A DNA stretch of 64,000 bases from Candidatus Omnitrophota bacterium (lineage in GTDB: Bacteria > Omnitrophota > Gorgyraeia > Zapsychrales > JAKLDJ01): positions 142,250 through 206,249 of the forward strand of contig JAKLDJ010000003.1 in assembly GCA_022703585.1 (NCBI GenBank). The letters are read 5' to 3'. This document shows positions 1 to 64,000 of this stretch, piece by piece. Position 1 is the stretch's first letter, and every line of letters begins with the position of its first letter. Below the pieces are notes generated by a model that searched no databases, was not told the origin of the DNA, and saw nothing but the letters and a program-made list of their open reading frames with translations. Both the position numbers and the translations under genes were made by a program.

Positions 1-420
1 GGGGACCCGGAGGGGGCCTTAAGGCAGTACCGCCAGCTAATTACTGACGACCCGAAGAGCCCTAAGGGGTATTTTACCTCGGCTAAGACCTGCGCGGGTC
101 TCAAGCGCTATGAGGAGATGATGGGTTTCTTAAAGAAGGCTCATCGCTTGGCGCCGAAAGACAGCAAGGATCTTTTGGAGATAGGGGATATTGTTTATGA
201 GAATAAGAATTTTGGCATAGCCAAAGAAGTCTACGCCATGGCGATAGAGACAGAGAAAAACCTGGAGAAAGTCCATAACAAAATAGGCCTCTGCTATCTA
301 TCGGTCGGAAATTATGCAAAGGCAAAGGCAGAATTTATTGAGGGCCTAAAATTCAGTCCGCGCGACGAAGAATTGAAAAAAAGCCTTAAAGAATTGGATA
401 GGAAAACTCGAAGAAAGTAA
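1..420 (+). CDS. TPR-repeat protein, 5' end outside window (frame open from nt 1; listed ORF 118..420 is its C-terminal part)
   Basis: Frame 1 has no stop from nt 1 to 420; TPR-like helical repeats (YAMAIETEKNLEKVHNKIGLCYLSVGNYAKAKAEF). Confidence 0.5.
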   Translation, partial: GDPEGALRQYRQLITDDPKSPKGYFTSAKTCAGLKRYEEMMGFLKKAHRLAPKDSKDLLEIGDIVYENKNFGIAKEVYAMAIETEKNLEKVHNKIGLCYLSVGNYAKAKAEFIEGLKFSPRDEELKKSLKELDRKTRRK

Positions 421-544
421 AACGGCAAGGGCTTTCGCGCCGTAAGCCCTCTTGCAAAATAGTCTGTTCCAACGTATAATTGTTATTAACGTATTTCATC
501 TAGATTCTTAAGAGCGCTGTTTTCCACGGAAGGGAATACCATTT

Positions 545-1762
545 ATGCGTGAAGTATTGACTTTTATCTTGGCCGGCGGCAAGGGTGAGAGGCTTAATCC
601 TTTGACTCGTGACAGAACTAAGCCGGCGGTTCCGTTTGGCGGCATTTACCGGATTATCGATTTTACCTTAAGCAATTGCGTTAACTCCGGATTGCGGCGG
701 GTGTTTGTTCTTATTCAATACAAGTCTTTTTCTTTGCAAAAACATATCTTGGCCGGGTGGGATATCGTTTCAAGCCAGCTGGGAGAATTTATCGATGTTA
801 TTCCGCCGCAGCAGAGAATCGGCTCGGATTGGTACAAGGGTACGGCCGATGCCATCCATCAAAATGCCTATACGATCCAGGATTACAACCCTAAGCTGGT
901 CATGATTTTGGCCGGGGATCATGTTTATAAAATGGATTATAGAAAGCTTATGGAGCGGCATCAGGAAACGGATGCTGACATGACGGTTGCCTGTATCGAG
1001 TTTCCTAAAGATGCGGCCACGGGCTTGGGTGTTGTCGAAGTTGATAAAAAAGGAAGGGTGTGCGGCTTCCAAGAAAAGCCCCTCGACCCCAAGACGATCC
1101 CCGGGGATCCGAATAAGATTTTTGGCTCCATGGGGATTTATCTGTTTAAAACAGAAGTTCTCCTAGAGGAACTTGGCGAGGACGCGAGGCTTAATTCCGA
1201 CCATGACTTTGGAAAGAATATTATCCCGCAGATGATTCAGAAAAAACGCCGGGTTTATTTTTATAATTTTGTCGATGAGGATAATCGTCCCAAATACTGG
1301 CGCGATATTGGAACTCGCGACGCCTACTATCAGGCCAATATGGATTTAGTGAGATCCAATCCCGAATTTAATCTCTATGACAAGTCCTGGCCGGTGCGCA
1401 CCTACCATGCGCAATTTCCGCCGATTAAGATTATGAGTGTTACCGATAAAGGAAGTACTAACGTCGGCCTAGTGGTTGACTCTCTGATTGCCGGCGGTTG
1501 TGAGATTAAAGGTGCGCAGATTAAACGTTCGGTGCTTTCTTCGAACGTCCGTATTGAAAATTACGCTGAGGTGAGCGATTCGGTCCTGATGGAGAGCGTT
1601 ACCGTGGGCGAATATTCAAAGATACAAAATGCCATTATTGATAAAGAGGTTACTATCCCGCCTCATTCAGAAATCGGTTATAATCTTGAGATGGACCGAA
1701 AACGATTCGATGTAACCACGTCCGGCATCGTGATTGTTGCCAAGAAATCCGCCGTACAATAA
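545..1762 (+). CDS. glgC: glucose-1-phosphate adenylyltransferase
   Basis: 405 aa; N-terminal FILAGGKGERLNPLTRDRTKPAVPFGG nucleotidyl-transferase motif, typical GlgC length with a left-handed beta-helix C-terminus. Confidence 0.9.
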   Translation: MREVLTFILAGGKGERLNPLTRDRTKPAVPFGGIYRIIDFTLSNCVNSGLRRVFVLIQYKSFSLQKHILAGWDIVSSQLGEFIDVIPPQQRIGSDWYKGTADAIHQNAYTIQDYNPKLVMILAGDHVYKMDYRKLMERHQETDADMTVACIEFPKDAATGLGVVEVDKKGRVCGFQEKPLDPKTIPGDPNKIFGSMGIYLFKTEVLLEELGEDARLNSDHDFGKNIIPQMIQKKRRVYFYNFVDEDNRPKYWRDIGTRDAYYQANMDLVRSNPEFNLYDKSWPVRTYHAQFPPIKIMSVTDKGSTNVGLVVDSLIAGGCEIKGAQIKRSVLSSNVRIENYAEVSDSVLMESVTVGEYSKIQNAIIDKEVTIPPHSEIGYNLEMDRKRFDVTTSGIVIVAKKSAVQ

Positions 1763-1862
1763 TCCTTAAATCAATTTTTTCCCTCTTTTTTTATCCGAAA
1801 AATTCTATTTTTTGATGCGGAGGTACTCTGCGGAGATTGCGAAGGGCAGCCTGGCGAAGATA

Positions 1863-3062
1863 TCAGCGCTTGAGGGTTTCTTTGAATTTCTTGGTAAGGA
1901 GGGGGACGACTTGAAATAGGTCCCCGACAATGCCATAGGTGGCGACGCCAAAAATCGGCGCAGAGGGATCTTGGTTGATGGCAACAATCACCTCTGAGGA
2001 TTGCATTCCGACGAGGTGTTGAATTTGGCCTGAGATACCGCAGGCGATATAAAGCTTGGGGCAAACGGTTTTTCCGGTTTGGCCCACCTGATGGGAGTAA
2101 GGCATCCATTCGCTGTCAACAGCCGCCCGAGATGCACCTACCGCAGCCCCCAGCACTTTCGCTAATTCTTCCAAGAGGGCGAAATTTTCCGGCCCGCGCA
2201 TACCGCGGCCTCCGGAGACGATAATATCGGCTTCGCTGACGTTAATGGTCGAAGTTACTTCCTCGACGACTTCCAGGATGCTGGTGCGGGAAGTGAGAAG
2301 GGTGACGTCAAAATTCTCTTCGATGACTTTTCCTTTGCGTGTTTTGTCAATCGCTGCTTCCTTCATGACTTTGTGGCGTACCGTGGCCATCTGCGGCCGG
2401 TGGTTTCTGGTGATGATAGTGGCCATGATGTTTCCGCCGAAGGCAGGGCGGGTTTGCAAAAGAATTTTTTCCTTAGGGTCAATGTCAAGGGCGGTACAAT
2501 CCGCGGTTAAACCGGCGTGCAGCTTTACCGCGACCCGCGCAATTAGGGCTCGGCCGATAATCGTGGCGCCGGAAAGCAATATCTCGGGGCGGTGTTTGCG
2601 GATAAGATTGGCGAGGATTTTGGTGTATGGTTCGTCTAAGAAATGTTCCAGCTTTTGATTATCAACGATGTAGACATTGTCCGCGCCGCGGTAGATAAGC
2701 TCCTGGGCCTTGTCTTTGATGTTGTGGCCTAAAACTACGCAGGAAACCTGGGTGTCGAGATTCTTTGCTAATTCTCTTGCCTTGCCTAAAAGTTCAAAGA
2801 CGACCGGCTGGATAACGCCTTTCTTTTGTTCTCCGAAGACCCAAACGCCTTTATATTGATCGATATTTTCGGTCTTCTTCGATTCTCTTTTAAGTTCGAT
2901 CGCGTTAAAACGGCAGGCATCTAAGCAGGCACCGCAAAGGGTACATTTGTCCAGGTCAATAACTGCCTTCTTATCGACCATAGTAATGGCGCCGAAGGGG
3001 CAGACCTTAACGCAGAGTGTGCAGCCGGTACATTTATCGTTGATAACGCGGATACTGCTCAT
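1863..3062 (-). CDS. etfA: electron transfer flavoprotein alpha subunit fused to an N-terminal 2x[4Fe-4S] ferredoxin domain
   Basis: N-terminus CTGCTLCVKVCPFGAI ... CTLCGACLDACRFNAI (two CxxCxxCxxxCP clusters) followed by an EtfA FAD-binding domain (VSGGRGM, YIACGISGQIQH). Confidence 0.85.
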   Translation of the reverse strand: MSSIRVINDKCTGCTLCVKVCPFGAITMVDKKAVIDLDKCTLCGACLDACRFNAIELKRESKKTENIDQYKGVWVFGEQKKGVIQPVVFELLGKARELAKNLDTQVSCVVLGHNIKDKAQELIYRGADNVYIVDNQKLEHFLDEPYTKILANLIRKHRPEILLSGATIIGRALIARVAVKLHAGLTADCTALDIDPKEKILLQTRPAFGGNIMATIITRNHRPQMATVRHKVMKEAAIDKTRKGKVIEENFDVTLLTSRTSILEVVEEVTSTINVSEADIIVSGGRGMRGPENFALLEELAKVLGAAVGASRAAVDSEWMPYSHQVGQTGKTVCPKLYIACGISGQIQHLVGMQSSEVIVAINQDPSAPIFGVATYGIVGDLFQVVPLLTKKFKETLKR

Positions 3063-3063
3063 T

Positions 3064-3843
3064 TTAAAGAATCCCTTTTAATATGCCGACCAATTTGCTG
3101 GCTGAATCTTCCGCATCGCCTTCAAAAATCTGGCCCTTTGGCCGCGGCGGCGGGGTGAAAATCTTAACCACCTGCGTCGGAGAGCCGATCAATCCTAAGT
3201 GTTCTTCCTGGGCTTCGATATCTTTGCCTTTCCAAGTCGGGATAACGGCACTTTTGGCCCGCATCTTTCCTTTTAAAGAAGGGATGCGGGGTGAATTGAT
3301 TTCTTTGACCACGGTCATCAGGCAGGGCAGGCGGGTTTTTATGATCTCAAAACCCTCTTCGGTCATGCGCTCGACGGTCAATTGGTTATCTTTAAACTCG
3401 TCAATCTTACGGACGCAGGTAACCTGAGCGATATCTAGATGAGCCGCGATACCCGGGCCGACCTGGGCCGTATCGCCGTCGGAAGCCTGTTTTCCGCAAA
3501 CGATAATGTCAAAATCTTTGATCTTTTTTATGGTCATGGAAAGGGTATAGCCCGTGGCCAGCGTGTCCGAGCCGGCAAAGGCCCGGTCGCTGACTAAGAC
3601 CGCGTCATCACAGCCCAAAGAAATAGCCTCGCGTAATGCCGCCTCGGCCTGTGGCGGGCCCATGGTGATGACGGTGGTTTTACCGCCAAATCGTTCCTTT
3701 AGGCGCACGCCTTCCTCGATAGCGTACATATCGAAAGGGTTGATAATCGATTGCACACCTTCGCGGATCAGGGTATTTGTCTCGGGGTTGATCCTAACCT
3801 GGGTTGTATCAGGAACCTGCTTTATGCAGACAATGATGTTCAT
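3064..3843 (-). CDS. etfB: electron transfer flavoprotein beta subunit
   Basis: 259 aa; MNIIVCIKQVPDT start typical of EtfB; forms an operon with etfA and the acyl-CoA dehydrogenase. Confidence 0.85.
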   Translation of the reverse strand: MNIIVCIKQVPDTTQVRINPETNTLIREGVQSIINPFDMYAIEEGVRLKERFGGKTTVITMGPPQAEAALREAISLGCDDAVLVSDRAFAGSDTLATGYTLSMTIKKIKDFDIIVCGKQASDGDTAQVGPGIAAHLDIAQVTCVRKIDEFKDNQLTVERMTEEGFEIIKTRLPCLMTVVKEINSPRIPSLKGKMRAKSAVIPTWKGKDIEAQEEHLGLIGSPTQVVKIFTPPPRPKGQIFEGDAEDSASKLVGILKGIL

Positions 3844-4997
3844 TTCTTAGCGCTGTCTTTGATGAGGGCCAGGCCGATGATGTTTCTTTGAATCTGATTG
3901 GTGCCTTCGTAGATCTGAGTAATTTTGGCATCCCGCATGAATTTCTCAACCGGATATTCTCTCATATAGCCGTAACCGCCGAAAATTTGTACCGCGTCAG
4001 TGGAAACCTTCATGGCGACGTCCGAGGCGAATAATTTTGCCATAGCTGAATCCTTACCGACATCTTTTTTGCCGGCATCGACTTCGCGGGCGGAGGCATA
4101 CACAAGCGCCCGTGCGGCTTCGACCTGGGTGGCCATATCAGCAAGCATCCATTGGATACCCTGAAACGTTGAAATGGCCTTGCCGAATTGTTTCCGTTCC
4201 CGGGCATATTGAACCGCCGCATCTAATGCTCCTTGGGCAATACCGACGGCCTGAGCGCCGATGCCGGGTCGGGACTGGTCAAATGTTCTCATGGCAGCGA
4301 TAAATCCCATGCCTTCTTTACCTAAAAGATTTTCTTTGGGGATCTTGCAATCGGTAAAAACAAGCTCGCGCGTGGAAGAAGCACGGATGCCCATCTTGTC
4401 TTCTTTTTTACCGAAGGTAAATCCGGGCGTTCCTTTCTCGACGACGAAAAGACTGGCGCCGCGCGGACCCTTGGATTTATCGGTCATGGCGATAATGGTA
4501 TAGATCTCGGCATCGCCGCCGTTAGAGATAAAATGCTTTGTCCCGTTTAAAATATAGTGATCGCCTTCTTTTTTAGCGGTGGTCTGAATGGCACTGGCGT
4601 CTGAGCCTGCGGCTGGTTCGGTAAGCCCAAAAGCGGCGAGTTTTTCCCCTTTAGCGATTGGAGGCAGGTACTTCTTTTTTTGCTCTTCGGTTCCAAAAAG
4701 AATAATGGGGTAGGTCCCCAAGGCGGTTGCTGAATAACCTAGGGCAATACCGCCGCAGCCCTTGGAAAATTCTTCGGTGGCGATACACAGTTCCATGACG
4801 CCGCCGCCCATGCCACCGTATTGTTCTTCAATATACACCCCAAAAAGATCGGATTGGGCGATAACCTTAAGGACATCCCAGGGAAATTCGCCGGTTTTAT
4901 CGTATTCGGCCGCCACGGGCTTTATTTTCTCTTCGGTAATCTGACGGCAGAGATCACGGATCATGACTTGTTCTTCGGTAAGCAGATAATCGATCAT
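3840..4997 (-). CDS. bcd: acyl-CoA dehydrogenase (short-chain/butyryl-CoA type)
   Basis: 385 aa; ACAD family motifs (GSDASAIQTTA, YGGYGYMREYPVEKFMRDAKITQIYEGTNQIQR); 4-nt overlap with etfB. Confidence 0.8.
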   Translation of the reverse strand: MIDYLLTEEQVMIRDLCRQITEEKIKPVAAEYDKTGEFPWDVLKVIAQSDLFGVYIEEQYGGMGGGVMELCIATEEFSKGCGGIALGYSATALGTYPIILFGTEEQKKKYLPPIAKGEKLAAFGLTEPAAGSDASAIQTTAKKEGDHYILNGTKHFISNGGDAEIYTIIAMTDKSKGPRGASLFVVEKGTPGFTFGKKEDKMGIRASSTRELVFTDCKIPKENLLGKEGMGFIAAMRTFDQSRPGIGAQAVGIAQGALDAAVQYARERKQFGKAISTFQGIQWMLADMATQVEAARALVYASAREVDAGKKDVGKDSAMAKLFASDVAMKVSTDAVQIFGGYGYMREYPVEKFMRDAKITQIYEGTNQIQRNIIGLALIKDSAKK

Positions 4998-5653
4998 TTT
5001 TCCTCCTGCGGGTTAATTCTTATACATATATTTCTTTTAATATTGATACTTAAAAAAGCTTAAAGCATCTTGTATCTTGACAGTTTTTCAGAATGATTTT
5101 GGTCTAGTTAAACTTCATCATAGTATCACAGAAGATATATAAGAGGCAATATTTTTTTTATTCTCTTTAGGACAGAGATGATTCTTCAAGGGGTGTGTTT
5201 TTTTGGTATTGGAAAAACCTTAAGTAGTGCTTTCTATTCATTAACGAAAGCAACAGCTATCGGGGGGCGGAAGTGGTTTGGTGTGATTATAGATCGGAGT
5301 TCAATTATTTTGGCTATCGTTGGTACGACATAGGGAGACTCGGGCTTTTATGGACAGTAAATTTAATTTGAGCTTTATCCCGAAGGAAATCAGTCTTTTT
5401 TACATGTCTCGACGAGGATAAATGTAAGATATGTTAATATATGTAAGATAATGCATGATAACAATCCAAAAAGATATATTTAGTAATATTTAAGAAAAAA
5501 AGTGTAATAATTATTGACATCATGTAGTATCTGTAATAAATTGATAGCTGTCTATTGGTTCGGCGAATTTATTTAAAATTTATTTATGAGCAAAATAAAC
5601 GCACTTCTTTAGCAGCAAATTAAGGAAATCCTAGCGTGGCATACGATAACTTG

Positions 5654-5815
5654 ATGACTATTGAGGAAGTCGCAGACTATCTTAGGGTTAAGAAAAGAAC
5701 GGTTTACGACTGGCTTAAGAAAGGAAAAATCCCGGCTATCAAGGCTGTCGGGCAATGGCGTTTTAAGAAAGAAAAGATTGATTCCTGGTTGGAAGAGAGC
5801 ATGCACGCATCATAA
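5654..5815 (+). CDS. small helix-turn-helix DNA-binding protein, excisionase/MerR-like HTH_17 family (53 aa; below the ORF-track cutoff)
   Basis: ATG 5654, TAA 5813; translation MTIEEVADYLRVKKRTVYDWLKKGKIPAIKAVGQWRFKKEKIDSWLEE matches the excisionase-family DNA-binding domain pattern. Confidence 0.6.
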   Translation: MTIEEVADYLRVKKRTVYDWLKKGKIPAIKAVGQWRFKKEKIDSWLEESMHAS

Positions 5816-5848
5816 ACGATTATTTTATGAATAAGGCAAGGAGGGGTT

Positions 5849-6115
5849 ATGCCGAACGCAAGTTCAAAAGATGATGTTGAGCGGGATATTCGGGAGCTGG
5901 TGGCAACGATCCTGGAGTCTGAGCCCGGGTCCATTGACGGCAATGCCAATTTTGTCAAGGACTTAGGCATGGATTCCATGATGGCGCTTGAGATTCTCGC
6001 AGGGATAGAAAAGAAATATCGCATCGCTATTCCTGAAGATACATTGCCAAAATTCACCAGTTTAAACCAAACAGTTTCTATCGTTAAAGGTATTCTCGCG
6101 AACAAGAAATCTTAA
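5849..6115 (+). CDS. acpP: acyl carrier protein
   Basis: 88 aa, acidic, phosphopantetheine attachment motif DLGMDSM. Confidence 0.8.
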   Translation: MPNASSKDDVERDIRELVATILESEPGSIDGNANFVKDLGMDSMMALEILAGIEKKYRIAIPEDTLPKFTSLNQTVSIVKGILANKKS

Positions 6116-6161
6116 CAAGGATTTTTTCATTCTAATTTTCTAACACAAGGGAGGAGCGTCC

Positions 6162-9100
6162 ATGTATTTAAAGAAGTTAGAGATCTTTGGCTTCAAATCA
6201 TTTGCCGAAAAGACAGTCTTGAATTTCGAGCCCGGGATTACGGCGGTGGTTGGGCCTAACGGCTGCGGGAAGAGCAACATTTTTGATTCCATCCGTTGGG
6301 TCTTAGGCGAGCAGAGCGTCAAGGAGCTGCGCGGTTCTTCCATGGAAGATGTTATTTTTAACGGAACCGACACCAAGAGCCCCTTGGGATTTGCGGAAGT
6401 AAGCCTGACGTTCTCTAACGAATCCAAGATGCTTCCTATTGAATATGACGAAGTGGTTGTTACCCGAAGGCTGTTTCGCTCCGGGGAAAGCGAATATCTT
6501 TTAAATAAGACCGTTGTCCGCCTTAAGGATATCCTTGAATTATTTATGGGTACCGGTATCGGTGCTGAGGCCTATTCTTTAGTTCAGCAGGGTAAAGTCG
6601 ATTTGATCGTCAGTGCCCGCCCCGAAGACCGCCGGATGATTTTAGACGAGGCGGCAGGCATTACCAAATACAAATCGAAAAAGAAAGAGGCGCTCAGCAA
6701 GCTGAGTGACACGGAAAATAATCTTCTGCGCATCAACGACATTATCGTGGAAGTCAAAAGGCAGATTGCCTCCATCGAACGGCAAGCCAGCAAGGCCCGC
6801 CGGTATAAGGAAGAGTTTGAGAAGTTAACCAATCTGGAAATACAGCTGGCACGCCATCAAATCCGATCTTTTGCCCAGCAAGTGGACGGGATTAATCTTT
6901 CTCTGGGGCAATTAAAGGACGAAGAGACACGGCTCAATCAAGAAATAGAAAAACTTAATTCCCTGATGAATGAAGAGAACAATCTCTCCTTGGACCTTGG
7001 CCGGAAGATTTCTGAGGTTCGCTCTGAAGATGTCCGGTTCGAAAACCAAATTACGATGGATAGCCGGCAGATTGGTTTTAATCAAGAGCGCATGGCAGAT
7101 CTTACCGCAAATCAGGAGCGCTTAGGCCAGCAAAAGGCCCAGCTTCTCGAGCGTTGCCGTGCCCAGGAAGAGAAAATAAAGGCGCTGGAGCTTTCTCTTG
7201 ATAGCCTGGTCGAATCAACACAAAACAGCATTAAACTGCTCGAGGAAAAGAAAAATAGCCTTATCGCAATCGCCGAGACGATAAAAAACTCCAAAGAATC
7301 GATTGTCGATGACGAAGTGAAGATTCTGGATCTGACTTCGCAGCAGGTCAATATCAAAAACGAACTTACCGAGATCATGAAGGAATTTCAGGGTTTTCTT
7401 GCCAGAAAACGCCGTTTGGATATCGAAAACGAAAAGGTCCTTGGTGAGAAAGACCAGGTGGACAATCGCTTGAAAACCGTCTGTGCGGATGTGGAGATTT
7501 GCTTGTCAAAGATTGGCGAATTAAAAACTCAGAAAGAATCCCAGTCTCGCAGCCTTGACGATCTTAAACTAAAATTGTCAAGCCTTGAACAATCCTGCGG
7601 AGAGCTGGAAAGAAAGAAATTATTTCTAAAATCTCAAAAAGAATTTATTGAGAATCTGCGTGTCCAATATCAGGATATTCCGGACCCGGTTGTCGAAGGG
7701 ACTCTTTTGACAACGACTCTGCCGCAGGAAAATTGTAAAGGTATTATCGGCAAGGTGACGGCGTCTCATCCGCTTGATGCGCAAAAGGCCATGGCCTTAA
7801 AAAGTTACCTACCGCGTATTAGCCAAGAGAACCTTTATGAAGTGACTTGTGAGGCAAAATTTATTGAGCTGGATCCGCAGCATATTATTATTCAGATCGA
7901 TGAGCTTAGCCTTCAGATCGAGAGTCTTCTGCGGGAAAAAGAGGGTGTTGCCGCCGCAATTAAATCACAGGAAGAATCCATTTTATCCGTCGACAGAGTT
8001 ATTCATGATCACGAAAGAGTATTGTCCAGCTATGATGCGCAGAAAACTCAAATTCTTGAAGAGGTAGGTAAGCTGACCTCCGAGCTGGATCTTGTCGACG
8101 CGGAATTAAGCGAAGCCAAATCGTCTCTTGCAAGCCTAAAGGCCAAAGAAGAAGACCATGCTCATCGCCTGGAAGCGGTTGACGAAGAGATTCTGGCGCT
8201 CCAAAGCCGCATCAAGGACAATCAAAATGCGATTGCCCTCAAGACTCAAGAGAGAGAAGAAATCAATGTAGCTGTCGCCCAGCTTGAAACCGAAATCGGT
8301 TCGGTTAAGGATAAAGAAAGAGGCTATCAGGAAAATCTTAAAGTCCTTCGCGACGTCCTGGACAACGATCAGCAAACCATTGAACGAGTTGACCAGGAAA
8401 ATATCGAGCATGGACAGAAAAAAGAGATTTTGGCCCAGGATATTACTGCATTGAACTCTAAGATTGAAGAACTTAAAGGCCGGAGGGAATCTCTCAAGGA
8501 ATCGATCGCAGCCCTGGAGGAACAAAAAAATGAAGTGGGCCTGCGTATCAGTGATATTCGAAAGAAAAACGACGACCTTCTGCAGGAAATTGAAAATGTC
8601 AAGGGCCTGATGCATCAACAGCAGATGAAATGCCAGGAAATATCGTTTAGCGAAAAGAGCATCAAGGATAAATTATTGCAGACGTATAAAATCAATCTCG
8701 ACGAAATCATTGCCCAGGAACAACTCCCTGCCCAGGCCGGTACGGTCACGCCGGAGGCCGAGTCGGCAGTTGCGCAGGCTGAATCGGTAATTTCAGCGGC
8801 AGAATCAATCGACACCCCGATAGCCGCTGAGAATATCCCTGTTTCGCAGCCGGTGCAGATAAGCCCCGAGGAGATGATGAGTCAAATTGAACAACTCAAA
8901 AAGAAATGCGAATCTTTTGGCACGGTTAATCTGGTGGCGATTGAAGAGTTTGACGAATTACGCCAACGGTTTGAGTTCTTAACCAAGCAGCAAAGTGACC
9001 TTTTAACCGCCAAGGATTCTTTGATGTCAACGATCGGGAAAATCAACCGCACCACCCGCCAAATATTCCTCGACACCTTCACCAAGGTCAGCGAAGAATT

Positions 9101-9578
9101 CCGGATTTATTTCCGGATGCTTTTTGGCGGCGGAGAGGCGCAGCTGGTCTTGGTTGACCCCGAAAATGTTTTGGAATCCGGTATCGAAATCATTGCCCGT
9201 CCTCCGGGAAAAAAGCTGCAGAATATAACCCTACTTTCTGGCGGAGAGAAAACACTGGCGGCGATCGCGCTTATTTTTGGTGTCTTTAAGGTGCGCCCGA
9301 GCCCGTTCTGCGTCCTGGATGAGATTGATGCGGCCCTGGACGAATCGAATGTGGGGCGCTACGGGTATTTGTTAAAAGATTTTGCCAAGATTGCTCAATT
9401 TATTGTTATTACCCATAACAAAAAGACGATTGTCAATGCCAATATCATGTATGGCATTACCATGCAGGAGTCGGGCGTATCTAAAATTGTCTCGGTGAAA
9501 TTCGGAGATAATCAACAGCAGCAGACAAGCGGGGTCAGGGAAGGCAAACAGGAAGCGGTTACGGCGGGCGTTTCTTAA
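6162..9578 (+). CDS. smc: chromosome segregation protein SMC
   Basis: 1138 aa; N-terminal Walker A GPNGCGKSN, long coiled coils, hinge, C-terminal LSGGEKTLAAIALIFG signature and Walker B. Confidence 0.9.
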   Translation: MYLKKLEIFGFKSFAEKTVLNFEPGITAVVGPNGCGKSNIFDSIRWVLGEQSVKELRGSSMEDVIFNGTDTKSPLGFAEVSLTFSNESKMLPIEYDEVVVTRRLFRSGESEYLLNKTVVRLKDILELFMGTGIGAEAYSLVQQGKVDLIVSARPEDRRMILDEAAGITKYKSKKKEALSKLSDTENNLLRINDIIVEVKRQIASIERQASKARRYKEEFEKLTNLEIQLARHQIRSFAQQVDGINLSLGQLKDEETRLNQEIEKLNSLMNEENNLSLDLGRKISEVRSEDVRFENQITMDSRQIGFNQERMADLTANQERLGQQKAQLLERCRAQEEKIKALELSLDSLVESTQNSIKLLEEKKNSLIAIAETIKNSKESIVDDEVKILDLTSQQVNIKNELTEIMKEFQGFLARKRRLDIENEKVLGEKDQVDNRLKTVCADVEICLSKIGELKTQKESQSRSLDDLKLKLSSLEQSCGELERKKLFLKSQKEFIENLRVQYQDIPDPVVEGTLLTTTLPQENCKGIIGKVTASHPLDAQKAMALKSYLPRISQENLYEVTCEAKFIELDPQHIIIQIDELSLQIESLLREKEGVAAAIKSQEESILSVDRVIHDHERVLSSYDAQKTQILEEVGKLTSELDLVDAELSEAKSSLASLKAKEEDHAHRLEAVDEEILALQSRIKDNQNAIALKTQEREEINVAVAQLETEIGSVKDKERGYQENLKVLRDVLDNDQQTIERVDQENIEHGQKKEILAQDITALNSKIEELKGRRESLKESIAALEEQKNEVGLRISDIRKKNDDLLQEIENVKGLMHQQQMKCQEISFSEKSIKDKLLQTYKINLDEIIAQEQLPAQAGTVTPEAESAVAQAESVISAAESIDTPIAAENIPVSQPVQISPEEMMSQIEQLKKKCESFGTVNLVAIEEFDELRQRFEFLTKQQSDLLTAKDSLMSTIGKINRTTRQIFLDTFTKVSEEFRIYFRMLFGGGEAQLVLVDPENVLESGIEIIARPPGKKLQNITLLSGGEKTLAAIALIFGVFKVRPSPFCVLDEIDAALDESNVGRYGYLLKDFAKIAQFIVITHNKKTIVNANIMYGITMQESGVSKIVSVKFGDNQQQQTSGVREGKQEAVTAGVS

Positions 9579-10795
9579 TCGCCTTGGGTGTCAACCATTA
9601 TTGTTTTATTTTTTCCGATAAATTTAGCCGTATACATTGCTTTGTCGGCTTTTGAAATAAGATCTTCTTTGGTCTGGGCATGTTCGGGGTAACTGGCGAT
9701 GCCGATACTCACCGTTAGGTTTAGCGGCTGCGCCGACGAGGCGATTTCAAATTTGTACTGAGCGACCTTTTCTCGCATTCTCTCCGCAATGACAAAGGCT
9801 TGTTCTTTGCCGGTTTGGGTTAAAATAATCGAAAATTCCTCTCCTCCGTAACGGCAGACAAAATCCATCTCGCGCGCGCAGTCTTTTAGAAGTTTGGCCA
9901 GTCTTGCTAAGATGACATCACCGCTTTGATGGCCCCATGTATCGTTGAATTTCTTAAAATTGTCGATGTCGACAACCAATAAACTTACCGGTGTGTTACT
10001 TTCCTTTGCTTTTTCGATTTCTAAAAGAAGGGTATCTTGAAAAAATCCATGATTCCACAATGCCGTTAAAGAGTCGGTATTGCTCTTATGGACAATCATT
10101 TCGTAGAGCTGGGAATTTTCGATGGCGAGTCCGGCCTGGTTGGCAAGCATGGTGAAAATCTTTAAATCGTTTTCTGTAATCGGTTTTTGGGTGTAAAAAT
10201 TATCGGCGATGATAATACCGTTAACCTTGTCTTTGGCCTTAAGCGGCATAACGACGAGCTCGTTGGTTTTAAAAACCTGTAAAAGCGGGTCGTGGGCATA
10301 CTGACCGATCGAATCTCTGCGGATATGCAGCGAATTTCCTTTATGGTAAGTCGCGGCCAGGAGGCTGCTCTCGTTACTGTGAAGCGGGATCTTCAGTCGT
10401 TTGATTTGTTCGCTTAAAGGAGTGGGCGTATTCTCGGAATTCTTGTAAACAGAGATCAGGTCTTCCATATCGGCGTTTTCACGCTCGATGTATCTCCAGA
10501 TTTTTTCGGCCTCTTCCCCGGATTCCGGGCCGATCAGCATCTTTCCTTCGAGGACGCGCTCTTTTTTATTAACCAAAAAAAGGACGGCCCGGTTGAATCC
10601 CAATCCGGTGTGCGCGGTTACTCCGGTTAGGATGATATAAAGGATGTGGTTCAATTCGAGGGTGGTGCGCATGGCATTGCTGATGTCGTAAAGGATGGCA
10701 AGCTCTTTGCGCGTACGCTCGAGTTTTTCTTCAAGATTGCTCAGGTTTTTTTCGCCCTGGCTAATATCTTCGCTCATGGAATCAAAGGATAACAC
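9575..10795 (-). CDS. GAF-domain diguanylate cyclase (canonical GGEEF with RxxD I-site)
   Basis: 406 aa; GAF-like N-terminal half; C-terminus AREMDFVCRYGGEEFSIIL; shares a TTAA stop with convergent smc. Confidence 0.85.
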   Translation of the reverse strand: MLSFDSMSEDISQGEKNLSNLEEKLERTRKELAILYDISNAMRTTLELNHILYIILTGVTAHTGLGFNRAVLFLVNKKERVLEGKMLIGPESGEEAEKIWRYIERENADMEDLISVYKNSENTPTPLSEQIKRLKIPLHSNESSLLAATYHKGNSLHIRRDSIGQYAHDPLLQVFKTNELVVMPLKAKDKVNGIIIADNFYTQKPITENDLKIFTMLANQAGLAIENSQLYEMIVHKSNTDSLTALWNHGFFQDTLLLEIEKAKESNTPVSLLVVDIDNFKKFNDTWGHQSGDVILARLAKLLKDCAREMDFVCRYGGEEFSIILTQTGKEQAFVIAERMREKVAQYKFEIASSAQPLNLTVSIGIASYPEHAQTKEDLISKADKAMYTAKFIGKNKTIMVDTQGD

Positions 10796-10912
10796 TTTAT
10801 TAAGTTCTTGTCAAGATATGACCTCGGGGGATGGTTTTAGTCTAACTTGCAAGTTATTTATTATCATATAGTTATGTTTGAATGGCGTGCTTAATGTCGA
10901 GAAAGCGTTTTC

Positions 10913-10941
10913 TTGACAGGGCTAGAAGTGCGTGTTATACT
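10913..10941 (+). promoter_or_regulatory. near-consensus sigma70 promoter (TTGACA-N17-TATACT), probably driving cvpA
   Basis: TTGACA at 10913-10918, 17-nt spacer, TATACT at 10936-10941. Confidence 0.5.
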
Positions 10942-11076
10942 TTAGCGCTTAAACAAAGAAATTTACTACAAACCACAGGATGGCGGATTAATATAACATT
11001 CAAAGAATGTTTTTATAAAAAGGCCATCCTGATTTCTTATTGAGAGTTGTGCATTTAATCAAATAGGGGGGGATTA

Positions 11077-11673
11077 ATGCTGACGGAGGAAGTGGTTAAA
11101 AGTATTAATTGGATTGATATCCTTGTAGCGGCTATTATTATCAGAATAATTTATGTCGGTTTTAAGAGGGGTTTTGTCGTCGAGCTTTTTAAGCTTATCG
11201 GAGTTGTCTTAGCCGTTTTTGTTACACTTCATTATTTCAGTACTTTTTCCCAGTCTTTGCAGGATAGCGCCCACTTTCCTGCGGGTATAGCTAATATCGT
11301 TGCCTACGGAATGCTGTGGGGTGCGGTTATCTTAGTGTTTAAATTGGTTCGTGACGGCTTGCTGGTACTGTTAAAAATCGAGGCACATTCTGCTCTTGAT
11401 AAATGGGGCGGTGTGATTCTGGCGGCGGGGCGATCCGTCCTTTTGGCTAGTCTGACACTCCTATTTTTGAGCGCGGCAACCATAGGGTATTTTACAAAGA
11501 ACCTAGAGAAATCTCTGGTGTCTTCGCGTGTTGTCCGGGTGGCGCCGGGTTTATATGAAGGAATATATGACGGGATTGTAGTCAAGTTTTTTCCCGAGGA
11601 AAAATTGAATACCGCCGCTTTTACTCTCAGCGATTTTAACAGCGGGGTTCAGGGCAAGGAAGAGAAGCGCTAG
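11077..11673 (+). CDS. cvpA: CvpA-family membrane protein (colicin V production protein)
   Basis: 198 aa, four predicted TM helices, N-terminus INWIDILVAAIIIRIIYVGFKRGFVVELFKLIG typical of CvpA. Confidence 0.75.
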   Translation: MLTEEVVKSINWIDILVAAIIIRIIYVGFKRGFVVELFKLIGVVLAVFVTLHYFSTFSQSLQDSAHFPAGIANIVAYGMLWGAVILVFKLVRDGLLVLLKIEAHSALDKWGGVILAAGRSVLLASLTLLFLSAATIGYFTKNLEKSLVSSRVVRVAPGLYEGIYDGIVVKFFPEEKLNTAAFTLSDFNSGVQGKEEKR

Positions 11674-11733
11674 GCAGCGGACGCTATTTATGAAATTAAA
11701 CGGTTTTATCTTTTCTTATAAAAGGTTGTTCAA

Positions 11734-12690
11734 TTGCGATTAAAAAAGATTTACGATTTCTTTATTCAGCAGGGAATCTTAGAGGATTTAAGAAGCAGGC
11801 GCAAAATTACCGAAGGCCTGCGCACGGCTAGGCGCGAATGCCGCAAGCTTAAATCTTTTGAGAAAAAGTTCTTTGATAAAGAGAATTTAACCAACCCTTA
11901 CTCGGATACGCGTATACTCTGCGGCGATCAAGACACGCAAGTGCGCCGTATCTTGGTCGGTATCGATATGGAGGTCGGAGAAATTCTCCTGGCGGACCGG
12001 CTTACGGAGAAGGGCAAAAAGATTGATCTTATTCTGGCACATCATCCTGAAGGAAGGGCCCTGGCCGGTTTAAAAGAGGTAATGAATCTCCAGACGGACG
12101 TGCTTTGCGATTTAGGGTTAGACGCTAAAATCGCCAAGGATTTTATGGATAAAAGGATTGACGAGGTCACCCGGCGCCTGCACGCGGCCAATCACTCTCG
12201 TGCCGTCGATGTTGCCAGGTTGCTCGATGTTCCTTTTATGTGCTGTCATACGCCGGCGGATAATCATGTCGCTGGATATTTGCAAAAAATAATGGATACC
12301 CGCAAGCCCAAAACTCTTGAAGATATTATCCGGATTTTAATGAAAGAGCCGGAATATCAACAGGCGATGAAGGATAAGGTCGGCCCCCGTATTCTGGTCG
12401 GGAAGCCAAAAGATTTGGCCGGAAAGATTTTTGTGGACATGACTGGCGGCACGGAAGGATCAAAAGATGTCTTTGGCCGCCTCTCGCAGCTCGGGGTTAA
12501 AACTCTAATCGGCATGCATTTGTCCGAAGAGCATTTTAACAGGATAAAATCGGAACATATGAATGTGATTATTGCCGGGCATATTGCCAGTGATAATTTA
12601 GGAATGAATTTATTATTCGATAAGCTGGAAAAGCACGGCGATTTTGAATTTATTGAGTGTTCGGGGTTTAGAAGGGTCAAGCGAAAATAA
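11734..12690 (+). CDS. Nif3-family dinuclear metal-centre protein (YqfO/YbgI-like)
   Basis: TTG start; His-rich metal motifs LILAHHPEG and IIAGHIASD resemble Nif3 VIVHHG / AGHHATE; sits next to dnaG-rpoD as yqfO does in Firmicutes. Confidence 0.55.
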   Translation: MRLKKIYDFFIQQGILEDLRSRRKITEGLRTARRECRKLKSFEKKFFDKENLTNPYSDTRILCGDQDTQVRRILVGIDMEVGEILLADRLTEKGKKIDLILAHHPEGRALAGLKEVMNLQTDVLCDLGLDAKIAKDFMDKRIDEVTRRLHAANHSRAVDVARLLDVPFMCCHTPADNHVAGYLQKIMDTRKPKTLEDIIRILMKEPEYQQAMKDKVGPRILVGKPKDLAGKIFVDMTGGTEGSKDVFGRLSQLGVKTLIGMHLSEEHFNRIKSEHMNVIIAGHIASDNLGMNLLFDKLEKHGDFEFIECSGFRRVKRK

Positions 12691-12760
12691 AGTTTCCTTT
12701 TAACGGCAGCATCAAAAGCTTGCCCTTACGGTTTTATATTTTGTTTAAAAAGGTTTAACG

Positions 12761-14539
12761 ATGGGTTTAATCCCTGAAGAAACCATTGCGCAGGTAATCG
12801 AGCGCTGTGATATTGCGCAGGTTATCGCAAGCTACCTTCCCTTAAAGCGCGCCGGAAGAAATTTTAAGGCGTGCTGTCCTTTTCATCACGAAAAGACGCC
12901 GTCTTTTGTTGTTAATCCGGATAAGCAGATATTTCACTGTTTCGGGTGCGGTGAAGGCGGCAATGTTATTAAATTTGTGATGCTTCAGGAACGGGTTGAG
13001 TTTCCCGAGGCGGTCAAGATGCTGGCCGCGCCGTTGGGGATTGTGATCACCCAGAATGAGACTCTGGATCCGCAGGCGCTCAGCTTAAAAGAACTTCTCT
13101 ATAAGATTAATGACCTAGCGGCAAACTTTTTTCATAGCACCTTAGCGACGTCAAACACTGAATCGGAAAACGCGCGGCAGTATTTAAAGAAGCGGGACGT
13201 TGCCTTTGAAACGGCCAAAAAACTAAAATTAGGATTCGTTTCCGATAAATGGGATAGTCTGCTGAATCATTTACGGGCTAAGAATATCAGTTTGAGCGTT
13301 ATGGAAAAAGCGGGGTTGATTATCCCCAACGATGGCCGGGACGGTTTTCACGACCGTTTTCGCGACAGAATTATTTTTCCGATCTTTGATATCCGCGGTA
13401 ATTGTATTGCGTTTGGCGGCAGGGCCATGAAAGACGGTGTAGCCAAGTATATGAATTCTCCCGAAACCGCCGTTTATACGAAAGGAAACCACCTCTACGG
13501 TTTTAACCTAGCCAAGGATGGGGTGCGGGAAAAAGATTTTGTTATTGTGGTCGAAGGGTACATGGATTTTCTTATTCCCTTTCAGGCCGGCGTGAATAAT
13601 ATCGTTGCTTCTTTGGGGACGGCGTTAACCGTTGACCAGATTCGTTTGATTCGCCGCTACACCCATAATATTGTGATGCTCTTTGATGCCGACCAGGCCG
13701 GTGAATCGGCGATGATCCGGAGCCTCGACCTTTTGATCGACGAGGGAATGAGTGTTAAAGTGGCGGTTTTGACCTCCGGTGACGATCCGGATTCGTTTGT
13801 ATGTAAATTTGGGGTAGAACGTTTTAACGAGCAGATCACAGCGGCCTTATCGCTCTTTGATTATAAACTAAAAATTTTGATGGGCCAACATAGCCACAAG
13901 ACCGTGGAAGGCAAGGCGCGCATTTCAAGCGAAATGTTACCGACGATTAATCGCTTTGATAATGCGGTTATGAAATTCGGTTATATCAAGAGGCTTTCGG
14001 AAGTTCTCGCGGTTCCGGAGCAGGCATTGCTGATGGACCTTCAAAAGGTGCCGTCTCCAACTACCGGGCGGCAGGAGCCGTCTTTAAAATTCTCGACAAC
14101 AACTGCTCCTGTCCAGACGCGCAATGTGGAGCATAGTCTTTTGAAATTGATGTTGGATGACGGAGATGACCAGAAGAATTTATTTTTGATCAAGCAGGAA
14201 TTGACCGTATTGGATTTTCAAGATGAGCGAATCCGTAGTGTCGTGCAGCAAATATTTCAACTAACGGATGAAGGTAAAAAGATCAGTACCGCTGCCCTGA
14301 TGGGTTGTTTTGACGACAAGCAGATCTTGCAGATTATTTCACAGCTGATGACGCGCGAAGATATTGTAGCCGAAGACAGAGAAAAGATGACCTGGGATTG
14401 TATTAATCGCGTCAAGAATGAGAGGCTTAAAAACATGCGCCGTGACTTGAGCCATCAGATCAAACTTGCGGAAACATCAGGCGATCACGGCCGATTAAGT
14501 GAATTGACACAAAGGTTTAACCAATTACTGAAGGGATAG
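12761..14539 (+). CDS. dnaG: DNA primase
   Basis: 592 aa; zinc-binding CPFHHEKTPSFVVNPDKQIFHCFGCGEGG, TOPRIM domain (VVEGYMDFL ... LFDADQAG). Confidence 0.9.
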   Translation: MGLIPEETIAQVIERCDIAQVIASYLPLKRAGRNFKACCPFHHEKTPSFVVNPDKQIFHCFGCGEGGNVIKFVMLQERVEFPEAVKMLAAPLGIVITQNETLDPQALSLKELLYKINDLAANFFHSTLATSNTESENARQYLKKRDVAFETAKKLKLGFVSDKWDSLLNHLRAKNISLSVMEKAGLIIPNDGRDGFHDRFRDRIIFPIFDIRGNCIAFGGRAMKDGVAKYMNSPETAVYTKGNHLYGFNLAKDGVREKDFVIVVEGYMDFLIPFQAGVNNIVASLGTALTVDQIRLIRRYTHNIVMLFDADQAGESAMIRSLDLLIDEGMSVKVAVLTSGDDPDSFVCKFGVERFNEQITAALSLFDYKLKILMGQHSHKTVEGKARISSEMLPTINRFDNAVMKFGYIKRLSEVLAVPEQALLMDLQKVPSPTTGRQEPSLKFSTTTAPVQTRNVEHSLLKLMLDDGDDQKNLFLIKQELTVLDFQDERIRSVVQQIFQLTDEGKKISTAALMGCFDDKQILQIISQLMTREDIVAEDREKMTWDCINRVKNERLKNMRRDLSHQIKLAETSGDHGRLSELTQRFNQLLKG

Positions 14540-14542
14540 CCG

Positions 14543-16126
14543 ATGAAGAAGAGCAAAGACCTAAAACAGAATGTTGAGAAATTAGTTTCGCTGGGGAAAA
14601 GCAAGGGGTATCTGACCTATGACGAGGTCAATTCCAATCTCTCCAACGATATTGATTCCTCGGATGACATTGATAAGGTTTTTGATATCCTTGACGGGGA
14701 AGACATTAAGGTGGTCGACTCCGAGGAGGATGCGGATCCCCAAGAATCTCAAGAAGAGGCTAAGGCCCAGGAGGCCGAGCGCTTAAGAGAAGAGCAGGGC
14801 AAAGAGGATAATGTCTACGCAGAAAAGTTTATTCCTCTCGATGACCCGGTTAAGATGTATTTAAAGCAGATGGGGTCGATCTCGCTTTTGTCGCGCGAAA
14901 ATGAAATTAGCCTGGCCAAGAAAATCGAGGATACGGAAAATAAATTTGCCGAGGCATTATTTAAAACTGCCTTTGCGCGTAAAGAGGCCTTAAGGATCAT
15001 TAACAGCGTTTTAAAAGGCGAGATCAATGTCGAGGATGTGGTGAAAGATGAGCTGGAAAGGCGCCCGAAGCTGATCCGTGATATCAAGAACATTATTCAC
15101 CAGGTCCGGCATTCGCGGGTGGGGTCAGATAAGTCGGCAAAGATTATCGCTGGCTTCAAATTAACCTCGACCGTCAATGAAGAGATTGTGGTAAAAATCA
15201 GCAAGCTTGTCGAGAGTATCGAAAAGATTTCCCGGACTTTGACGACGGAAAGAAAGACGAAACAGCTCTTAAAATTAAGAGAGCAAAAAAAACAGCTTAT
15301 TAGAGAGCTTTCCGAGCCCATTAATACTGTCAAGGACCAGTTGCGTATTATTAAAGTCCGTCAAGCCAAATTCAGCAGGGCCAAGAAAGAGCTTGTGGAG
15401 GCGAACCTAAGGCTGGTGGTAAGCATTGCCAAGAAGTACATTAACCGTGGTCTGTCCTTCCTGGACCTTATTCAAGAAGGGAACATGGGGCTGATTCGGG
15501 CGGTGGAAAAATTTGAATACCAGCGCGGATATAAATTCTCAACCTATGCAACCTGGTGGATTCGTCAGGCGATTACCCGCTCGATCGCGGACCAAGCCAG
15601 GACGATCAGAATTCCGGTGCATATGACCGAGACGATCAACAAGATTATCCGCGTTTCGCGGTTGTTCGTCCAGGAATACGGGCGTGAACCGACAGCTCCT
15701 GAAATTGCCCGGCAGATGCGTATTCCCATAGGCAAGGTTAAAGAGATCCTAAAAATCTCCCAGGTTCCGATTTCTCTGCAGACGCCTATCGGCGACGAAG
15801 GAGATACGCATTTTGGGGATTTTATCGAGGACAAAAAAGCCATCTCGCCGGCCAACGCCACGCTTCATTCCATGCTTAAAGACGAGATTGGGGGAGTATT
15901 AAATACCCTCGATGAACGTGAGCGCAAGATTCTGGAGATGCGTTTTGGTATTCATGACGGTTCCAGCCGCACCCTAGAAGAGGTTGGTAGCGAATTCAGT
16001 GTTACCCGCGAGAGGGTAAGGCAGATTGAATCCAAGGCGCTGCGGAAGCTGCGCCACCCCACGCGTTCAAGGAGACTTAAAACCTTTCTCGACATGACCG
16101 TAAAAGAAGGAGAAGGGCTGTTATAA
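14543..16126 (+). CDS. rpoD: RNA polymerase sigma-70 factor
   Basis: 527 aa; acidic region 1, region 2 [13 protein letters not shown]...[12 protein letters not shown], region 4 [18 protein letters not shown]. Confidence 0.9.
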
Positions 16127-16159
16127 ACATTGCCTTGCGATGGAAGGCATGAACGCCTA

Positions 16160-16196
16160 GGGGGCCTGCTGTTCACAGCAGGCCCCCTAAAGTTTT
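16160..16196 (+). terminator. rho-independent terminator after rpoD
   Basis: GGGGGCCTGCTG-TTCA-CAGCAGGCCCCC hairpin followed by TAAAGTTTT. Confidence 0.7.
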
Positions 16197-16237
16197 GGGG
16201 CTTCGAAAGTTATAACGGGGGTAGCGGTTATTTTTGC

Positions 16238-16266
16238 TTGCGAAAAGGTTCTTTTGATAGTAGAAT
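16238..16266 (+). promoter_or_regulatory. sigma70-like promoter for the tRNA cluster (TTGCGA-N17-TAGAAT)
   Basis: -35 TTGCGA 16238-16243, 17-nt spacer, -10 TAGAAT 16261-16266, about 30 nt upstream of tRNA-Met. Confidence 0.45.
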
Positions 16267-16299
16267 ACACCTTCAGCCCAAAGTTAAAATGGCGTTTTC

Positions 16300-16373
16300 G
16301 GGCCCATAGCTCAGACGGTTAGAGCAACTGACTCATAATCAGTGGGTCCCAGGTTCGATTCCTGGTGGGCCCA
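16300..16373 (+). tRNA. tRNA-Met (anticodon CAU; elongator type with G1-C72; could also be a lysidine-modified tRNA-Ile2)
   Basis: GGGCCCA acceptor stem pairs with TGGGCCC, D-arm GCTC/GAGC, anticodon stem ACTGA/TCAGT with loop CTCATAA, T-arm CCAGG-TTCGATT-CCTGG; no encoded CCA. Confidence 0.85.
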
Positions 16374-16427
16374 GCGATTATTGGTGTTTTAGTTCGGATA
16401 ATAATAAATTCTGGGCACATAGCTCAG

Positions 16428-16473
16428 CCCTGCTTTCCTTAAACGATTTTGTTCTAGAGGATGCAGGTGCAGC
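16428..16473 (+). repeat. direct repeat R1 (46 nt) immediately 3' of tRNA-Val(UAC) piece 1
   Basis: ccctgctttccttaaacgattttgttctagaggatgcaggtgcagc; about 40/46 identical to R2. Confidence 0.8.
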
Positions 16474-16552
16474 CCTTGACCTTTCTCAACGATAGCTTTT
16501 AGTTTTATTGAAGTCAAGGGCAGCTGGCTAGAGCGCTGCCCTTACATGGCAG

Positions 16553-16597
16553 CCCCGCTTTCCTTAAAAAATTTTGTTCTAGAAGAGCAGGTGCAGC
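16553..16597 (+). repeat. direct repeat R2 (45 nt) immediately 3' of tRNA-Val(UAC) piece 2
   Basis: ccccgctttccttaaaaaattttgttctagaagagcaggtgcagc. Confidence 0.8.
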
Positions 16598-16650
16598 ACT
16601 ATCTTTTTCTATGAAATAGTTGTGAAGAATAAAGCGAATAAAGATTTATT

Positions 16651-16724
16651 GGGTGCATAGCTCAGCTGGTTAGAGCGCTGCCCTCACATGGCAGAGGTCG
16701 AAGGTTCGAGTCCTTCTGTACCCA
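16651..16724 (+). tRNA. tRNA-Val (anticodon CAC), intact, nested between pieces 2 and 3 of the split tRNA-Val(UAC)
   Basis: GGGTGCA acceptor pairs with TGTACCC (one G.U), D-arm GCTC-AGCTGGTTA-GAGC, anticodon stem CTGCC/GGCAG with loop CTCACAT, T-arm GAAGG-TTCGAGT-CCTTC; 74 nt, no encoded CCA. Confidence 0.8.
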
Positions 16725-16728
16725 TGAT

Positions 16729-16757
16729 AAAATTTCTTTAGAGGGGAGCTGGTGCAG
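16729..16757 (+). repeat. partial third copy (3' half) of the R repeat, directly 3' of tRNA-Val(CAC) and 5' of tRNA-Val(UAC) piece 3
   Basis: aaaatttctttagaggggagctggtgcag aligns with the 3' half of R1/R2 (..attttgttctagaRgRgcaggtgcag). Confidence 0.6.
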
Positions 16758-16849
16758 AGGTCGAAGGTTCGAGTCCCTCTGTGCTCACCAGACTTGTTTT
16801 TTGGGATTTATTTAGAACTATTTTTCTTCTTAGACAAGGATAAAGTAAA

Positions 16850-17575
16850 GTGCCGGAAGTTTCGATTAAAGACCAAATCAAAAAGCTCGTCGATTTACAG
16901 ACGATTGACGCAGAAATTTATCTCTATAAACGTGATTTAAGAGAAAAGCCTCTTTACGTCGAAGAGCTTAAAAAAAGATACGAGGACAAAAAGGCAGGCC
17001 TTAAAGCCTTGGAGGAGAAGGCCAAGGCCATCCAGGTGAATCGCAAAGCCCAGGAATTGGAGTTGCAAACCAAAGAAGGTGATATCGTTAAGGCTAATGC
17101 CCAGCTGTCGTTGCTTAAAACCAATAAAGAGTATCAGGCGAAATTGACTGAGATCCAGAGTATGAAGGCCGATAAGTCTGTCATCGAAGAAAAGATTCTT
17201 GTTTTCTATGATGAGAGCGATGCGGTTAACGCTGATATTGAGAAGGAGCGTAAGTTTCTAGCCGAAGAAGAGCAGAAATATCTGACGCAGAAAAAAGAGG
17301 TTGATGATTCGGTTAAGGAAATCGAAGAAAAGCTTAAAGTCCTGAATCTCAAGAGAAGTCAAATTACTCCCGACATAAGCAAATCTAACTTAAGCCGCTA
17401 TGAGAGAGTGTTGGAGAATAAAGACGGATTGGCCATTGTTCCTGTTAACGGCAATTCTTGCGGTGGCTGTTTTATGAGCGTGCCGGATCAAGTCATTAAC
17501 GAAATTAAGATGCACGAGAGGCTTGTCCTTTGCGAGATGTGTTCGAGGGTGTTGTATCTCGCGGATGACCTTTAA
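16850..17575 (+). CDS. coiled-coil protein with a C-terminal C4 zinc ribbon (COG1579/DUF164 family)
   Basis: GTG start; long coiled coil then NGNSCGGCFMSVPDQ...LVLCEMCSRVLY zinc ribbon; this family often sits just upstream of rnhA/rnpB. Confidence 0.7.
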   Translation: MPEVSIKDQIKKLVDLQTIDAEIYLYKRDLREKPLYVEELKKRYEDKKAGLKALEEKAKAIQVNRKAQELELQTKEGDIVKANAQLSLLKTNKEYQAKLTEIQSMKADKSVIEEKILVFYDESDAVNADIEKERKFLAEEEQKYLTQKKEVDDSVKEIEEKLKVLNLKRSQITPDISKSNLSRYERVLENKDGLAIVPVNGNSCGGCFMSVPDQVINEIKMHERLVLCEMCSRVLYLADDL

Positions 17576-17646
17576 GCCGCCCGGGGGATATCGAGGGCTA
17601 GCAGATTTTGAGAATTTTGTTTTAGTTCTTTTGAAAGGAAAAACGT

Positions 17647-18108
17647 TTGAGCAAGACACTTGAAATATTTATTGACGGTGCCTGCAAAGGAAATCCCGGC
17701 CCGGCTGCCGTCGGCGTCGTGATTACGGACAACGGAAAGACCGTTAAAAATATTTCCAAGGCTATCGGCCATGCGACGAATAACATTGCCGAATATATGG
17801 CTCTTGTTTATGCCTTGCAGGAGGCGCTTATTCTGCGCGTGGACAAGATCAGGGTTTACACCGATAGTGAGCTTCTCTGCAATCAAGTCAACGGCAGTTA
17901 CAAGATTAAAAATCCGCATCTGAAATTTTTTCATGCTCAGGTCGAGCATTTATTGTCGGGATTTAAGGACGCCCAGATAAGGCATATCCCCCGGGAAAAA
18001 AACCGCGGGGCGGATCGGTTAGCGTCCAAGGCGATATCAAAAGAGCAAGTCAAGGCAACCGCCCTGATGTTTGACATCGGGGAGGAAAGTCCGAGCTCCG
18101 AAGGATGA
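17647..18108 (+). CDS. rnhA: ribonuclease HI
   Basis: TTG start; IFIDGACKGNPGPAAVGVV, NNIAEYMALVYAL and TDSELL catalytic motifs; last about 22 codons are encoded by the 5' part of the RNase P RNA. Confidence 0.85.
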   Translation: MSKTLEIFIDGACKGNPGPAAVGVVITDNGKTVKNISKAIGHATNNIAEYMALVYALQEALILRVDKIRVYTDSELLCNQVNGSYKIKNPHLKFFHAQVEHLLSGFKDAQIRHIPREKNRGADRLASKAISKEQVKATALMFDIGEESPSSEG

Positions 18109-18543
18109 TGCATCCCGGTAATGCGGGACCTTGCTGGCGTTTGGCGGATAGCGGTTAGCGTTTAGAGATTAATTTTTCTATCCGCTATACGCTAAACGCT
18201 CTACGCTGGCATGAGGATTAGAGCCACAGTGACGATGCCCGGCGCTTTACGGCGTGCGGGAGTGAAACGAGCAATCTCTGCATGGAGCAAGGCCGAATAG
18301 GGAAAGACTTCCCGTTTCTACGGGGGACGAGGCCGTCCACCTCGTTATCCTACTTCGCTAAATACTACCGTGTTTAGCTTCGTAGGATTCTACGAAGTCC
18401 AAAGCGAAAGCATTTGGACGAAGTAGAATGATTTCCGGGTAGGCCGCAAGAATCCGGGGAGTAATTTCCGGAGTTAGTCGAATGGTTGCCCGTCTCGCCC
18501 TAAAAAATCGAGATACACAAAACTCGGCTTATTGACTTGCTCT
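18043..18543 (+). ncRNA. rnpB: RNase P RNA, bacterial type A, with extended peripheral helices (about 500 nt)
   Basis: P4 5' strand GGAGGAAAGTCCGAGCTCC (18080-18099) and P4 3' strand ACAAAACTCGGCTTA (18516-18530); 12-bp P1 AGAGCAAGTCAA (18043-18054) pairs with TTGACTTGCTCT (18532-18543); GGAGCAAGGCCGAATAGGGAAAGAC block matches the E. coli GGAGCAAGGCCAAAUAGGGG region. Confidence 0.8.
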
Positions 18544-18636
18544 ATAATTTCTGAAGGGTAGTTTCATGTTTTTGTGTACGTTTATACAGTAGATTAAATT
18601 AAATAGTGGTTAATATTAATTCAAGGAGGAATCACG

Positions 18637-19383
18637 ATGTCAGGGCATTCGAAGTGGGCAAAAATTAAACATAAAAAAGCAGCTACCGATGCAAAAAAGG
18701 GTGCGGCCTATACCAAGGTTATCAGGGAAATTACCGCAGCGGCCAAAGACGGAGGCGGTAACCAGGAAACCAATATCCGCTTAAGGGCGGCCATCCAGCG
18801 GGCGCAGGTGATGAATATGCCTTCCAACAACGTTGAGAACGCCATTAAAAAGGGGACCGGAGAACTTCCCGGTATCGTTTATGAGTCGACTATATTTGAA
18901 GGATACGCCCCCGGCGGCGTGGCCCTTTTAATCGAAGTGTTGACTGACAATAAAAACCGGACAACGGCCGAAATTAGAAATTTGTTGTCTAAGAAAAACG
19001 GCAGTATGGCCGGTGCCGGTTCGACGGCCTGGATGTTTGCCAAAAAAGGGCTTATCACGATTGAAAAAGACAAGATCAAAGAAGAGGACCTCCTGGATAT
19101 TGTTTTAGAGGCGGGTGCGGAAGACCTAAATTCCGAGGGCGAGACTTACGAGGTAACCTCTCCGGTACCGGCGCTTGAGGCGGTGCGTTCGGCCTTGCAG
19201 GCAAAAAAGATTCCGACACAGACAGCCGAAATAACCATGATCCCCAATTCTACGGTCAGGGTCGAGGGTGATACTGCCAAGCAAGTTTTGGGATTAATGG
19301 AAGCGCTTGAAGAGCACGAAGACGTCCAGGCGGTTTACGCAAATTTTGATATTCCTGATTCCGAATTAGAAAAGGTGGCTTAA
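18637..19383 (+). CDS. yebC: YebC/PmpR-family probable transcriptional regulatory protein
   Basis: MSGHSKWAKIKHKKAATDAKKG hallmark N-terminus, 248 aa. Confidence 0.85.
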   Translation: MSGHSKWAKIKHKKAATDAKKGAAYTKVIREITAAAKDGGGNQETNIRLRAAIQRAQVMNMPSNNVENAIKKGTGELPGIVYESTIFEGYAPGGVALLIEVLTDNKNRTTAEIRNLLSKKNGSMAGAGSTAWMFAKKGLITIEKDKIKEEDLLDIVLEAGAEDLNSEGETYEVTSPVPALEAVRSALQAKKIPTQTAEITMIPNSTVRVEGDTAKQVLGLMEALEEHEDVQAVYANFDIPDSELEKVA

Positions 19384-19390
19384 TCTCACG

Positions 19391-19873
19391 ATGAGAATTC
19401 TCGGTGTCGACCCCGGTCTTCAGGCAACGGGATACGGCGTTATCGAATTCAACGGTTCAACCGCTAAGCTTCTCGAAGCCGGGACCATTAAGCCGAAAAA
19501 GACAGATTTAATTCAGAATAAGGTTCACGCAATTCACAAGAATCTCGAAGAGATTATTCTTGAGTATCGCCCCGAAGTCATGGTGCTGGAGAAAATTTAT
19601 ACACACCATCAGTATCTGACGACTGCCGGTATCCTGGGGCACGCGCGCGGAGTTATCTGCCTTTTGTGCGCGCAACACGGCATAAAACTTGTCGAACAGA
19701 GCGTGACGCGCTTACGTAAAGCGGTATTAGGCAAGGGAAGGGGATCAAAGTTTCAGATGCAGGGGATGGTTGCCCACGCCCTTAAGATTGACGGAAATAA
19801 GCTTACCCTGGATGCCAGCGATGCCCTGGCTTTGGCGTTAGGATACACCCAAATTTCGACACGACAATTATGA
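19391..19873 (+). CDS. ruvC: Holliday junction resolvase RuvC
   Basis: MRILGVDPGLQATGYGVIE RNase H-fold N-terminus, 160 aa. Confidence 0.9.
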   Translation: MRILGVDPGLQATGYGVIEFNGSTAKLLEAGTIKPKKTDLIQNKVHAIHKNLEEIILEYRPEVMVLEKIYTHHQYLTTAGILGHARGVICLLCAQHGIKLVEQSVTRLRKAVLGKGRGSKFQMQGMVAHALKIDGNKLTLDASDALALALGYTQISTRQL

Positions 19874-20499
19874 TTGTTAAAATAAGCGGCAAGCTGGTTG
19901 AGAAAAAAGAGAATTCCTTAACGGTCAATGTCCAGGGTTTATTTTACGAAGTCGTCGTACCGCCGTCGGTCCTGCAGCGCATTGAGGACACGATCGACGT
20001 TAACGGCAATATCAATTTGGTGACGTATCACTATTTACAAATTGATCCCAGCCGCGGTTTTCCGGTTTTAATCGGATTTTTAAATGAAGTGGAAAAAGAT
20101 TTTTTCGGGCAGTTTATTACTGTCTCGGGGATAGGGCCTCGCGCGGCAGTCAAGGCCCTCAATAAGCCGATTTCGCAAATTGCCCGGGCCATTGACGAGG
20201 GAGATCTAAATTTTTTGCGTACGCTTCCCGGGATCGGCGAACAAAGGGCCAAGGAAATAGTCGCAAAGCTTCAAGGCAAGGTGGGCAAGTTCGGGCTGAT
20301 TCAAGATAAAGCGGGTGTTTCTGCTCGGGTTGAATCGGCTCCTGGCTGGCAAGAAGAGGCCTTAAGTGTCCTCTTGCAGCTGCAGTACAAAAGACAGGAA
20401 GCGCTGGAGATGATTAAAAAGGCCTTGGAGAGGTCAAAAGATATTAACACAACCGAGGGTCTCCTCAACGAGATCTACAAACAAAAAGTGAAGAAATAA
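19870..20499 (+). CDS. ruvA: Holliday junction branch-migration protein RuvA
   Basis: MIVKISGKL start, helix-hairpin-helix motif FITVSGIGPRAAVKAL, 209 aa, overlaps ruvC by 4 nt. Confidence 0.9.
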   Translation: MIVKISGKLVEKKENSLTVNVQGLFYEVVVPPSVLQRIEDTIDVNGNINLVTYHYLQIDPSRGFPVLIGFLNEVEKDFFGQFITVSGIGPRAAVKALNKPISQIARAIDEGDLNFLRTLPGIGEQRAKEIVAKLQGKVGKFGLIQDKAGVSARVESAPGWQEEALSVLLQLQYKRQEALEMIKKALERSKDINTTEGLLNEIYKQKVKK

Positions 20500-21218
20500 T
20501 GGATATGTCGGAAAACAATTATTTAAGAGGGATTATAGAGTCTTTGCTTTTTATCAGCGAAAAACCCATTATGCTGGAGCAGATCAAAGACGCGGTCGAG
20601 GGGGTCACGACCAGCGATATCCGTGAGATGATTAATCAGTTGCAAAAAGAATACCAGGAAAGAAAAAGCGGAGTGGTTATTTTAGAAATTGCCGGCGGCT
20701 ATCAGATGCTCAGCAACCCCGACTATGCGATGTACATCAAGAAATTTTACCACTCGACCCATAAGGAAAAATTATCCAAGCCGGCCCTGGAAACACTTTC
20801 CATCATCGCCTACAAACAGCCGGTTTCAAGGTTGGATATGGAGCTTATCCGCGGGGTTAATTGTGACGGTGTCGTGGTCCATCTTTTAGATAAGGGGTTG
20901 ATTAAGATTGTCGGTCGCAAAGATGTCCCCGGCCGGCCCTATCTTTACGGAACGACCCGGGAATTTCTGGAATATTTTGGTTTAAAGTCGTTGGCGGATT
21001 TACCGAAGCTGGAGGATTTTTCTGCGCTTCAGGCAGCCGAAGGCGGGGGAACGCCGCAGCCGCAAGAGGCGCCAAACCCTGTGCCGGCGCAAGCGCAGGC
21101 AGCTACTGAAACAGTTGCTTCGACGACCGCACAAGAGCAGCCGCAGCCGGCAGCAGAAACAGCCGCCAGCGAAGTTTCCGAAAAGCCACAACAGCCAACG
21201 GAGAATGCTTCGTCTTAA
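20499..21218 (+). CDS. scpB: segregation and condensation protein B with a low-complexity Q/A/P-rich C-terminal tail
   Basis: IIESLLFISEKPIMLEQI winged-helix N-terminus; ATG overlaps the ruvA stop. Confidence 0.8.
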   Translation: MDMSENNYLRGIIESLLFISEKPIMLEQIKDAVEGVTTSDIREMINQLQKEYQERKSGVVILEIAGGYQMLSNPDYAMYIKKFYHSTHKEKLSKPALETLSIIAYKQPVSRLDMELIRGVNCDGVVVHLLDKGLIKIVGRKDVPGRPYLYGTTREFLEYFGLKSLADLPKLEDFSALQAAEGGGTPQPQEAPNPVPAQAQAATETVASTTAQEQPQPAAETAASEVSEKPQQPTENASS

Positions 21219-21265
21219 GGAGTGAAGAGCGGGTAATATTTTAGGCCTGTCTTGTTGAGGAGAAA

Positions 21266-22330
21266 ATGATGAGTATTCAACAGTTGCGCAAGAAAATTGA
21301 TGCCATCGATTGGCAGGTTGTTTCTTGGCTTAATAAAAGGGCTGAGATCAGCCGTAAAATCGGCAAAGAGAAGCTGAAGCATAAAAAAGGGATTTACGCG
21401 CCCGACCGTGAAAAAGAAGTTTTGGACAGGATCAAAACCTTGAACAAAGGGCCGATGTCCTATGAGGCGTTTGAAGCGATCTATCGGGAAATCATGTCGT
21501 GTTCGCTGTCGCTGGAAAAGCCTTTAGAGATAGGGTACATGGGGCCGCAAGCCTCTTTTTCTAATCTGGCGGCATTAAGAAAATTCGGTTCGCAGGTCAA
21601 TTATGTGCCCTGCGAGGATATCTCTCAAGTTTTTCATCGTGTGGAAACAGGCGAATGTGATTACGGTGTCGTGCCTATCGAAAATTCCATCGAAGGGGCG
21701 GTCACGCACACCTTTGACCTTTTGGTTGATTCTGATTTAAGAATTTGTTCGCAGGTTTTGCTTGAGATCGAGCATAATCTTCTTTCGAATGCGCCGATTG
21801 AGAAGATAAGAACTGTTTATTCCAATCCTCAAGTTTTCGGGCAATGCCGCAACTGGCTGCACGGCCATTTGCCGAAAGCCGATTGGGTCGAGGTTTCTTC
21901 TACGACGCGTGCCGCCCAGATTGTGTCAAAAAAGAAGAATGCCGGCTGTATCGCCTCGGTGCTGGCGGCCAAGGTTTATGATCTTAAAATCATCAAGAGG
22001 AATATCGAAGACAGCCTGCATAATATTACCCGTTTCTTGGTTATTGCTAAAACCGATGTTCCTCCGACAGGAAAAGACAGGACATCAATTTTATTCTCGA
22101 TTAAAGACAAGGTAGGAGCGCTGCAGGAGATGCTAGCTCCGTTTCGCAGAAACAAGATTAATTTAACCAAAATCGAGTCGCGGCCTTCAAAAAAGAAGGC
22201 GTGGGATTATTATTTCTTTGTGGATTTTCAAGGGCACCGGCTGGATCCAAAGGTAAACAAGGCCCTGGGCCAGCTGGAAAGTAAATGTAATTATTTAAAA
22301 ATACTGGGTTCTTACCCTATCGTGGAGTAA
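21266..22330 (+). CDS. pheA: bifunctional chorismate mutase / prephenate dehydratase (P-protein)
   Basis: N-terminal chorismate-mutase helix (LRKKIDAIDWQVVSWLNKRAEISRKIGKEK), PDT domain and C-terminal ACT domain. Confidence 0.85.
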   Translation: MMSIQQLRKKIDAIDWQVVSWLNKRAEISRKIGKEKLKHKKGIYAPDREKEVLDRIKTLNKGPMSYEAFEAIYREIMSCSLSLEKPLEIGYMGPQASFSNLAALRKFGSQVNYVPCEDISQVFHRVETGECDYGVVPIENSIEGAVTHTFDLLVDSDLRICSQVLLEIEHNLLSNAPIEKIRTVYSNPQVFGQCRNWLHGHLPKADWVEVSSTTRAAQIVSKKKNAGCIASVLAAKVYDLKIIKRNIEDSLHNITRFLVIAKTDVPPTGKDRTSILFSIKDKVGALQEMLAPFRRNKINLTKIESRPSKKKAWDYYFFVDFQGHRLDPKVNKALGQLESKCNYLKILGSYPIVE

Positions 22331-22333
22331 CGT

Positions 22334-23422
22334 ATGCAAAGCATTGCCAGAAAACATATCTTGCAAATCAAACCCTATATTCCGGGTAAACCTATCGAAG
22401 AGGTCGAACGGGAGATGGGATTAAAAAGCGTTATTAAACTCGCCTCCAATGAAAATCCTTATGGGCCGTCGCCTAAGGTTTTAAAGGCCATGGTGCAGGC
22501 GGCAAAAACGGTTAACCGTTATCCCGACGGCAGCTGCTATTATCTGCGCCAGGAGCTCGCCCGCAGACTTAAGGTTAGCGAAAATCAGCTGATCTTTGGT
22601 AACGGTTCAGACGAACTGATTGTTCTGGCGACACGCGCTTTTAGCGACTACGGCGATGAGGTCATCATTGCCCGGCCGTCGTTTTTGATTTATGAAATTG
22701 CCTCCAAAGTATCGGGGGCAACGATCAAATTCGTCCCCTTAAAAGATTTCCGTTACGATATCGAGGGAATAAAAAATGCGATTACCCCGAAGACAAAAAT
22801 TATTTTTATCGGCAACCCGGATAATCCGTCGGGTTCATACATTACAAAGGCGCAGGCCGAAGACCTGTTGAAATCCATACGCCAAAAAATCCTGGTTTTC
22901 TTTGACGAGGCCTATTTTGAATTTGTCGACAAAGATGATTATCCTGATACGATTAAGCTTATGAAGACGTACAAAAATGTTATTACCACCAGGACTTTTT
23001 CAAAGATGTATGGCTTGGCCGGTTTGCGCGTGGGCTACGGGATCGGCGATGCACAGGTGATATCGCTTTTGGAGCGCGTGCGGGAACCGTTTAATATTAA
23101 TTCCGTTGCCCAGGCCGCTGCCCTGGCGTGTCTGAAGGATAAAGCCTATTACGAGAAATTATTGCGGACTATAAAAGCGCAGAGGAAATATGTTTACGCG
23201 AATCTTAAGAAAATGGGATTGTCGTTTGTGGAGAGCGTGACGAATTTTATTCTTATCGATGTCCGTCAGAACAGCTTTAATGTCTCGCAGGCACTGTTAA
23301 AAAAAGGTGTTATTGTACGTGATATGGGTTTTTGGGGACTGGATACGTATATCCGTGTTACCGTTGGTAAGCCTCAAGAAAATCAACGATTCATTCGTGC
23401 TCTTAAGGAGATTATGAAATGA
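22334..23422 (+). CDS. hisC: histidinol-phosphate aminotransferase family (probably acting as an aromatic aminotransferase in this operon)
   Basis: [13 protein letters not shown] substrate-binding motif, PLP-lysine region [14 protein letters not shown]. Confidence 0.8.
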
Positions 23423-24435
23423 TTGTTATTCTAAGACCTGATGCAACAGAGGAACAATTGAAACATCTCGTCGAGAAAGCCGAGAAACTGGGCTTGAAGG
23501 CGCATATATCCCGCGGCGTCGAAAGAACCATTATCGGTTTTATCGGGCCCGAAGATGTTTTGCGCGTGACTCCCCTAGAGGTATTTCCGGGTGTTGAGCG
23601 GGTTATGCCGGTTTTGTCGCCGTTTAAGCTTGTTTCCCGGGAATTTAAGAAGGATGATTCAGTCATTGACTTAGGCCATGGCGTTAAAATTGGCGGCAAA
23701 AAGGTTATTGTTATGGCTGGGCCCTGTTCGATTGAAGGCCATGATTCGCTGGTGTCGGTAGCGAAAAAAGTTAAACAGATGGGCGCGACGGTTTTGCGCG
23801 GCGGTGCCTTTAAACCCCGCACTTCTCCCTATGATTTTCAAGGACTCGGCGAGGAAGGTTTGAAATATTTATCCGAGGCTGCTCAAAAAGTAGGGATTGC
23901 GACCATTACCGAGATCATGGACCCGCGCGATGTCGCCTTGGTAGCCAAATATGCCGATATATTGCAGGTCGGTGCGCGCAATATGCAGAATTTCACGCTT
24001 TTAAAGGAAGTCGGCATGACCAAAAAACCGGTCATGCTCAAGCGCGGGATAAGTGCGACAATCAAAGAATGGCTTATGTCGGCCGAATACATCCTGTCTG
24101 AAGGTAATTTTAGTGTTATGCTCTGCGAACGAGGCATACGGACTTTTGAGACCTATACCCGCAACACTCTTGACATTAACGCGGTAGCCGTTGTCAAACA
24201 GCTTTCCCATTTACCGATCGTGGTTGATCCCAGCCACGGAACCGGCAAGTGGGGATTAGTATCCGCCGCTTCAAGGGCGGCGGTAGCGGCCGGTTGTGAT
24301 GGTTTGATGGTCGAGGTTCACGAAAACCCCGAAGAGGCTTTGTCCGACGGAGCCCAATCGCTCCTGCCGGATAATTTCAATAACCTGATGCAGGACTTAA
24401 AGAAAATCGCTGCGGCGGTTTCAAGGGAAATATAA
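23419..24435 (+). CDS. aroF: 3-deoxy-7-phosphoheptulonate (DAHP) synthase, type I-beta with an N-terminal regulatory domain
   Basis: KDO8PS/DAHPS TIM-barrel motifs ([43 protein letters not shown]). Confidence 0.8.
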
Positions 24436-24438
24436 TCT

Positions 24439-25299
24439 ATGGCGGAAAATACTCAGCTGTTTAGAAAGGTCGCTATTTTAGGTATCGGGCTTATCGGCGG
24501 TTCGATGGGGATTGTTTTAAGAAAAAACAAACTTGCCGGCGAGGTTGTCGGCGTTGCCCGCCAGCATGCGTCGTTAGTGCATGCTTTAAAAAACGGCGCC
24601 GTTGACCACGGGACCCATGATTTAAAAAAGGCCGTTGAAAATGCGGATCTGGTAATTTTATCCACGCCGGTAAAAACGATTACCCAAATGCTTTCAAGTA
24701 TCGGCGGCTTCCTCAAAAGAGGCGCTATCGTTATTGATGTCGGCAGCACAAAAGCAGCCATTGTGGATGCGGCCCAAAAGAGCCTTCCTCCTCATGCCTA
24801 TTTTGTCGGTACGCATCCCCTGGCAGGCTCCGAAAAGAAGGGGGTCATGTTTTCCCGAGGCGATTTATTTAATGATTCTGTGTGTATTGTAACGCCTAAC
24901 GAAAAGACTAATAAGCAAGCCGCGGAAAAGGTTAAAGAACTTTGGGTAAAGTTGGGGACTACGGTCAAGGTAGTGACGCCGGCCGAACACGATAAAATTC
25001 TGGCATATATCAGCCATGTGCCGCATTTATTGGCATACGGGTTGATTGAAGCTATCCCGCAGGAATATCTCGGCTATGCGACACAGGGGCTCAAAGATAC
25101 CACACGCATTGCCGCCTCCGACCCGGAGATGTGGAATGATATTTGTCTGACGAACTCAAAAAATATTACTGAGTCTGTTGACGCATTTGTAAAAATTCTC
25201 GCCGTGTTAAGAAAATCTATTGTCTCTCAGGATGATCATTCCCTCATCGAACACCTCAAGAAATCAAAGAACAAACGAGATGGCATTGACCGAGGCTAA
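24439..25299 (+). CDS. tyrA: prephenate dehydrogenase
   Basis: Rossmann motif KVAILGIGLIGGSMG plus TyrA core (GTHPLAGSEKKG). Confidence 0.8.
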   Translation: MAENTQLFRKVAILGIGLIGGSMGIVLRKNKLAGEVVGVARQHASLVHALKNGAVDHGTHDLKKAVENADLVILSTPVKTITQMLSSIGGFLKRGAIVIDVGSTKAAIVDAAQKSLPPHAYFVGTHPLAGSEKKGVMFSRGDLFNDSVCIVTPNEKTNKQAAEKVKELWVKLGTTVKVVTPAEHDKILAYISHVPHLLAYGLIEAIPQEYLGYATQGLKDTTRIAASDPEMWNDICLTNSKNITESVDAFVKILAVLRKSIVSQDDHSLIEHLKKSKNKRDGIDRG

Positions 25300-25966
25300 C
25301 AAACGGCAGCAATGCACGGTAATCACTATCGACGGGCCGGCCGGCGCGGGCAAGAGCACTGTTGCCAAAGAACTGGCTAAGCGGTTGGGTTTTGCCTATC
25401 TGGACACGGGAGCGATGTACCGCGCCCTCACGCTTAAGGCATTGCGCCAGAAAATAAACTTAGAAAACGAAAAACAGCTGGTGGACCTTGCCCATCAAAC
25501 ATTAATTAATATTACAACCGACGACAAAAAATCTTTAAAGGTTGTTTTAGACGCAGAAGATGTCACCGAACCTATCCGCTCGCTGGAGGTGACCCAGAGT
25601 ACTTTTTATGTTGCCCGCATTGCCGGTGTGCGTGAAGTTATGGTGCAGCGTCAGCGTGAAATCGGCACTAAAAATAATATTGTCATCGAAGGCCGCGATA
25701 CCGGAACGGTTGTTTTTCCTCATGCGACCAGGAAATTCTATCTGGACGCTGATTCTAAAGAGCGGGCCCAGCGCCGTATAAAAGAATTAAAGGAAAAGGG
25801 CAAGCAAGTTGATGAATTAACTATCGCACGGGATTTAGAAGAGCGCGACACTAAAGACATAACGCGAGCGGTTGGGCCCTTAAAAAAGGCCGAAGACGCG
25901 ATTTTTATCGACTCAACTGGTCTATCGATCGGCCAGGTCGTAGGCAAGATGTTGGAATATATTTAA
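25280..25966 (+). CDS. cmk: cytidylate kinase (start taken at ATG 25280 rather than the ORF-track start; 20-nt overlap with tyrA)
   Basis: P-loop ITIDGPAGAGKSTVAKELAKRLGFAYLDTGAMYRA. Confidence 0.85.
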   Translation: MALTEANKRQQCTVITIDGPAGAGKSTVAKELAKRLGFAYLDTGAMYRALTLKALRQKINLENEKQLVDLAHQTLINITTDDKKSLKVVLDAEDVTEPIRSLEVTQSTFYVARIAGVREVMVQRQREIGTKNNIVIEGRDTGTVVFPHATRKFYLDADSKERAQRRIKELKEKGKQVDELTIARDLEERDTKDITRAVGPLKKAEDAIFIDSTGLSIGQVVGKMLEYI

Positions 25967-25969
25967 AAA

Positions 25970-27760
25970 ATGCTTAAAGAACTCATAAGAAATTTTTCTA
26001 TTATTGCTCACATTGATCACGGCAAATCGACTTTAGCCGACCGGCTTTTGCTTTTTACCGGTGCTATCGATGAGAGAAAATTCCAGAACCAGATGCTGGA
26101 TGATATGGACTTGGAACGCGAGCGCGGCATTACCATTAAGGCTTCGGCGGTAAGGATCGAATATAAATCGCAAGACGGCAAAGATTATGTTTTAAACTTT
26201 ATTGATACGCCGGGGCACGTGGATTTTACCTATGAGGTTGAGAAATCTTTAAAGGCCTGTGAGGGAGCGCTATTGGTCGTGGATGCTTCTCAAGGGGTCG
26301 AATCGCAGACCGTTGCCAATTTTTATCTGGCTATTGATAATAATTTAGAGATCCTTCCTGTCATCAACAAGATTGACATTGCCGGTATCGATATTGACCA
26401 CGTCAAGCATCAGCTTAAAGATATTTTTAATTTTAAACTCGAAGATGTTGCTTTAGTCTCTGCCAAAGAAGGCCTGGGGATCCAGGAAGTCCTGGAGAAG
26501 CTGATTAAATTTATTCCGCACCCCGAAGGTGATGACAGCGCACCTTTGCAGGCACTGATGTTTGATCTTAAGTTTGATATTTATAAAGGGATCATCATTT
26601 ATGTCCGTATCTTTAACGGAACTTTACGGCCGGGGATGCATATTAAGATGATGCATAGCGACAAGGAGTACACCATTGAAGAGGTGGGTGTTTTTAAACC
26701 GGAGGCGGTCAAGGTTGGGGAGCTTTGTTGCGGTGATGTTGGTTATATTACCTGCAATGTTCATGATCCTCATCAGGTCAAGGTCGGTGATACGATTACC
26801 GAAGTCGAACGGCCGACGGCAAAACCCTTAGAAGGCTACCGTCAGTTGAAACCGCTGGTCTTCTGCGGGATTTATCCGGTCAACTCCAAAGATTTTATGT
26901 TGTTGCGCGAATCGATGGAGAAATTACGACTCAATGATCCCAGTTTTGTTTACACGCCCGAAACCTCGCAATCATTCGGTCACGGTTTCCGGGGCGGTTT
27001 TTTGGGGTTGCTGCATATGGAGATCGTCCAGGAAAGGCTTCAGCGGGAATATAATCTTAATCTTATCCTGACCACGCCGAATGTCAGCTATCGTATTGTC
27101 AGACGAGATGAGACGGTTTTTGAAATCGAAAGCCCCAATGATTTGCCTAGTAGTGCCGATGTCAAACGCGTCGAGGAGCCGTATTTAACCGTTTCGATCT
27201 TTTCGCCCGTAACCGCGCTGGATGCGGTGATGGAGCTGGCGAAAAGAAAAAGAGGGATTTATAAAGAAAGTGTTTATGTTTCTGATAGAATGAAAGTGAT
27301 TTTTGATATCCCGCTTTCGGAGGTTATCGTTGATTTTAATGACATGATCAAATCCGCGACTAAAGGGTACGGATCGATCGATTATGAATTTAAAGGATAC
27401 TTGCCCTCCGAGATATCAAAATTAGATATTCTGATCAATGATAAAGTGTGTGATGCCTTTTCCTGCTTGGTGCATAAAGAGCGCGCTTATGAAAAAGGTC
27501 TGGCGCTAGTCAGTAAGTTAAAAGAGCTTATTCCTCAACAGTTATTTGAAGTGCGTATCCAGGCGGCCTGTGACGGGAGAATCATTTCCAGTGCCAAGGT
27601 GCGCTCCGTCGGGAAAAATGTCACCGCCAAATGTTACGGCGGCGATATTACCCGAAAACGAAAGCTGTGGGAAAAGCAAAAAGAGGGAAAAAAGAAACTT
27701 AAGCAGGTTGGTCAGGTTGAGATCCCTCAAGAAGCATTTTTGGCCGCGCTGAAGCTGTAA
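25970..27760 (+). CDS. lepA: translation elongation factor 4
   Basis: 596 aa; G-domain IAHIDHGKSTLADRLL, DTPGHVDF, NKID; LepA C-terminal domain. Confidence 0.95.
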   Translation: MLKELIRNFSIIAHIDHGKSTLADRLLLFTGAIDERKFQNQMLDDMDLERERGITIKASAVRIEYKSQDGKDYVLNFIDTPGHVDFTYEVEKSLKACEGALLVVDASQGVESQTVANFYLAIDNNLEILPVINKIDIAGIDIDHVKHQLKDIFNFKLEDVALVSAKEGLGIQEVLEKLIKFIPHPEGDDSAPLQALMFDLKFDIYKGIIIYVRIFNGTLRPGMHIKMMHSDKEYTIEEVGVFKPEAVKVGELCCGDVGYITCNVHDPHQVKVGDTITEVERPTAKPLEGYRQLKPLVFCGIYPVNSKDFMLLRESMEKLRLNDPSFVYTPETSQSFGHGFRGGFLGLLHMEIVQERLQREYNLNLILTTPNVSYRIVRRDETVFEIESPNDLPSSADVKRVEEPYLTVSIFSPVTALDAVMELAKRKRGIYKESVYVSDRMKVIFDIPLSEVIVDFNDMIKSATKGYGSIDYEFKGYLPSEISKLDILINDKVCDAFSCLVHKERAYEKGLALVSKLKELIPQQLFEVRIQAACDGRIISSAKVRSVGKNVTAKCYGGDITRKRKLWEKQKEGKKKLKQVGQVEIPQEAFLAALKL

Positions 27761-27777
27761 AGATAATAAAGGAAGAA

Positions 27778-28368
27778 ATGGTGCCTCTTAAAATAACATC
27801 GAGAAACAAAGCTGTCATCCGCGAGTGGGTCGAGTCGATTGTTGTCGCTCTGCTCCTCGCTATTTTTATTAGGACTTTCTTTGTCCAGGCATTTAAAATA
27901 CCCAGCGGCTCAATGCGCACCACGCTATTGGAAGGGGATAGGATTCTGGTCAACAAGTTGCGTTATGGCCCCAAGATCCCGTTTACCAAAATGCGTTTGC
28001 CCGGGTTTACTAAGCCTAAACGGGGCGATGTGATCGTTTTTGTCTATCCCGAGGATCCCAAAAAAGATTTTGTTAAACGGCTTATTGCCTTAGGCGGCGA
28101 GACGGTTGAGATTAAAGACGGGCATTTGTATGTTGACAATCGCTTGGTCGAAGACCAGCCGATTCATAATATTTATTACTATAACCGGGGCGATTACGGG
28201 GAAACGAACCAGATTATTAAAGTCCCTGAACATACCTATTATGTTTTGGGGGATAATAGCGGCTCGAGCAAAGACAGCCGTTATTGGGGTTTTGTCCCCG
28301 AAGAATTATTGATCGGGCGGGCAGAATTGATTTATTGGCCGCTGACCAGAATCAGGATTGTCAAATAA
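27778..28368 (+). CDS. lepB: signal peptidase I
   Basis: SGSMRTTLLEGDRILVNK (catalytic Ser box), GDNSGSSKDSRYWGFV. Confidence 0.85.
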   Translation: MVPLKITSRNKAVIREWVESIVVALLLAIFIRTFFVQAFKIPSGSMRTTLLEGDRILVNKLRYGPKIPFTKMRLPGFTKPKRGDVIVFVYPEDPKKDFVKRLIALGGETVEIKDGHLYVDNRLVEDQPIHNIYYYNRGDYGETNQIIKVPEHTYYVLGDNSGSSKDSRYWGFVPEELLIGRAELIYWPLTRIRIVK

Positions 28369-28377
28369 TTCCCTAAA

Positions 28378-28638
28378 ATGCATCATTTAAAAACCGATAT
28401 GCTTTTTGTTTTAATCCTGTCTTTGCTGACGGGGGCGGGTTGCAGTACGGTTTCGGGCAAAACATCACCCAGTGTTCAGAATCCCCGGGAAGTCGAGACA
28501 GCCGTCGTGGCTATTAAAGATGCTGTTACCGGAGAAAAAACAACTGCCAAATATTGTCCCCTTTGCGGTAGTCATTACAGCGGTCGGGTCCAAACTTGCC
28601 CCAAAGATAATACCTTATTAAAGACGGTGGAAGAGTAG
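28378..28638 (+). CDS. small putative lipoprotein with a C-terminal Cys-rich (zinc-ribbon-like) motif
   Basis: Signal peptide with lipobox LLTGAGC; CPLCGSHYSGRVQTCP. Confidence 0.4.
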   Translation: MHHLKTDMLFVLILSLLTGAGCSTVSGKTSPSVQNPREVETAVVAIKDAVTGEKTTAKYCPLCGSHYSGRVQTCPKDNTLLKTVEE

Positions 28639-28641
28639 AAT

Positions 28642-29202
28642 ATGGCGCTTAGTTTTGCCAATAAAGTAACCATTGCCCGTATCTTAGCTGTCCCTTTCTT
28701 TATTATCGTACTTCTCTATTATTTGCCTTCGCGGGAATATTTACGTTTGGTGGCTTTAGGGATATTCCTGCTCGCCGTTATTTCCGATGTGATTGACGGC
28801 TATATTGCCCGCACTCGCCATCAAAAAACCAAAGCCGGTTCGATTTTGGACCCGGTAGCGGATAAATTCTTGTTGATCAGCGCTTTCATCTGTCTGTATA
28901 AAATCGGCAGCTTGTTGGGGCCGATAAAATTCCCTTTGTGGGTGGTGCTGATTGTTATCAGCCGGGATGTTATTCTGCTTATAGGGTCGATGATTATTTA
29001 CATGGTTCACGGGGATCTAAACATTGTTCCCACCCGGTGGGGCAAGGCGACCACATTCTTTCAGATCCTCTGCGTGATTGGTATTTTGATGCAATGGGAT
29101 TTTTCTTTTGTGTTCTGGTATTGCGCGGTCTTGTTAACCGTTATTTCCGGCGTGGGGTATATCCGTACCGGCATCAAGGTCCTCAATGTTGCTCCCGGTT
29201 AA
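28642..29202 (+). CDS. pgsA: CDP-diacylglycerol--glycerol-3-phosphate 3-phosphatidyltransferase
   Basis: CDP-alcohol phosphatidyltransferase motif DVIDGYIAR...G...DPVADK; multi-TM. Confidence 0.8.
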   Translation: MALSFANKVTIARILAVPFFIIVLLYYLPSREYLRLVALGIFLLAVISDVIDGYIARTRHQKTKAGSILDPVADKFLLISAFICLYKIGSLLGPIKFPLWVVLIVISRDVILLIGSMIIYMVHGDLNIVPTRWGKATTFFQILCVIGILMQWDFSFVFWYCAVLLTVISGVGYIRTGIKVLNVAPG

Positions 29203-29824
29203 AATTATTCTAAGCATCATTATCAGCTATCTTCTGGGGTCTATCCCGACAGCCTATTTATTCGGTAGGCTCTATAAGGGTATCGATATCCGCCAGCATG
29301 GTTCCGGCAATGTCGGAGCCACGAATGCCTTTCGCGTCTTAGGCAAGATTCCGGGCACTATCGTTCTTTTGTTAGATATCGCCAAAGGGACAGTTGCCGT
29401 AGCTTTGGTTGTGGATCTTTTAGGTTTGGAAGGAATTATTTTTAGGGTCTTAGCTGGGATTGCCGTAGTGATCGGGCATAACTGGACTGTTTTTTTGCAG
29501 TTTAAGGGAGGCAAGGGAATCGCCACAGGCTTAGGTGTTTTGATAGGCCTAACGATAAAGATCGCGGCCATAAGGCCGGTGCTTTTACTGACCGTAGCTA
29601 CTTGGGCTGTTGTGTTTTTGGCGACCGGCTACGTATCTGTTTCTTCGGTAACTGCGGCGACATTGCTTCCGCTATTTATGCTGCTTTTAAACGGATCAAT
29701 TGAACTGATTATTTTAGGTGTTATTTTCTGTATTTTTGTTGTCTTGCGCCATCGCCCCAACATCAAACGGCTTATCGCCGGAACCGAATCCCGCGTTAAT
29801 CTCCCTTTTAGGAAGAAAAAGTAA
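29186..29824 (+). CDS. plsY: glycerol-3-phosphate acyltransferase PlsY
   Basis: SYLLGSIPTAYLFGR, GSGNVGATNAFRVLGK. Confidence 0.9.
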   Translation: MLLPVKIILSIIISYLLGSIPTAYLFGRLYKGIDIRQHGSGNVGATNAFRVLGKIPGTIVLLLDIAKGTVAVALVVDLLGLEGIIFRVLAGIAVVIGHNWTVFLQFKGGKGIATGLGVLIGLTIKIAAIRPVLLLTVATWAVVFLATGYVSVSSVTAATLLPLFMLLLNGSIELIILGVIFCIFVVLRHRPNIKRLIAGTESRVNLPFRKKK

Positions 29825-30206
29825 TAGAAATCCTGCTGATAATCCACCTTTTCTAATGTCCTGCATTTTTGGCCTCAAGGTTTCTCCTTGTACCTTTTTA
29901 CCCTAAAATCTATCCGAATTTCATAACTAAAATTGGTTATTTTGCCCGGAAGAAAGTCTTGTGAAACCGAATAAATCATCGTTATTTTCGGCTATTAGCG
30001 TCGAGAAAGTAGGCTATTGAGATGAAAACTGGCTAATCTTTGCCCCGTCGGAAAACGTTTTCTCAAAACCCCTTGGGATGCCTTGTTTTACGTTTCGCCC
30101 GTGTTATACTTCAATTGGAAGCGAAGAAGAGTTGAGTAAAGAAACTTATTTCGCGAAAAAGCTAACGCAAAGCCCATAGGATCCCCACCAGCCACGGATG
30201 GGATAG

Positions 30207-30264
30207 CCGGGTTGCCGAAGAAATAAGGGCACGCACTTATTTTAATCGGCAACCCGGTTTTTTT
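30207..30264 (+). terminator. strong rho-independent terminator inside the 1.1-kb non-coding gap (possible 3' end of an sRNA)
   Basis: CCGGGTTGCCGA ... TCGGCAACCCGG 12-bp stem (with an internal AATAAG/CTTATT sub-hairpin) followed by TTTTTTT. Confidence 0.6.
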
Positions 30265-30944
30265 ATTACCCTGTGGGCTCGGTGCGGGAGGCGAGGGGCG
30301 CGCCCTAAAAGGATGAGGCGATGAGAGAGATACTCTATAAAAACTTAACATCGGCAAAAAAAGGCAGACGCGCGATATCGGTATGCGAGAGATCGCAGGG
30401 CAAGGATTGTTCGACGCGCGTCCAGCGTACTTTTGTTTATCTTGTTCGTTCGGGGGTTCTGTCTCGCAAGGAGTTGCCTCAGCCGGTTTTTCATATCGTG
30501 AAGACTTTTAACACCAAGACACGCACGGAAAGATTTTATTTTCGCATGAAGGGTATTTCTTATGTGGTCCAAAATGACTGCTTTTTAGAAGTCAGTTTCT
30601 GCCATTCTTTGCGGATCGATGTCATCCCCAAATTAGTACCGCAGTCGCGGTAAGCCAACCCTTAGGATTTCCAAGAAGTTCAAACTATTTCTCTCGGGTC
30701 GCTAATTTTTTTATTTTCATGATAAATTTCACTATTCCAGGGGTGATTATTGATTGACTATAAAATGCTTTTGTGATAATTTATACGTTCACGGCCACAA
30801 TGCTGTGTCATCAATGATGCGGATAGAGTTTGGCTACGGGAGTATCAACCCTGAGAAATACTCCGGTTTGTCCCTCGACTTTCGCTCGGGATGGTGAGCG
30901 TAAGTCGAACCAAAAGCCGGGGATGAGGCGAAGGGTTTATTGCG

Positions 30945-31637
30945 ATGATTAAGGACAATATTACGCACCTTAAAAGTAATATCTCTTTAATTTGCGAAAG
31001 GTTAGGAAAAGATCCCGGTGAAGTAACGGTTGTCGGGGTCACGAAGTTTGCCCCGGTATCCGCGATAGAAGAAGCTCTCGCCTGCGGGATTTCTGATGTG
31101 GGAGAGAACAGGGTTCAGGAGGCGGTTAAAAAATATTCCGCTTTTAAGAATCCCGGAAAAATTAAAAGGCACATGATCGGGCATCTGCAAACCAACAAAG
31201 TCAAGGATGCCCTTGAAATATTCGATGTGATACAGTCCGTGGACAGCCTGAAACTGGCGGAATCTGTTGAGAGGGTTGCCGCAGGCCTTAAGCGCCAGGT
31301 CGATATATTTATCCAGGTCAATATATCGGGCGAGCAGCAAAAGTTTGGAATAGGCGAACAAGAAGCGATGGCGCTCATCAGGGAATCTTCGAAATTCGAG
31401 CATCTGAAGGTTAGGGGACTGATGACTATTGCGCCTTTAACCGAGGACGAACAAATCATCCGGAGTTGCTTTAGGGGTTTAAGGCAGTTGCGTGATAAAG
31501 TCAACAACGAATTGCCCGGTCGCAATAACGTAGAAATGAAGTTTCTTTCCATGGGCATGACTTCGGATTACCAAATAGCCCTGGAAGAGGGGGCCAACAT
31601 GCTGCGAATCGGCAGGGGGATATTTTCCGATGTATAA
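30945..31637 (+). CDS. yggS: YggS-family pyridoxal-phosphate homeostasis protein
   Basis: VTVVGVTKFAPVSAIEEA (PLP lysine), HMIGHLQTNKVK. Confidence 0.85.
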   Translation: MIKDNITHLKSNISLICERLGKDPGEVTVVGVTKFAPVSAIEEALACGISDVGENRVQEAVKKYSAFKNPGKIKRHMIGHLQTNKVKDALEIFDVIQSVDSLKLAESVERVAAGLKRQVDIFIQVNISGEQQKFGIGEQEAMALIRESSKFEHLKVRGLMTIAPLTEDEQIIRSCFRGLRQLRDKVNNELPGRNNVEMKFLSMGMTSDYQIALEEGANMLRIGRGIFSDV

Positions 31638-32427
31638 AATAGGAATCATAGGCGGCGGTAATATGGGCGAGGCAATTATCAGCGGTTGCCTGAAGCGTTT
31701 TTTTGTCTATGTCAGCGAAAAAGATGCAACCCGCCGGAATTATTTGCTTAAGAAATACCGCCTGGAAGGTGTTGATGTTAAAACGCTCGCTCAAGCATCA
31801 GAAATTATCATTATCGCTGTTAAGCCTCAGGATATTGACGAAGTCCTGACTGTCCTAAGGTCGGTCGTTAAACTTAAGGATAAATTAATCATTTCGGTTG
31901 CGGCAGGAGTTACGACCCGGTATCTTGAAAGAAAATTGGGAAATAATTGCAAAGTTGTTCGCACCATGCCCAACATGCCAGCCCTGATCGGAAAAGGCAT
32001 TACAGCCGTTTGCAAGGGGCGCCATGCCGGAAAAAAGGATGTCGATTTGGCCTGTAAGATTTTTGATAATGTCGGCAAAACAGTCGTTGTTGCCGAGGAA
32101 TTGATGAACAGTGTTACGGCGGTCTCCGGAAGCGGCCCGGCGTATGTTTATTTATTTATGGAATGCCTGATTAAGGCGGCGCAGTCTTTGGGCCTAAAAG
32201 AGGCTTTGGCTGAGGAGCTGGTAAAAAATACTTTTTCGGGAAGCCTTGAATTATTGCTTAAGAATAACGACAATCTCAGCCCCGGGATTCTTCGCGCCCG
32301 GGTAACATCCAAAGGCGGCACCACGCAAGCGGCGTTGGAAGTTTTTGCGCGCAGGAAGTTCGAGCGTATTATCGCGGATGCGCTTAAGGCGGCGCAAAAA
32401 CGGGCAAAAACCCTATCGAGAGGATAA
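31630..32427 (+). CDS. proC: pyrroline-5-carboxylate reductase
   Basis: KIGIIGGGNMGEAI Rossmann N-terminus, P5CR C-terminal dimerisation domain. Confidence 0.85.
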   Translation: MYKIGIIGGGNMGEAIISGCLKRFFVYVSEKDATRRNYLLKKYRLEGVDVKTLAQASEIIIIAVKPQDIDEVLTVLRSVVKLKDKLIISVAAGVTTRYLERKLGNNCKVVRTMPNMPALIGKGITAVCKGRHAGKKDVDLACKIFDNVGKTVVVAEELMNSVTAVSGSGPAYVYLFMECLIKAAQSLGLKEALAEELVKNTFSGSLELLLKNNDNLSPGILRARVTSKGGTTQAALEVFARRKFERIIADALKAAQKRAKTLSRG

Positions 32428-32432
32428 AATTT

Positions 32433-33293
32433 ATGGGCAAAGTCGGTGTTATCGGCGGCAGCGGTTTGTATGCAATGGAGGGGCTCAAGCGGTTTAAGAA
32501 GGTCAAAGTTGAGACCCCGTTTGGCGATCCTTCCGACGATTACATAGCTGGCACCGTCGATGGTATTGATGTTGTTTTCCTGCCTCGTCACGGCAAAGGG
32601 CACAGAATTTCTCCCAGCGAGATCAATTACCGCGCGAATATTTTCGGAATGAAAAAGCTCGGTGTGGACGCCATCGTTTCCGTTTCCGCCTGCGGGAGCC
32701 TTAAAGAAGAACTTAAGCCTATGGATTTTGTTATTCCGGATCAATTTCTAGACAGAACCAACCGTTGCCGGCAGGCGACATTTTTTACTAATGGAATTGT
32801 CGCCCATTTGGCGTTTGCCGATCCGGTGTGTCCGCAAATATCAGAAATCCTTTATCAAAGCGCCAGAAAATTAGGTATCAGCGTTCATAAGGGCGGGACC
32901 TATGTGAATATGGAGGGGCCTCAATTTTCGACTAAGGCCGAGTCACATCTTTACCGCAGCTGGGGGATGGACATTATCGGCATGACCAATTTAATTGAAG
33001 CCAAACTGGCCCGCGAGGCTGAGATTTCTTATGCCACGTTAGCAGCCGTGACAGATTATGACTGTTGGCATGAAGGGCACGAAACCGTCAGTATCGAGAT
33101 GATCATAGCCAACCTAACAAAGAATATTGCCAATGCCAAAGAGATTCTAAAGCATGCTATCCCTCAGATCGGCAGGTTAAAAAGTTACAGCGCCCAGGGT
33201 GCGCTTCAATACGCCATCGTTACCGATAAGAAATATATCCCCGCGAAAGTCAAGAAAGACCTAAAAATTATCATCGGAAAATACATCAACTAA
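32433..33293 (+). CDS. mtnP: S-methyl-5'-thioadenosine phosphorylase
   Basis: VGVIGGSGLY, PRHGKGH, PNP/MTAP family signatures. Confidence 0.8.
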   Translation: MGKVGVIGGSGLYAMEGLKRFKKVKVETPFGDPSDDYIAGTVDGIDVVFLPRHGKGHRISPSEINYRANIFGMKKLGVDAIVSVSACGSLKEELKPMDFVIPDQFLDRTNRCRQATFFTNGIVAHLAFADPVCPQISEILYQSARKLGISVHKGGTYVNMEGPQFSTKAESHLYRSWGMDIIGMTNLIEAKLAREAEISYATLAAVTDYDCWHEGHETVSIEMIIANLTKNIANAKEILKHAIPQIGRLKSYSAQGALQYAIVTDKKYIPAKVKKDLKIIIGKYIN

Positions 33294-33302
33294 ATCACGT
33301 TC

Positions 33303-36173
33303 ATGGAAAATACGTCCGACAAAATGGATTATCGTGCCACTTTAAATTTGCCGCAAACTGGTTTTGCGATGAAGGCCAATCTTGCCCAAAAAGAGCCTGT
33401 TCTCCTGTCGCAGTGGGATAAAGAGGATATTTACAGGCAGATCCGGGAAAAATCAAAAGGCAAAAAGAAATTTATTCTCCACGACGGCCCCCCGTATGCC
33501 AACGGAAACATCCATATCGGGCATGCCCTTAATAAAATCCTCAAAGATATGATTGTGAAGTTTAAAACCATGCAGGGCTTTGACAGTGTGTATGTCCCCG
33601 GCTGGGATTGCCATGGGTTACCGATCGAGCATCAGCTTTTTAAGGAACTAAAGACCGATAAATCCAAAATCGATTGCGTTTCATTCCGAAAACAGGCGCA
33701 CGATTACGCCATGAAGTATGTCGGTATTCAAAAAGAACAATTTAAGCGCTTGGGGGTTTTTGGCGACTGGGATAATCCCTATTTAACGCTGACTCCCGAA
33801 TACGAATACTGGATTTTAAAATCACTGGCGACTCTAACCCAGGACGGCTATGTTTATCGGGGACTCAAGCCGGTCAACTGGTGCGCCAGCTGCGAAACGG
33901 CGTTGGCTGAAGCTGAGGTCGAATACGAGGACCACGAATCCCATTCCGTCTATGTAAAATTCAAAGTTAATAACCCGGAAGTAATTAAGGGATTTCCCAA
34001 AGGCAAAGAATTATTCTTGTTGGTCTGGACGACGACGCCCTGGACGCTTTTGGCCAATGTTGCCGTCGCCGTGCATCCGGCGTATAAATATTATTTTGTC
34101 GAGAATAACCAAGACGGCGGCAATAATAATGAAATTCTCATCATCGAAAGCAGCCGGTACAAAACTTATTTTCTTGAAACAAAACTTGCCGGAGACATTA
34201 TTAAGACTATAGCCGAAGACGGTGAAATAGAAGGGAGCGGGCTTACAAAATTAAATTATGCTCATCCTTTCGGCTTAAGAAAGAATTGCCCCGTTGTTAC
34301 GGCTGATTATGTGACCAGGGAAGACGGCACGGGTTTAGTTCATACGGCTCCGGGGCACGGCATGGAGGATTACCAGACAGGGTTAAAATACAAATTGGAT
34401 ATTGTTGTGCCGGTTGATCATCGCGGCATCTATACGAAGGAGGCCGGAGATTATGCTGGCCAACATGTTTTTAAGGCAAATGAAAAAATAATTGAAGATC
34501 TTCGAGGAAAAAGTTTGTTTGCGAATGCAAAGATCAACCATTCCTATCCGCACTGCTGGCGTTGCAAGAAACCGATCATCTTCCGCGCAACGGAACAGTG
34601 GTTTCTAAAAATCGATCATAAAGATTTACGGAAGAAATTGGTCGATGCGATTGAGCGTGATATCGTATGGGTTCCTCCCGCAGGGAAGGAGCGTATTTTA
34701 GGAATGGTGGCTACTCGCCCCGATTGGTGTTTATCGCGTCAACGGTATTGGGGTGTTCCTATTCCGGCACTGATTTGTCGCGGGTGCGGCGGTAAACATC
34801 AATTATACGCTCCGGTTATAGAACATTTTGCCGGCATTGCGAAAAAAGAGGGCAGCGACGCCTGGTTTAAGCGGACGGTGAGTGAATTGATTCCGCCCGG
34901 ATTTGCCTGCCCGGATTGCCACAAAAACGATTTCGAAAAAACAAACGATATTCTCGATGTCTGGTTTGATTCGGGCGTCAGCCACCAGGCTGTTTTAAAA
35001 GGGATGCTTAAAGAAGAGCCGCCGGCGGCACTTTACCTGGAAGGTTCGGACCAGCACCGCGGATGGTTTCAGTCGTCACTGATTCCTTCTGTTGCCATCG
35101 ACGGCCGGCCGCCTTACCGGGCCGTTTTAACCCACGGTTTTGTGGTCGACGGCCAGGGAAGGAAGATGTCAAAATCGCTGGGCAATGTTGTTTCGCCTCA
35201 GGACATCATGAAAACGCACGGGGCGGATATCTTAAGGCTGTGGGTTGCCGCCAGTGATTACAACGATGATATCAGGATTTCAAAAGAGATTTTGGACCGA
35301 TTAGTTGATGCCTATCGAAAAATCCGTAACACGGTGAGATTCCTGCTAAGCAATCTCTACGACTTTGACCCTGACAAAAACAAAGTATCCAGCGATAAAT
35401 TATTGGATATTGACTGCTGGGCTCTTTCCCGGCTTACGTTTACGCTTGACGCTGTAACCAAGGGTTACGAGGCCTATGATTTCGCCAGGGTTTATAAGGC
35501 CATTTATTCATTCTGTAACGATGACCTCTCCAGTATTTATCTTGACATCCTAAAAGATCGATTGTATACTTCTGCCTCCTCGTCCTCGGAACGTCGAGCG
35601 GCGCAAACGGTTCTTTATGATTGTTTGGATGCCTTAGTCAGGATGATGGCGCCTATCTTAAGCTTTACTGCGCAGGAGATATTGACGGTTATGCCCAGGA
35701 CAGCGCAGGACGGCGATATCAAGGATGTGCATCTTTTGGGCTGGCCGGCCTATTCGGGCCTTGAGGATGCGGGAGACGTCGAAAATAAGTTAAAAATCCT
35801 TTTGGACTTGCGTCCCTTTGTATTAAAATCATTAGAAGAAAAAAGACAACAGGGAATGATCGGTAGTTCTTTGGAAGCAAAAGTAGTTATTGAGACGGCG
35901 AGCGACAGGGATTTTAAAGCCTTGAGCCCATTTGACGAAGATGTCCTGCGCGCATTTTTTATTACATCGCAGGCAAAGATTAAAAAGGTTCCCGAGGTTG
36001 TGAACGGCATCAGTGAAGATTTTTCCAAGACCAGAATTATCGTCGAGAACGCTGACGGCCAAAAATGCGGGCGCTGCTGGAATTACAGCCCTGCGGTTGG
36101 CAAGGACAGGGTTCATCCGGTTTTGTGTGAACGGTGTTTAGATATTGTAAAGGAGATCGGTAATGCCAAATAA
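33303..36173 (+). CDS. ileS: isoleucine--tRNA ligase
   Basis: 956 aa; HIGH (PYANGNIHIGHAL) and KMSKS (KMSKSLGN) motifs, CP1 editing domain, C-terminal zinc finger. Confidence 0.95.
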   Translation: MENTSDKMDYRATLNLPQTGFAMKANLAQKEPVLLSQWDKEDIYRQIREKSKGKKKFILHDGPPYANGNIHIGHALNKILKDMIVKFKTMQGFDSVYVPGWDCHGLPIEHQLFKELKTDKSKIDCVSFRKQAHDYAMKYVGIQKEQFKRLGVFGDWDNPYLTLTPEYEYWILKSLATLTQDGYVYRGLKPVNWCASCETALAEAEVEYEDHESHSVYVKFKVNNPEVIKGFPKGKELFLLVWTTTPWTLLANVAVAVHPAYKYYFVENNQDGGNNNEILIIESSRYKTYFLETKLAGDIIKTIAEDGEIEGSGLTKLNYAHPFGLRKNCPVVTADYVTREDGTGLVHTAPGHGMEDYQTGLKYKLDIVVPVDHRGIYTKEAGDYAGQHVFKANEKIIEDLRGKSLFANAKINHSYPHCWRCKKPIIFRATEQWFLKIDHKDLRKKLVDAIERDIVWVPPAGKERILGMVATRPDWCLSRQRYWGVPIPALICRGCGGKHQLYAPVIEHFAGIAKKEGSDAWFKRTVSELIPPGFACPDCHKNDFEKTNDILDVWFDSGVSHQAVLKGMLKEEPPAALYLEGSDQHRGWFQSSLIPSVAIDGRPPYRAVLTHGFVVDGQGRKMSKSLGNVVSPQDIMKTHGADILRLWVAASDYNDDIRISKEILDRLVDAYRKIRNTVRFLLSNLYDFDPDKNKVSSDKLLDIDCWALSRLTFTLDAVTKGYEAYDFARVYKAIYSFCNDDLSSIYLDILKDRLYTSASSSSERRAAQTVLYDCLDALVRMMAPILSFTAQEILTVMPRTAQDGDIKDVHLLGWPAYSGLEDAGDVENKLKILLDLRPFVLKSLEEKRQQGMIGSSLEAKVVIETASDRDFKALSPFDEDVLRAFFITSQAKIKKVPEVVNGISEDFSKTRIIVENADGQKCGRCWNYSPAVGKDRVHPVLCERCLDIVKEIGNAK

Positions 36174-36543
36174 GCTAGATAAAAAAGATCTTTTATTTTA
36201 TCAAAAAGTTTTATCAGAAATTAAAGAAAAGATTGTCAGTGAAATAAAAAAGATCTCCAGCGATGCCTCTACGCCCAGCAAGGACACCTCGGGCGACATC
36301 TCCGGGCATGCCCTTCACATGGCCGATGTCGCTACGGATATGTATGACCGTGAGTTTTCTTTGGGGTTAGCGTCAAATGACCGTGAACTGTTGAGCAAGG
36401 TCGAGTTGGCTTTAAAACGCATCCAAGAGAAAACTTTTGGCGCCTGCGAGGAATGCCATAAGCCCATTGCGGCAGCACGTCTCAAGGCTATTCCCTATGC
36501 GCAACTGTGCCTTAAGTGCCAAGAAAAACACGAGTCCCATTAA
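36163..36543 (+). CDS. DksA/TraR-family C4 zinc-finger protein
   Basis: C-terminus CEECHKPIAAARLKAIPYAQLCLKCQ preceded by a coiled coil; sits between ileS and lspA. Confidence 0.7.
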   Translation: MPNKLDKKDLLFYQKVLSEIKEKIVSEIKKISSDASTPSKDTSGDISGHALHMADVATDMYDREFSLGLASNDRELLSKVELALKRIQEKTFGACEECHKPIAAARLKAIPYAQLCLKCQEKHESH

Positions 36544-36614
36544 AGATTTCTTAAATTTTCGATCAAGCGGCTGCAATATCAGCGGCGGGCTTACCAAAAG
36601 AAAAGCTAAAAATT

Positions 36615-37094
36615 ATGAAAGGCGACAACCACTCCCGGCTGACTATTTTTATTGCGTGCCTTACGGTCTTGGGAGTTGTTTTTTTTGACAGAGTTTCTAA
36701 GGTCTTCTTTACCAGTATTCTCACCTTTGGGGAATCCATCCCGGTTGTACGTGACATCTTTCATTTTACCCTTGTCTACAACACCGGCATTGCCTTTGGT
36801 TTATTTAAGAATCAGGGAATTGTTTTTATCATTATTCCGGTTATCACGGCGATTTTGATTGGATTTAATATTTATTATTACCGCAACAGCAGGGAAGTCA
36901 GCCGGATTTATATTGTTGCCTTTTCGTTGATCTTAGGTGGCGCAATCGGCAACTTAATCGACAGAATTATGTTTGGCCATGTCATTGATTTTATTGATTT
37001 TCGTATATGGCCTGTTTTTAATCTTGCCGATAGCGCCATTACTATCGGAGCATTAATCATCCTCATAAAATGCATCCCGTCATTTGTCAAATAG
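36615..37094 (+). CDS. lspA: lipoprotein signal peptidase (signal peptidase II)
   Basis: Four TM helices, FNLADSAITIGA catalytic Asp motif; classic ileS-lspA linkage. Confidence 0.85.
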   Translation: MKGDNHSRLTIFIACLTVLGVVFFDRVSKVFFTSILTFGESIPVVRDIFHFTLVYNTGIAFGLFKNQGIVFIIIPVITAILIGFNIYYYRNSREVSRIYIVAFSLILGGAIGNLIDRIMFGHVIDFIDFRIWPVFNLADSAITIGALIILIKCIPSFVK

Positions 37095-37804
37095 GGCCGC
37101 TCACTGTTTATTCCTACGGTGCCATGTTGGCCGTGGCTGTTGTCGTTTGCTCCTTTCTTTTGCAGAGAGCGGCGAAGGCCAGGGGTTTTAATCCGGATAT
37201 TATCTTTGATCTTGTTTTCTGGTCAGTCGTCAGCGGCATTATCGGTAGCCGAATCTTCTTTATATTCCTCAACCTTACATATTTTGTAGAACGACCTTCC
37301 GAGATCGTCATGCTTCAGCACGGAGGCTTGGCATGGCAGGGAGGCTTAATTGCCGGAACCTTGACGGCCATTATATTCTTTAAGCGCAAGAAATTGCCGA
37401 TTGCACAGACGGTTGATTTTGTTGCGCCGTATGTGGCCCTGGGCCAGGCGATCGGAAGAATAGGATGCTTCTTAAACGGGTGCTGCTACGGAAGCGAGGC
37501 CGCCTGGGGAATATATTTTCCGGTGCATGAGGCGAAGCTCCATCCGACCCAGCTCTATGATGCCTTGGGGCTTTTGGTCATTTTCCTGATTCTGAAAAAA
37601 TACGAAACAATACGCAAAACCCCGGGCGAGGTATTTTGCCTGTATCTATTTTTGGCGTCATTACAGCGATTTGCCGTCGAATTTTTCCGTGCGGATCATT
37701 CTATCGTTTGGCTGGGTTTGAGCATATTTCAGATCGTTAGTATCGGCATCATGGCGGTATCTCTTTATGCGTACTCATTCCTTAAAAGTCGATTCCCAAA
37801 ATAG
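37070..37804 (+). CDS. lgt: prolipoprotein diacylglyceryl transferase
   Basis: Lgt signature region (GIIGSRIFFIF, GCFLNGCCYG), multi-TM. Confidence 0.85.
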   Translation: MHPVICQIGPLTVYSYGAMLAVAVVVCSFLLQRAAKARGFNPDIIFDLVFWSVVSGIIGSRIFFIFLNLTYFVERPSEIVMLQHGGLAWQGGLIAGTLTAIIFFKRKKLPIAQTVDFVAPYVALGQAIGRIGCFLNGCCYGSEAAWGIYFPVHEAKLHPTQLYDALGLLVIFLILKKYETIRKTPGEVFCLYLFLASLQRFAVEFFRADHSIVWLGLSIFQIVSIGIMAVSLYAYSFLKSRFPK

Positions 37805-38663
37805 CGGTGTCCGGCTTGATGTTTTTCTAACCGAAAATCTCACCGATATCCCTTCGCGTAATTTTGTTAAACATTTAATCGAGTCCCAGGACGTTACGGT
37901 TAATAACAAACCGGCCAAAGCCCATTACAAAGTTTTAGCCGGTGATAAAATTAAAGTTAAGATCCCGCCCGCCAGAGACGGCAGCATTCTGCCGGAAGAT
38001 ATTCCTTTAGATATTTTTTATGAAGATAAGGATTTTCTAGTGGTGAATAAACCCGCCGGGATGCTGGTTCACCCGGCCCAAGACCGTTTCTCAGGGACCT
38101 TGGTTAATGCGCTTTTGTACCACTGCAAGAAACTTTCGGATCTCAATGAGCCGTTTCGTGCAGGAATCGTGCACCGTCTGGATGAGGAGACCTCCGGGCT
38201 CATTGTTGCAGCAAAGAACAATACCTTTCATGCCCAGCTGGCCAAGCAGTTTGAAGAGCACACGGTTAGAAAACGTTACGTTGCCTTAGTCGAAGGGTTG
38301 ATTGAGTTTGACGAAGGCGTCATTGACGCGGCCCTGGGGCGCCATCCGCGCTATCGGGATAAAAAAGCGGTTGTCTTTTACGAAGAAGATGCCAAAGAGG
38401 CCAAGACGTTTTACAAGGTGCTTAAACGTTTTAAAGAGGCGACCCTGGTGGCCCTATTCCCGCAGACCGGAAGGACGCACCAGCTGCGCGTGCACATGGC
38501 GTATTTGGGACATCCGGTTTTAGGGGATACCAAATATGGCAAAAGAAATTCTTTTCCCCGGCTGGCCCTGCATGCCCAGGCCATACGATTTCTCCATCCT
38601 CGCACCGGTAAATCTATCGAATTTTCCTGCATGGTTCCGTCGGAATTCCTGCCAAAGGTTTAA
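37767..38663 (+). CDS. rluD: RluA-family 23S rRNA pseudouridine synthase with an S4 domain
   Basis: HRLDEETSGLIVAAKN catalytic Asp motif, N-terminal S4-like domain. Confidence 0.85.
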   Translation: MRTHSLKVDSQNSGVRLDVFLTENLTDIPSRNFVKHLIESQDVTVNNKPAKAHYKVLAGDKIKVKIPPARDGSILPEDIPLDIFYEDKDFLVVNKPAGMLVHPAQDRFSGTLVNALLYHCKKLSDLNEPFRAGIVHRLDEETSGLIVAAKNNTFHAQLAKQFEEHTVRKRYVALVEGLIEFDEGVIDAALGRHPRYRDKKAVVFYEEDAKEAKTFYKVLKRFKEATLVALFPQTGRTHQLRVHMAYLGHPVLGDTKYGKRNSFPRLALHAQAIRFLHPRTGKSIEFSCMVPSEFLPKV

Positions 38664-38757
38664 TCGGAATAAAAGAATTCTTTAGAATACTCTTTACTTA
38701 TTGTTTTCATTTTATATAATAAGAACAAGTATAAGAAAAGATTAGAGAAGAGAGGAG

Positions 38758-39522
38758 ATGTTGATCATGAATAATCAGGGAAAGGCAATTACCATCTTTC
38801 TTATTGTAATCTCCATCCTGTTATTATCCGTCACAGGCATTACCCTGTTTTTCTTAAAGACCGAAAATGATTTACGGAAGTCCCTCGAAGTTCAGCTGGC
38901 CCAAGCCAAGGCCTCGGCGGCGAAGCTCGACGGGGATTTAAAAGAATCTAAAAAGAAAGTTTTCTTGATGGAAGAGAAAATGAAGGACGCTGATGTGAAA
39001 ATCAACGGCCTGATGGATGAACTCGAACTTCAAGAAGGTTTAAGGGAGCAGGGTAAGGTCGAGAATGCTGCCCTCAAAGAAGCCCTGGATAGCGAGAAAA
39101 AGACTAAAGAAGCCATTGAAAGAGATCTGACGGCTGCCCAAGAGAAAATCGGTGCCCTGGAACAGAAGATCAAAGAGGAAGAAGCGCGTCGCGCTGAACT
39201 CGAAGCAAAAATCCAGGCAACGGAAATGCCCGCGGCCGAAGCGCAATCAGAGGTGGAGCTGGGCAAGATTGTTGTTACTCCCGGAGAGATTCCCGAAGGT
39301 AAAATTTTAAGCGTCAATGCGGAAAATAACTTTGCCGTTTTTGATTTAGGGCAAGAACAGGGAGTGGCCCCGGAGATGATTTTCTCGGTTTATAGAGGCG
39401 AACAATATTTGGGCGATATCAAGGTTGCTCGGGTGGAAACGAAGATGTCTGTCGCGGATATTGTCGAGCCTTTGACATCGAAACAACTGCAGAAAAACGA
39501 CAGAGTTACCGCAAAAAAATGA
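38758..39522 (+). CDS. membrane-anchored coiled-coil protein with an uncharacterised C-terminal beta domain
   Basis: N-terminal TM helix, 130-residue coiled coil, conserved-looking C-terminal 70 aa; no recognisable family. Confidence 0.45.
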   Translation: MLIMNNQGKAITIFLIVISILLLSVTGITLFFLKTENDLRKSLEVQLAQAKASAAKLDGDLKESKKKVFLMEEKMKDADVKINGLMDELELQEGLREQGKVENAALKEALDSEKKTKEAIERDLTAAQEKIGALEQKIKEEEARRAELEAKIQATEMPAAEAQSEVELGKIVVTPGEIPEGKILSVNAENNFAVFDLGQEQGVAPEMIFSVYRGEQYLGDIKVARVETKMSVADIVEPLTSKQLQKNDRVTAKK

Positions 39523-40811
39523 TTCTTACGGTCAGGCCCGCGGATTATCTAAAAGGGCATATTGACCTGCCTGCGTCTAAATCCTACACGATTCGCGCTA
39601 TCCTTATTGCCGCCTGCGGCGGTGTTTCTAAAATTATTAATCTTTCCAGTTGTGATGATGCCAATGTTGCCCGCAAAGTCGCGCGCGTACTTGGCGCCCG
39701 GATGATCTCTGCCCGCAATAAAAAAGATATATTAAGAATTTCTGCCGTTAAAAAGATGCCTGAATCCGTTCACGTCGATGTGGGGGAATCGGGGACGGTC
39801 TTACGTTTTCTGCTGCCGCTTTTAGTTGCGCGGGGCTCTGCTGCCCGGGTAACCGGACAAGGGACCCTGCGGTCGCGGCCCAATACCCATCTTGTGAAAG
39901 CGTTAAGAGGCATGGGCGCTGACATTAAAGGACGGGGCCCGGGAAATTGTGTCCCGATTACGATCGGCAAGGGAACGGTACGCGGAGGAAAGATATCCAT
40001 TGACGGGACGTTAAGTTCGCAGTTTATTTCCGCCCTTCTGATTGCCTGCCCATTTTTAAAAAGCGATACCTCTTTGGCGATTAAAGGAAAAAAAATTGTT
40101 TCAGCGACCTACGTCACGATGACGCGCCAGGTTTTGAAACATGCTGGTATTAATATCGTGTCAAAAGGGCAGCGCTCATTCTTTATTAAAGGAAACCAGC
40201 GATTTAAGGGTTTAAGAAATTTCGTGGTTCCGTCGGATTACGGCCTAGCAGCGTTTTTGCTGGCCGCGGCCGCTTTGACAAAATCAAATTTAATCCTCAC
40301 AGGTTCCCTTAAAGATAGCCTTATTCAGTCAGACGGAGAAATATTGCCGCTATTGCGCCGCATGGGCGTTAAGTTTGTTAAATCGGCAAACCGGATAAGA
40401 ATTTCCGGGCCGTCTCGGCTAAAAGGGGGAAGTTTTTCTCTCAAGAACTGTCCGGATCTTGTTCCGATTGTTTCGGTTATGGCTTTATTCGCCCGGGGAA
40501 AAACCAGGCTATATGACATTGCCCATGTGCGCAGCAAAGAATCCGACCGGATTAGCGATTTGCGCAAAGAGCTTTTGAAGCTCGGAGCCAAGGTTAAGGA
40601 AACAAAAAACGAGCTCATAATTTATCCGCGTCCTAATTACAAGAAAAATGTCTTTTTAGATCCCCATCATGACCACCGTCTGGCCATGTCTTTTTGTATT
40701 GCAGGGTTAAAACTTGGTGTGCGCGTTAAAGATATAGAATGCGTGGCAAAGTCTTACCCGAGTTTCACCCAAGACTTGAAAAGTGCCGGTGCCTGCCTCT
40801 CTCGAAACTAA
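39519..40811 (+). CDS. aroA: 3-phosphoshikimate 1-carboxyvinyltransferase (EPSP synthase)
   Basis: LPASKSYTIRAILIAA and DHRLAMSFCIAGL EPSPS motifs. Confidence 0.85.
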   Translation: MILTVRPADYLKGHIDLPASKSYTIRAILIAACGGVSKIINLSSCDDANVARKVARVLGARMISARNKKDILRISAVKKMPESVHVDVGESGTVLRFLLPLLVARGSAARVTGQGTLRSRPNTHLVKALRGMGADIKGRGPGNCVPITIGKGTVRGGKISIDGTLSSQFISALLIACPFLKSDTSLAIKGKKIVSATYVTMTRQVLKHAGINIVSKGQRSFFIKGNQRFKGLRNFVVPSDYGLAAFLLAAAALTKSNLILTGSLKDSLIQSDGEILPLLRRMGVKFVKSANRIRISGPSRLKGGSFSLKNCPDLVPIVSVMALFARGKTRLYDIAHVRSKESDRISDLRKELLKLGAKVKETKNELIIYPRPNYKKNVFLDPHHDHRLAMSFCIAGLKLGVRVKDIECVAKSYPSFTQDLKSAGACLSRN

Positions 40812-40952
40812 AAAACGTTGACAGCCCAATCTTTTTCGTATATCATTGTCTCTGTTGTTTTATTTAGTCGCAACTATTTGAAATAGGTATATTAACAAAA
40901 ATTATCCCAAAACCGACCCGGAAGTTTCCCTACTCTAAATAAGAGGGCCTCT

Positions 40953-42026
40953 ATGATGCAAAAGCTCAGGAAAATGATCAAGAAATCAATCGATTACATT
41001 TTGGGGCTTTTTTCCAATGATATCGGGATTGATCTCGGAACCGCCACTACTTTGGTTTATGTTAAAGGAGAGGGGGTTGTTCTCTGCGAGCCTTCCGTTG
41101 TAGCCATCCAAAAGGATACATCCCAGGTATTAGCCGTGGGCGAAGAGGCAAAGCGCATGTTGGGCCGCACCCCGGGAAACATCATTGCCATCCGCCCTAT
41201 GAAAAACGGGGCCATTTCCAACTTTGAAGTTACCGAAGCCATGCTCCGTTACTTTATTAAAAAGGTGCATCGCCGCAAGGTCCTTGTCCGTCCCGCGATG
41301 GTGATTGCCATCCCTTCCGGTATTACCGAAGTCGAGAAGCGCGCTGTCCGGGATTCGGCAGAACGTGCCGGTGCCCGCTCTGTCGAGTTGATTGAAGAGC
41401 CAAAAGCAGCCGCTATCGGAGTCGGCCTGCCGATTGAAGAGCCCGGCGGTAATATGATTATCGACATCGGCGGAGGCACAACTGAACTCGCTGTTATTTC
41501 TTTAGGCGGTATTGTTTATTCGAGCTCTATCCGGGTTGCCGGAGATGAAATGGATCTTGCTATTATCGAGTATCTTCGTAAAACGTATAATCTCTTAATC
41601 GGCGAGAGAACAGCGGAAGAAATAAAGATAAGAATTGGTTCGGCTTATCCTCTGGAAGAAGAATTATCAATGGATGTCCGCGGGCGTGACCTTATCGCCG
41701 GTTTACCTAAAACGGTCACCATTACCTCGGTTGAAATAAGAGAGGCATTACAGGTGCCCATCCGCATGATCGCGGACGCGGCAAAGAATACCCTTGAACA
41801 TACGCCGCCCGAGTTGGCCGCGGATTTAATTGACCGCGGTATCGTGATGGCGGGGGGTAGCTCGCTTTTAAGGGGAATCGATAAGCTGATCGCCGAGGAA
41901 ACGGGGTTGCCGGTCCATATCGCTGATGATCCTTTGACCGCAGTTGTTTTGGGAACGGGCCTGACCCTGACGATGCCGTTACGTTTTAGAAGACAGATTG
42001 TTGTTCCGACAAAGTTGGATTTTTAA
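40953..42026 (+). CDS. mreB: rod shape-determining protein MreB
   Basis: [14 protein letters not shown], actin-fold ATPase motifs. Confidence 0.95.
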
Positions 42027-42052
42027 GTTAATCTTGCCATTACGCCATTGAT

Positions 42053-42841
42053 GTGTCCAGGAAAACCAAAAAGCTACTGATCTACTGTCTTATCCTCGTT
42101 TTTCCCCTCTTTTTTCTTTTTGCCAAACAAGCCGCTTTCCAATCTTTTAAAATGAACGTTGTCGATATTTCTTCTTTGCCGATTCGCGTCGTGCTTTTCC
42201 CTTTTGAAGAAATTAAGAAGATTGTTTTTTACCGAAGCACCTTTAACAAATACACGAAACTAAAAAGAGAAGCAGATATTTTAAGGACCAAATTTATCAA
42301 GCAGGAAGAGCTGATAAGAGAAAATAATCGCCTTAAGGAGCTCTTGGATTTGAAGTGGAATTCGAATTATCCGGGTATTCTTGCCCGGGTCATTGCCCGG
42401 GATCCGTCCAATTGGGCGGCGGCGGTGATTATTGATAAGGGCGAAACAAACGGAATCAAACAGGGTATGCCGGTTATCAATAGTGCCGGTGTCGTGGGCA
42501 AGATTTCCGAAGTTGGCCGGCGGACCAGCAAGGTCCTTCTTTTAAGCGATCCGAATTTTAGCGTTCCCGCGCTCATCCAGCGTAACCGCGAACAGGGTTT
42601 GGTCTCTGGCACTCTTCAGGGGGTCTGCCGGATGCGCTATCTTTCTTCCGGCGCCGATGTCCGCGCAGGCGACAAAGTCATTACGTCTAAGCTGAGTACA
42701 TTTTTTCCCGAAGGGCTAATGATTGGTGACGTTATTTCGGTCCGGGAGGGCCTTGAGGGCCCGACGGTTGAATGTCTTATCAGGCCGGCAGTTTCGCCTT
42801 CTCAGACGGAAGAAGTGCTGGTCATTATCAAGGGCCGGTAA
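42053..42841 (+). CDS. mreC: rod shape-determining protein MreC
   Basis: GTG start, N-terminal TM and coiled coil, C-terminal beta domain. Confidence 0.85.
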   Translation: MSRKTKKLLIYCLILVFPLFFLFAKQAAFQSFKMNVVDISSLPIRVVLFPFEEIKKIVFYRSTFNKYTKLKREADILRTKFIKQEELIRENNRLKELLDLKWNSNYPGILARVIARDPSNWAAAVIIDKGETNGIKQGMPVINSAGVVGKISEVGRRTSKVLLLSDPNFSVPALIQRNREQGLVSGTLQGVCRMRYLSSGADVRAGDKVITSKLSTFFPEGLMIGDVISVREGLEGPTVECLIRPAVSPSQTEEVLVIIKGR

Positions 42842-42853
42842 TAAAGGAAATTT

Positions 42854-43348
42854 ATGGCTGTCTTTAGAAAAGTATTTATTATTGTGCTCTTAACGTTCTG
42901 TTTTTTTACGGCCGAATTTATTTTATTCGATGTTTTCGGGCAATGGTTTGATCCCAATTTGTTAATGCTGCTGATTATTTTTATTAACTTAAAACTTGGC
43001 ATACGGTATGGATTGTTCGCAGCGTTTTTAGCCGGCCTGCTAAAAGACAGTTTTGCTATCGGGATATTCGGGGCCAACATTCTTTCGTTTATTTTTTGTG
43101 CCTATGCGACTGTGCTGGTAAAAAGGTATTTTTATGAAGTGGAGGGAAGTTTCTTAAGAATCCTTCTGGCATTTACCATGAGCTTGCTTTGTGTTCTGGT
43201 CAATTATCTTGCAACCTCGATTTTCTTCGGTATTAATTTTCGCGAGGCGATTATTTTTGTTATGTTGCCGGAAGTTATCGCAACAACTTTTTTAGTAGCG
43301 TTTGTGTTTGATAATCTTAAGAAGATTTCTCTGAAACTGGCGATCTAG
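42854..43348 (+). CDS. mreD: rod shape-determining protein MreD
   Basis: 164-aa polytopic membrane protein directly after mreC. Confidence 0.7.
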   Translation: MAVFRKVFIIVLLTFCFFTAEFILFDVFGQWFDPNLLMLLIIFINLKLGIRYGLFAAFLAGLLKDSFAIGIFGANILSFIFCAYATVLVKRYFYEVEGSFLRILLAFTMSLLCVLVNYLATSIFFGINFREAIIFVMLPEVIATTFLVAFVFDNLKKISLKLAI

Positions 43349-43386
43349 ACTTGTCCTCCAGCGAAGACTCCGAGAGCTGATTAAAA

Positions 43387-45099
43387 ATGCGTCTTAAAGT
43401 TATCCGCCTGGTTATCCTGTATTTATTTCTGTTTATCACCGGTGGACTTCTCTATCTTCAAATTATCCGCGGTAACGATTATTTCCTTTTAAGCCTCAAT
43501 AACAGTATACGGGTTGTGCCGATTGAGAGCCGTCGCGGCATTATTTTTGACCGTAATGGCGCTGTGCTCGCCGATAATCGTTTTTCTTTTGATGTGGCGG
43601 TTGTGCCGCAGGAAGCTAAGGATAAGGAAAAATTATTCGACTATCTTGCCCAAGTTTTGAAGGTCGATAAAGAGAAGCTATTAAAGACATTTAAGCGGAA
43701 AATAACGGCATCTTTTGTTCCTGTCGTTGTCGTCGAAGATGTTTCGCGGGAGGCGGCGATTATCTTAGAAGAAAACAAATTCCGATTTCCGGGTCTCATG
43801 GTGCGCACGGATTACAGAAGGTATTACCCTTTTCGGGAAATCAGCGCCCATGTCATCGGGTATATCGGGAAAATCAATCGTTCTGAAATAACGCAGCTTA
43901 AAGAATACGGCTATACCGCACAAAGCATGATTGGACGTTCCGGCATCGAGAGATCCTATGATCGGTATTTACAGGGCCAAGACGGCGGCCTTCAAGTCGA
44001 GGTCAATAACCGCGGCCAGCAGGTAAGGCTCTTGGGATATAAGGAGCCGGTTGGCGGACAGAGTATCGGGCTGACTATCGATAGCCGTATTCAGCAAATC
44101 GCAATGGATGCTCTTCAAGAAAAAAGAGGGGCGGTGATTGCCATGGATTTGGAAACGGATGAAGTTTTGGCGATGGTTAGCTACCCTTCTTTTGATCCTA
44201 ATGATTTTGTCAGCGGTCAGTCTTACAAGGCCGCGGGGTTATTTCATGATTCCAGTGCCCCGCTTCTTAATCGGGCGATCAGCGGCTTGTACCCTCCGGG
44301 TTCGGTATTTAAACTTCCTATTGTTGTTGCTGCGCTGGAGACAGGCAAGATTACGCCGAGAACTTCTTTTATGTGCCAAGGTTTTTATTCGTTAGGCGGG
44401 CGTAGTTTTGGCTGTTCTCATACGCATGGGATGCAGGATCTTGTGCAGGCGATCGCCCACTCCTGCAATGTTTATTTTTTCAATGCCGGTCTCTTGCTTG
44501 GGCCGGAATTAATCAGTCAATATGCGCGTCAATTCGGGCTGGGAAGTTTAACGGGTATTGATCTTCCTTCCGAGCAGAAAGGTTTTGTTCCTGACCGGTT
44601 GCTTCGTAAGAAAATAAAAAACCGGCAATGGTACAAGGGGGACACGCTTAATTTTTCTATCGGACAAGGGGACACATTGGTTACGCCTATTCAATTGCTT
44701 CGCATGATGGCTGCCATCGCCAGAAACAGCAAAGAAGTTCATCCGCATATCTTAAAAACAATCGGTTCTTTAGGGGTAGAAAATAATTCTGTTCAGGAGA
44801 AATTGGAGATAAACGAGAAAAATTTAGAAACGTTAAAATTGGGATTACGCGAGGCTGTTCAAGACGAAGAAGGGACTGCCCGTTTGCTCGCCATCCAAGG
44901 GGTTTCGGTTTTGGGAAAGACGGGTACCGCTGAAACTTCGGGAGGGCGTGCGGCCCATGCCTGGTTTGTCGGTTTTTGCCCTTTGGCAAAAACAAAAATT
45001 GTTTTTTGCGTTTTCTTAGAGCACGGCGGGACAAGTTATAATGCCTGTGCGGTTGCGCGGCAGATTCTGCTTAAGATGCAAGAGGAACAAATTCTGTAA
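43387..45099 (+). CDS. mrdA: penicillin-binding protein 2 (elongasome transpeptidase)
   Basis: PBP dimerisation domain plus transpeptidase SxxK (SVFK), SxN, KTG (KTGT). Confidence 0.9.
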   Translation: MRLKVIRLVILYLFLFITGGLLYLQIIRGNDYFLLSLNNSIRVVPIESRRGIIFDRNGAVLADNRFSFDVAVVPQEAKDKEKLFDYLAQVLKVDKEKLLKTFKRKITASFVPVVVVEDVSREAAIILEENKFRFPGLMVRTDYRRYYPFREISAHVIGYIGKINRSEITQLKEYGYTAQSMIGRSGIERSYDRYLQGQDGGLQVEVNNRGQQVRLLGYKEPVGGQSIGLTIDSRIQQIAMDALQEKRGAVIAMDLETDEVLAMVSYPSFDPNDFVSGQSYKAAGLFHDSSAPLLNRAISGLYPPGSVFKLPIVVAALETGKITPRTSFMCQGFYSLGGRSFGCSHTHGMQDLVQAIAHSCNVYFFNAGLLLGPELISQYARQFGLGSLTGIDLPSEQKGFVPDRLLRKKIKNRQWYKGDTLNFSIGQGDTLVTPIQLLRMMAAIARNSKEVHPHILKTIGSLGVENNSVQEKLEINEKNLETLKLGLREAVQDEEGTARLLAIQGVSVLGKTGTAETSGGRAAHAWFVGFCPLAKTKIVFCVFLEHGGTSYNACAVARQILLKMQEEQIL

Positions 45100-45113
45100 A
45101 GAGCGATTAAACT

Positions 45114-46220
45114 ATGCAGCGTATTTTAGAACAGAGAATTTGGATCGCGACGGTCGCGATCATGACTTTCGGTCTCGCGGCCTTGTATAGCGCTTCTTAT
45201 CAAAATGCCAGAGTAGAACGCGGCATTTTCTACGATCAGCTTGTCTGGGCGCTGGTGGGCTTATTGGTTATGTTTTTATTGAGCCGTTTTGATTGCCGAA
45301 GGCTCTTTAGTATGGCGTACATTTTTTACATATTAAACATCATCCTTTTGATTACCGTCTTAATAATCGGGAGAAATATTCTGGGGGCGAAACGCTGGAT
45401 TGAAGTCGGCAGTATCAATTTCCAGCCGTCGGAGTTGATGAAGCTGGCGGTCGTAATCGTTTTGGCCCGGTATTTAAGCCAGCGGAATACTTTTCCTGTT
45501 TTTAGTGTCCAAAGTTTTTTGCGTTCCTTGAGCCACGAATTTATCATTCCCTTACTTTTGGTAGTGCTCCCGATGTTGTTCATCTTTAAACAGCCGGATT
45601 TGGGAACGGCGCTACTCCTTCTCGGCGTTTTCATTATTCTGATTTTTGCTTCCGGAGTGAGACTAAGATTTATTCTGCCGTTTTTAGGGCTTGGTTTGGC
45701 CGTTGCGCCGTTCGCGTGGCATATCTTGAAGCCGTATCAAAAGGAGAGGCTGATGGTGTTTTTAAATCCCAGCGCTGATCCTCTAGGAGCCGGTTACACG
45801 ATTATTCAGTCAAAAATTGCCGTTGGCTCCGGGAGGCTTTTGGGCAAGGGCTGGTTTGGGGGGAGCCAAAATCAATTGAGTTTTCTGCCCGAGAGGCATA
45901 CGGATTTTATATTTTCGGTGATCGGTGAAGAATGGGGATTTTTAGGGGCAGCTTTTTTAATTTTCTGTTTTTTTATTCTCATCGATAGCGGTTTAAAAAT
46001 AGCGAAGCATTCCAACGACCGTTTCGGTTTCTTAATGGCGGTTGGAATCGCCGGTATTCTTGCCCTGCAAACTATTATTAATGTCGGGATGGTCTTGGGG
46101 TTATTCCCGGTGGTGGGCTTAACCTTGCCTTTTGTGAGCTACGGGCGCTCTTCGCTTATGATTTCTGCTGTTATGCTTGGAATTCTGCTGAGCCTTAACA
46201 GAAGAAGAATCATTTTCTAA
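45114..46220 (+). CDS. rodA: peptidoglycan glycosyltransferase RodA (SEDS family)
   Basis: FtsW/RodA/SpoVE signatures, 10 TM helices. Confidence 0.9.
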   Translation: MQRILEQRIWIATVAIMTFGLAALYSASYQNARVERGIFYDQLVWALVGLLVMFLLSRFDCRRLFSMAYIFYILNIILLITVLIIGRNILGAKRWIEVGSINFQPSELMKLAVVIVLARYLSQRNTFPVFSVQSFLRSLSHEFIIPLLLVVLPMLFIFKQPDLGTALLLLGVFIILIFASGVRLRFILPFLGLGLAVAPFAWHILKPYQKERLMVFLNPSADPLGAGYTIIQSKIAVGSGRLLGKGWFGGSQNQLSFLPERHTDFIFSVIGEEWGFLGAAFLIFCFFILIDSGLKIAKHSNDRFGFLMAVGIAGILALQTIINVGMVLGLFPVVGLTLPFVSYGRSSLMISAVMLGILLSLNRRRIIF

Positions 46221-46315
46221 TTCGAAAGACATTTTAAGGTTGGGAAAGGTTTCTCGGATGAAAAGTTTGAACAATTCTTTTTTAAAGTGTTCGCTTTATT
46301 TATCCGAGAGATAAA

Positions 46316-46345
46316 TTGACAAATAGCGCTTACTCAAGCTAAAAT
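46316..46345 (+). promoter_or_regulatory. candidate sigma70 promoter (TTGACA-N18-TAAAAT) upstream of the GGDEF/pilus locus
   Basis: TTGACA 46316-46321, TAAAAT 46340-46345. Confidence 0.4.
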
Positions 46346-46416
46346 TATAAGTCAGTATTAGAATTAATCTTAGTCTTAATAGTACGTAGGATTATTAACT
46401 ATAGGGAGGTTATCCC

Positions 46417-47853
46417 ATGGGAGTCTTTTGGAAGTGGATGACGTTACGTAAAAGAGGATTAAAGCATGAGCTGGCGGTTGCTTTTGGTTTGGTGATTTTG
46501 GCTCTTTTGGTTTTCTTAGGCTATCTTTTTCCGGGCGTATCCTCGGTTTTCCAGACAAAGACGAATCTTAATGTCGTTGCCGGAATAGTATTTCTTATCG
46601 TTGTGCTGGGTTTTTTTCTGCTGACGCAAAAAATTATTGATCCGCTTATCAAGATCAGCAGAGAGGCCAAGAAAATTGCCGAGGGCGATTTAACCCATGA
46701 AGTAAAGCTTTCCGGAGAAGATGAGATTGGTGAGCTGGGGGTGGCCTTAAACCGGATGACCAAGCGCATTAAAGAGAATATGGAGGAGTTAAAAGTTTTT
46801 AGCGAGAAAACCGAGGTCATTAACTCCGAAATTAATAAGCGTATTTTTGTTCTCGCCAGCCTTTTACAGATTAGCAATCTGATTTCTCAGAATGCCAAGT
46901 TGGAAGAAATTATCGAGGCGGGTGTGGACCGATGCTTATCCTCGGGAGAGATGACGTTGGGATGCCTGATTTTACGGGATCGGCAGAGCAACGAATATGT
47001 GGTTAAATCCGTCCATAGCCAAAACAAAGAAGAGCTGATGGCGAAGGGGCTGGGAAATTTTAAGGTTCAGCTGGGGGTCGGTGCTTTGGGTCAAGCCATT
47101 TTGCGCCAGGAAACTATTGTTATTGATAAGAGTTCCGCGGGCACGTACGATACCGAAGAACTGCGGTCGGTTTTTCTTCTAAAAAATGCCTTGGTGGTGC
47201 CGATTGCTTCTCGCGGCAAGATTCACGGCTTATTAATTGCCGGCAACAACAAGGAAAATTTTTCTTGTCATGCGGCAGATAAAGAGCTGATGGACCTTCT
47301 TTCAAAGCAGCTCTCGATTGCCATTGAGAACGATCTTCTGGCGACTAGGGTGGAAAAACTGGAGATTGTCGATAGCCTAACCGGTCTTTACAACAGTACT
47401 TTTGTGGGCGAGCGCTTAAACGAAGAAATCAAAAGGGCCATTCGTTTTCAGAGGCCGTGTGCTTTTGTCCTTTTTACGATTGACCGCTTTAGTGAATTTC
47501 ACGGAGCCTTTGGCCACATTGCGGCGGAGAATGTCCTGATAAAGATCGGGTCAATCCTTAAGGAGAACATCAGCGAGGTCGATAAGGCGGCGCGATTTGG
47601 CGACCATGAATTTGCCTTGATATTGCCGGAGAAAAACAAGCGTCAGTCCATTGAAGTGGCTGACGAAATAAGAAGAAAGATTGAATTTGTTTTTTCGGGA
47701 GAAGATGATCAGCGCAGGAAATTAACCTGCACGGGATCCGTCACCGAAAATCCCGTTGACGGAATTACGGCGGATGAATTGATTTCAAAGGCCAGAGAAA
47801 TTCTCGATTCCGCCAAGAGCCAAGGGGGGAACCGTATTTCTTATAAAATTTAA
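46417..47853 (+). CDS. membrane HAMP-GAF protein with a degenerate GGDEF domain (GDHEF, no I-site)
   Basis: N-terminal two TM helices plus HAMP, GAF, C-terminal RFGDHEFALIL in place of RYGGEEF; RxxD replaced by ISEVD. Confidence 0.75.
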   Translation: MGVFWKWMTLRKRGLKHELAVAFGLVILALLVFLGYLFPGVSSVFQTKTNLNVVAGIVFLIVVLGFFLLTQKIIDPLIKISREAKKIAEGDLTHEVKLSGEDEIGELGVALNRMTKRIKENMEELKVFSEKTEVINSEINKRIFVLASLLQISNLISQNAKLEEIIEAGVDRCLSSGEMTLGCLILRDRQSNEYVVKSVHSQNKEELMAKGLGNFKVQLGVGALGQAILRQETIVIDKSSAGTYDTEELRSVFLLKNALVVPIASRGKIHGLLIAGNNKENFSCHAADKELMDLLSKQLSIAIENDLLATRVEKLEIVDSLTGLYNSTFVGERLNEEIKRAIRFQRPCAFVLFTIDRFSEFHGAFGHIAAENVLIKIGSILKENISEVDKAARFGDHEFALILPEKNKRQSIEVADEIRRKIEFVFSGEDDQRRKLTCTGSVTENPVDGITADELISKAREILDSAKSQGGNRISYKI

Positions 47854-47905
47854 TTCCGAAATTGAGACTTAAGCAAGAGATTGAACCGATAAGGCGGATG
47901 GTTGG

Positions 47906-48355
47906 ATGACTCACTACAAGAAAGTCACGAATAAGTATTTAGGGGAACTTCTTCTCGAGCGGGGCGTAATTAATCACGAACAGCTGAAGATGGCTGTTGC
48001 CTACCAGCAAGATAAGGGCGGGCTGATTGGCGAAGTCTTAGTTGAGCTCAAATTTGTCACCGAGGAGGATATTGCCCAGGCCTTGACCTGCCAATACGGC
48101 TTTCCCTATCTTCCGCTTACGAATTATGAAATTGATGCCGAGGTCATTAATACGATTCCGGAAAATGTGTGTAAACAGTTTTGCCTTATCCCGATCGACA
48201 AAATCGGCAAAAGCCTGACCCTTGCCATGGCCAATCCCCTAAACGTTCAGGCCATCGAAGATGTGGAGCTGATCACGGGCTGTACCGTTCAAACCTTCGT
48301 CAGCACGGCGACGGATATCCGAAGGTCGATCGCGAAATACTACAAATCGAAATAA
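47906..48355 (+). CDS. standalone GspE-N (T2SSE_N / MshEN-like) domain protein
   Basis: 149 aa; YLGELLLERGVINHEQLKMAVAYQQ fits the T2SSE_N helix motif; paralog of 52086..52547 and of the PilB N-termini. Confidence 0.6.
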   Translation: MTHYKKVTNKYLGELLLERGVINHEQLKMAVAYQQDKGGLIGEVLVELKFVTEEDIAQALTCQYGFPYLPLTNYEIDAEVINTIPENVCKQFCLIPIDKIGKSLTLAMANPLNVQAIEDVELITGCTVQTFVSTATDIRRSIAKYYKSK

Positions 48356-48404
48356 GCCCGTTCATTTCTTGCCCTGATTCTCGACGAAAGAGGTTTTTAG
48401 AGAG

Positions 48405-50132
48405 ATGTTTTCCCTTAAAGAGCGCCTAAAAGAGATCCTGATCCGGGATAATATAATCAAACAAGAAGACCTTGACCGCGCCCTTGAAGAACAAAAGCTG
48501 CGAGGTGGAGAGCTTAGTAAAATCCTGGTTAAGATGGGCCTCATCAACGAGGAGGAGCTCACGCTTTTGTTAAGCCAGGGCTTGGGGATGCCGCCGATTG
48601 ATATTTCACGTTTTAAAATTGACCCCGAAGTCGTAAAAATTATTCCCTCCGAAATCGCTGTTCATTATCAAATTATACCCATTTCAAAAATCGGCGATAG
48701 TCTGACCCTGGCGATGGCCGATCCTCTTAATATATTCGCGATTGACAATGTTAAAGCTCTGACTGGCCTTGAAATCAATCCTATCATCGGCAACTCCCAG
48801 GATATTTTGCAGGCAATCGATACCTACTATACGGTTGATGCGCATGCCAAGTTCGAAGAAATTATTAAAGATATCGGAGATACGGAGGATCTCGAACTAA
48901 TTAAGGACGGGGGAACGGATTTAGGCAGAGAAGACCTTGAGAATCTTACCCAGGAAGCCCCGGTTATAAAACTGACCGATGCGGTTATCAAACAGGCGAT
49001 TGCGGCTAAGGCGAGTGACATCTTTATCGAACCTTTGGAGAAATCTGTACGGATCCGATACCGTGTTGATGGCATTATCCAGGAGGTGGACCGGGTTTCA
49101 AAATTCTTTCACTCTCCGGTCATTTCCAGGATAAAAATTATGTCCAATCTTGATATTTCCGAACACCGCCTGCCGCAGGACGGTAGATTTAAAATTCGGC
49201 TTGAGAACGGCCAGGAGGTTGATTTTCGCGTGAATGTCCTGCCGTCGATTATCGGAGAGAAGGCGGTCTTAAGAGTTTTGGATAAAACTTCTGCCATGCT
49301 GGATATCGCAAAACTTGGTTTTAGCGAAAATTACTTGAATATATTGAAACAGTGCTCTACGAAACCCCACGGTATGATTCTCACCTGCGGCCCGACGGGT
49401 TCAGGCAAGACCACGACTCTCTATTCGATTCTTAAATTCATCGATTCTCCCGAAAAGAATATTGTTACCGTTGAAGACCCCGTCGAGTATGAGATGAAAG
49501 GCATTAGCCAGGTTAACGTACGCCCCGAGGTTGGCTTGACGTTTTCGGCGAGTTTGCGTTCTATTTTGCGCCAAGACCCGGACGTTATTCTCATTGGCGA
49601 AATCCGTGATTTCGAAACGCTGGACATCGCGGTTAAATCTGCCTTGACAGGACATCTGGTTCTAAGTTCGTTGCACACGACGACCTCCGCTGGTTCGGTT
49701 ATCCGCATGATGAATATGGGTGTGGAACCTTTTCTGATTTGTTCTTCTGTTCTCGCGATTGTTGCCCAAAGACTTTTGCGTAAAATCTGCAGCAATTGTA
49801 TCGAGGCCTATCCTATGCCCGAGGTTTTAGTTAAGAAGGTCGGATTTGACCGCCTATTTCCCGGCAAAGAACCGAAAATATTCCGGGGCAGAGGCTGCAA
49901 GATATGTTCAAATAAAGGCTACAGCGGCCGGGTAAGTATTGCTGAAATTCTGGTTTTGGCAAATTCAGTCAAAGATTTGGTAATGAGCAGGGCAGGGGAG
50001 TATCGCATTAAAGAGGCAGGTCGCAAGGAAGGCATGATTACAATGAGGGAAGACGGCCTGATGAAAGTCAAAGAAGGCTTAACTACCCTGGAAGAAGTTT
50101 TGAGGGTTACTGCCCCCGACGAATCTATGTAG
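48405..50132 (+). CDS. pilB: type IV pilus assembly ATPase, PilB/GspE family, with an N-terminal MshEN-like domain
   Basis: N-terminal RLKEILIRDNIIKQEDLDRALEEQ; Walker A GPTGSGKTTTLYS; C-terminal tetracysteine CSNC...CKIC. Confidence 0.85.
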   Translation: MFSLKERLKEILIRDNIIKQEDLDRALEEQKLRGGELSKILVKMGLINEEELTLLLSQGLGMPPIDISRFKIDPEVVKIIPSEIAVHYQIIPISKIGDSLTLAMADPLNIFAIDNVKALTGLEINPIIGNSQDILQAIDTYYTVDAHAKFEEIIKDIGDTEDLELIKDGGTDLGREDLENLTQEAPVIKLTDAVIKQAIAAKASDIFIEPLEKSVRIRYRVDGIIQEVDRVSKFFHSPVISRIKIMSNLDISEHRLPQDGRFKIRLENGQEVDFRVNVLPSIIGEKAVLRVLDKTSAMLDIAKLGFSENYLNILKQCSTKPHGMILTCGPTGSGKTTTLYSILKFIDSPEKNIVTVEDPVEYEMKGISQVNVRPEVGLTFSASLRSILRQDPDVILIGEIRDFETLDIAVKSALTGHLVLSSLHTTTSAGSVIRMMNMGVEPFLICSSVLAIVAQRLLRKICSNCIEAYPMPEVLVKKVGFDRLFPGKEPKIFRGRGCKICSNKGYSGRVSIAEILVLANSVKDLVMSRAGEYRIKEAGRKEGMITMREDGLMKVKEGLTTLEEVLRVTAPDESM

Positions 50133-50140
50133 GTTGTTCT

Positions 50141-51853
50141 ATGGCTAAGACTTTAAAAGAGAGAATCATCGATGCCCTTATTGAACTTAAGCATATAAAA
50201 AGGGAAGATCTCGACGTTGCCCTTCAGCTCCAGAAGACCAAAGGCATCGGCTTGGACGCGGCCCTCATCGAGAAGGGGTTGATTAGCGAGCAAGAATTAT
50301 TGATTCTCCTGGTCAAGGAGCTTAATATCCCGCCTATTAATCTTGCCAAGTATAAAGTAGAGCCCCACCTTAAAGAAATTGTTCCCGAACGTATCGCGCG
50401 GCAATACCATGTCTTGCCTGTTTCCGAATTAGGGCACACAATCACGGTGGCCTTATCTGATCCTTTAAATATTTTTGCCATTGATGATCTAAAAAGTATT
50501 ACCGGCAGGGATATCGACTTGACGATTACCACCGACTCCGAAATTATGCGCGCCATTGATAATTATTACGGGCTGAAGAATCAAACCAGTGTTGCGGAAG
50601 CTGCCAAAAACATGCCCGATGATGAGACGGGAGCACTCGAGGTTATCCAGGAAACGGAGATGATCACAGATATGTCCACCGACGACGGCGAAGAAGCGCC
50701 GATTGTCCGGATGGTCGATCTTATCATCAAGGAGGCCTTGAAACAGCGATCCTCGGATATTCACATGGAGCCGACCACCGATAAAATGCGCATTCGATAC
50801 CGCATCGACGGCATTCTCCAGGATGTATTGACTGTTCCCAAGGCAAATCAGAATGCGGTGGTTGTCAGAATAAAAATCATGTCGCACTTGGACATTACCG
50901 AGACGCGTGTCCCTCAGGACGGCCGGTTCAAAATGAGATTAGCTAATAAGGAAGTGGATTTTCGTGTTTCCTCGTTGCCGACGACTTATGGCGAAAAGAT
51001 TGTTATGCGTATTCTGGATAAGGAAAGTTTATCAATCGGCTTAGACGGCTTGGGGTTTTTTCAAGACCAGATGGAAATCTTTAAAGAATCGATTTCAAAA
51101 CCTTTCGGCATGATTTTAGTGACAGGCCCGACGGGAAGCGGTAAATCAACCACCCTGTATTCCATTATTAATCAGCTCAATACCGTTGAAAGAAATATTA
51201 TTACGATTGAGGATCCGGTCGAGTATCTTATTGACGGCCTGACTCAGATACAGTCGAAGGCGGAGATTGGCCTCACCTTTGCCGCGGGTCTGCGGGCCAG
51301 CTTAAGACAAAGCCCCGACGTGGTTATGGTGGGAGAAATCCGTGATTCCGAGACAGCGGATATTGCCATCAAGGCTTCTTTGACCGGGCAGCTGGTTTTT
51401 TCTACGCTGCATACCAATGATGCTGCCGGGGCCTTGACGCGTTTGGTCGATATGGGGATTGAGCCTTTCTTGGCAGCCTCCAGTTTGGTTATGGTCTGTG
51501 CCCAGCGGTTATGCCGTCGTATTTGCGCAAAATGTAAAGAACCTGTTAAAATTCCCGAGCGGGTATTAAAAGAGATGAAATACAAGGGGGATCCCGACAC
51601 CGTTTTTTACCACGGAAAAGGGTGTGCTGCCTGTCGAAATACCGGTTACAAAGGACGCATGGGCATTGTGGAACTTCTGGTTATCGATGATGCTATCCGG
51701 GGGATGCTTATTAACGGTGCGTCTTCTCATGAGATTAAAAAATATGCCATGGAGCAGAATCATATGGCGACACTTTGGGATGACGCTTTAAGAAAGTTCA
51801 ATCTTGGCCTCACGACCCTGGAAGAGGTTTTAAGGGTAACTTCTTCGGAGTAG
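50141..51853 (+). CDS. second PilB/GspE-family ATPase (paralog; has the N-terminal domain, so not PilT)
   Basis: 570 aa; LKERIIDALIELKHIKREDLDVALQLQ, Walker A GPTGSGKSTTLYS, tetracysteine CAKC...CAAC. Confidence 0.8.
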   Translation: MAKTLKERIIDALIELKHIKREDLDVALQLQKTKGIGLDAALIEKGLISEQELLILLVKELNIPPINLAKYKVEPHLKEIVPERIARQYHVLPVSELGHTITVALSDPLNIFAIDDLKSITGRDIDLTITTDSEIMRAIDNYYGLKNQTSVAEAAKNMPDDETGALEVIQETEMITDMSTDDGEEAPIVRMVDLIIKEALKQRSSDIHMEPTTDKMRIRYRIDGILQDVLTVPKANQNAVVVRIKIMSHLDITETRVPQDGRFKMRLANKEVDFRVSSLPTTYGEKIVMRILDKESLSIGLDGLGFFQDQMEIFKESISKPFGMILVTGPTGSGKSTTLYSIINQLNTVERNIITIEDPVEYLIDGLTQIQSKAEIGLTFAAGLRASLRQSPDVVMVGEIRDSETADIAIKASLTGQLVFSTLHTNDAAGALTRLVDMGIEPFLAASSLVMVCAQRLCRRICAKCKEPVKIPERVLKEMKYKGDPDTVFYHGKGCAACRNTGYKGRMGIVELLVIDDAIRGMLINGASSHEIKKYAMEQNHMATLWDDALRKFNLGLTTLEEVLRVTSSE

Positions 51854-52085
51854 AGAGCATTTGTTTCTCAAAATTCTCGGCATTGCCGCGAAATTGTTTC
51901 ATTCCGGAATTCGGAAAAATAACGGGAACGATGTAGTGCTTGATATTATCGATGTTTTAGGTAAAATAAAGGATAAGTGTTAACCAGCTGTTAAAGGGCT
52001 TTGTGTCGGTGGCGTTGATGATGGGTAGTATGCCTTCTGCGGCTGTCGAAAGATGATTTTAAAGAAGTAAACAAAGGAGATTTTT

Positions 52086-52547
52086 ATGGCTTTTTCGAGA
52101 AGGGATCTTATTTCTAAAAAGCAACTTATGGGGCAGATATTGATTAAGCGTAATCTTATCACGGCGGATCAATTGAAAGAGGCCTTAGAGATACAGAAAA
52201 AAGAAAATGGATTTGTCGGTGAGATCTTGACCAGGCTTGGCTATGTTACGGAGAGAGATATCGTGGTTGCGTTGATCGTGCAATGCGGTTTTCCTTACAT
52301 TGCTGTGAATAAATACGAGATTGATGCTAAGGTTATTCAGTTGATTGACGAAGAAACTGCCCGGAAATATCACGTAATTCCCTTAGACCGGGTTGGTGAT
52401 GTTTTAAGCGTGGTGATGGCGAATCCCTTGGATTTGGCGATGATTGAAGAATTGGAGCAGCTGACGAAATGTAAAATTGCGACGTTTATCGCTACTAAAG
52501 CGGAAATTGATGAAGCGATTGCGATACGGTATAAGTCCAAGAAATAG
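52086..52547 (+). CDS. second standalone GspE-N (T2SSE_N / MshEN-like) domain protein
   Basis: 153 aa; LMGQILIKRNLITADQLKEALEIQ; same architecture as 47906..48355. Confidence 0.6.
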   Translation: MAFSRRDLISKKQLMGQILIKRNLITADQLKEALEIQKKENGFVGEILTRLGYVTERDIVVALIVQCGFPYIAVNKYEIDAKVIQLIDEETARKYHVIPLDRVGDVLSVVMANPLDLAMIEELEQLTKCKIATFIATKAEIDEAIAIRYKSKK

Positions 52548-52694
52548 GATTGGGGAACATTTATTCCGGTCGGGGAAGAGAAATATTTGGGATTTTTGTG
52601 GATGGCGCGGAAAGAGAGATTCGCCGGAGAATGAGGAAAAGTTTTTGTGCAGAACTGTATTTCTTTATAAAAGTCCAGTAAAGGAGAAGTAATA

Positions 52695-53903
52695 ATGGCG
52701 ACATTTCGGTATGTTGCGAAAGACCAGAATGCAAAAACTCTCAATGGCAAAATCGTGGCCGAGAGCCAGGCGGCTGTTGTCGATGAGTTAAGAAAAAGAA
52801 AATTGATCATTATTTCTGTCGCGGAAGTTAGAGAGTCCAGTTTTAAAGGGATGTCTTTCGGCGGGAAGAGGGTGAAAGAGGATGACCTTGTTATTTTTGC
52901 CAGACAGCTCTCCACCCTGGTTGATTCGGGCGTTCCTTTACTGCAAGGTTTGGACGCGCTAGAAGAGCAAATCACGCATCCGTATTTCAAAAGTGTCATC
53001 GGCAATGTCAAAGACGATATTGAGGTCGGCAGCAGTCTTTCGGGGGCCCTCGCGAAACATCCCAATGTCTTTGATGTCCTTTTTGTCAATATGGTTAGAG
53101 CGGGCGAAGCCGGAGGTATGTTGAGTGCTATCCTCGACAGAGTCGCGAGTTATAAAGAAAAAAGTTTAAAGTTGAAACGTAAAGTAAAAGCGGCCATGGT
53201 TTATCCCATTGTTGTTATTTTCATGGCCATGGCCATTACCCTGTTTCTCCTGGTGACGGTTGTTCCTACTTTTTCGGCGATTTTCGAGTCTTTAGGTACC
53301 GATTTGCCTCTTCCCACCCAGATACTTCTCGCAGTGAGCGGAGGGTTAAGAAAGTGGTTTCTTCTCTACGCCGTTGCAGGGGTTGCCCTGGGCTTTGGTT
53401 TTGTTCTCTATAAACAGACGGATGCGGGTGAGGTGAGAATCGATAAAATAAAATTAAAATTACCCGTTGTCGGTGAATTGATACGCAAAGTGGCCGTGAG
53501 CCGATTCAGCCGGACCCTTGCAACTTTAACCCAGAGCGGCGTTCCCATCTTGGCGTCTTTAGACATTGTTGGTAAGACGTGCGGCAACAGGGTTTTGGAA
53601 ATTGCCGTCAACAACGTCAAGAATAATGTCAGAGAAGGGGAGAGTATTGCTCCGACCTTAGCCAAGAGCGGTGTCTTTCCGGTTATGGTAACCAGGATGA
53701 TTTCCGTCGGAGAGAAAACGGGCGAAATGGAAAAGATGCTTTCGAAAATAGCCGATTTCTACGATGACCAGGTTGATGCAGCTGTTGCGGGCTTGACCAG
53801 CGTTATCGAACCCGTTATTATCGGATTTCTCGGTGTAGTTGTCGGCGGCATTGTCATATCTTTGTTCATGCCGATTTTAACTATCGTAACCAAGATTAAA
53901 TAG
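52695..53903 (+). CDS. pilC: type IV pilus inner-membrane platform protein PilC (GspF family)
   Basis: 402 aa, two T2SS-F repeats, three TM helices. Confidence 0.9.
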   Translation: MATFRYVAKDQNAKTLNGKIVAESQAAVVDELRKRKLIIISVAEVRESSFKGMSFGGKRVKEDDLVIFARQLSTLVDSGVPLLQGLDALEEQITHPYFKSVIGNVKDDIEVGSSLSGALAKHPNVFDVLFVNMVRAGEAGGMLSAILDRVASYKEKSLKLKRKVKAAMVYPIVVIFMAMAITLFLLVTVVPTFSAIFESLGTDLPLPTQILLAVSGGLRKWFLLYAVAGVALGFGFVLYKQTDAGEVRIDKIKLKLPVVGELIRKVAVSRFSRTLATLTQSGVPILASLDIVGKTCGNRVLEIAVNNVKNNVREGESIAPTLAKSGVFPVMVTRMISVGEKTGEMEKMLSKIADFYDDQVDAAVAGLTSVIEPVIIGFLGVVVGGIVISLFMPILTIVTKIK

Positions 53904-53964
53904 GTGGCGTGGACTAATATTCATCGCTTAAATTTAGCTGAATTGGAATAGCGAAAGAATCCTA

Positions 53965-54414
53965 ATGAAGTCATCAGCGTTTACGATGGTTGAGCTTTTG
54001 ATTACGGTTTCTGTTGCCATTCTGGTTATCGGCGGTATCATGATTTTGTTTATTAACGGTATCGCGCTTGACGAGTACAGCCAAGAATTGGCAACGGCGA
54101 TGAATCTCGCGCGGGCTAAAATTGAAAACAATATCGCTATTCAGCATTCTGATTTTGACTCTATCCTGGATGCGAGTGGCACCCTTTCTCCTTCGACGGA
54201 TGGCATTAATGGTTTGTATTATGTTGGTGTAGCTCCCGTTGATACGGCTGACCTGGATACGGCTGATTTGAAAATTGTCCGGGTATGGGTTTGTTGGCGC
54301 AGCAGAGGCGGGAAAATTATCGGCGAATGCACAGATACCAACGGTACCCTCCAGTGGAAAGCTGATTTCAGTAGTTCCCCCTGCCTTCTTGAAACGGCAA
54401 TTGCCAGAAGATAA
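53965..54414 (+). CDS. prepilin-type N-terminal cleavage/methylation domain protein (minor pilin/pseudopilin)
   Basis: N-terminus SAFTMVELLITVSVAILVIGG. Confidence 0.65.
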   Translation: MKSSAFTMVELLITVSVAILVIGGIMILFINGIALDEYSQELATAMNLARAKIENNIAIQHSDFDSILDASGTLSPSTDGINGLYYVGVAPVDTADLDTADLKIVRVWVCWRSRGGKIIGECTDTNGTLQWKADFSSSPCLLETAIARR

Positions 54415-54553
54415 GCACAATTCCTACTTGTATTCCAGCGGTAGCCTCGAAAAAAAAGTAAAAAAAACCCCCCTTTGGTTCTCTTTTATATTAAAATAAA
54501 AAAGAGTAGTTAATTATCTTTTTAAAAACAGGGTATTTTAACGCATTCCTCAT

Positions 54554-55213
54554 ATGCCTCAAATCAATCTTTTGGCACAGCCTGCAAAAAAGAAGAAAGA
54601 AATAGCGGTTAAGCCTACTTTTGCGTCGGATTCAAAAGCTGATATTTCCGATGTTAAGCCGGTGCTTATCTTCCGGTGTTCTATATGCTTGGGGATTATT
54701 TTTCTGATTTGGCTGCCCTTGTTCATCAATATTTTCCTAAAAGAGGGTCGTCTTAAAAAGCTGACGCAAGAGGTTGGCTCCCTATCGACCAGTCCTGAGG
54801 AGATGGATAAAATAAAAAAAGAGAAGGTGGGCCTTGAGAAGAAAATTGCGCTTATCACAGAATTGTCTTCGAGGGATTTTTTATGGCACAGGAAACTTGA
54901 TCTCCTGGCCGATCTTATTCCCAGCGGTATTTGGCTCACGGATATTTATACGAAAAAAGAGGCGGGTTCTTCACGGCTGAACCCCAAGACAGGCGGTACC
55001 ACCGAAAAGGTCTTTCTTGTCGTCAGAGGAACAGCCGTGGCGAGCAGGATCGAGGACGCGGTGCTTCTTGTAAAGAATTTTGTTGAGAATGTAAAGAGCA
55101 ATAAGGAATTCTCAAAGGATTTTGCCGAGATAACGTCCAGCAATATCGCTAAAAGCACGTTTGGCGGTTTGGATGTTATGAGATTTGACTTGTTATGCGA
55201 GGCAGTCCGATAG
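54554..55213 (+). CDS. pilN: type IV pilus assembly protein PilN
   Basis: MPQINLL N-terminus, single TM, coiled coil; followed by pilO-pilP-pilQ. Confidence 0.7.
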   Translation: MPQINLLAQPAKKKKEIAVKPTFASDSKADISDVKPVLIFRCSICLGIIFLIWLPLFINIFLKEGRLKKLTQEVGSLSTSPEEMDKIKKEKVGLEKKIALITELSSRDFLWHRKLDLLADLIPSGIWLTDIYTKKEAGSSRLNPKTGGTTEKVFLVVRGTAVASRIEDAVLLVKNFVENVKSNKEFSKDFAEITSSNIAKSTFGGLDVMRFDLLCEAVR

Positions 55214-55220
55214 ACCAGAT

Positions 55221-55820
55221 ATGATAAAACGACCACAAAAAGCTTCCGAGCCTACAGATGTCTTTATTAATTTAGCGGTGAAATACTCACCTCTTTGGCT
55301 CCCGGGCGTCCTTTTCGTTGCCCTGACGATGTTTTTTATTTGGCCGTCCTTTCGTACGCTTTTGACCTTGTCCCGCGATATTCAGGAAAAAGAAAATATT
55401 GTTACCAGTGTTACCCGTAATAGCGCAGATTTTAGCAGGACAAAGGCACAGATTCGGGATCTTCTTAAGAAAGCGACGGAGCTGGAAGGGAAGATGCCGA
55501 CGAGAACCAACACAAACCTGATTTTTGATACATTACAGGAAATTACCAAGCGGTCCAAACTGAAGTTTTCTTCCCTGGATCCCCTCCCCATAAAGAAGCA
55601 CACCCTGGAACAGACAAATGATTTATTTATTGAATTGCCGGTCAGGGTCAGGCTGAACTGCGGCTATTATGATTTGATCGATTTCCTGGGAAAGATAGAA
55701 ACGGCAGACCAGCTCATGAAAATTACGGATTTAAGCATTAAGGATGACCCAGGCCAGGAATGGGATCATGCCATTGAGCTCTCCATTAGCGCTTTTTCGA
55801 GGGAAAAGGCCAATGATTAA
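55221..55820 (+). CDS. pilO: type IV pilus assembly protein PilO (start taken at ATG 55221)
   Basis: TM helix plus coiled coil plus C-terminal domain; position between pilN and pilP. Confidence 0.6.
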   Translation: MIKRPQKASEPTDVFINLAVKYSPLWLPGVLFVALTMFFIWPSFRTLLTLSRDIQEKENIVTSVTRNSADFSRTKAQIRDLLKKATELEGKMPTRTNTNLIFDTLQEITKRSKLKFSSLDPLPIKKHTLEQTNDLFIELPVRVRLNCGYYDLIDFLGKIETADQLMKITDLSIKDDPGQEWDHAIELSISAFSREKAND

Positions 55821-56223
55821 TACGCTAAAGAGAAGATTTTATTTGGCAGGCGGATGTTTTGCTCTGGGGTTCGTATTTCTTTTCTCTGTTGCCGGAGTTG
55901 GCCTTGCCGAAAATGTCACAAATTCATTGCAGGGAAAAAAAAGAGATCCATTTGTTGCGTTAGTCAATTCTAATGGTACTATAAAAAGAGACAGCGAATT
56001 ATTTCCTGCTCCCAAGCTTAGTGCGGCTTTGATGGATATTGTTCTTAAAGCGATTATCTGGGATGAAAAGAGGCCTTTAGCCATGATTAATACTAAGGTC
56101 TACTCGGAAGGCATGGAAATAACGCAGGGATTGAAGGTAGAAAAGATTTATCCCAACAGCGTTTTATTAAATGACAACGGGAATCCGATTACGATCCAAT
56201 TACGAAAGACCGTTAAAAGATGA
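55813..56223 (+). CDS. pilP: type IV pilus assembly lipoprotein PilP (start taken at ATG 55813)
   Basis: Lipobox-like LAGGC, KRDPF motif, C-terminal beta domain; immediately upstream of the secretin. Confidence 0.6.
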   Translation: MINTLKRRFYLAGGCFALGFVFLFSVAGVGLAENVTNSLQGKKRDPFVALVNSNGTIKRDSELFPAPKLSAALMDIVLKAIIWDEKRPLAMINTKVYSEGMEITQGLKVEKIYPNSVLLNDNGNPITIQLRKTVKR

Positions 56224-57818
56224 GTAAAGATTCAAGGAAAATACTTCTTTTATTTCTCTGTTTCTTCTCGGGAGTATTTCTATTTCTCTTAGGGCCGTTA
56301 TGGGCGCAAGAGGCATCCGATTCCCCGCTTCAGGCTAGTGTGGCATCCCCGGAGAAAAAGGACTTTCTGGAGCCCGAAGAGACCCCGGCCGCCATGGTTA
56401 ATTCTGTCGGCGAAGAAGCACTTTCTTCTGAATCTGCGGTTTCGGAAGATGGCCTCGTTAGCGTTAATTTCGAGAATGTGGATATCCGCGATGTCGTACG
56501 AATTTTGGCGGAGAAGTCCCAAATGAATATGGTTGTGGGGCCGGAAGTTGCCGCCACCGTAAACCTGCAGCTTAATAATATTCCCTGGAAGAAGGCGCTG
56601 GATGTTATCCTGACGACCTATAATCTCACCTATAAGCGCGACGGGGATCTTATCAGAATTATGACCCTAGAACAACTCCAGACCGAAGACGAAAAGATTC
56701 CTTTATCGACAAAAATCATCACATTAAATTTTGCCAGGGCAGGCGAGGTTAAGAATAATTTTGGCAGTATGTTAAGCAGCCGGGGAAAGATTGAAGTCAA
56801 CGACAGGACGAATAGTATGATTATTACCGATCTTCCTGACCGGATCGCTAATATTGAAGAGATAGCCAATCGCCTGGATACCCGTACTCCCCAAGTTATG
56901 ATTGAGGCATTGATGGCTGATGTGGTTATCGCGCAGGACGACCAATTGGGCATTAATTGGCAATTAGATCAAGAGATGCACGGGCCGGATGTCTCCGGGC
57001 CCAAGCGATCGCTTGTTCAAAATCTCGGCGATCTCGGCCCTCCCGGCGGGATTATTACTTTTGGAACGACTCTGCTGACCGATAAGGATTTGCATGCTAC
57101 GATTGCAATGTATCAGCGGCAATCGCGGGTCAATATCCTGGCTCATCCGCAGATTCTGACACTTGACAACTTGCCGGCAAAGATCAATCTTACGGAAGAA
57201 ATTCCCTATACGCAGGTTACGCAAAGTACTGAGTCATCAAGCGCGATTTCTTCGGTTGCTTTTAAGTCCGCGGGCATCAACCTCCAGGTGACGCCGCATA
57301 TCACGACAAAAGATAATTATATTTATATGGCGATTAGCGTTAACCAGAGCTTTCGTTCCGGTTATGTTCCGGGCGGTACTCAACCGATTATTGACAGCAG
57401 AGCTGCCGAGACTAACTTGTTGGTCAAGAATAGGCAGACAGCGGTGATCGGGGGCTTGAGAAGAAAGAACGACTCCTTTGCGGTTAGCAAACTTCCCTTG
57501 CTTGGAGATATCCCGTTTTTCGGTGCCATTTTTCGGCAGAGAGTCGGGGGTTTAACCGATACGGATCTTTTGGTTTTTGTTACGCCGACCGTGGTGGAAG
57601 AGAGGCCGTTTACCCCTAAGGAAAACGATAGGCTGCAGTTATTTGAGGAAACTGAAAAAGATTGGGAAACAGAATTTAACCAGATGAAGAAAAAGAAGAT
57701 AACTCGAGGAACCGCGACGGCCTCCGAGCAAGAGACAAAAAACGCAGAAGCTAAAAAAGGGGAAGAAGGGAAGCCCGCGGATTATTTCTACCTTAGGCCG
57801 CCGTCACTAAACAACTAA
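56220..57818 (+). CDS. pilQ: type IV pilus secretin PilQ
   Basis: Signal peptide, N0/N1 domains, secretin C-domain (NLLVKNRQTAVIGGL, LPLLGDIPFFGAIF). Confidence 0.9.
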   Translation: MSKDSRKILLLFLCFFSGVFLFLLGPLWAQEASDSPLQASVASPEKKDFLEPEETPAAMVNSVGEEALSSESAVSEDGLVSVNFENVDIRDVVRILAEKSQMNMVVGPEVAATVNLQLNNIPWKKALDVILTTYNLTYKRDGDLIRIMTLEQLQTEDEKIPLSTKIITLNFARAGEVKNNFGSMLSSRGKIEVNDRTNSMIITDLPDRIANIEEIANRLDTRTPQVMIEALMADVVIAQDDQLGINWQLDQEMHGPDVSGPKRSLVQNLGDLGPPGGIITFGTTLLTDKDLHATIAMYQRQSRVNILAHPQILTLDNLPAKINLTEEIPYTQVTQSTESSSAISSVAFKSAGINLQVTPHITTKDNYIYMAISVNQSFRSGYVPGGTQPIIDSRAAETNLLVKNRQTAVIGGLRRKNDSFAVSKLPLLGDIPFFGAIFRQRVGGLTDTDLLVFVTPTVVEERPFTPKENDRLQLFEETEKDWETEFNQMKKKKITRGTATASEQETKNAEAKKGEEGKPADYFYLRPPSLNN

Positions 57819-57845
57819 TAAAATAACAAAAGAATCAGATAACCT

Positions 57846-59264
57846 ATGAGCAGACAATCGGCGAAAAAATGGTTGCGCTTGAAGTTGATGGGCACTGTGT
57901 TGACATGTGGAATTGTGCTCTTTTTTGGGCTTAGTTATGCCGAACCGGATTTATCAGGAAACGTCCCATCTGAAGAGACAATGACAGACGATGCCTGGTC
58001 GAAGAGCCTTGCGAATCTGAAAAAAAGCATGAGCGCTCTTCTTGAACAGAATAATCTTCTCTTGTCCGAGAATGACCTCTTAAGAAAGAAAGTCGTAGAG
58101 TTGCAGGGCCAGCTTAAAAATCTTAAGACTGAACAGGAGAGTTTGTCAAAAGAGCCTGCGAGGTTGAGCGGTGTGTTGGCAGAGAAAACTGCGAAGGTAC
58201 CGAACCTAGAAAGAGACTTGCGGGATTTAAGGCAGAAGATTGACCGGTTGACAAAAGACAAAAATGATCTCAATGATCAGATTGCTCAAAAGAACGCAAA
58301 ACAAAAACTGCTGGAAAGCCAGGTAAAAGATTTCAAGATTCAAGCGGATCGCCTGGAGCAGGAAGTTAAATCGTCTAAAGAGAAAAACCGTGGGGTGCTG
58401 AAGAATCTTGAGGCGGAAAAAGACAGGCTTAATAAGCTTTTGACCGAAGCGAAGGCCAAGCAGGAAAAAGCCGAAAAAGACCTTGCCCAGAATGCCCAGC
58501 GGCTTTCAAAACCGGCTGATCAGCGGCAATCGCTAGATCAGGAACAAAAAAACCTGCAGCGAGAAATTGATCGGCTTAAAAATGATTTAGAAAATGCCGT
58601 TAAGGCAAAACAGAAGGTGGAAGAGGAAGGCGGGAATTTCACGCGAGATGCCAAGAAAGATTTGGAGAAGTTAAACGGAGAGATAGAGGCATTGAAGCGC
58701 CGCAATAAAGAATTGGAAAAGGAAAACAGAGAAACGGTTGTTTCTTCTGCTGACTCGAGCGGCAAAGAAAAAGGAATCAAAAGGGAGATCGCTTCTCTTC
58801 AGAAGGAGAATAATTCCCTCAAGAAGGAAGCGTCAACTCTCATGGAGCGAATCGTTAAGCTTAACCGCGAAAAGGCTATGGTGGAATCGCTTCTCGAGGG
58901 GCAGGCCAAAATTAAACCGCCCAGAAAAACGGTCGCCGCGGGTTCCGAGTCTTCCAAGGGAAGCGATTATGAATTGTTGGGATATCAATTGGCCGCTAAA
59001 GGCGAGTTTCAGAAGGCGATAGAGCAGTACGCCCTGGCATTGAAATCCAGCCCCCGGAAAAAGGATATTTATTATAATCTCGGTTTTATATATTCCAGGA
59101 TGGAGCAATATGATCAGGCGATCGAGAACTATAAGAAGGTCTTAAAGATTGATCCGAACGACAAGGAAGCAAATTATAATTTATCCCAGCTTTACAAAAA
59201 GATTTCGGACGTTAAAACCTCCCAGTATTATTACGACCGGTTTTTAAAATTGCAGGGAAAATAG
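57846..59264 (+). CDS. signal-anchored long coiled-coil protein with C-terminal TPR repeats (putative pilus-associated scaffold)
   Basis: N-terminal hydrophobic segment, about 300-residue coiled coil, three TPR motifs at the C-terminus; located between pilQ and pilM. Confidence 0.5.
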   Translation: MSRQSAKKWLRLKLMGTVLTCGIVLFFGLSYAEPDLSGNVPSEETMTDDAWSKSLANLKKSMSALLEQNNLLLSENDLLRKKVVELQGQLKNLKTEQESLSKEPARLSGVLAEKTAKVPNLERDLRDLRQKIDRLTKDKNDLNDQIAQKNAKQKLLESQVKDFKIQADRLEQEVKSSKEKNRGVLKNLEAEKDRLNKLLTEAKAKQEKAEKDLAQNAQRLSKPADQRQSLDQEQKNLQREIDRLKNDLENAVKAKQKVEEEGGNFTRDAKKDLEKLNGEIEALKRRNKELEKENRETVVSSADSSGKEKGIKREIASLQKENNSLKKEASTLMERIVKLNREKAMVESLLEGQAKIKPPRKTVAAGSESSKGSDYELLGYQLAAKGEFQKAIEQYALALKSSPRKKDIYYNLGFIYSRMEQYDQAIENYKKVLKIDPNDKEANYNLSQLYKKISDVKTSQYYYDRFLKLQGK

Positions 59265-59382
59265 AGCCGCGGTTGCGATTTCTCAATCAAATAAATAATT
59301 GAGTGCTTTTTGAAACGATTGGCGCAATGGCGCTGTTTAATAGCGGTATTTTCGGCTGAAAGATTATTGCGGGAGATGGCGC

Positions 59383-60408
59383 GTGTTTGGAGCAAAGAAA
59401 AACATAAAAAAAGGTGAAATATCCCTTGGGGTTGATATTGGCAATTTTTCGGTCAAGGTTGCCCAACTAAGCTCTAAGGACAACAAATTTACTCTCGAAG
59501 GTTTTGGGTATTCCAAGATCAATACGGCTAAAACAGACGGTGTTCTCGAAGCCTTAAAGAGTGCCTGCGCGGAGGCCAAGCTCAGCGAGCGCCGGGCGGT
59601 TGTCGCTGTGCCCTCCCAGGGAGTTATTGTCCGCTATCTTATGCTTCCCACTATGGGTGAAGAAGAATTAAGGAAGGCTATGGAATTCGAGATCGAACGG
59701 TATGTCCCTTTTGATCGCAAAGACGTGGCGAGTGATTATTTAGTGATTAAAGAAAATTCTGATTCACGGAACATGAAAGTTCTTCTGGTTGCTGCCAAGA
59801 AGGAATTTGTGGATTCCCGGGTGAGGGTCCTTAAAGACGCCGGCCTGGAACCGGAGGTTGTTACGATTGACTCGATTATTTTAAAGAATATATTCCAGAT
59901 TAATTATTCCGACAAGAAAGAGAAAACAGTAGGTCTTTTGAATATCGGTTCCAAGATATCCAGCATCAATATTGTCCGGGGCTCTACTTCCTACTTTATG
60001 AGGGATGTGCAGCTGGGGGGCGATAATATCACCCAGCTTCTTAAGGAGAAATTTGATATTGCGCCCGAGGAAGCGGAGAAAATAAAGTGTAATTTGACTC
60101 TCGATGACCGGGAGAAGTTTAAGATTATTGAACCGGTTTTGGGAAATCTTCTTAACGAGGTCTACCTCTCATTTGATTATTACGAGAGCGAGTTTGGGAT
60201 GGTTGTGGATGAGGTCTTAGTCAGCGGAGGTACGGCAAAACTGGCCTGGTTGGCTAATTTCTTAAAAGAGAACCTGAATCGTGAGATTTCGGTCTTAAAT
60301 TCCATCAAAAACGTTACTGTTTCGCCTATTGTTTCTCAACAAAGGCTGGATTTTGTCTTTCCCTCCCTGGCAGTTCCTTTAGGGCTGGCACTGGAAAATT
60401 TTAATTAA
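59383..60408 (+). CDS. pilM: type IV pilus assembly protein PilM (actin-like ATPase fold)
   Basis: GTG start; ISLGVDIGNFSVKVAQL and the remainder of the actin/FtsA fold. Confidence 0.8.
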   Translation: MFGAKKNIKKGEISLGVDIGNFSVKVAQLSSKDNKFTLEGFGYSKINTAKTDGVLEALKSACAEAKLSERRAVVAVPSQGVIVRYLMLPTMGEEELRKAMEFEIERYVPFDRKDVASDYLVIKENSDSRNMKVLLVAAKKEFVDSRVRVLKDAGLEPEVVTIDSIILKNIFQINYSDKKEKTVGLLNIGSKISSINIVRGSTSYFMRDVQLGGDNITQLLKEKFDIAPEEAEKIKCNLTLDDREKFKIIEPVLGNLLNEVYLSFDYYESEFGMVVDEVLVSGGTAKLAWLANFLKENLNREISVLNSIKNVTVSPIVSQQRLDFVFPSLAVPLGLALENFN

Positions 60409-60497
60409 CCAGCGCCGCACGCTCTTAATATCCGACAATTTAAGCAATCCCTTGCCGATCCAAATGTTTTCTCGCTTTACGACCGCGGGGCTATTAT

Positions 60498-60526
60498 TTG
60501 ACAACCGGGTTTCTGTGTGTTATACT
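60498..60526 (+). promoter_or_regulatory. consensus sigma70 promoter (TTGACA-N17-TATACT) driving the riboswitch-containing transcript
   Basis: TTGACA 60498-60503, TATACT 60521-60526. Confidence 0.55.
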
Positions 60527-60577
60527 TTTTGTGATAGTTAATGGTTTGGACAATTTAAGAAGATAGCATCATTGATA

Positions 60578-60680
60578 AGGGCAAACCTCGCGAAAGCGTG
60601 GGGCGCAAAACTCTAGAGCCCACACTCCGCAAAAGGAACAGCGGAACGGGTAGTCAGGTGCCAATGATCCGGTTTGATTG
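60578..60680 (+). promoter_or_regulatory. candidate c-di-GMP-I (GEMM) riboswitch aptamer
   Basis: AAGGGCAAACC-UCGCGAAAGCGUG-GGGCGCAAAAC ... CACUCCGC matches the Vc2 aptamer pattern GGGCAAACC-AUUCGAAAGAGUG-GGACGCAAAGCC ... CACUCCGG. Confidence 0.6.
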
Positions 60681-60689
60681 GATTATAGC

Positions 60690-60721
60690 CTGTTCTCTAG
60701 AGGGGAGAACAGGTTTTTTTA
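60690..60721 (+). terminator. rho-independent terminator, probable expression platform of the riboswitch
   Basis: CCTGTTCTC-tagaggg-GAGAACAGG followed by TTTTTTT. Confidence 0.7.
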
Positions 60722-60731
60722 TTAAAACCGC

Positions 60732-60760
60732 TTGACACAGAAAGGAGGGGTTGATAGTAT
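60732..60760 (+). promoter_or_regulatory. second sigma70 promoter (TTGACA-N17-TAGTAT/TATAAAAT) immediately upstream of pilA
   Basis: TTGACA 60732-60737, TAGTAT 60755-60760. Confidence 0.5.
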
Positions 60761-60925
60761 AAAATTGCAATAAAAGGGATCCGAGCCAAGTAGAAAAACT
60801 CTTTAAAGGATAGGGTTAAGAAAAGAGCGAATCGCTATAATAAATTCGTCATACAGTTTTCTTGACCTTCCGGATGAGAGTATCTGCTGAAAGCTTAATC
60901 ATGATCCGGAAAGGGGGTTTTTAAG

Positions 60926-61333
60926 ATGAATAGAAAAGGTTTTACTCTAGTAGAAATCATGATCGTCGTTGCGATTATCGCTCTGTTAGCGGCGATTGCC
61001 ATTCCTAACTTGCTTCGTGCCAGGCTGTCAGCGAACGATGCCTTAGCTACGAGCACGTTAAGGACCATGTCAACCGCAGCAGAGTCATATGCAACTGTCA
61101 ACCAGGGTAATTATCCTACTGAAGTAACGTCGTTGACTAGCGCAGATCCGAAGTTTTTGAGCAAGAATTACTGCGATTACTCAGCTTCGACTAATCCATA
61201 TGCAGGGTATTATTATACTTGCGAGTTTGGTACGGCTGAGTATACGATTACGGCTACTCCGGTATCTTTCAATAAGACAGGTACAACGGTATACACTGTC
61301 CAGACCGGTGGTGTCTTAACACCGCCCAATTAA
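60926..61333 (+). CDS. pilA: type IV major pilin
   Basis: MNRKGFTLVEIMIVVAIIALLAAIAIPNL class-III signal peptide and hydrophobic alpha1 helix; 135 aa. Confidence 0.85.
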   Translation: MNRKGFTLVEIMIVVAIIALLAAIAIPNLLRARLSANDALATSTLRTMSTAAESYATVNQGNYPTEVTSLTSADPKFLSKNYCDYSASTNPYAGYYYTCEFGTAEYTITATPVSFNKTGTTVYTVQTGGVLTPPN

Positions 61334-61375
61334 GGACGAGTCGTAAGCGTAGGGTAATTGCTGAAGTTTTTGTTA

Positions 61376-61407
61376 AAAGGGGGCTTTCAAAAGCCCCCTT
61401 TTAATTT
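61376..61407 (+). terminator. rho-independent terminator after pilA
   Basis: AAAGGGGGCTTT-ca-AAAGCCCCCTTT followed by TAATTTTT. Confidence 0.7.
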
Positions 61408-61521
61408 TTATTTATTACGAGTAGAAAATAGAAAATAAGAATTATTTTTACAAATTATATGTGGTATTATGAATACGTTTTAAACAATAATATTTATTAT
61501 CTAAAAAGGGCAGGGATTCGT

Positions 61522-61965
61522 ATGATACGGGCTAAAAAAGGATTTACCCTGGTTGAATCAATGGTGGCCGTTTCTATCCTTATTTTTGTGCTGGTAAGTA
61601 TCTTATTCAGCTATGTGGCTTGTTTGTCTCTAAGCGAGATATCAAAGAATGCCTCTATCGCTATGCGTGCTGCCAAAACCAGATTTGAGCAAATAAGAAA
61701 TACGCCCTTTGACCAGATTAAAGCGACTTATAATAACGTGACTTTTACGACGCCGGGATTACACGGTATCGGAGTCAGTTATGTTGATGATTCCAACCAA
61801 GATCTTCTCAGGGTGACGGTTACCTTCTGTTGGCAGCAGCCGAACGGATTACTGATCGGAGAAGATGTTAACTTGAATGGGCAGCTTGATATAGGCGAAG
61901 ACAAAAACGGAAATGGTATTGTCGATTCGCCGGCTGAGTTGGCAAGTTATATTTTTGATCGTTGA
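61522..61965 (+). CDS. minor pilin (prepilin-type N-terminal domain; start taken at ATG 61522) with an Asp/Asn/Gly-rich loop
   Basis: MIRAKKGFTLVESMVAVSILIF; DVNLNGQLDIGEDKNGNGIVD calcium-binding-like stretch. Confidence 0.65.
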   Translation: MIRAKKGFTLVESMVAVSILIFVLVSILFSYVACLSLSEISKNASIAMRAAKTRFEQIRNTPFDQIKATYNNVTFTTPGLHGIGVSYVDDSNQDLLRVTVTFCWQQPNGLLIGEDVNLNGQLDIGEDKNGNGIVDSPAELASYIFDR

Positions 61966-61991
61966 TTGGCGGATTTATAAGGGTGGATAAA

Positions 61992-62654
61992 ATGAATAAT
62001 TTTAAAGATTCTGACTGCAGGGGTTTTACGCTTTTTGAAACATTAGTGTCTGTCTCCATATTCGCTATCGCAGTGACAGGAGTTTTTCTTCTATTATTGG
62101 CGGGACAGTCGACGTTCTTTAATGCGGGGACGAGCATTGAAGCACAGCAAAGTTTACGTATGGCCCTGGTAAAGGTGACGCGGGAATTGCAGGAATCCGG
62201 GATTGACAATAACGGGGTATCGCAAGTAACAATCCTGCAAGGGGCGGGCCCTAATGGCACGGACATCTTGCGATTTTCCATGCCTGTCATTTGCCACAGC
62301 GGCGATAGCGTTATTAACAGCAGCGGAGACGTCGCCCATTGGGGAGCACCTTTGACGTGGGGTTGTACGAGTTCGAGCTGCATGGATGCGGATAATGACT
62401 GCATGACCCTTGATTATAAATACGTTGAGTATTCCAAGAACGCGCAGAATGAATTGATTCGGAAGGTGCTTAATAATGGCGGCGGTACGGTGCGGGAGGA
62501 TCTTGTTGCGCAGGATATTCTTGATTTTCAAGCTGCTAAAAGCACAGATGAGAAGACAGTAACTCTTCAAATGTCGACACAAAAAAAGTCTGTTGTCAAC
62601 AGAGTTGTGGGGGCCTCGACCAGTACGGAAATTTATTTAAGGAATAGGGGGTAG
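61992..62654 (+). CDS. minor pilin, PilW/GspJ-like (start taken at ATG 61992)
   Basis: CRGFTLFETLVSVSIFAIAVTGVF prepilin N-terminus; about 220 aa. Confidence 0.6.
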   Translation: MNNFKDSDCRGFTLFETLVSVSIFAIAVTGVFLLLLAGQSTFFNAGTSIEAQQSLRMALVKVTRELQESGIDNNGVSQVTILQGAGPNGTDILRFSMPVICHSGDSVINSSGDVAHWGAPLTWGCTSSSCMDADNDCMTLDYKYVEYSKNAQNELIRKVLNNGGGTVREDLVAQDILDFQAAKSTDEKTVTLQMSTQKKSVVNRVVGASTSTEIYLRNRG

Positions 62655-62657
62655 GCC

Positions 62658-64000
62658 ATGTTTACCGATATCAGAAATAAATTCATAAGTAACAGGCAAG
62701 GTTCGGTTTTGGCGATTTCGCTCGCCGTGGTCTTTTTTATTGCTGTTTTGGGGAGTATCTTTATTGCTAAAGTTATTTCTGACAAGAGCAGCTCCGATAT
62801 CGAGCGCGTGTCGACCCAGGCTTTTTATTTAGCGGAAGCCGCTAGTCAATCCGGTTTAGAGCAGATTGACACATTGATTAATACGGATATGATGACCGTT
62901 GTTAACGGCACTAATCCTCAGGTATTGGCTAATGATGCGAAAGGCTATGTTAACGATCAGGATGGATTGGGTTTCTTGTGGCAGTATGTAAGGCAGGGTG
63001 GTACCAATTTGCTGACAATTAACCCCGGCCATACCCTGGTTCGCTATGACGGTTCGTCCACGAATTTCGTTAATGGAAGCTATGTTTTTAATATCCTTTT
63101 CACGGAAAAAAGTAATCCTTCGGCGATTGGAACGGACCAATGGGACTTTCCTTATTATTATAGAATCGAAGCGACTGGTGTTGCCGGAGGAATGATATCC
63201 CGCAAAGTTGTTGTAACCGGTGATTTTACGGTGCGGGTACAACGGGATAATTTTGCCAAATTTGCCCTTTTCACGGATCATCACGCAATGCCGAGCGGTA
63301 CTCCCGTATGGTTCACCAACAAGACAAACTTTTCCGGCCCGATACATACGAATGACCAATACAGATTTGCATTAAATCCAAGCGGTACGTTTGACGGTGC
63401 CGTAACTCAACAGAATACTAAGGCGATGTTTTATAATAATAATAATCCCAAGCAAGAGGATGCTGACAGCAATCCTCCGTACGATGTTCCGACGTTTAAT
63501 GCTGGATATACCCGGGGTGCTGCGGAAATTGTTCTGGCATCGGCCGTACAGAAACAGGATATGATTGATCAGGTTCGCGCTGGCGACAATACGCCCGGTT
63601 ACGGCATTTTTGTTGCCAATGACGGAGAAAAATTGCTGGGAGGTATATATGTCTCGGGCAGTGCGACGATCAACATGGGTGTTGATGCTAATCATAACGC
63701 GACCTACACGATTACCCGAGGCACGACGACAAAAGTTATTACGGCGGATATCGCCAATAATCAGACGAGTGTGCACACGGTTGGGGGCGGGACTCAGGTT
63801 TTTAACGGGCTTCCGGACGGCGTCGGCAATGTCGGAACGATTATCTATGTTAACGGCGCAATTAACAGCTTAGAGGGGACGGTGCAAAAAGATACCGAGG
63901 TAACAGTCTCCAGTGAGAATGATATTGTTATTACCGATCATTTAAAGTATGAAGAATACGATGAAGCCGTAGGCACTCCCGGGACTCCCGGCTATATTCC
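62658..64000 (+). CDS. PilX_N-domain large pilus-associated protein, 3' end outside window (absent from the ORF track because it has no in-window stop)
   Basis: Own translation from ATG 62658 has no stop to nt 64000 (447 codons); N-terminus NRQGSVLAISLAVVFFIAVLGSIFIA resembles the PilX N-terminal domain; Asn/Thr/Gly-rich repetitive beta-type body. Confidence 0.55.
   Translation, partial: MFTDIRNKFISNRQGSVLAISLAVVFFIAVLGSIFIAKVISDKSSSDIERVSTQAFYLAEAASQSGLEQIDTLINTDMMTVVNGTNPQVLANDAKGYVNDQDGLGFLWQYVRQGGTNLLTINPGHTLVRYDGSSTNFVNGSYVFNILFTEKSNPSAIGTDQWDFPYYYRIEATGVAGGMISRKVVVTGDFTVRVQRDNFAKFALFTDHHAMPSGTPVWFTNKTNFSGPIHTNDQYRFALNPSGTFDGAVTQQNTKAMFYNNNNPKQEDADSNPPYDVPTFNAGYTRGAAEIVLASAVQKQDMIDQVRAGDNTPGYGIFVANDGEKLLGGIYVSGSATINMGVDANHNATYTITRGTTTKVITADIANNQTSVHTVGGGTQVFNGLPDGVGNVGTIIYVNGAINSLEGTVQKDTEVTVSSENDIVITDHLKYEEYDEAVGTPGTPGYI

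Follow-up and report, generated by a model that had tools for sequence, protein, structure and literature searches.

A tRNA-Val gene in three pieces around an intact tRNA-Val(CAC) in an Omnitrophota bacterium, probably a resident gene that was recently broken and replaced

Based on its pieces, its flanks and its relatives, we read the locus between tRNA-Met and the zinc-ribbon gene in the window (the whole 64-kb stretch of DNA that was analysed) as, very probably, an ordinary tRNA-Val(CAC) gene that was recently broken and replaced, having been cut twice by small related inserts. The features of the locus are given below in window coordinates. The pieces of the broken gene are named P1 to P3, the copies of the repeat found in the inserts R1 to R3, and the second hairpin of the first insert H. 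Related loci from other genomes are referred to by L numbers.

16238-16266, + strand: promoter-like site TTGCGA-17-TAGAAT upstream of the tRNA-Met gene, a consensus match only
16300-16373, + strand: tRNA-Met(CAU), intact, the conserved left neighbour, called by ARAGORN and Rfam and 100% identical to the tRNA-Met of L162
16413-16427, + strand: P1, 15 nt, positions 1-15 of the broken resident tRNA-Val, with the acceptor 5' strand GGGCACA and the D-stem 5' strand
16428-16472, + strand: R1, 45-nt repeat with a hairpin, ending GGTGCAG; first half of insert 1; fold -14.5 kcal/mol, z = -2.9
16473-16523, + strand: H, 51-nt hairpin CCCTTGAC...GTCAAGGG, ending CAG; second half of insert 1
16524-16552, + strand: P2, 29 nt, positions 16-44, the rest of the D arm and the anticodon arm, with anticodon TAC
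16553-16596, + strand: R2, second copy of R and left end of insert 2; hairpin decayed, z = -0.09
16597-16650, + strand: AT-rich spacer of 54 nt between R2 and the nested tRNA
16651-16724, + strand: nested tRNA-Val(CAC), intact, with no CCA encoded, called by ARAGORN and by Rfam at 71.2 bits
16725-16757, + strand: R3, partial copy of R (R positions 12-44) abutting the nested tRNA and ending GGTGCAG; right end of insert 2
16758-16787, + strand: P3, 30 nt, positions ~45-74, with the ancestral downstream flank attached
16788-16790, + strand: encoded CCA after P3

The initial annotation had described three co-linear pieces that add up to 74 nt, a joined cloverleaf whose acceptor contains a single G.U and whose T stem contains a single A.C mismatch, and an intact tRNA-Val(CAC) nested inside, and our analysis bears this out, coordinates included. 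Joined, P1, P2 and P3 form a 74-nt cloverleaf with neither gap nor overlap, in which the G.U pair lies in a 7-bp acceptor stem, and ARAGORN called the joined sequence tRNA-Val(tac). On the unjoined sequence, ARAGORN and Rfam called just the tRNA-Met at 16300-16373 and the tRNA-Val(CAC) at 16651-16724. The pieces are homologous copies and not chance resemblances, since P2 and P3 matched the nested gene at E = 1e-9 to 1e-10, and P1, P2 and P3 matched the uninterrupted Val gene of L167 at E = 6e-6, 2e-8 and 1e-13, respectively, with a 16/16 match for P1. Over positions 45-74 the nested gene and P3 agree at 28/30 nt. Acceptor pair 4:69 is C-G in the split gene and U-A in the nested gene, and because this difference is compensatory P1 and P3 must come from one gene. 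P1 pairs with P3, and neither pairs with the nested gene, in which the 5' strand GGGTGCA is matched by that gene's own 3' strand; the resident GGGCACA persists apart from it as P1. That the joined sequence still folds, is still called as a tRNA and has nothing missing is an observation that weighs against the reading given above.

The gene order rpoD, tRNA-Met, tRNA-Val(CAC), Zn-ribbon gene (PF02591) is shared by about 45 Omnitrophota genomes, and the RNase P RNA is located downstream of the slot. The closest relative found is represented by L162 and L163, from two samples; its Zn-ribbon protein is 93% identical to that of the window, and identity across its flanking genes is 93% for amino acids and about 87% for nucleotides. 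In these two loci, the interval from tRNA-Met to the Zn-ribbon gene holds just an unrelated 89-nt spacer and an intact Val(CAC), which in L162 is followed by CCA and then the flank. The flank that follows P3 (16788-16849) is 86.6% identical to the sequence after the intact Val in L162, as against only 35.7% identity between that L162 flank and the sequence after the nested gene. The flank of P3 is the ancestral post-Val flank, and the split gene is therefore the original resident of the slot. A check of relatives for a conserved, functional copy of the split gene gave the opposite result, the closest relative found having the uninterrupted Val(CAC) only; because its locus lacks the split gene, that gene appears to be dispensable at roughly the genus level. 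The nested tRNA-Val(CAC) is 74/74 identical to the Val gene of L162 and, by eye, identical to that of L002, and it is predicted to be the working gene. The candidate promoter at 16238-16266 would drive the whole tRNA cluster, pieces included.

The broken gene had been labelled a tRNA-Val(UAC). That label stands as far as the letters go, as the anticodon does read TAC and ARAGORN reports tac. It is nevertheless probably wrong as to the identity of the gene, which was probably a Val(CAC): among the intact Val genes compared from the slot, 101/101 read CAC, and T34 is private to the split gene. Four private or rare bases, all transitions, set the split gene apart from these 101 orthologues. They are C20 (2/101 orthologues, no effect noted), T34 (0/101; C34T gives the "UAC" anticodon), C63 (5/101; breaks a T-stem pair, giving the A.C mismatch) and T71 (0/101; gives the G.U pair of the acceptor stem), and they fit relaxed selection on a copy that the nested gene had made redundant. 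The allele itself, GGGCACA...TGTGCCCACCA, is present uninterrupted in L167 and L083. Across 28 ORFs of the window GUA makes up 9.9% of the Val codons, so that a UAC-type tRNA must exist somewhere in the genome; an authentic Omnitrophota tRNA-Val(UAC) for comparison was found in none of the loci retrieved. That C34T yields exactly the anticodon that GUA codons need is a second observation that weighs against our reading of the locus.

Insert 1 is 96 nt long, consists of R1 and H, and lies at 15/16 in the D loop; as a whole it folds into two hairpins (-31.8 kcal/mol, z = -4.4). Insert 2 is 205 nt long, consists of R2, the spacer, tRNA-Val(CAC) and R3, and lies at 44/45, on the border between the anticodon stem and the variable loop. 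The repeat structure noticed at the outset was recovered in full: R1 and R2 form a direct repeat with 41/46 identical positions, a third partial copy abuts P3 (R3 matches R2 positions 12-44, with 0/2000 shuffles scoring as well, and has no fold), the hairpin CCCTTGAC/GTCAAGGG is located at 16473-16520, and CAG terminates every piece and every insert. More exactly, the borders carry 4-nt direct repeats, CAGC for insert 1 and GCAG for insert 2. CAG is common to both, and GCAG is also the ending of R and of H; a target duplication, a recombination core or microhomology would explain them equally well. Each of the three R copies lies directly 3' of a tRNA segment, and R2 resembles the Met-Val spacer that lies upstream of the Val gene in L002 (0/500 shuffles as good).

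The proposal that R is a dispersed element found no support in the 64-kb window, where no further copy was present within 3 mismatches. The inserts have no terminal inverted repeats; inverted repeats occur in them only as internal hairpins, and the insert ends are not mutually inverted. The lack of any other copy of R and H in the 64-kb window and the lack of terminal inverted repeats both weigh against our reading. A scan of the same window for a CC...GG hairpin followed by CAG returned R1 and H as the only cases outside coding DNA, and viral contigs scanned for R and for the P1/R junction gave chance matches only. H showed no significant similarity to the spacer after R2, and the 39-nt spacer that precedes P1 showed none to its Met-Val counterpart in L167. 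The inserts contain no promoter-like site on the + strand, and neither R nor H has a T-run terminator. A CRISPR-like reading of R1, R2 and R3 was rejected on inspection, as the copies differ from one another, are unevenly spaced and have pieces of tRNA where spacers would be. The suggestion of a tRNA gene hit twice by a repeat-bearing, MITE-like element holds in substance: there are two related inserts, which are not a classical MITE (no terminal inverted repeats, no other copy in 64 kb), and insert 2 is better described as a cassette carrying a replacement tRNA. Pfam listings for about 10 kb on each side hold housekeeping genes only, with no integrase, transposase, GIY-YIG nuclease or splicing enzyme, and no ORF with a GIY-YIG motif was found in the 64-kb window. 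The lack of a mobile-element gene within about 10 kb again weighs against the preferred reading.

We infer the order of events from the orthology of the flanks and the allele types in relatives, not from an observed same-species empty site. An ordinary tRNA-Val(CAC) would first have filled the slot between tRNA-Met and the zinc-ribbon gene. The 96-nt segment of R1 and H would have entered its D loop at 15/16 and the 205-nt cassette with the replacement tRNA-Val(CAC) would have entered at 44/45, a resident gene of the GGGCACA type being invaded by one of the GGGTGCA type. Both inserts are headed by R, carry GCAG at the 3' end and are bordered by 4-nt repeats containing CAG, which points to one sequence-guided joining process; this may have been site-specific recombination or the repair of a break on a short CAG core. 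From the GIY-YIG and integrase cases in relatives described below, we infer that a trans-acting recombinase, or a nuclease-induced break followed by repair, was responsible. The nested gene would now supply tRNA-Val(CAC), and the broken copy, presumably without function, would have been free to drift, gaining the four transitions that include CAC to UAC. On this view the exact tiling reflects the recency of the events and the fact that an insertion deletes nothing, and not any rejoining of the pieces. That the second segment carried a working tRNA may be the reason the disruption could persist.

The same architecture recurs in other Omnitrophota. In L189, a 73% relative, the resident Val(CAC) lies in co-linear pieces corresponding to positions 1-12, 22-45, 48-57 and 58-77 (with CCA); an intact Val of another allele sits between pieces 1-12 and 22-45, hairpin inserts part the later pieces, and resident positions 13-21 and 46-47 (11 nt) are missing. 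L001, a 66% relative, has a Val gene broken by inserts, one at about 15/16 and one at about 44/45, with R-like sequence after it. In L082, L098/L099 and L164-166 it is the resident tRNA-Met that lies in pieces, around a small GIY-YIG ORF (PF01541) and a new intact tRNA-Met, and two-hairpin inserts are present within the resident tRNA-Met fragments. In L170/L171 the genes of an integrative conjugative element (ICE), with a tyrosine integrase, stop 23 nt short of an intact tRNA-Met, and the 3' fragment of the resident Met comes next. Of about 150 loci, roughly 20 or more (by our count) have tRNA fragments on the same strand as a neighbouring intact gene, and the breakpoints of these fragments cluster at 15/16, 44/45 and 56/57. 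Two-hairpin modules with covarying stems are conserved at the same slot in many Omnitrophota genomes.

This recurrence raises the possibility, which we put forward tentatively and consider less probable than not, that Omnitrophota harbour undescribed mobile DNA that targets tRNA genes and consists of hairpin modules and replacement-tRNA cassettes. The hairpin modules would enter the single-stranded loops of the cloverleaf (15/16, 44/45, 56/57), guided by structure rather than by sequence. The cassettes would each carry a complete replacement tRNA, some of them bare, some with a GIY-YIG nuclease and some on integrase-bearing elements, and would land inside a resident gene of the same identity and so become indispensable. 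If this were true, the window would hold a fresh, still complete footprint of such a replacement.

An origin without any foreign DNA is the best of the alternatives, and we consider it unlikely. Local tandem amplification of an [R-spacer-tRNA-Val] unit, followed by deletions at short CAG microhomologies, would have left pieces whose complementarity is accidental. This would accommodate the three R copies, each following a tRNA segment, and the CAG or 4-nt repeats common to all junctions; moreover, exact tandem duplications of tRNA parts with spacer do occur in L005, L016, L030, L098 and L123. However, at least 3 independent deletions would then have to leave positions 1-15, 16-44 and 45-76 gapless and without overlap, an outcome that is automatic for insertion. 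The pieces also belong to a different allele from the nested gene, as the compensatory difference at 4:69 indicates, and the acceptor strands of P1 and P3 are complementary to one another rather than to the nested gene.

A functional tRNA-Val(UAC) with two intervening sequences, excised and its exons ligated by an unknown or archaeal-like bacterial pathway, had been the first candidate of the initial annotation, and our results make it very improbable. The tiling of 15 + 29 + 30 nt is exact, with no nucleotide of the broken gene missing, the acceptor stem covaries, ARAGORN accepts the join, GUA codons are in use, and a promoter-like site precedes the pieces, which share one strand. The two insertion points, 15/16 and 44/45, also fall in loops, and archaeal non-canonical introns likewise fall in loop sites such as these. 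Against this, no bulge-helix-bulge (BHB) motif was found at either junction. We looked for a 3-nt bulge, a 4-bp helix and a 3-nt bulge across each exon-intron pair, allowing for a boundary ambiguity of 3 nt. Neither insert gave a strict hBHBh' candidate, and the best relaxed scores, 6 and 8, were nothing above random when set against 3000 random site pairs (median 6, 90th percentile 8). Rfam, at E up to 10 over 15500-17500, returned no intron or ribozyme family, and at the gathering threshold 14 related loci gave tRNAs and the RNase P RNA only, the inserts matching no family. Pfam listings of the 64-kb window and about 20 kb of flank contain no splicing endonuclease (EndA) and no RNA ligase.

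The structure of the locus also argues against splicing. Insert 2 contains a complete tRNA, and under standard tRNA maturation RNase P and 3' processing would be expected to part P2 from P3. The R2 hairpin is decayed though R1 folds, and R3 has no fold. The split gene has a T-stem mismatch and private changes seen in 0 to 5/101 orthologues, and the closest relative found lacks it at this locus. In L189, which shows the same arrangement, 11 nt of the gene are missing, so that splicing could not yield a tRNA.

An assembly artefact, in which reads from several tRNA-Val loci or strains were stitched together, would be conceivable for metagenome-assembled data with short repeats and had been raised at the outset, but we regard it as extremely improbable: the window is identical to GCA_035390605.1 contig DAOOUB010000002.1, ENA ERZ795054 NODE_24 (348 kb, 21.7x coverage), from another archive and assembler though possibly from the same reads, is identical over 7747 nt including 16290-16800, the proteins of the stretch have records on 10 to 17 contigs, mostly >0.2 Mb, the repeats, none of them longer than 45 nt, have diverged to 89-96% identity, and analogous structures are present in many unrelated assemblies.

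For annotation, a broken and replaced tRNA-Val(CAC) means that the locus should be recorded as one working tRNA-Val(CAC) and a three-piece pseudogene, and that "UAC" should not be counted in the tRNA set. That the locus is not a bacterial multi-intron tRNA is a negative but useful result. Its main interest lies in the lineage-wide, loop-specific pattern and in the structured hairpin modules at one conserved slot. If a dedicated process lies behind this pattern, it would represent a novel mode in which selfish DNA exploits tRNA genes, and would also cause tRNA genes to be called wrongly or overlooked when genomes of uncultured bacteria are annotated.

A search of the literature on bacterial BHB introns, on disrupted tRNA genes with inserts in loops and on Omnitrophota tRNA introns returned no description of this pattern. 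The locus was compared with known systems that share some of its features. Palindromic elements of the MITE, REP and IS200/IS605 type resemble the window inserts in being short, non-coding and hairpin-bearing, with shared GCAG ends and short repeats at the borders. Unlike such elements, the window inserts lack terminal inverted repeats and do not recur elsewhere in the 64 kb, and one of them carries a tRNA gene.

Bacterial group I introns are known from tRNA anticodon loops, including a 35/36 site in Patescibacteria (PMC13011429). They share with our locus that the interrupted tRNA genes are missed by standard tRNA finders. They differ in being self-splicing ribozymes located in the anticodon loop, while insert 1 (96 nt, at 15/16) and insert 2 (205 nt, at 44/45) of the window fit none of the intron models. 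Membership in the group I or group II introns was rejected: no covariance model matched, the site is not the anticodon loop, and the 96 and 205 nt of the inserts (74 nt of the second being tRNA) compare with about 200 nt or more for such introns.

In archaea, multi-intron, split and tri-split tRNA genes are processed by EndA at BHB motifs (PMC4390854, PMC6379350). As in these genes, the exons of the window are co-linear and tile a cloverleaf, and the interruptions lie in loops outside the anticodon loop. In contrast to them, the host is bacterial, no BHB is present, a whole tRNA is nested in one insert, and the split copy is in decay and has no counterpart in the closest relative found. When membership in the archaeal BHB-intron family was considered, a foldable join was found, with neither a BHB nor conservation in relatives, and the assignment was rejected.

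Free-standing GIY-YIG homing endonucleases occur in tRNA gene clusters, as exemplified by SegB of phage T4 (PMC2330249). SegB is the closest precedent for a GIY-YIG nuclease tied to the replacement of a tRNA region (PMC2330249). The likeness is with L082, L098/L099 and L164-166, where a GIY-YIG ORF travels with an intact tRNA-Met inside a broken resident tRNA-Met, an arrangement that nuclease-driven replacement of a tRNA region would leave. The window differs in having no GIY-YIG ORF.

Displaced tRNA fragments at the borders of genomic islands, which arise through integration by tyrosine integrases, have been described in the Islander database paper (PMC4383910) and in a survey of tRNA fragments (PMC9897764). 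In both cases an intact tRNA lies beside same-strand partial copies that mark where foreign DNA entered, as the nested Val and P3 do here. The slot is also an integration hot spot, and L170 has ICE genes and a tyrosine integrase at the same tRNA-Met. The differences are that the inserts of the window are only 96 and 205 nt long, with no ORF and no integrase, and that its working tRNA is wholly nested, not a hybrid of a resident 5' part and an island 3' part. Usual integration breakpoints lie in the anticodon loop, the T loop or the 3' end, whereas those of the window lie in the D loop and at 44/45. In addition, the window retains the 5' and middle fragments besides the 3' fragment. Of the known systems, such island-border fragments, displaced when DNA integrates into a tRNA gene, come nearest to the locus (PMC4383910, PMC9897764).

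A conserved module of two hairpins, TCCCGC...GCGGGA followed by YCCCRCC...GGYGGGR, was found across loci from related genomes (L-numbers, with coordinates counted within each locus). It is placed exactly between GGTTC and GAATCC, the T loop (56/57), of 3' fragments of tRNA-Met or tRNA-Val that lie immediately 3' of the intact gene. Compensatory changes were seen at 7 of the 20 predicted pairs (n = 8 sequences), and the loops vary freely. Besides the loci listed here, the module was present in L107, L117, L129 and L043 (in the last case in tRNA-Val).

T-loop module
L020 3218-3307
L084 1978-2072
L164 2734-2818
L170 2340-2423

Several unrelated genomes, among them L043/L113, L105 and L150 in addition to those listed, have tRNA fragments whose T loop or D loop is interrupted by the perfect 20-nt palindrome CCTGCCTGCCGGCAGGCAGG or a near copy; it occurred twice outside tRNAs. 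A related 15-nt insert, CCTGTCGCAGGCAGG, was located at 57/58 in L189.

Palindrome CCTGCCTGCCGGCAGGCAGG or near copy
L028 1606-1625
L029 3043-3062
L044 3824-3843
L111 2825-2844
L033 1285-1304

A conserved structured element of approximately 110 to 130 nt (...GACCAAAAAGGGGTGTGGGGAAA..TTTCCCCACGCTTTCGGGGTAACAGCGA...GGGGAGCGACGAG..GAGCGAC), also present in L028, L029 and L030, had no match in Rfam; on inspection by eye, its hairpin stems appear to covary across genomes. The element separates an intact tRNA-Met or tRNA-Val from a perfect duplicate of the same tRNA running from 44/45 to the 3' end, the duplicated stretch varying from 30 to approximately 84 nt. Since the 3' junction is fixed and the 5' duplication variable, target-primed or staggered-cut insertion would fit the arrangement.

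Structured element
L034 157-261
L100 171-332
L109 2644-2803

Exact tandem duplications of units comprising part of a tRNA and a spacer or hairpin adjoin the intact gene in five loci. These could be recent unequal exchanges, or repeat-collapse or repeat-expansion errors of short-read assemblies. ARAGORN also called two tmRNA genes with unusual tag peptides near the tRNA-Met/Val slot, which may be real or may be false calls set off by tRNA-like fragments.

Tandem duplications and tmRNA calls
L016 3573-3784, exact tandem duplication
L030 3446-3779, exact tandem duplication
L098 2072-2320, exact tandem duplication
L123 2636-2905, exact tandem duplication
L005 3768-3871, exact tandem duplication
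L031 978-1415, minus strand, tmRNA call
L033 2995-3349, plus strand, tmRNA call

In the window itself, a perfect GC-rich hairpin, GGGGGCCTGCTG TTCA CAGCAGGCCCCC, followed by TAAAGTTTTGGGG, lies on the plus strand at 16160-16187, approximately 35 nt 3' of the rpoD stop. It is kept in L162, the closest relative found, and is probably the rpoD terminator; it was not among the sites listed by a simple terminator scan of the window. Comparison with window sites 16211|16212 and 16282|16283 located two additional hairpin-bearing segments (approximately 102 and 53 nt) 5' of tRNA-Met in L162 (2369-3000) that are absent from the window. Because the first includes GGGTGCAGCACCCCTTGA, which resembles the junction GGTGCAGCCCTTGA between repeat end and hairpin start in the broken window tRNA-Val gene, the sequences suggest that related small elements vary by presence or absence between the two genomes.

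Downstream, a class A bacterial RNase P RNA was found on the plus strand at 18042-18547 (142.8 bits). At 506 nt versus a 367-nt model it carries expansions of approximately 76 and 120 nt, and the genes in relatives are also long (420 to 570 nt). An RNase H-like ORF (17647-18108), present in the assembly annotation of L175 and absent from that of L174, extends with its 3' end over the first 67 nt of this RNA.

L170 shows that integrases, too, target the tRNA-Met/Val slot: integrative conjugative element genes stop there 23 nt 5' of an intact tRNA-Met, and a resident Met 3' fragment with the T-loop module comes next. In other loci, a GIY-YIG nuclease ORF (84 to 98 aa, PF01541) and then an intact tRNA-Met lie within a broken resident tRNA-Met, and in L082 and L098 it is the anticodon loop that is broken. 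In addition, the 5' fragment of the broken resident gene holds an insert with two hairpins, of the CTCCGAC/CCCCGAC family.

Integrase element and candidate GIY-YIG cassettes
L170 1-2500 (= L171), TraG-like coupling protein, ORF6N, HTH_17 and tyrosine integrase
L082 923-1393, GIY-YIG ORF and tRNA-Met
L098 1516-1977 (= L099), GIY-YIG ORF and tRNA-Met
L164 2270-2701 (= L165, L166), GIY-YIG ORF and tRNA-Met

The GIY-YIG ORF with its intact tRNA-Met looks like a homing-type cassette that supplies its own tRNA.

Follow-up and report, generated by a model that had tools for sequence, protein, structure and literature searches.

The question raised by this locus is whether the RNA between a pilM gene and a type IV pilin-like gene of an Omnitrophota genome senses c-di-GMP and, if so, in which direction it would act on pilin expression. 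A sequence-only reading of the window (i.e. the complete stretch of 64 kb that was analysed) had placed a candidate c-di-GMP-I riboswitch with its own promoter and terminator at this position, and had suggested that c-di-GMP-dependent read-through adds to a constitutive pilin expression. We compared the element with RNA families, promoter and terminator models, predicted folds and the orthologous loci of related genomes. The features that were recovered are listed in Table 1.

Table 1. Features of the pilM-pilin intergenic region and its flanking genes (positions in the window)
Feature	Position	Strand	Description
pilM	59383-60408	+	Pfam PilM_2, 211.8 bits; last gene of the upstream pilus-assembly operon
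Promoter P1	60498-60526	+	-35 TTGACA 60498-503, 17-nt spacer, TG 60518-19, -10 TATACT 60521-26
c-di-GMP-I (GEMM-I) aptamer	60570-60666	+	RF01051 match; 97 nt
Aptamer helix P1	60570-74 with 60662-66	+	CAUUG with CAAUG; register from the RF03167 alignment
Aptamer two-bp helix	60581-60582 with 60605-60606	+	G60581-C60582 with G60605-C60606
Aptamer GNRA hairpin	60586-60601	+	GAAA loop 60592-95
Aptamer third helix	about 60609-60659	+	
Ligand-contact equivalents	60580, 60607, 60661	+	G60580 (G20), A60607 (A47), C60661 (C92); Rfam consensus alignment, Vc2 numbering
CUCUAGAG, first copy	60611-60618	+	forms the base of the third aptamer helix on its 5' side; candidate for antiterminator pairing with 60695-702
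Linker hairpin	60664-60686	+	AUGAUCCGGU-UUG-AUUGGAUUAU, 10 bp; seen in minimum-energy folds
Intrinsic terminator	60687-60720	+	12-bp stem: 5' arm 60687-98, loop 60699-703, 3' arm 60704-15
Promoter-like site P2	60732-60760	+	-35 TTGACA 60732-37, N17, TG 60752-53, -10 TAGTAT 60755-60
Pilin leader	60761-60925	+	a block of the AAGCUUAAUC...GGUCCGGAAAGGAGG type ahead of the start codon is conserved
Type IV pilin-like gene	60926-61333	+	135 aa; prepilin GFTLVE N-terminus (N-methylation motif)

Genetic context of the element

The flanking genes are those that the sequence-only reading had named: pilM upstream, and downstream, from 60926 onward, a pilin ORF that matches the Pfam N_methyl and NCBIfam TIGR02532 models above cut-off and the PilA and GspG models partially. 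This ORF is the candidate major pilin and would be the gene under riboswitch control. It is preceded by a ribosome-binding site (AAAGGGGG, 60910-17) about 190 nt downstream of the riboswitch terminator and followed by a strong terminator of its own (61372-61405). Alignment of 10 pilin leaders revealed a conserved -10-like box (GCTATAAT, 60834-41); RNAalifold returned no consensus pairs past promoter P2 for these 10 leaders, which align poorly. A scan found no terminator between the pilM stop codon (60408) and promoter P1 (60498), so that transcripts of the pilM operon probably also enter the riboswitch; in three related loci (L082, L083 and L161) the -35 box begins at most about 15 nt from the stop codon of pilM. 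An ORF of 45 aa with a GTG start (60598-60735) that overlies the aptamer was not taken as a gene, because it lies wholly inside the structured RNA and terminator.

The degenerate GGDEF protein and the MshEN-like domains that had been noticed in the locus were both recovered: a HAMP-GAF-GGDEF protein (46417-47853) with the degenerate active-site motif RFGDHEF, and four MshEN domains. MshE-type c-di-GMP motifs scored above cut-off in the PilB-like ATPase and in a stand-alone MshEN protein of the cluster, and the MshEN ATPases of the locus are predicted c-di-GMP receptors. Elsewhere in the window, a second GEMM-like RNA occurs at 30147-30223, which is without the tetraloop hairpin and whose aptamer and terminator (30147-30266) are mutually exclusive. 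The gene downstream of it encodes a 110-aa protein with only 7 homologues and a confident all-beta model (pLDDT 88), for which we found neither a Pfam hit nor a significant PDB fold match.

Identity and anatomy of the aptamer

The Rfam c-di-GMP-I family (RF01051) matches 60570-60665 of the plus strand over the entire model (1-87) with 51.4 bits (E 4e-7 for the 64-kb window against 4227 families), the curated gathering threshold being 35 bits. The cmsearch with RF01051 that the sequence-only reading had put forward as a check on its aptamer claim was thus positive. The GAAA-tetraloop hairpin is present as described. The 54-nt string that had been recognised as aptamer, at 60578-60635, is real, but it is located at 60577-60630 and comprises merely the 5' two thirds of the complete element. 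Two assignments within it did not hold: the 'CACUCCGC 3' segment' likened to that of Vc2 is the 5' strand of the third helix plus its apical part and not the equivalent of the Vc2 3' segment, and the aptamer copy of CUCUAGAG forms the base of the third helix on its 5' side and is no part of a 3' region.

The pairing of the aptamer is supported by covariation: within an alignment of 11 orthologues and 22 pairs, 93.8% of the cells were paired and 8 pairs were changed on both sides; none of 500 shuffles did as well, and slid controls were 26-50% paired. Helix P1 (5 bp) covaries among the orthologous aptamers. The tetraloop is GUAA, GCAA or GUGA in the relatives, and two mismatches, one of them U-U and the other A-G, occur in the aptamer of the window. 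In type 1 GEMM RNAs the GNRA tetraloop docks into a receptor within the third helix; the receptor motif of the Rfam consensus (CUAAG...UAUG) was not recognisable in the third helix of the window. Nearest-neighbour folding never predicted helix P1 in a scan over transcript lengths, as is expected of a ligand-dependent helix, and the bound state is thus outside those folds. By family membership we assign the element to the c-di-GMP-I riboswitches (GEMM-I, RF01051) as a genuine class I member, with c-di-GMP as the predicted ligand; its E-value, together with the conservation of its position and structure in related genomes, puts it beyond chance.

The equivalents of G20, A47 and C92 in the window are canonical for c-di-GMP, where the alignment columns of A47 and C92 are presumed ones, assigned partly from the Vc2 sequence. 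The contact roles of these three nucleotides have been described for the class (PMC6140456). Two related ligand classes were considered: GEMM-Ib aptamers, which bind 3',3'-cGAMP and are characterised by A at position 20 (PMC6140456), and the c-di-GMP-I-GGC variant (RF03167), which would sense another ligand. The latter is suggested by the finding that RF03167 is the clan winner for the window when ranked by E-value and that several relatives exceed its cut-off (59.6-65 bits). The score of the window itself is 49.9 bits, however, under the gathering threshold of 59 bits. A literature search found no usable definition of the variant, the text of the defining paper being without one, and we therefore took as its mark G for A at A47 (GACGCGAA versus GACGCAAA), as inferred from the two Rfam consensus lines: among the conserved nucleotides of the pocket, A47 alone distinguishes RF01051 from RF03167. 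The window (GGCGCAAAA at this site) and all 11 relatives have A and not G directly after CGC/CAC (CGCAAA or CACAAA in the relatives). Membership of the GGC variant was rejected on the score and on this nucleotide, and the cGAMP reading on G60580, since G20 discriminates against cGAMP in Vc2 (PMC6140456); among the relatives, A occupies the place of G20 in L003 alone. We therefore consider it very improbable that the aptamer senses anything else than c-di-GMP.

Conservation in related Omnitrophota loci

A module consisting of promoter P1, aptamer, terminator, promoter P2, a leader of about 150-170 nt and a pilin gene recurs in 14 Omnitrophota loci, and in three further loci of the phylum the aptamers are disrupted by insertions. 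Aptamers that score over the Rfam cut-off were found upstream of the pilin gene in L002, L003, L081, L082, L083, L087, L161, L162, L163, L165 and L166, and those of the distant loci L012, L013 and L089 were recovered with a purpose-built model. The riboswitch keeps its place before the pilin gene irrespective of its upstream neighbour, which may be pilM, pilC, a further pilin gene or an IS200-type transposase gene. Where pilM is followed by hisG (L001, L084 and L168) there is no riboswitch at that position; the sequence of L086 ends 86 nt past pilM. The element thus travels with the pilin gene and not with pilM. These results establish the family to which the element belongs, its anatomy, its conservation and its link with the pilin gene.

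Promoter P1, linker and terminator

The TTGACA-N17-TATACT promoter of the sequence-only reading was confirmed as the best site of the 2.7 kb that was scanned (11/12 consensus matches with an upstream TG), and would start transcription near 60533. P1-type sites (TTGACA/TTGAAA-N16-17-TGnTATACT) are found in 11/11 close orthologous loci as well as in the distant L012, L013 and L089. The same holds for the intrinsic terminator after the aptamer, which had likewise been named correctly: in the window it ends in a run of seven U (60714-20; -17.3 kcal/mol) and contains the second copy of CUCUAGAG (60695-702), and comparable terminators follow the aptamer in all 11 close loci and in the three distant ones, L002 and L003 having a tandem pair. 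The linker hairpin begins with the 3 terminal nucleotides of the 3' strand of helix P1 and therefore competes with that helix. The linkers between aptamer and terminator in the relatives measure 8-50 nt and have no common hairpin; a role of the hairpin as conserved anti-P1 element was rejected, because it is not conserved in the relatives with short linkers.

Complementarity between terminator and aptamer

The sequence CUCUAGAG occurs exactly twice in the 64-kb window (60611-18 and 60695-702), and had been proposed to provide an antiterminator pairing. In the best fold of transcript 60570-60703 (-44.8 kcal/mol), which is also the best fold without terminator in the window, the two copies are indeed paired with each other, in combination with CAGGU (60655-59) paired to GCCUG (60688-92). 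This part of the proposal stands, but the range of lengths is narrow: the antiterminator is the minimum-energy fold only around a transcript end at 60704, and the terminator is equally stable by 60708. The antiterminator of the window is weak in its pairing gain too, which is borderline, as 8% of shuffled arms do as well. Nor is the CUCUAGAG:CUCUAGAG pairing conserved, the relatives using a different complementarity. In most of them the 5' arm of the terminator is complementary to the 3' strand of the GNRA hairpin and to the CGC/CAC of the binding pocket.

When transcripts were cut before the 3' arm, the 5' arm paired into the aptamer in 9/11 loci, and the best arm-aptamer duplex involved the same aptamer segment in 8/11; the minimum-energy folds of L082 and L003 contain no such pairing. 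The antiterminator is clear in L081, L083, L163 and L165 and in the distant L013, L012 and L089. Genomes whose PilM proteins are just 33-69% identical share the arm sequence CCUAUUCUU, which remains complementary to AAGGRURGG, with U opposite each variable purine and with G-C/A-U swaps in the distant loci. The pairing gain over shuffled arms has a combined p of about 0.001, for loci that are not independent. Two other pairings were rejected for the window: GGAACAG (60635-41) with CUGUUCU (60690-96), for which the forced fold reaches -41.9 versus -45.0 for the CUCUAGAG fold, and the relatives' type via the 3' strand of the GNRA hairpin, which yields merely -6.8 kcal/mol.

Probable direction of the switch

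With its last nucleotide at 60666, the aptamer stops short of the terminator, which begins at 60687; the two do not overlap and are both present in the full-length minimum-energy fold. Because aptamer and terminator can coexist, the architecture corresponds to a Cd1-type off switch, the distinction resting on the non-overlap that separates the Cd1 off switch from the Geobacter pilM on switch (PMC9262584). We consider it reasonably probable that c-di-GMP promotes termination and that low c-di-GMP leads to read-through into the pilin gene. The c-di-GMP-dependent read-through that had been suggested is retained in this form, with the direction specified: it would occur when c-di-GMP is low. That c-di-GMP is bound, which way the switch acts and how much promoters P1 and P2 each contribute are inferred from these data, and the mechanism would be as follows. 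Besides transcripts initiated at P1, a strong promoter with an extended -10 box, those of the unterminated pilM operon would probably enter the element as well; the 97-nt aptamer would fold first and the self-contained terminator would emerge about 20 nt later. With c-di-GMP bound, the aptamer would remain folded, the terminator would form and transcription would stop near 60720, leaving a short RNA of about 190 nt. When the ligand is absent, one strand of the aptamer would pair with the 5' arm of the terminator (in the window via CUCUAGAG 60611-18:60695-702 and CAGGU:GCCUG), and the polymerase would pass P2 and the leader of roughly 165 nt into the pilin gene, adding to the output of P2.

An off switch on a pilin gene is biologically unexpected, because c-di-GMP usually promotes type IV pili, the riboswitch of pilA1 is 'on' and the MshEN ATPases are predicted c-di-GMP receptors. 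The same riboswitch might instead act as an on switch, in which c-di-GMP blocks termination and high c-di-GMP raises pilin transcription. This would fit pilus ATPases activated by c-di-GMP, for which the motifs in the PilB-like ATPase and the stand-alone MshEN protein speak, as well as the class II switch of Clostridioides difficile pilA1, which promotes pili (PMC6366702); the competition of the linker hairpin with helix P1 moreover implies that ligand binding alters the structure just upstream of the terminator. That hairpin is not conserved, however, the terminator is a complete hairpin about 20 nt apart from the aptamer, and the formation of helix P1 frees no sequence that could pair with one or the other arm of the terminator. 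In on switches of this class, aptamer and terminator have to be mutually exclusive (PMC9262584), as is the case at 30147-30266 and not here, and we regard the on reading as distinctly unlikely. Slightly less unlikely, and still doubtful, is that promoter P1, aptamer and terminator form an autonomous small RNA gene with essentially constitutive termination, where, in place of a gated read-through, c-di-GMP would alter how stable the RNA of about 190 nt is or how it acts in trans, or transcription through the unit would interfere with P2. The near-consensus promoter and strong terminator with a second conserved promoter directly after them, the thermodynamic dominance of the terminator at full length with a narrow antiterminator window in this genome, and the tandem terminators of L002 and L003 are consistent with such a gene, and precedents exist: the Vc2 riboswitch is reported to control the stability of an upstream small RNA (bioRxiv 10.1101/617340), and Bc1, with dual terminators, showed no c-di-GMP response in transcription assays (PMC11218506). 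That the unit is strictly linked with a pilin gene in all loci, rearranged ones included, points to a role in cis, and the conserved complementarity of terminator arm and aptamer would be purposeless if termination were constitutive.

Promoter P2 and its Shine-Dalgarno-like spacer

The second TTGACA-N17 promoter, reported earlier at the same position, was recovered by the promoter scan (10/12 consensus matches with TG, -10 TAGTAT). A TTGACA-N16-18-TAnnAT site is located 141-171 nt before the pilin ATG in 10/11 close loci, and is present in the distant loci too. As P2 is conserved downstream of the terminator, the switch may govern only part of pilin transcription. The spacer of P2 contains AGAAAGGAGG (60739-48), a perfect extended Shine-Dalgarno-like sequence: AAAGGAGG has a single occurrence in the 64-kb window, and the spacer sequence is the sole AAAAGGAGG-type site therein. 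The combination TTGACA-N1-8-AAGGAGG was found in 12/168 loci, in 11 of those at the P2 position. A mini-ORF after this sequence, starting 0-2 nt past GGAGG and stopping within 2-5 codons, was considered and rejected, because its codons are more simply read as the -10 box.

Since AGAAAGGAGG sits within the P2 spacer, it would be present only on transcripts from upstream. This raises the possibility, in our view quite unlikely, that the riboswitch is the master gate of pilin expression and not a minor add-on to a putatively constitutive promoter. Only RNAs that read through from P1 or from the pilM operon would carry the conserved AGAAAGGAGG(UGAU) (60739-48), which would bind 30S subunits like the cry3A STAB-SD and so protect, or define by processing, the 5' end of an abundant pilin mRNA. 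Some or all of the apparent P2 transcripts would then be stabilised products of c-di-GMP-gated read-through. The STAB-SD of B. thuringiensis cry3A is a Shine-Dalgarno-like site far upstream of the start codon, on a transcript from a distant promoter, that binds 30S subunits and blocks 5'-3' decay (PMC4113751). The likeness of AGAAAGGAGG to it is one of sequence only, and here the site lies inside a well-conserved -35/-10 promoter. In a weaker form of the idea, the P1-riboswitch unit may regulate P2 by transcriptional interference.

Comparison with known riboswitches

A close parallel to the off switch proposed above is Cd1 (Cdi-1-3) upstream of the C. difficile flgB operon, which has an aptamer of the same class and acts on transcription. 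In Cd1, aptamer and terminator can coexist and compete with an antiterminator whose formation opens up a portion of the binding pocket; the expression platform is long, and termination yields a short RNA that is stable (PMC9262584, PMC6366702). Cd1 controls flagellar genes from a single-promoter 5' UTR and has no detectable helix P1, whereas the element of the window has a covarying P1 of 5 bp, a pilin target and a second conserved promoter between terminator and gene, its direction being the predicted one. The pilM riboswitch of Geobacter (GEMM-Ib) shares the GEMM-I fold, the type IV pilus cluster and the control by transcription termination (PMC9262584). It is a cGAMP-binding on switch with A at position 20 and a terminator that overlaps the aptamer, and is located upstream of pilM; the element described here has G20, its terminator is separate, and it follows pilM and precedes the pilin gene. 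Cdi-2-4 of C. difficile is also a c-di-GMP riboswitch directly upstream of a major type IV pilin gene (pilA1) and regulates by termination and read-through (PMC6366702), but it is an on switch with a class II aptamer, and no second promoter has been reported for it. Bc1 of Bacillus thuringiensis combines a class I aptamer with a long platform carrying rho-independent terminators (PMC11218506); its dual terminators resemble the tandem ones of L002 and L003. Bc1 differs in that it has a translational component and did not respond to c-di-GMP when assayed for transcription; in the window there is a single terminator, and the pilin ribosome-binding site is about 190 nt beyond it.

For riboswitch biology, the element is an ordinary class I member. 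The deeply conserved two-promoter layout with the Shine-Dalgarno-like P2 spacer is its only unusual aspect.

Implications for Omnitrophota

Type IV pili are thought to be central to the lifestyle of the Omnitrophota, an uncultivated phylum. The element would place RNA-level sensing of c-di-GMP directly on the candidate major pilin gene of these organisms, in the same cluster as predicted protein-level receptors of c-di-GMP, the MshEN-type ATPases. As an RNA of 100 nt that can be probed in vitro, it offers a testable entry to second-messenger control in organisms that are unculturable.

A canonical c-di-GMP-I aptamer

The whole 64-kb window was scanned with all Rfam 15 families at curated thresholds, which gave four matches in total. 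The c-di-GMP-I model (RF01051, gathering score 35 bits) matched 60570-60665 (+) over its full length with 51.4 bits (E 4e-7), which bears out the sequence-only reading that a c-di-GMP-I riboswitch lies between pilM and the major pilin gene. The string quoted in that reading is present, at 60577-60630, and constitutes only the 5' part of the aptamer, which is closed by the pairing of CAUUG (60570-74) with CAAUG (60662-66) in helix P1 (not to be confused with promoter P1). Under E-value ranking the clan winner was RF03167 (c-di-GMP-I-GGC), yet its 49.9 bits remain below its own cut-off of 59. The two consensus sequences differ at a single conserved pocket position, directly 3' of GACGC, where RF01051 has A and RF03167 has G; this base is A60607 in the window and an A likewise in all relatives, and membership of the GGC variant was rejected on both grounds. 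We infer that 'GGC' refers to this A-to-G base; no definition of the name was found in the accessible literature.

The base corresponding to G20 of Vc2 forms a pair with one ligand guanine, and GEMM-Ib switches, which bind cGAMP, arise when it is replaced by A (PMC6140456). The window has G60580 at this position, and together with A60607 (A47 in Vc2) and the junction base C60661 (C92), which directly precedes the 3' strand of helix P1 and is invariant in the alignment, this marks the aptamer, by sequence, as a canonical c-di-GMP sensor. In the aptamer of one related locus (L003, 5092-5187) G20 is replaced by A (AAAAGUAAAC), as is characteristic of GEMM-Ib switches that bind cGAMP or are bispecific.

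Eleven aptamers were aligned with MAFFT and the Rfam-derived helices were added by hand. Standard pairs occupied 93.8% of the cells and both-sided changes occurred in 8 of the 22 pairs (among them three in the GNRA hairpin and, in the two-bp helix, a G-C to U-A change); none of 500 shuffles matched these values, and sliding the partners by 1-3 columns brought pairing down to 26-50%. The fold of the leader (60533-60725) was 3.9 standard deviations better than that of shuffles.

Organization of the regulatory region

Features of the pilin riboswitch region and of the second GEMM-like RNA (window positions)
Feature	Position	Strand	Characteristics
Second GEMM-like RNA	30147-30266	+	own-model match at 30147-30223
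Conserved 110-aa ORF	30321-30653	+	downstream of second GEMM-like RNA
pilM	59383-60408	+	Pfam PilM_2, 211.8 bits
Promoter P1	60498-60526	+	TTGACA-N17-TATACT, upstream TG, 11/12 consensus matches
c-di-GMP-I aptamer, complete	60570-60666	+	closed by 5-bp helix P1
Intrinsic terminator hairpin	60687-60715	+	12-bp G+C-containing stem, then seven T
Promoter P2	60732-60760	+	TTGACA-N17-TAGTAT with TG (consensus scan)
Pilin-like ORF	60926-61333	+	prepilin N-methylation motif

The interval between pilM and the pilin-like ORF measures 517 nt. Both promoters that had been proposed from the sequence alone were recovered by a consensus scan, in which promoter P1 was the top site of the 2.7 kb scanned; the terminator, proposed at 60690-60721, was found as a hairpin of -17.3 kcal/mol followed by a T-run. 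The order of the parts (promoter P1, aptamer, terminator(s), P2, leader, pilin) is common to all 11 close loci and is the same in three distant ones. In the close loci promoter P1 reads TTGACA, TTGAAA or TTGCAA, then N16-17 and TGnTATACT, the aptamer is followed by one intrinsic terminator (two in tandem in L002 and L003), P2 reads TTGACA-N16-18-TAnnAT in 10 of the 11, 141-171 nt 5' of the ATG, and the long pilin leader ends in a GGAAAGGAGG-type ribosome-binding site. L003 has a degenerate P2 -35 box. Since a terminator scan found none between pilM and promoter P1 in the window, and since the P1 -35 box abuts the pilM stop codon in several loci, transcripts of the pilM operon probably enter the switch as well.

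The tandem terminators (L002 5179-5290, L003 5187-5280) recall the dual terminator of Bc1; because both have the same CCUAUUC / CCUGUUC 5' arm, a single aptamer strand could antagonise both. The pilin leader of the window further contains a conserved -10-like box, GCTATAAT (60834-60841, ~85 nt 5' of the ATG, without recognisable -35; GGTATTAT or GGTATAAT in relatives), a candidate for a third promoter or for an RNA motif. The 9-mer AUGAUCCGG occurs where helix P1 meets the riboswitch linker hairpin (60664-60672) and again directly 5' of the pilin ribosome-binding site (60901-60909). The latter copy closes a hairpin with UCCGGAU (60870-76). A single further copy exists within 64 kb, at 13712, and long-range pairing in read-through transcripts is possible.

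Conservation and linkage to the pilin gene

The PilM of the window is 100% identical to a protein from a Candidatus Omnitrophota metagenome-assembled genome and has ~45 orthologues at 51-69% identity, whose loci were retrieved from collections of genomes and metagenomes and through exact look-up. An Rfam aptamer of clan CL00126 was found above threshold directly 3' of pilM in L002, L003, L081, L082, L083, L087, L161, L162 and L163. In L165 and L166 the aptamer, also above threshold, does not adjoin pilM, being separated from it by two other pilin genes and by an IS200-type transposase gene, respectively, yet it lies ~450-520 nt upstream of a pilin gene. No aptamer was found 3' of pilM in L001, L084 and L168, where hisG follows pilM. 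A covariance model of our own, built from 11 of the Rfam-detected aptamers, also recovered the element in distant Omnitrophota loci (PilM ~33% identical), 210-320 nt upstream of a pilin gene with a near-identical N-terminus, whether 3' of pilC (L012) or 5' of pilin and pilM (L013). The element is thus upstream of the pilin gene wherever pilM is located and therefore belongs to the former.

In three more distant orthologous loci (L164 4540-4770, L166 4780-4950, L167 4395-4670) the pilin-associated aptamer is broken by small insertions: GC-rich palindromes (CCCGCCA-N8-10-TGGCGGG), an inverted repeat (ccgttagaga...tctctaacgg) and an AT-rich hairpin flanked by GGGGCA and CAAAAC. They resemble miniature mobile or REP-like elements that have inserted into loops and junctions of the aptamer.

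Proposed switching direction

The terminator starts at 60687, downstream of the aptamer end at 60666, and the full-length minimum-energy fold contains both. In the experimentally dissected pair of this class, the on switch (Geobacter pilM) forms either its aptamer or its terminator, whereas the off switch (Cd1) can form both at once, in competition with an antiterminator that disrupts part of the pocket (PMC9262584). The coexistence is as in Cd1 rather than as in Geobacter, and an antiterminator was therefore sought. For transcripts ending before the terminator 3' arm, minimum-energy folding pairs the 5' arm with the aptamer in 9 of 11 loci, and in 8 of 11 the best duplex falls on one common segment, composed of the last GNRA-loop bases, the 3' strand of the same hairpin and CGC/CAC beside A47. 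Unusually for a terminator, the arm sequence CCUAUUCUU is kept across genomes down to 33% PilM identity; it has a U facing each variable purine of AAGGRURGG, and distant loci show G-C/A-U swaps (AAAGAG with CUCUUU vs AAAGAA with UUCUUU). Relative to arms shuffled in place, a significant energy gain was obtained for only part of the loci (p ~0.001 by Fisher's combination, only indicative as the loci are related).

In the window itself the pairing with the GNRA-hairpin strand is weak (-6.8 kcal/mol). The best terminator-free fold (-44.8 kcal/mol for 60570-60703) pairs the two CUCUAGAG copies (60611-18 with 60695-702), adds CAGGU (60655-59) with GCCUG (60688-92), breaks the third-helix base and takes up nearly the whole terminator 5' arm. 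The CUCUAGAG pairing suggested earlier from the sequence is thereby part of that fold, with modest support, as 8% of shuffled arms did equally well. In a transcript-length scan this antiterminator was the minimum-energy fold only near an end at 60704, with the terminator level by 60708; it would have to work as a kinetic trap. Next to an on switch, a constitutively terminated small RNA, ending at the terminator irrespective of ligand, is the other rival. We consider the off switch, the best-supported mechanism in the window, moderately probable there and hold it with greater confidence for the family.

A Shine-Dalgarno-like sequence within P2

Riboswitches of the c-di-GMP kind beside pilus genes are already established: a c-di-GMP class II 'on' switch precedes pilA1 in C. 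difficile (PMC6366702) and a GEMM-Ib cGAMP 'on' switch precedes pilM in Geobacter (PMC9262584). Our literature search found no paper linking Omnitrophota with a c-di-GMP-I riboswitch. As the existing Rfam model detects it, the element is a further case of a known class and not a new class; its unusual feature is the conserved P2 between terminator and gene.

The P2 spacer holds the extended Shine-Dalgarno-like sequence AGAAAGGAGG (60739-60748), complementary to the 3' end of 16S rRNA, which is kept at this position in nearly all loci and lengthened to ...GGUGAU in many relatives (often ...GGAGGUGAU). The single occurrence of AAAGGAGG in the 64-kb window is within P2, and TTGACA-N1-8-AAGGAGG is found in 12 of 168 fetched loci, 11 times at the P2 spot. 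No usable start codon follows AGAAAGGAGG, and because the predicted P2 start is farther downstream, the sequence would be present only on read-through transcripts. By its resemblance to STAB-SD, the stabiliser of cry3A mRNA (PMC4113751), it may have a similar function on these transcripts; alternatively, it may be a regulator binding site. The perfectly conserved -35 and -10 boxes argue for P2 as a real promoter, and the STAB-SD reading is therefore rated possible but unproven.

A second GEMM-like RNA and other RNAs

A second GEMM-like RNA (30147-30223) scored 30.7 bits with our own covariance model and only 21.4 bits with Rfam (to RF03167), with nothing at Rfam thresholds. It retains helix P1, CGCAAA and the third helix, is without the entire GNRA hairpin (GC-UAAC-GC, in AAAAAGC-UAAC-GCAAAGCC...), and is preceded by the same -10 box, TGTTATACT, as the pilin riboswitch. 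Because the 5' arm of its terminator (CCGGGUUGCCGA) is the aptamer's own 3' strand, its predicted architecture is of the on type. Two other genomes (L169 2512-2589, L170 2435-2511) have kept the RNA upstream of the gene for the same 110-aa protein, with one compensatory G-C to A-U change in the terminator. Identities of this protein in two relatives are 88% and 51%; a search of 5.8 billion proteins gave only 7 homologues, and there is no Pfam match; AlphaFold predicts an all-beta fold (pLDDT 88), for which no significant PDB fold match was found. It is clade-restricted and possibly under cyclic-dinucleotide control.

The window also encodes a class A bacterial RNase P RNA (18042-18547, +; 142.8 bits), 506 nt long against 367 model positions, with insertions of ~76 and 90 nt in two helices, and near it two tRNA genes (16300-16373, 16651-16724).

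The pilus cluster

The 17 kb upstream encode PBP2 and RodA, as well as PilC, PilO, a secretin, a coiled-coil/TPR protein and PilM. The degenerate GGDEF protein and MshEN-like domains noticed in the sequence-only reading were both retrieved, all within 46417-53903: a HAMP-GAF-GGDEF protein that lacks an RxxD site and has the degenerate active site RFGDHEF, two stand-alone MshEN proteins (149 and 153 aa) and two paralogous PilB-like ATPases with MshEN domains. Two of the four MshEN proteins (47906-48355 and 48405-50132) passed the cut-off for the NCBIfam MshE c-di-GMP motif. Judged from these motifs, a single pilus cluster would read c-di-GMP through proteins as well as through RNA. With an 'off' switch the protein and RNA layers would act in opposite senses on pilus production; either the arrangement is then homeostatic or the sign itself is open to doubt.
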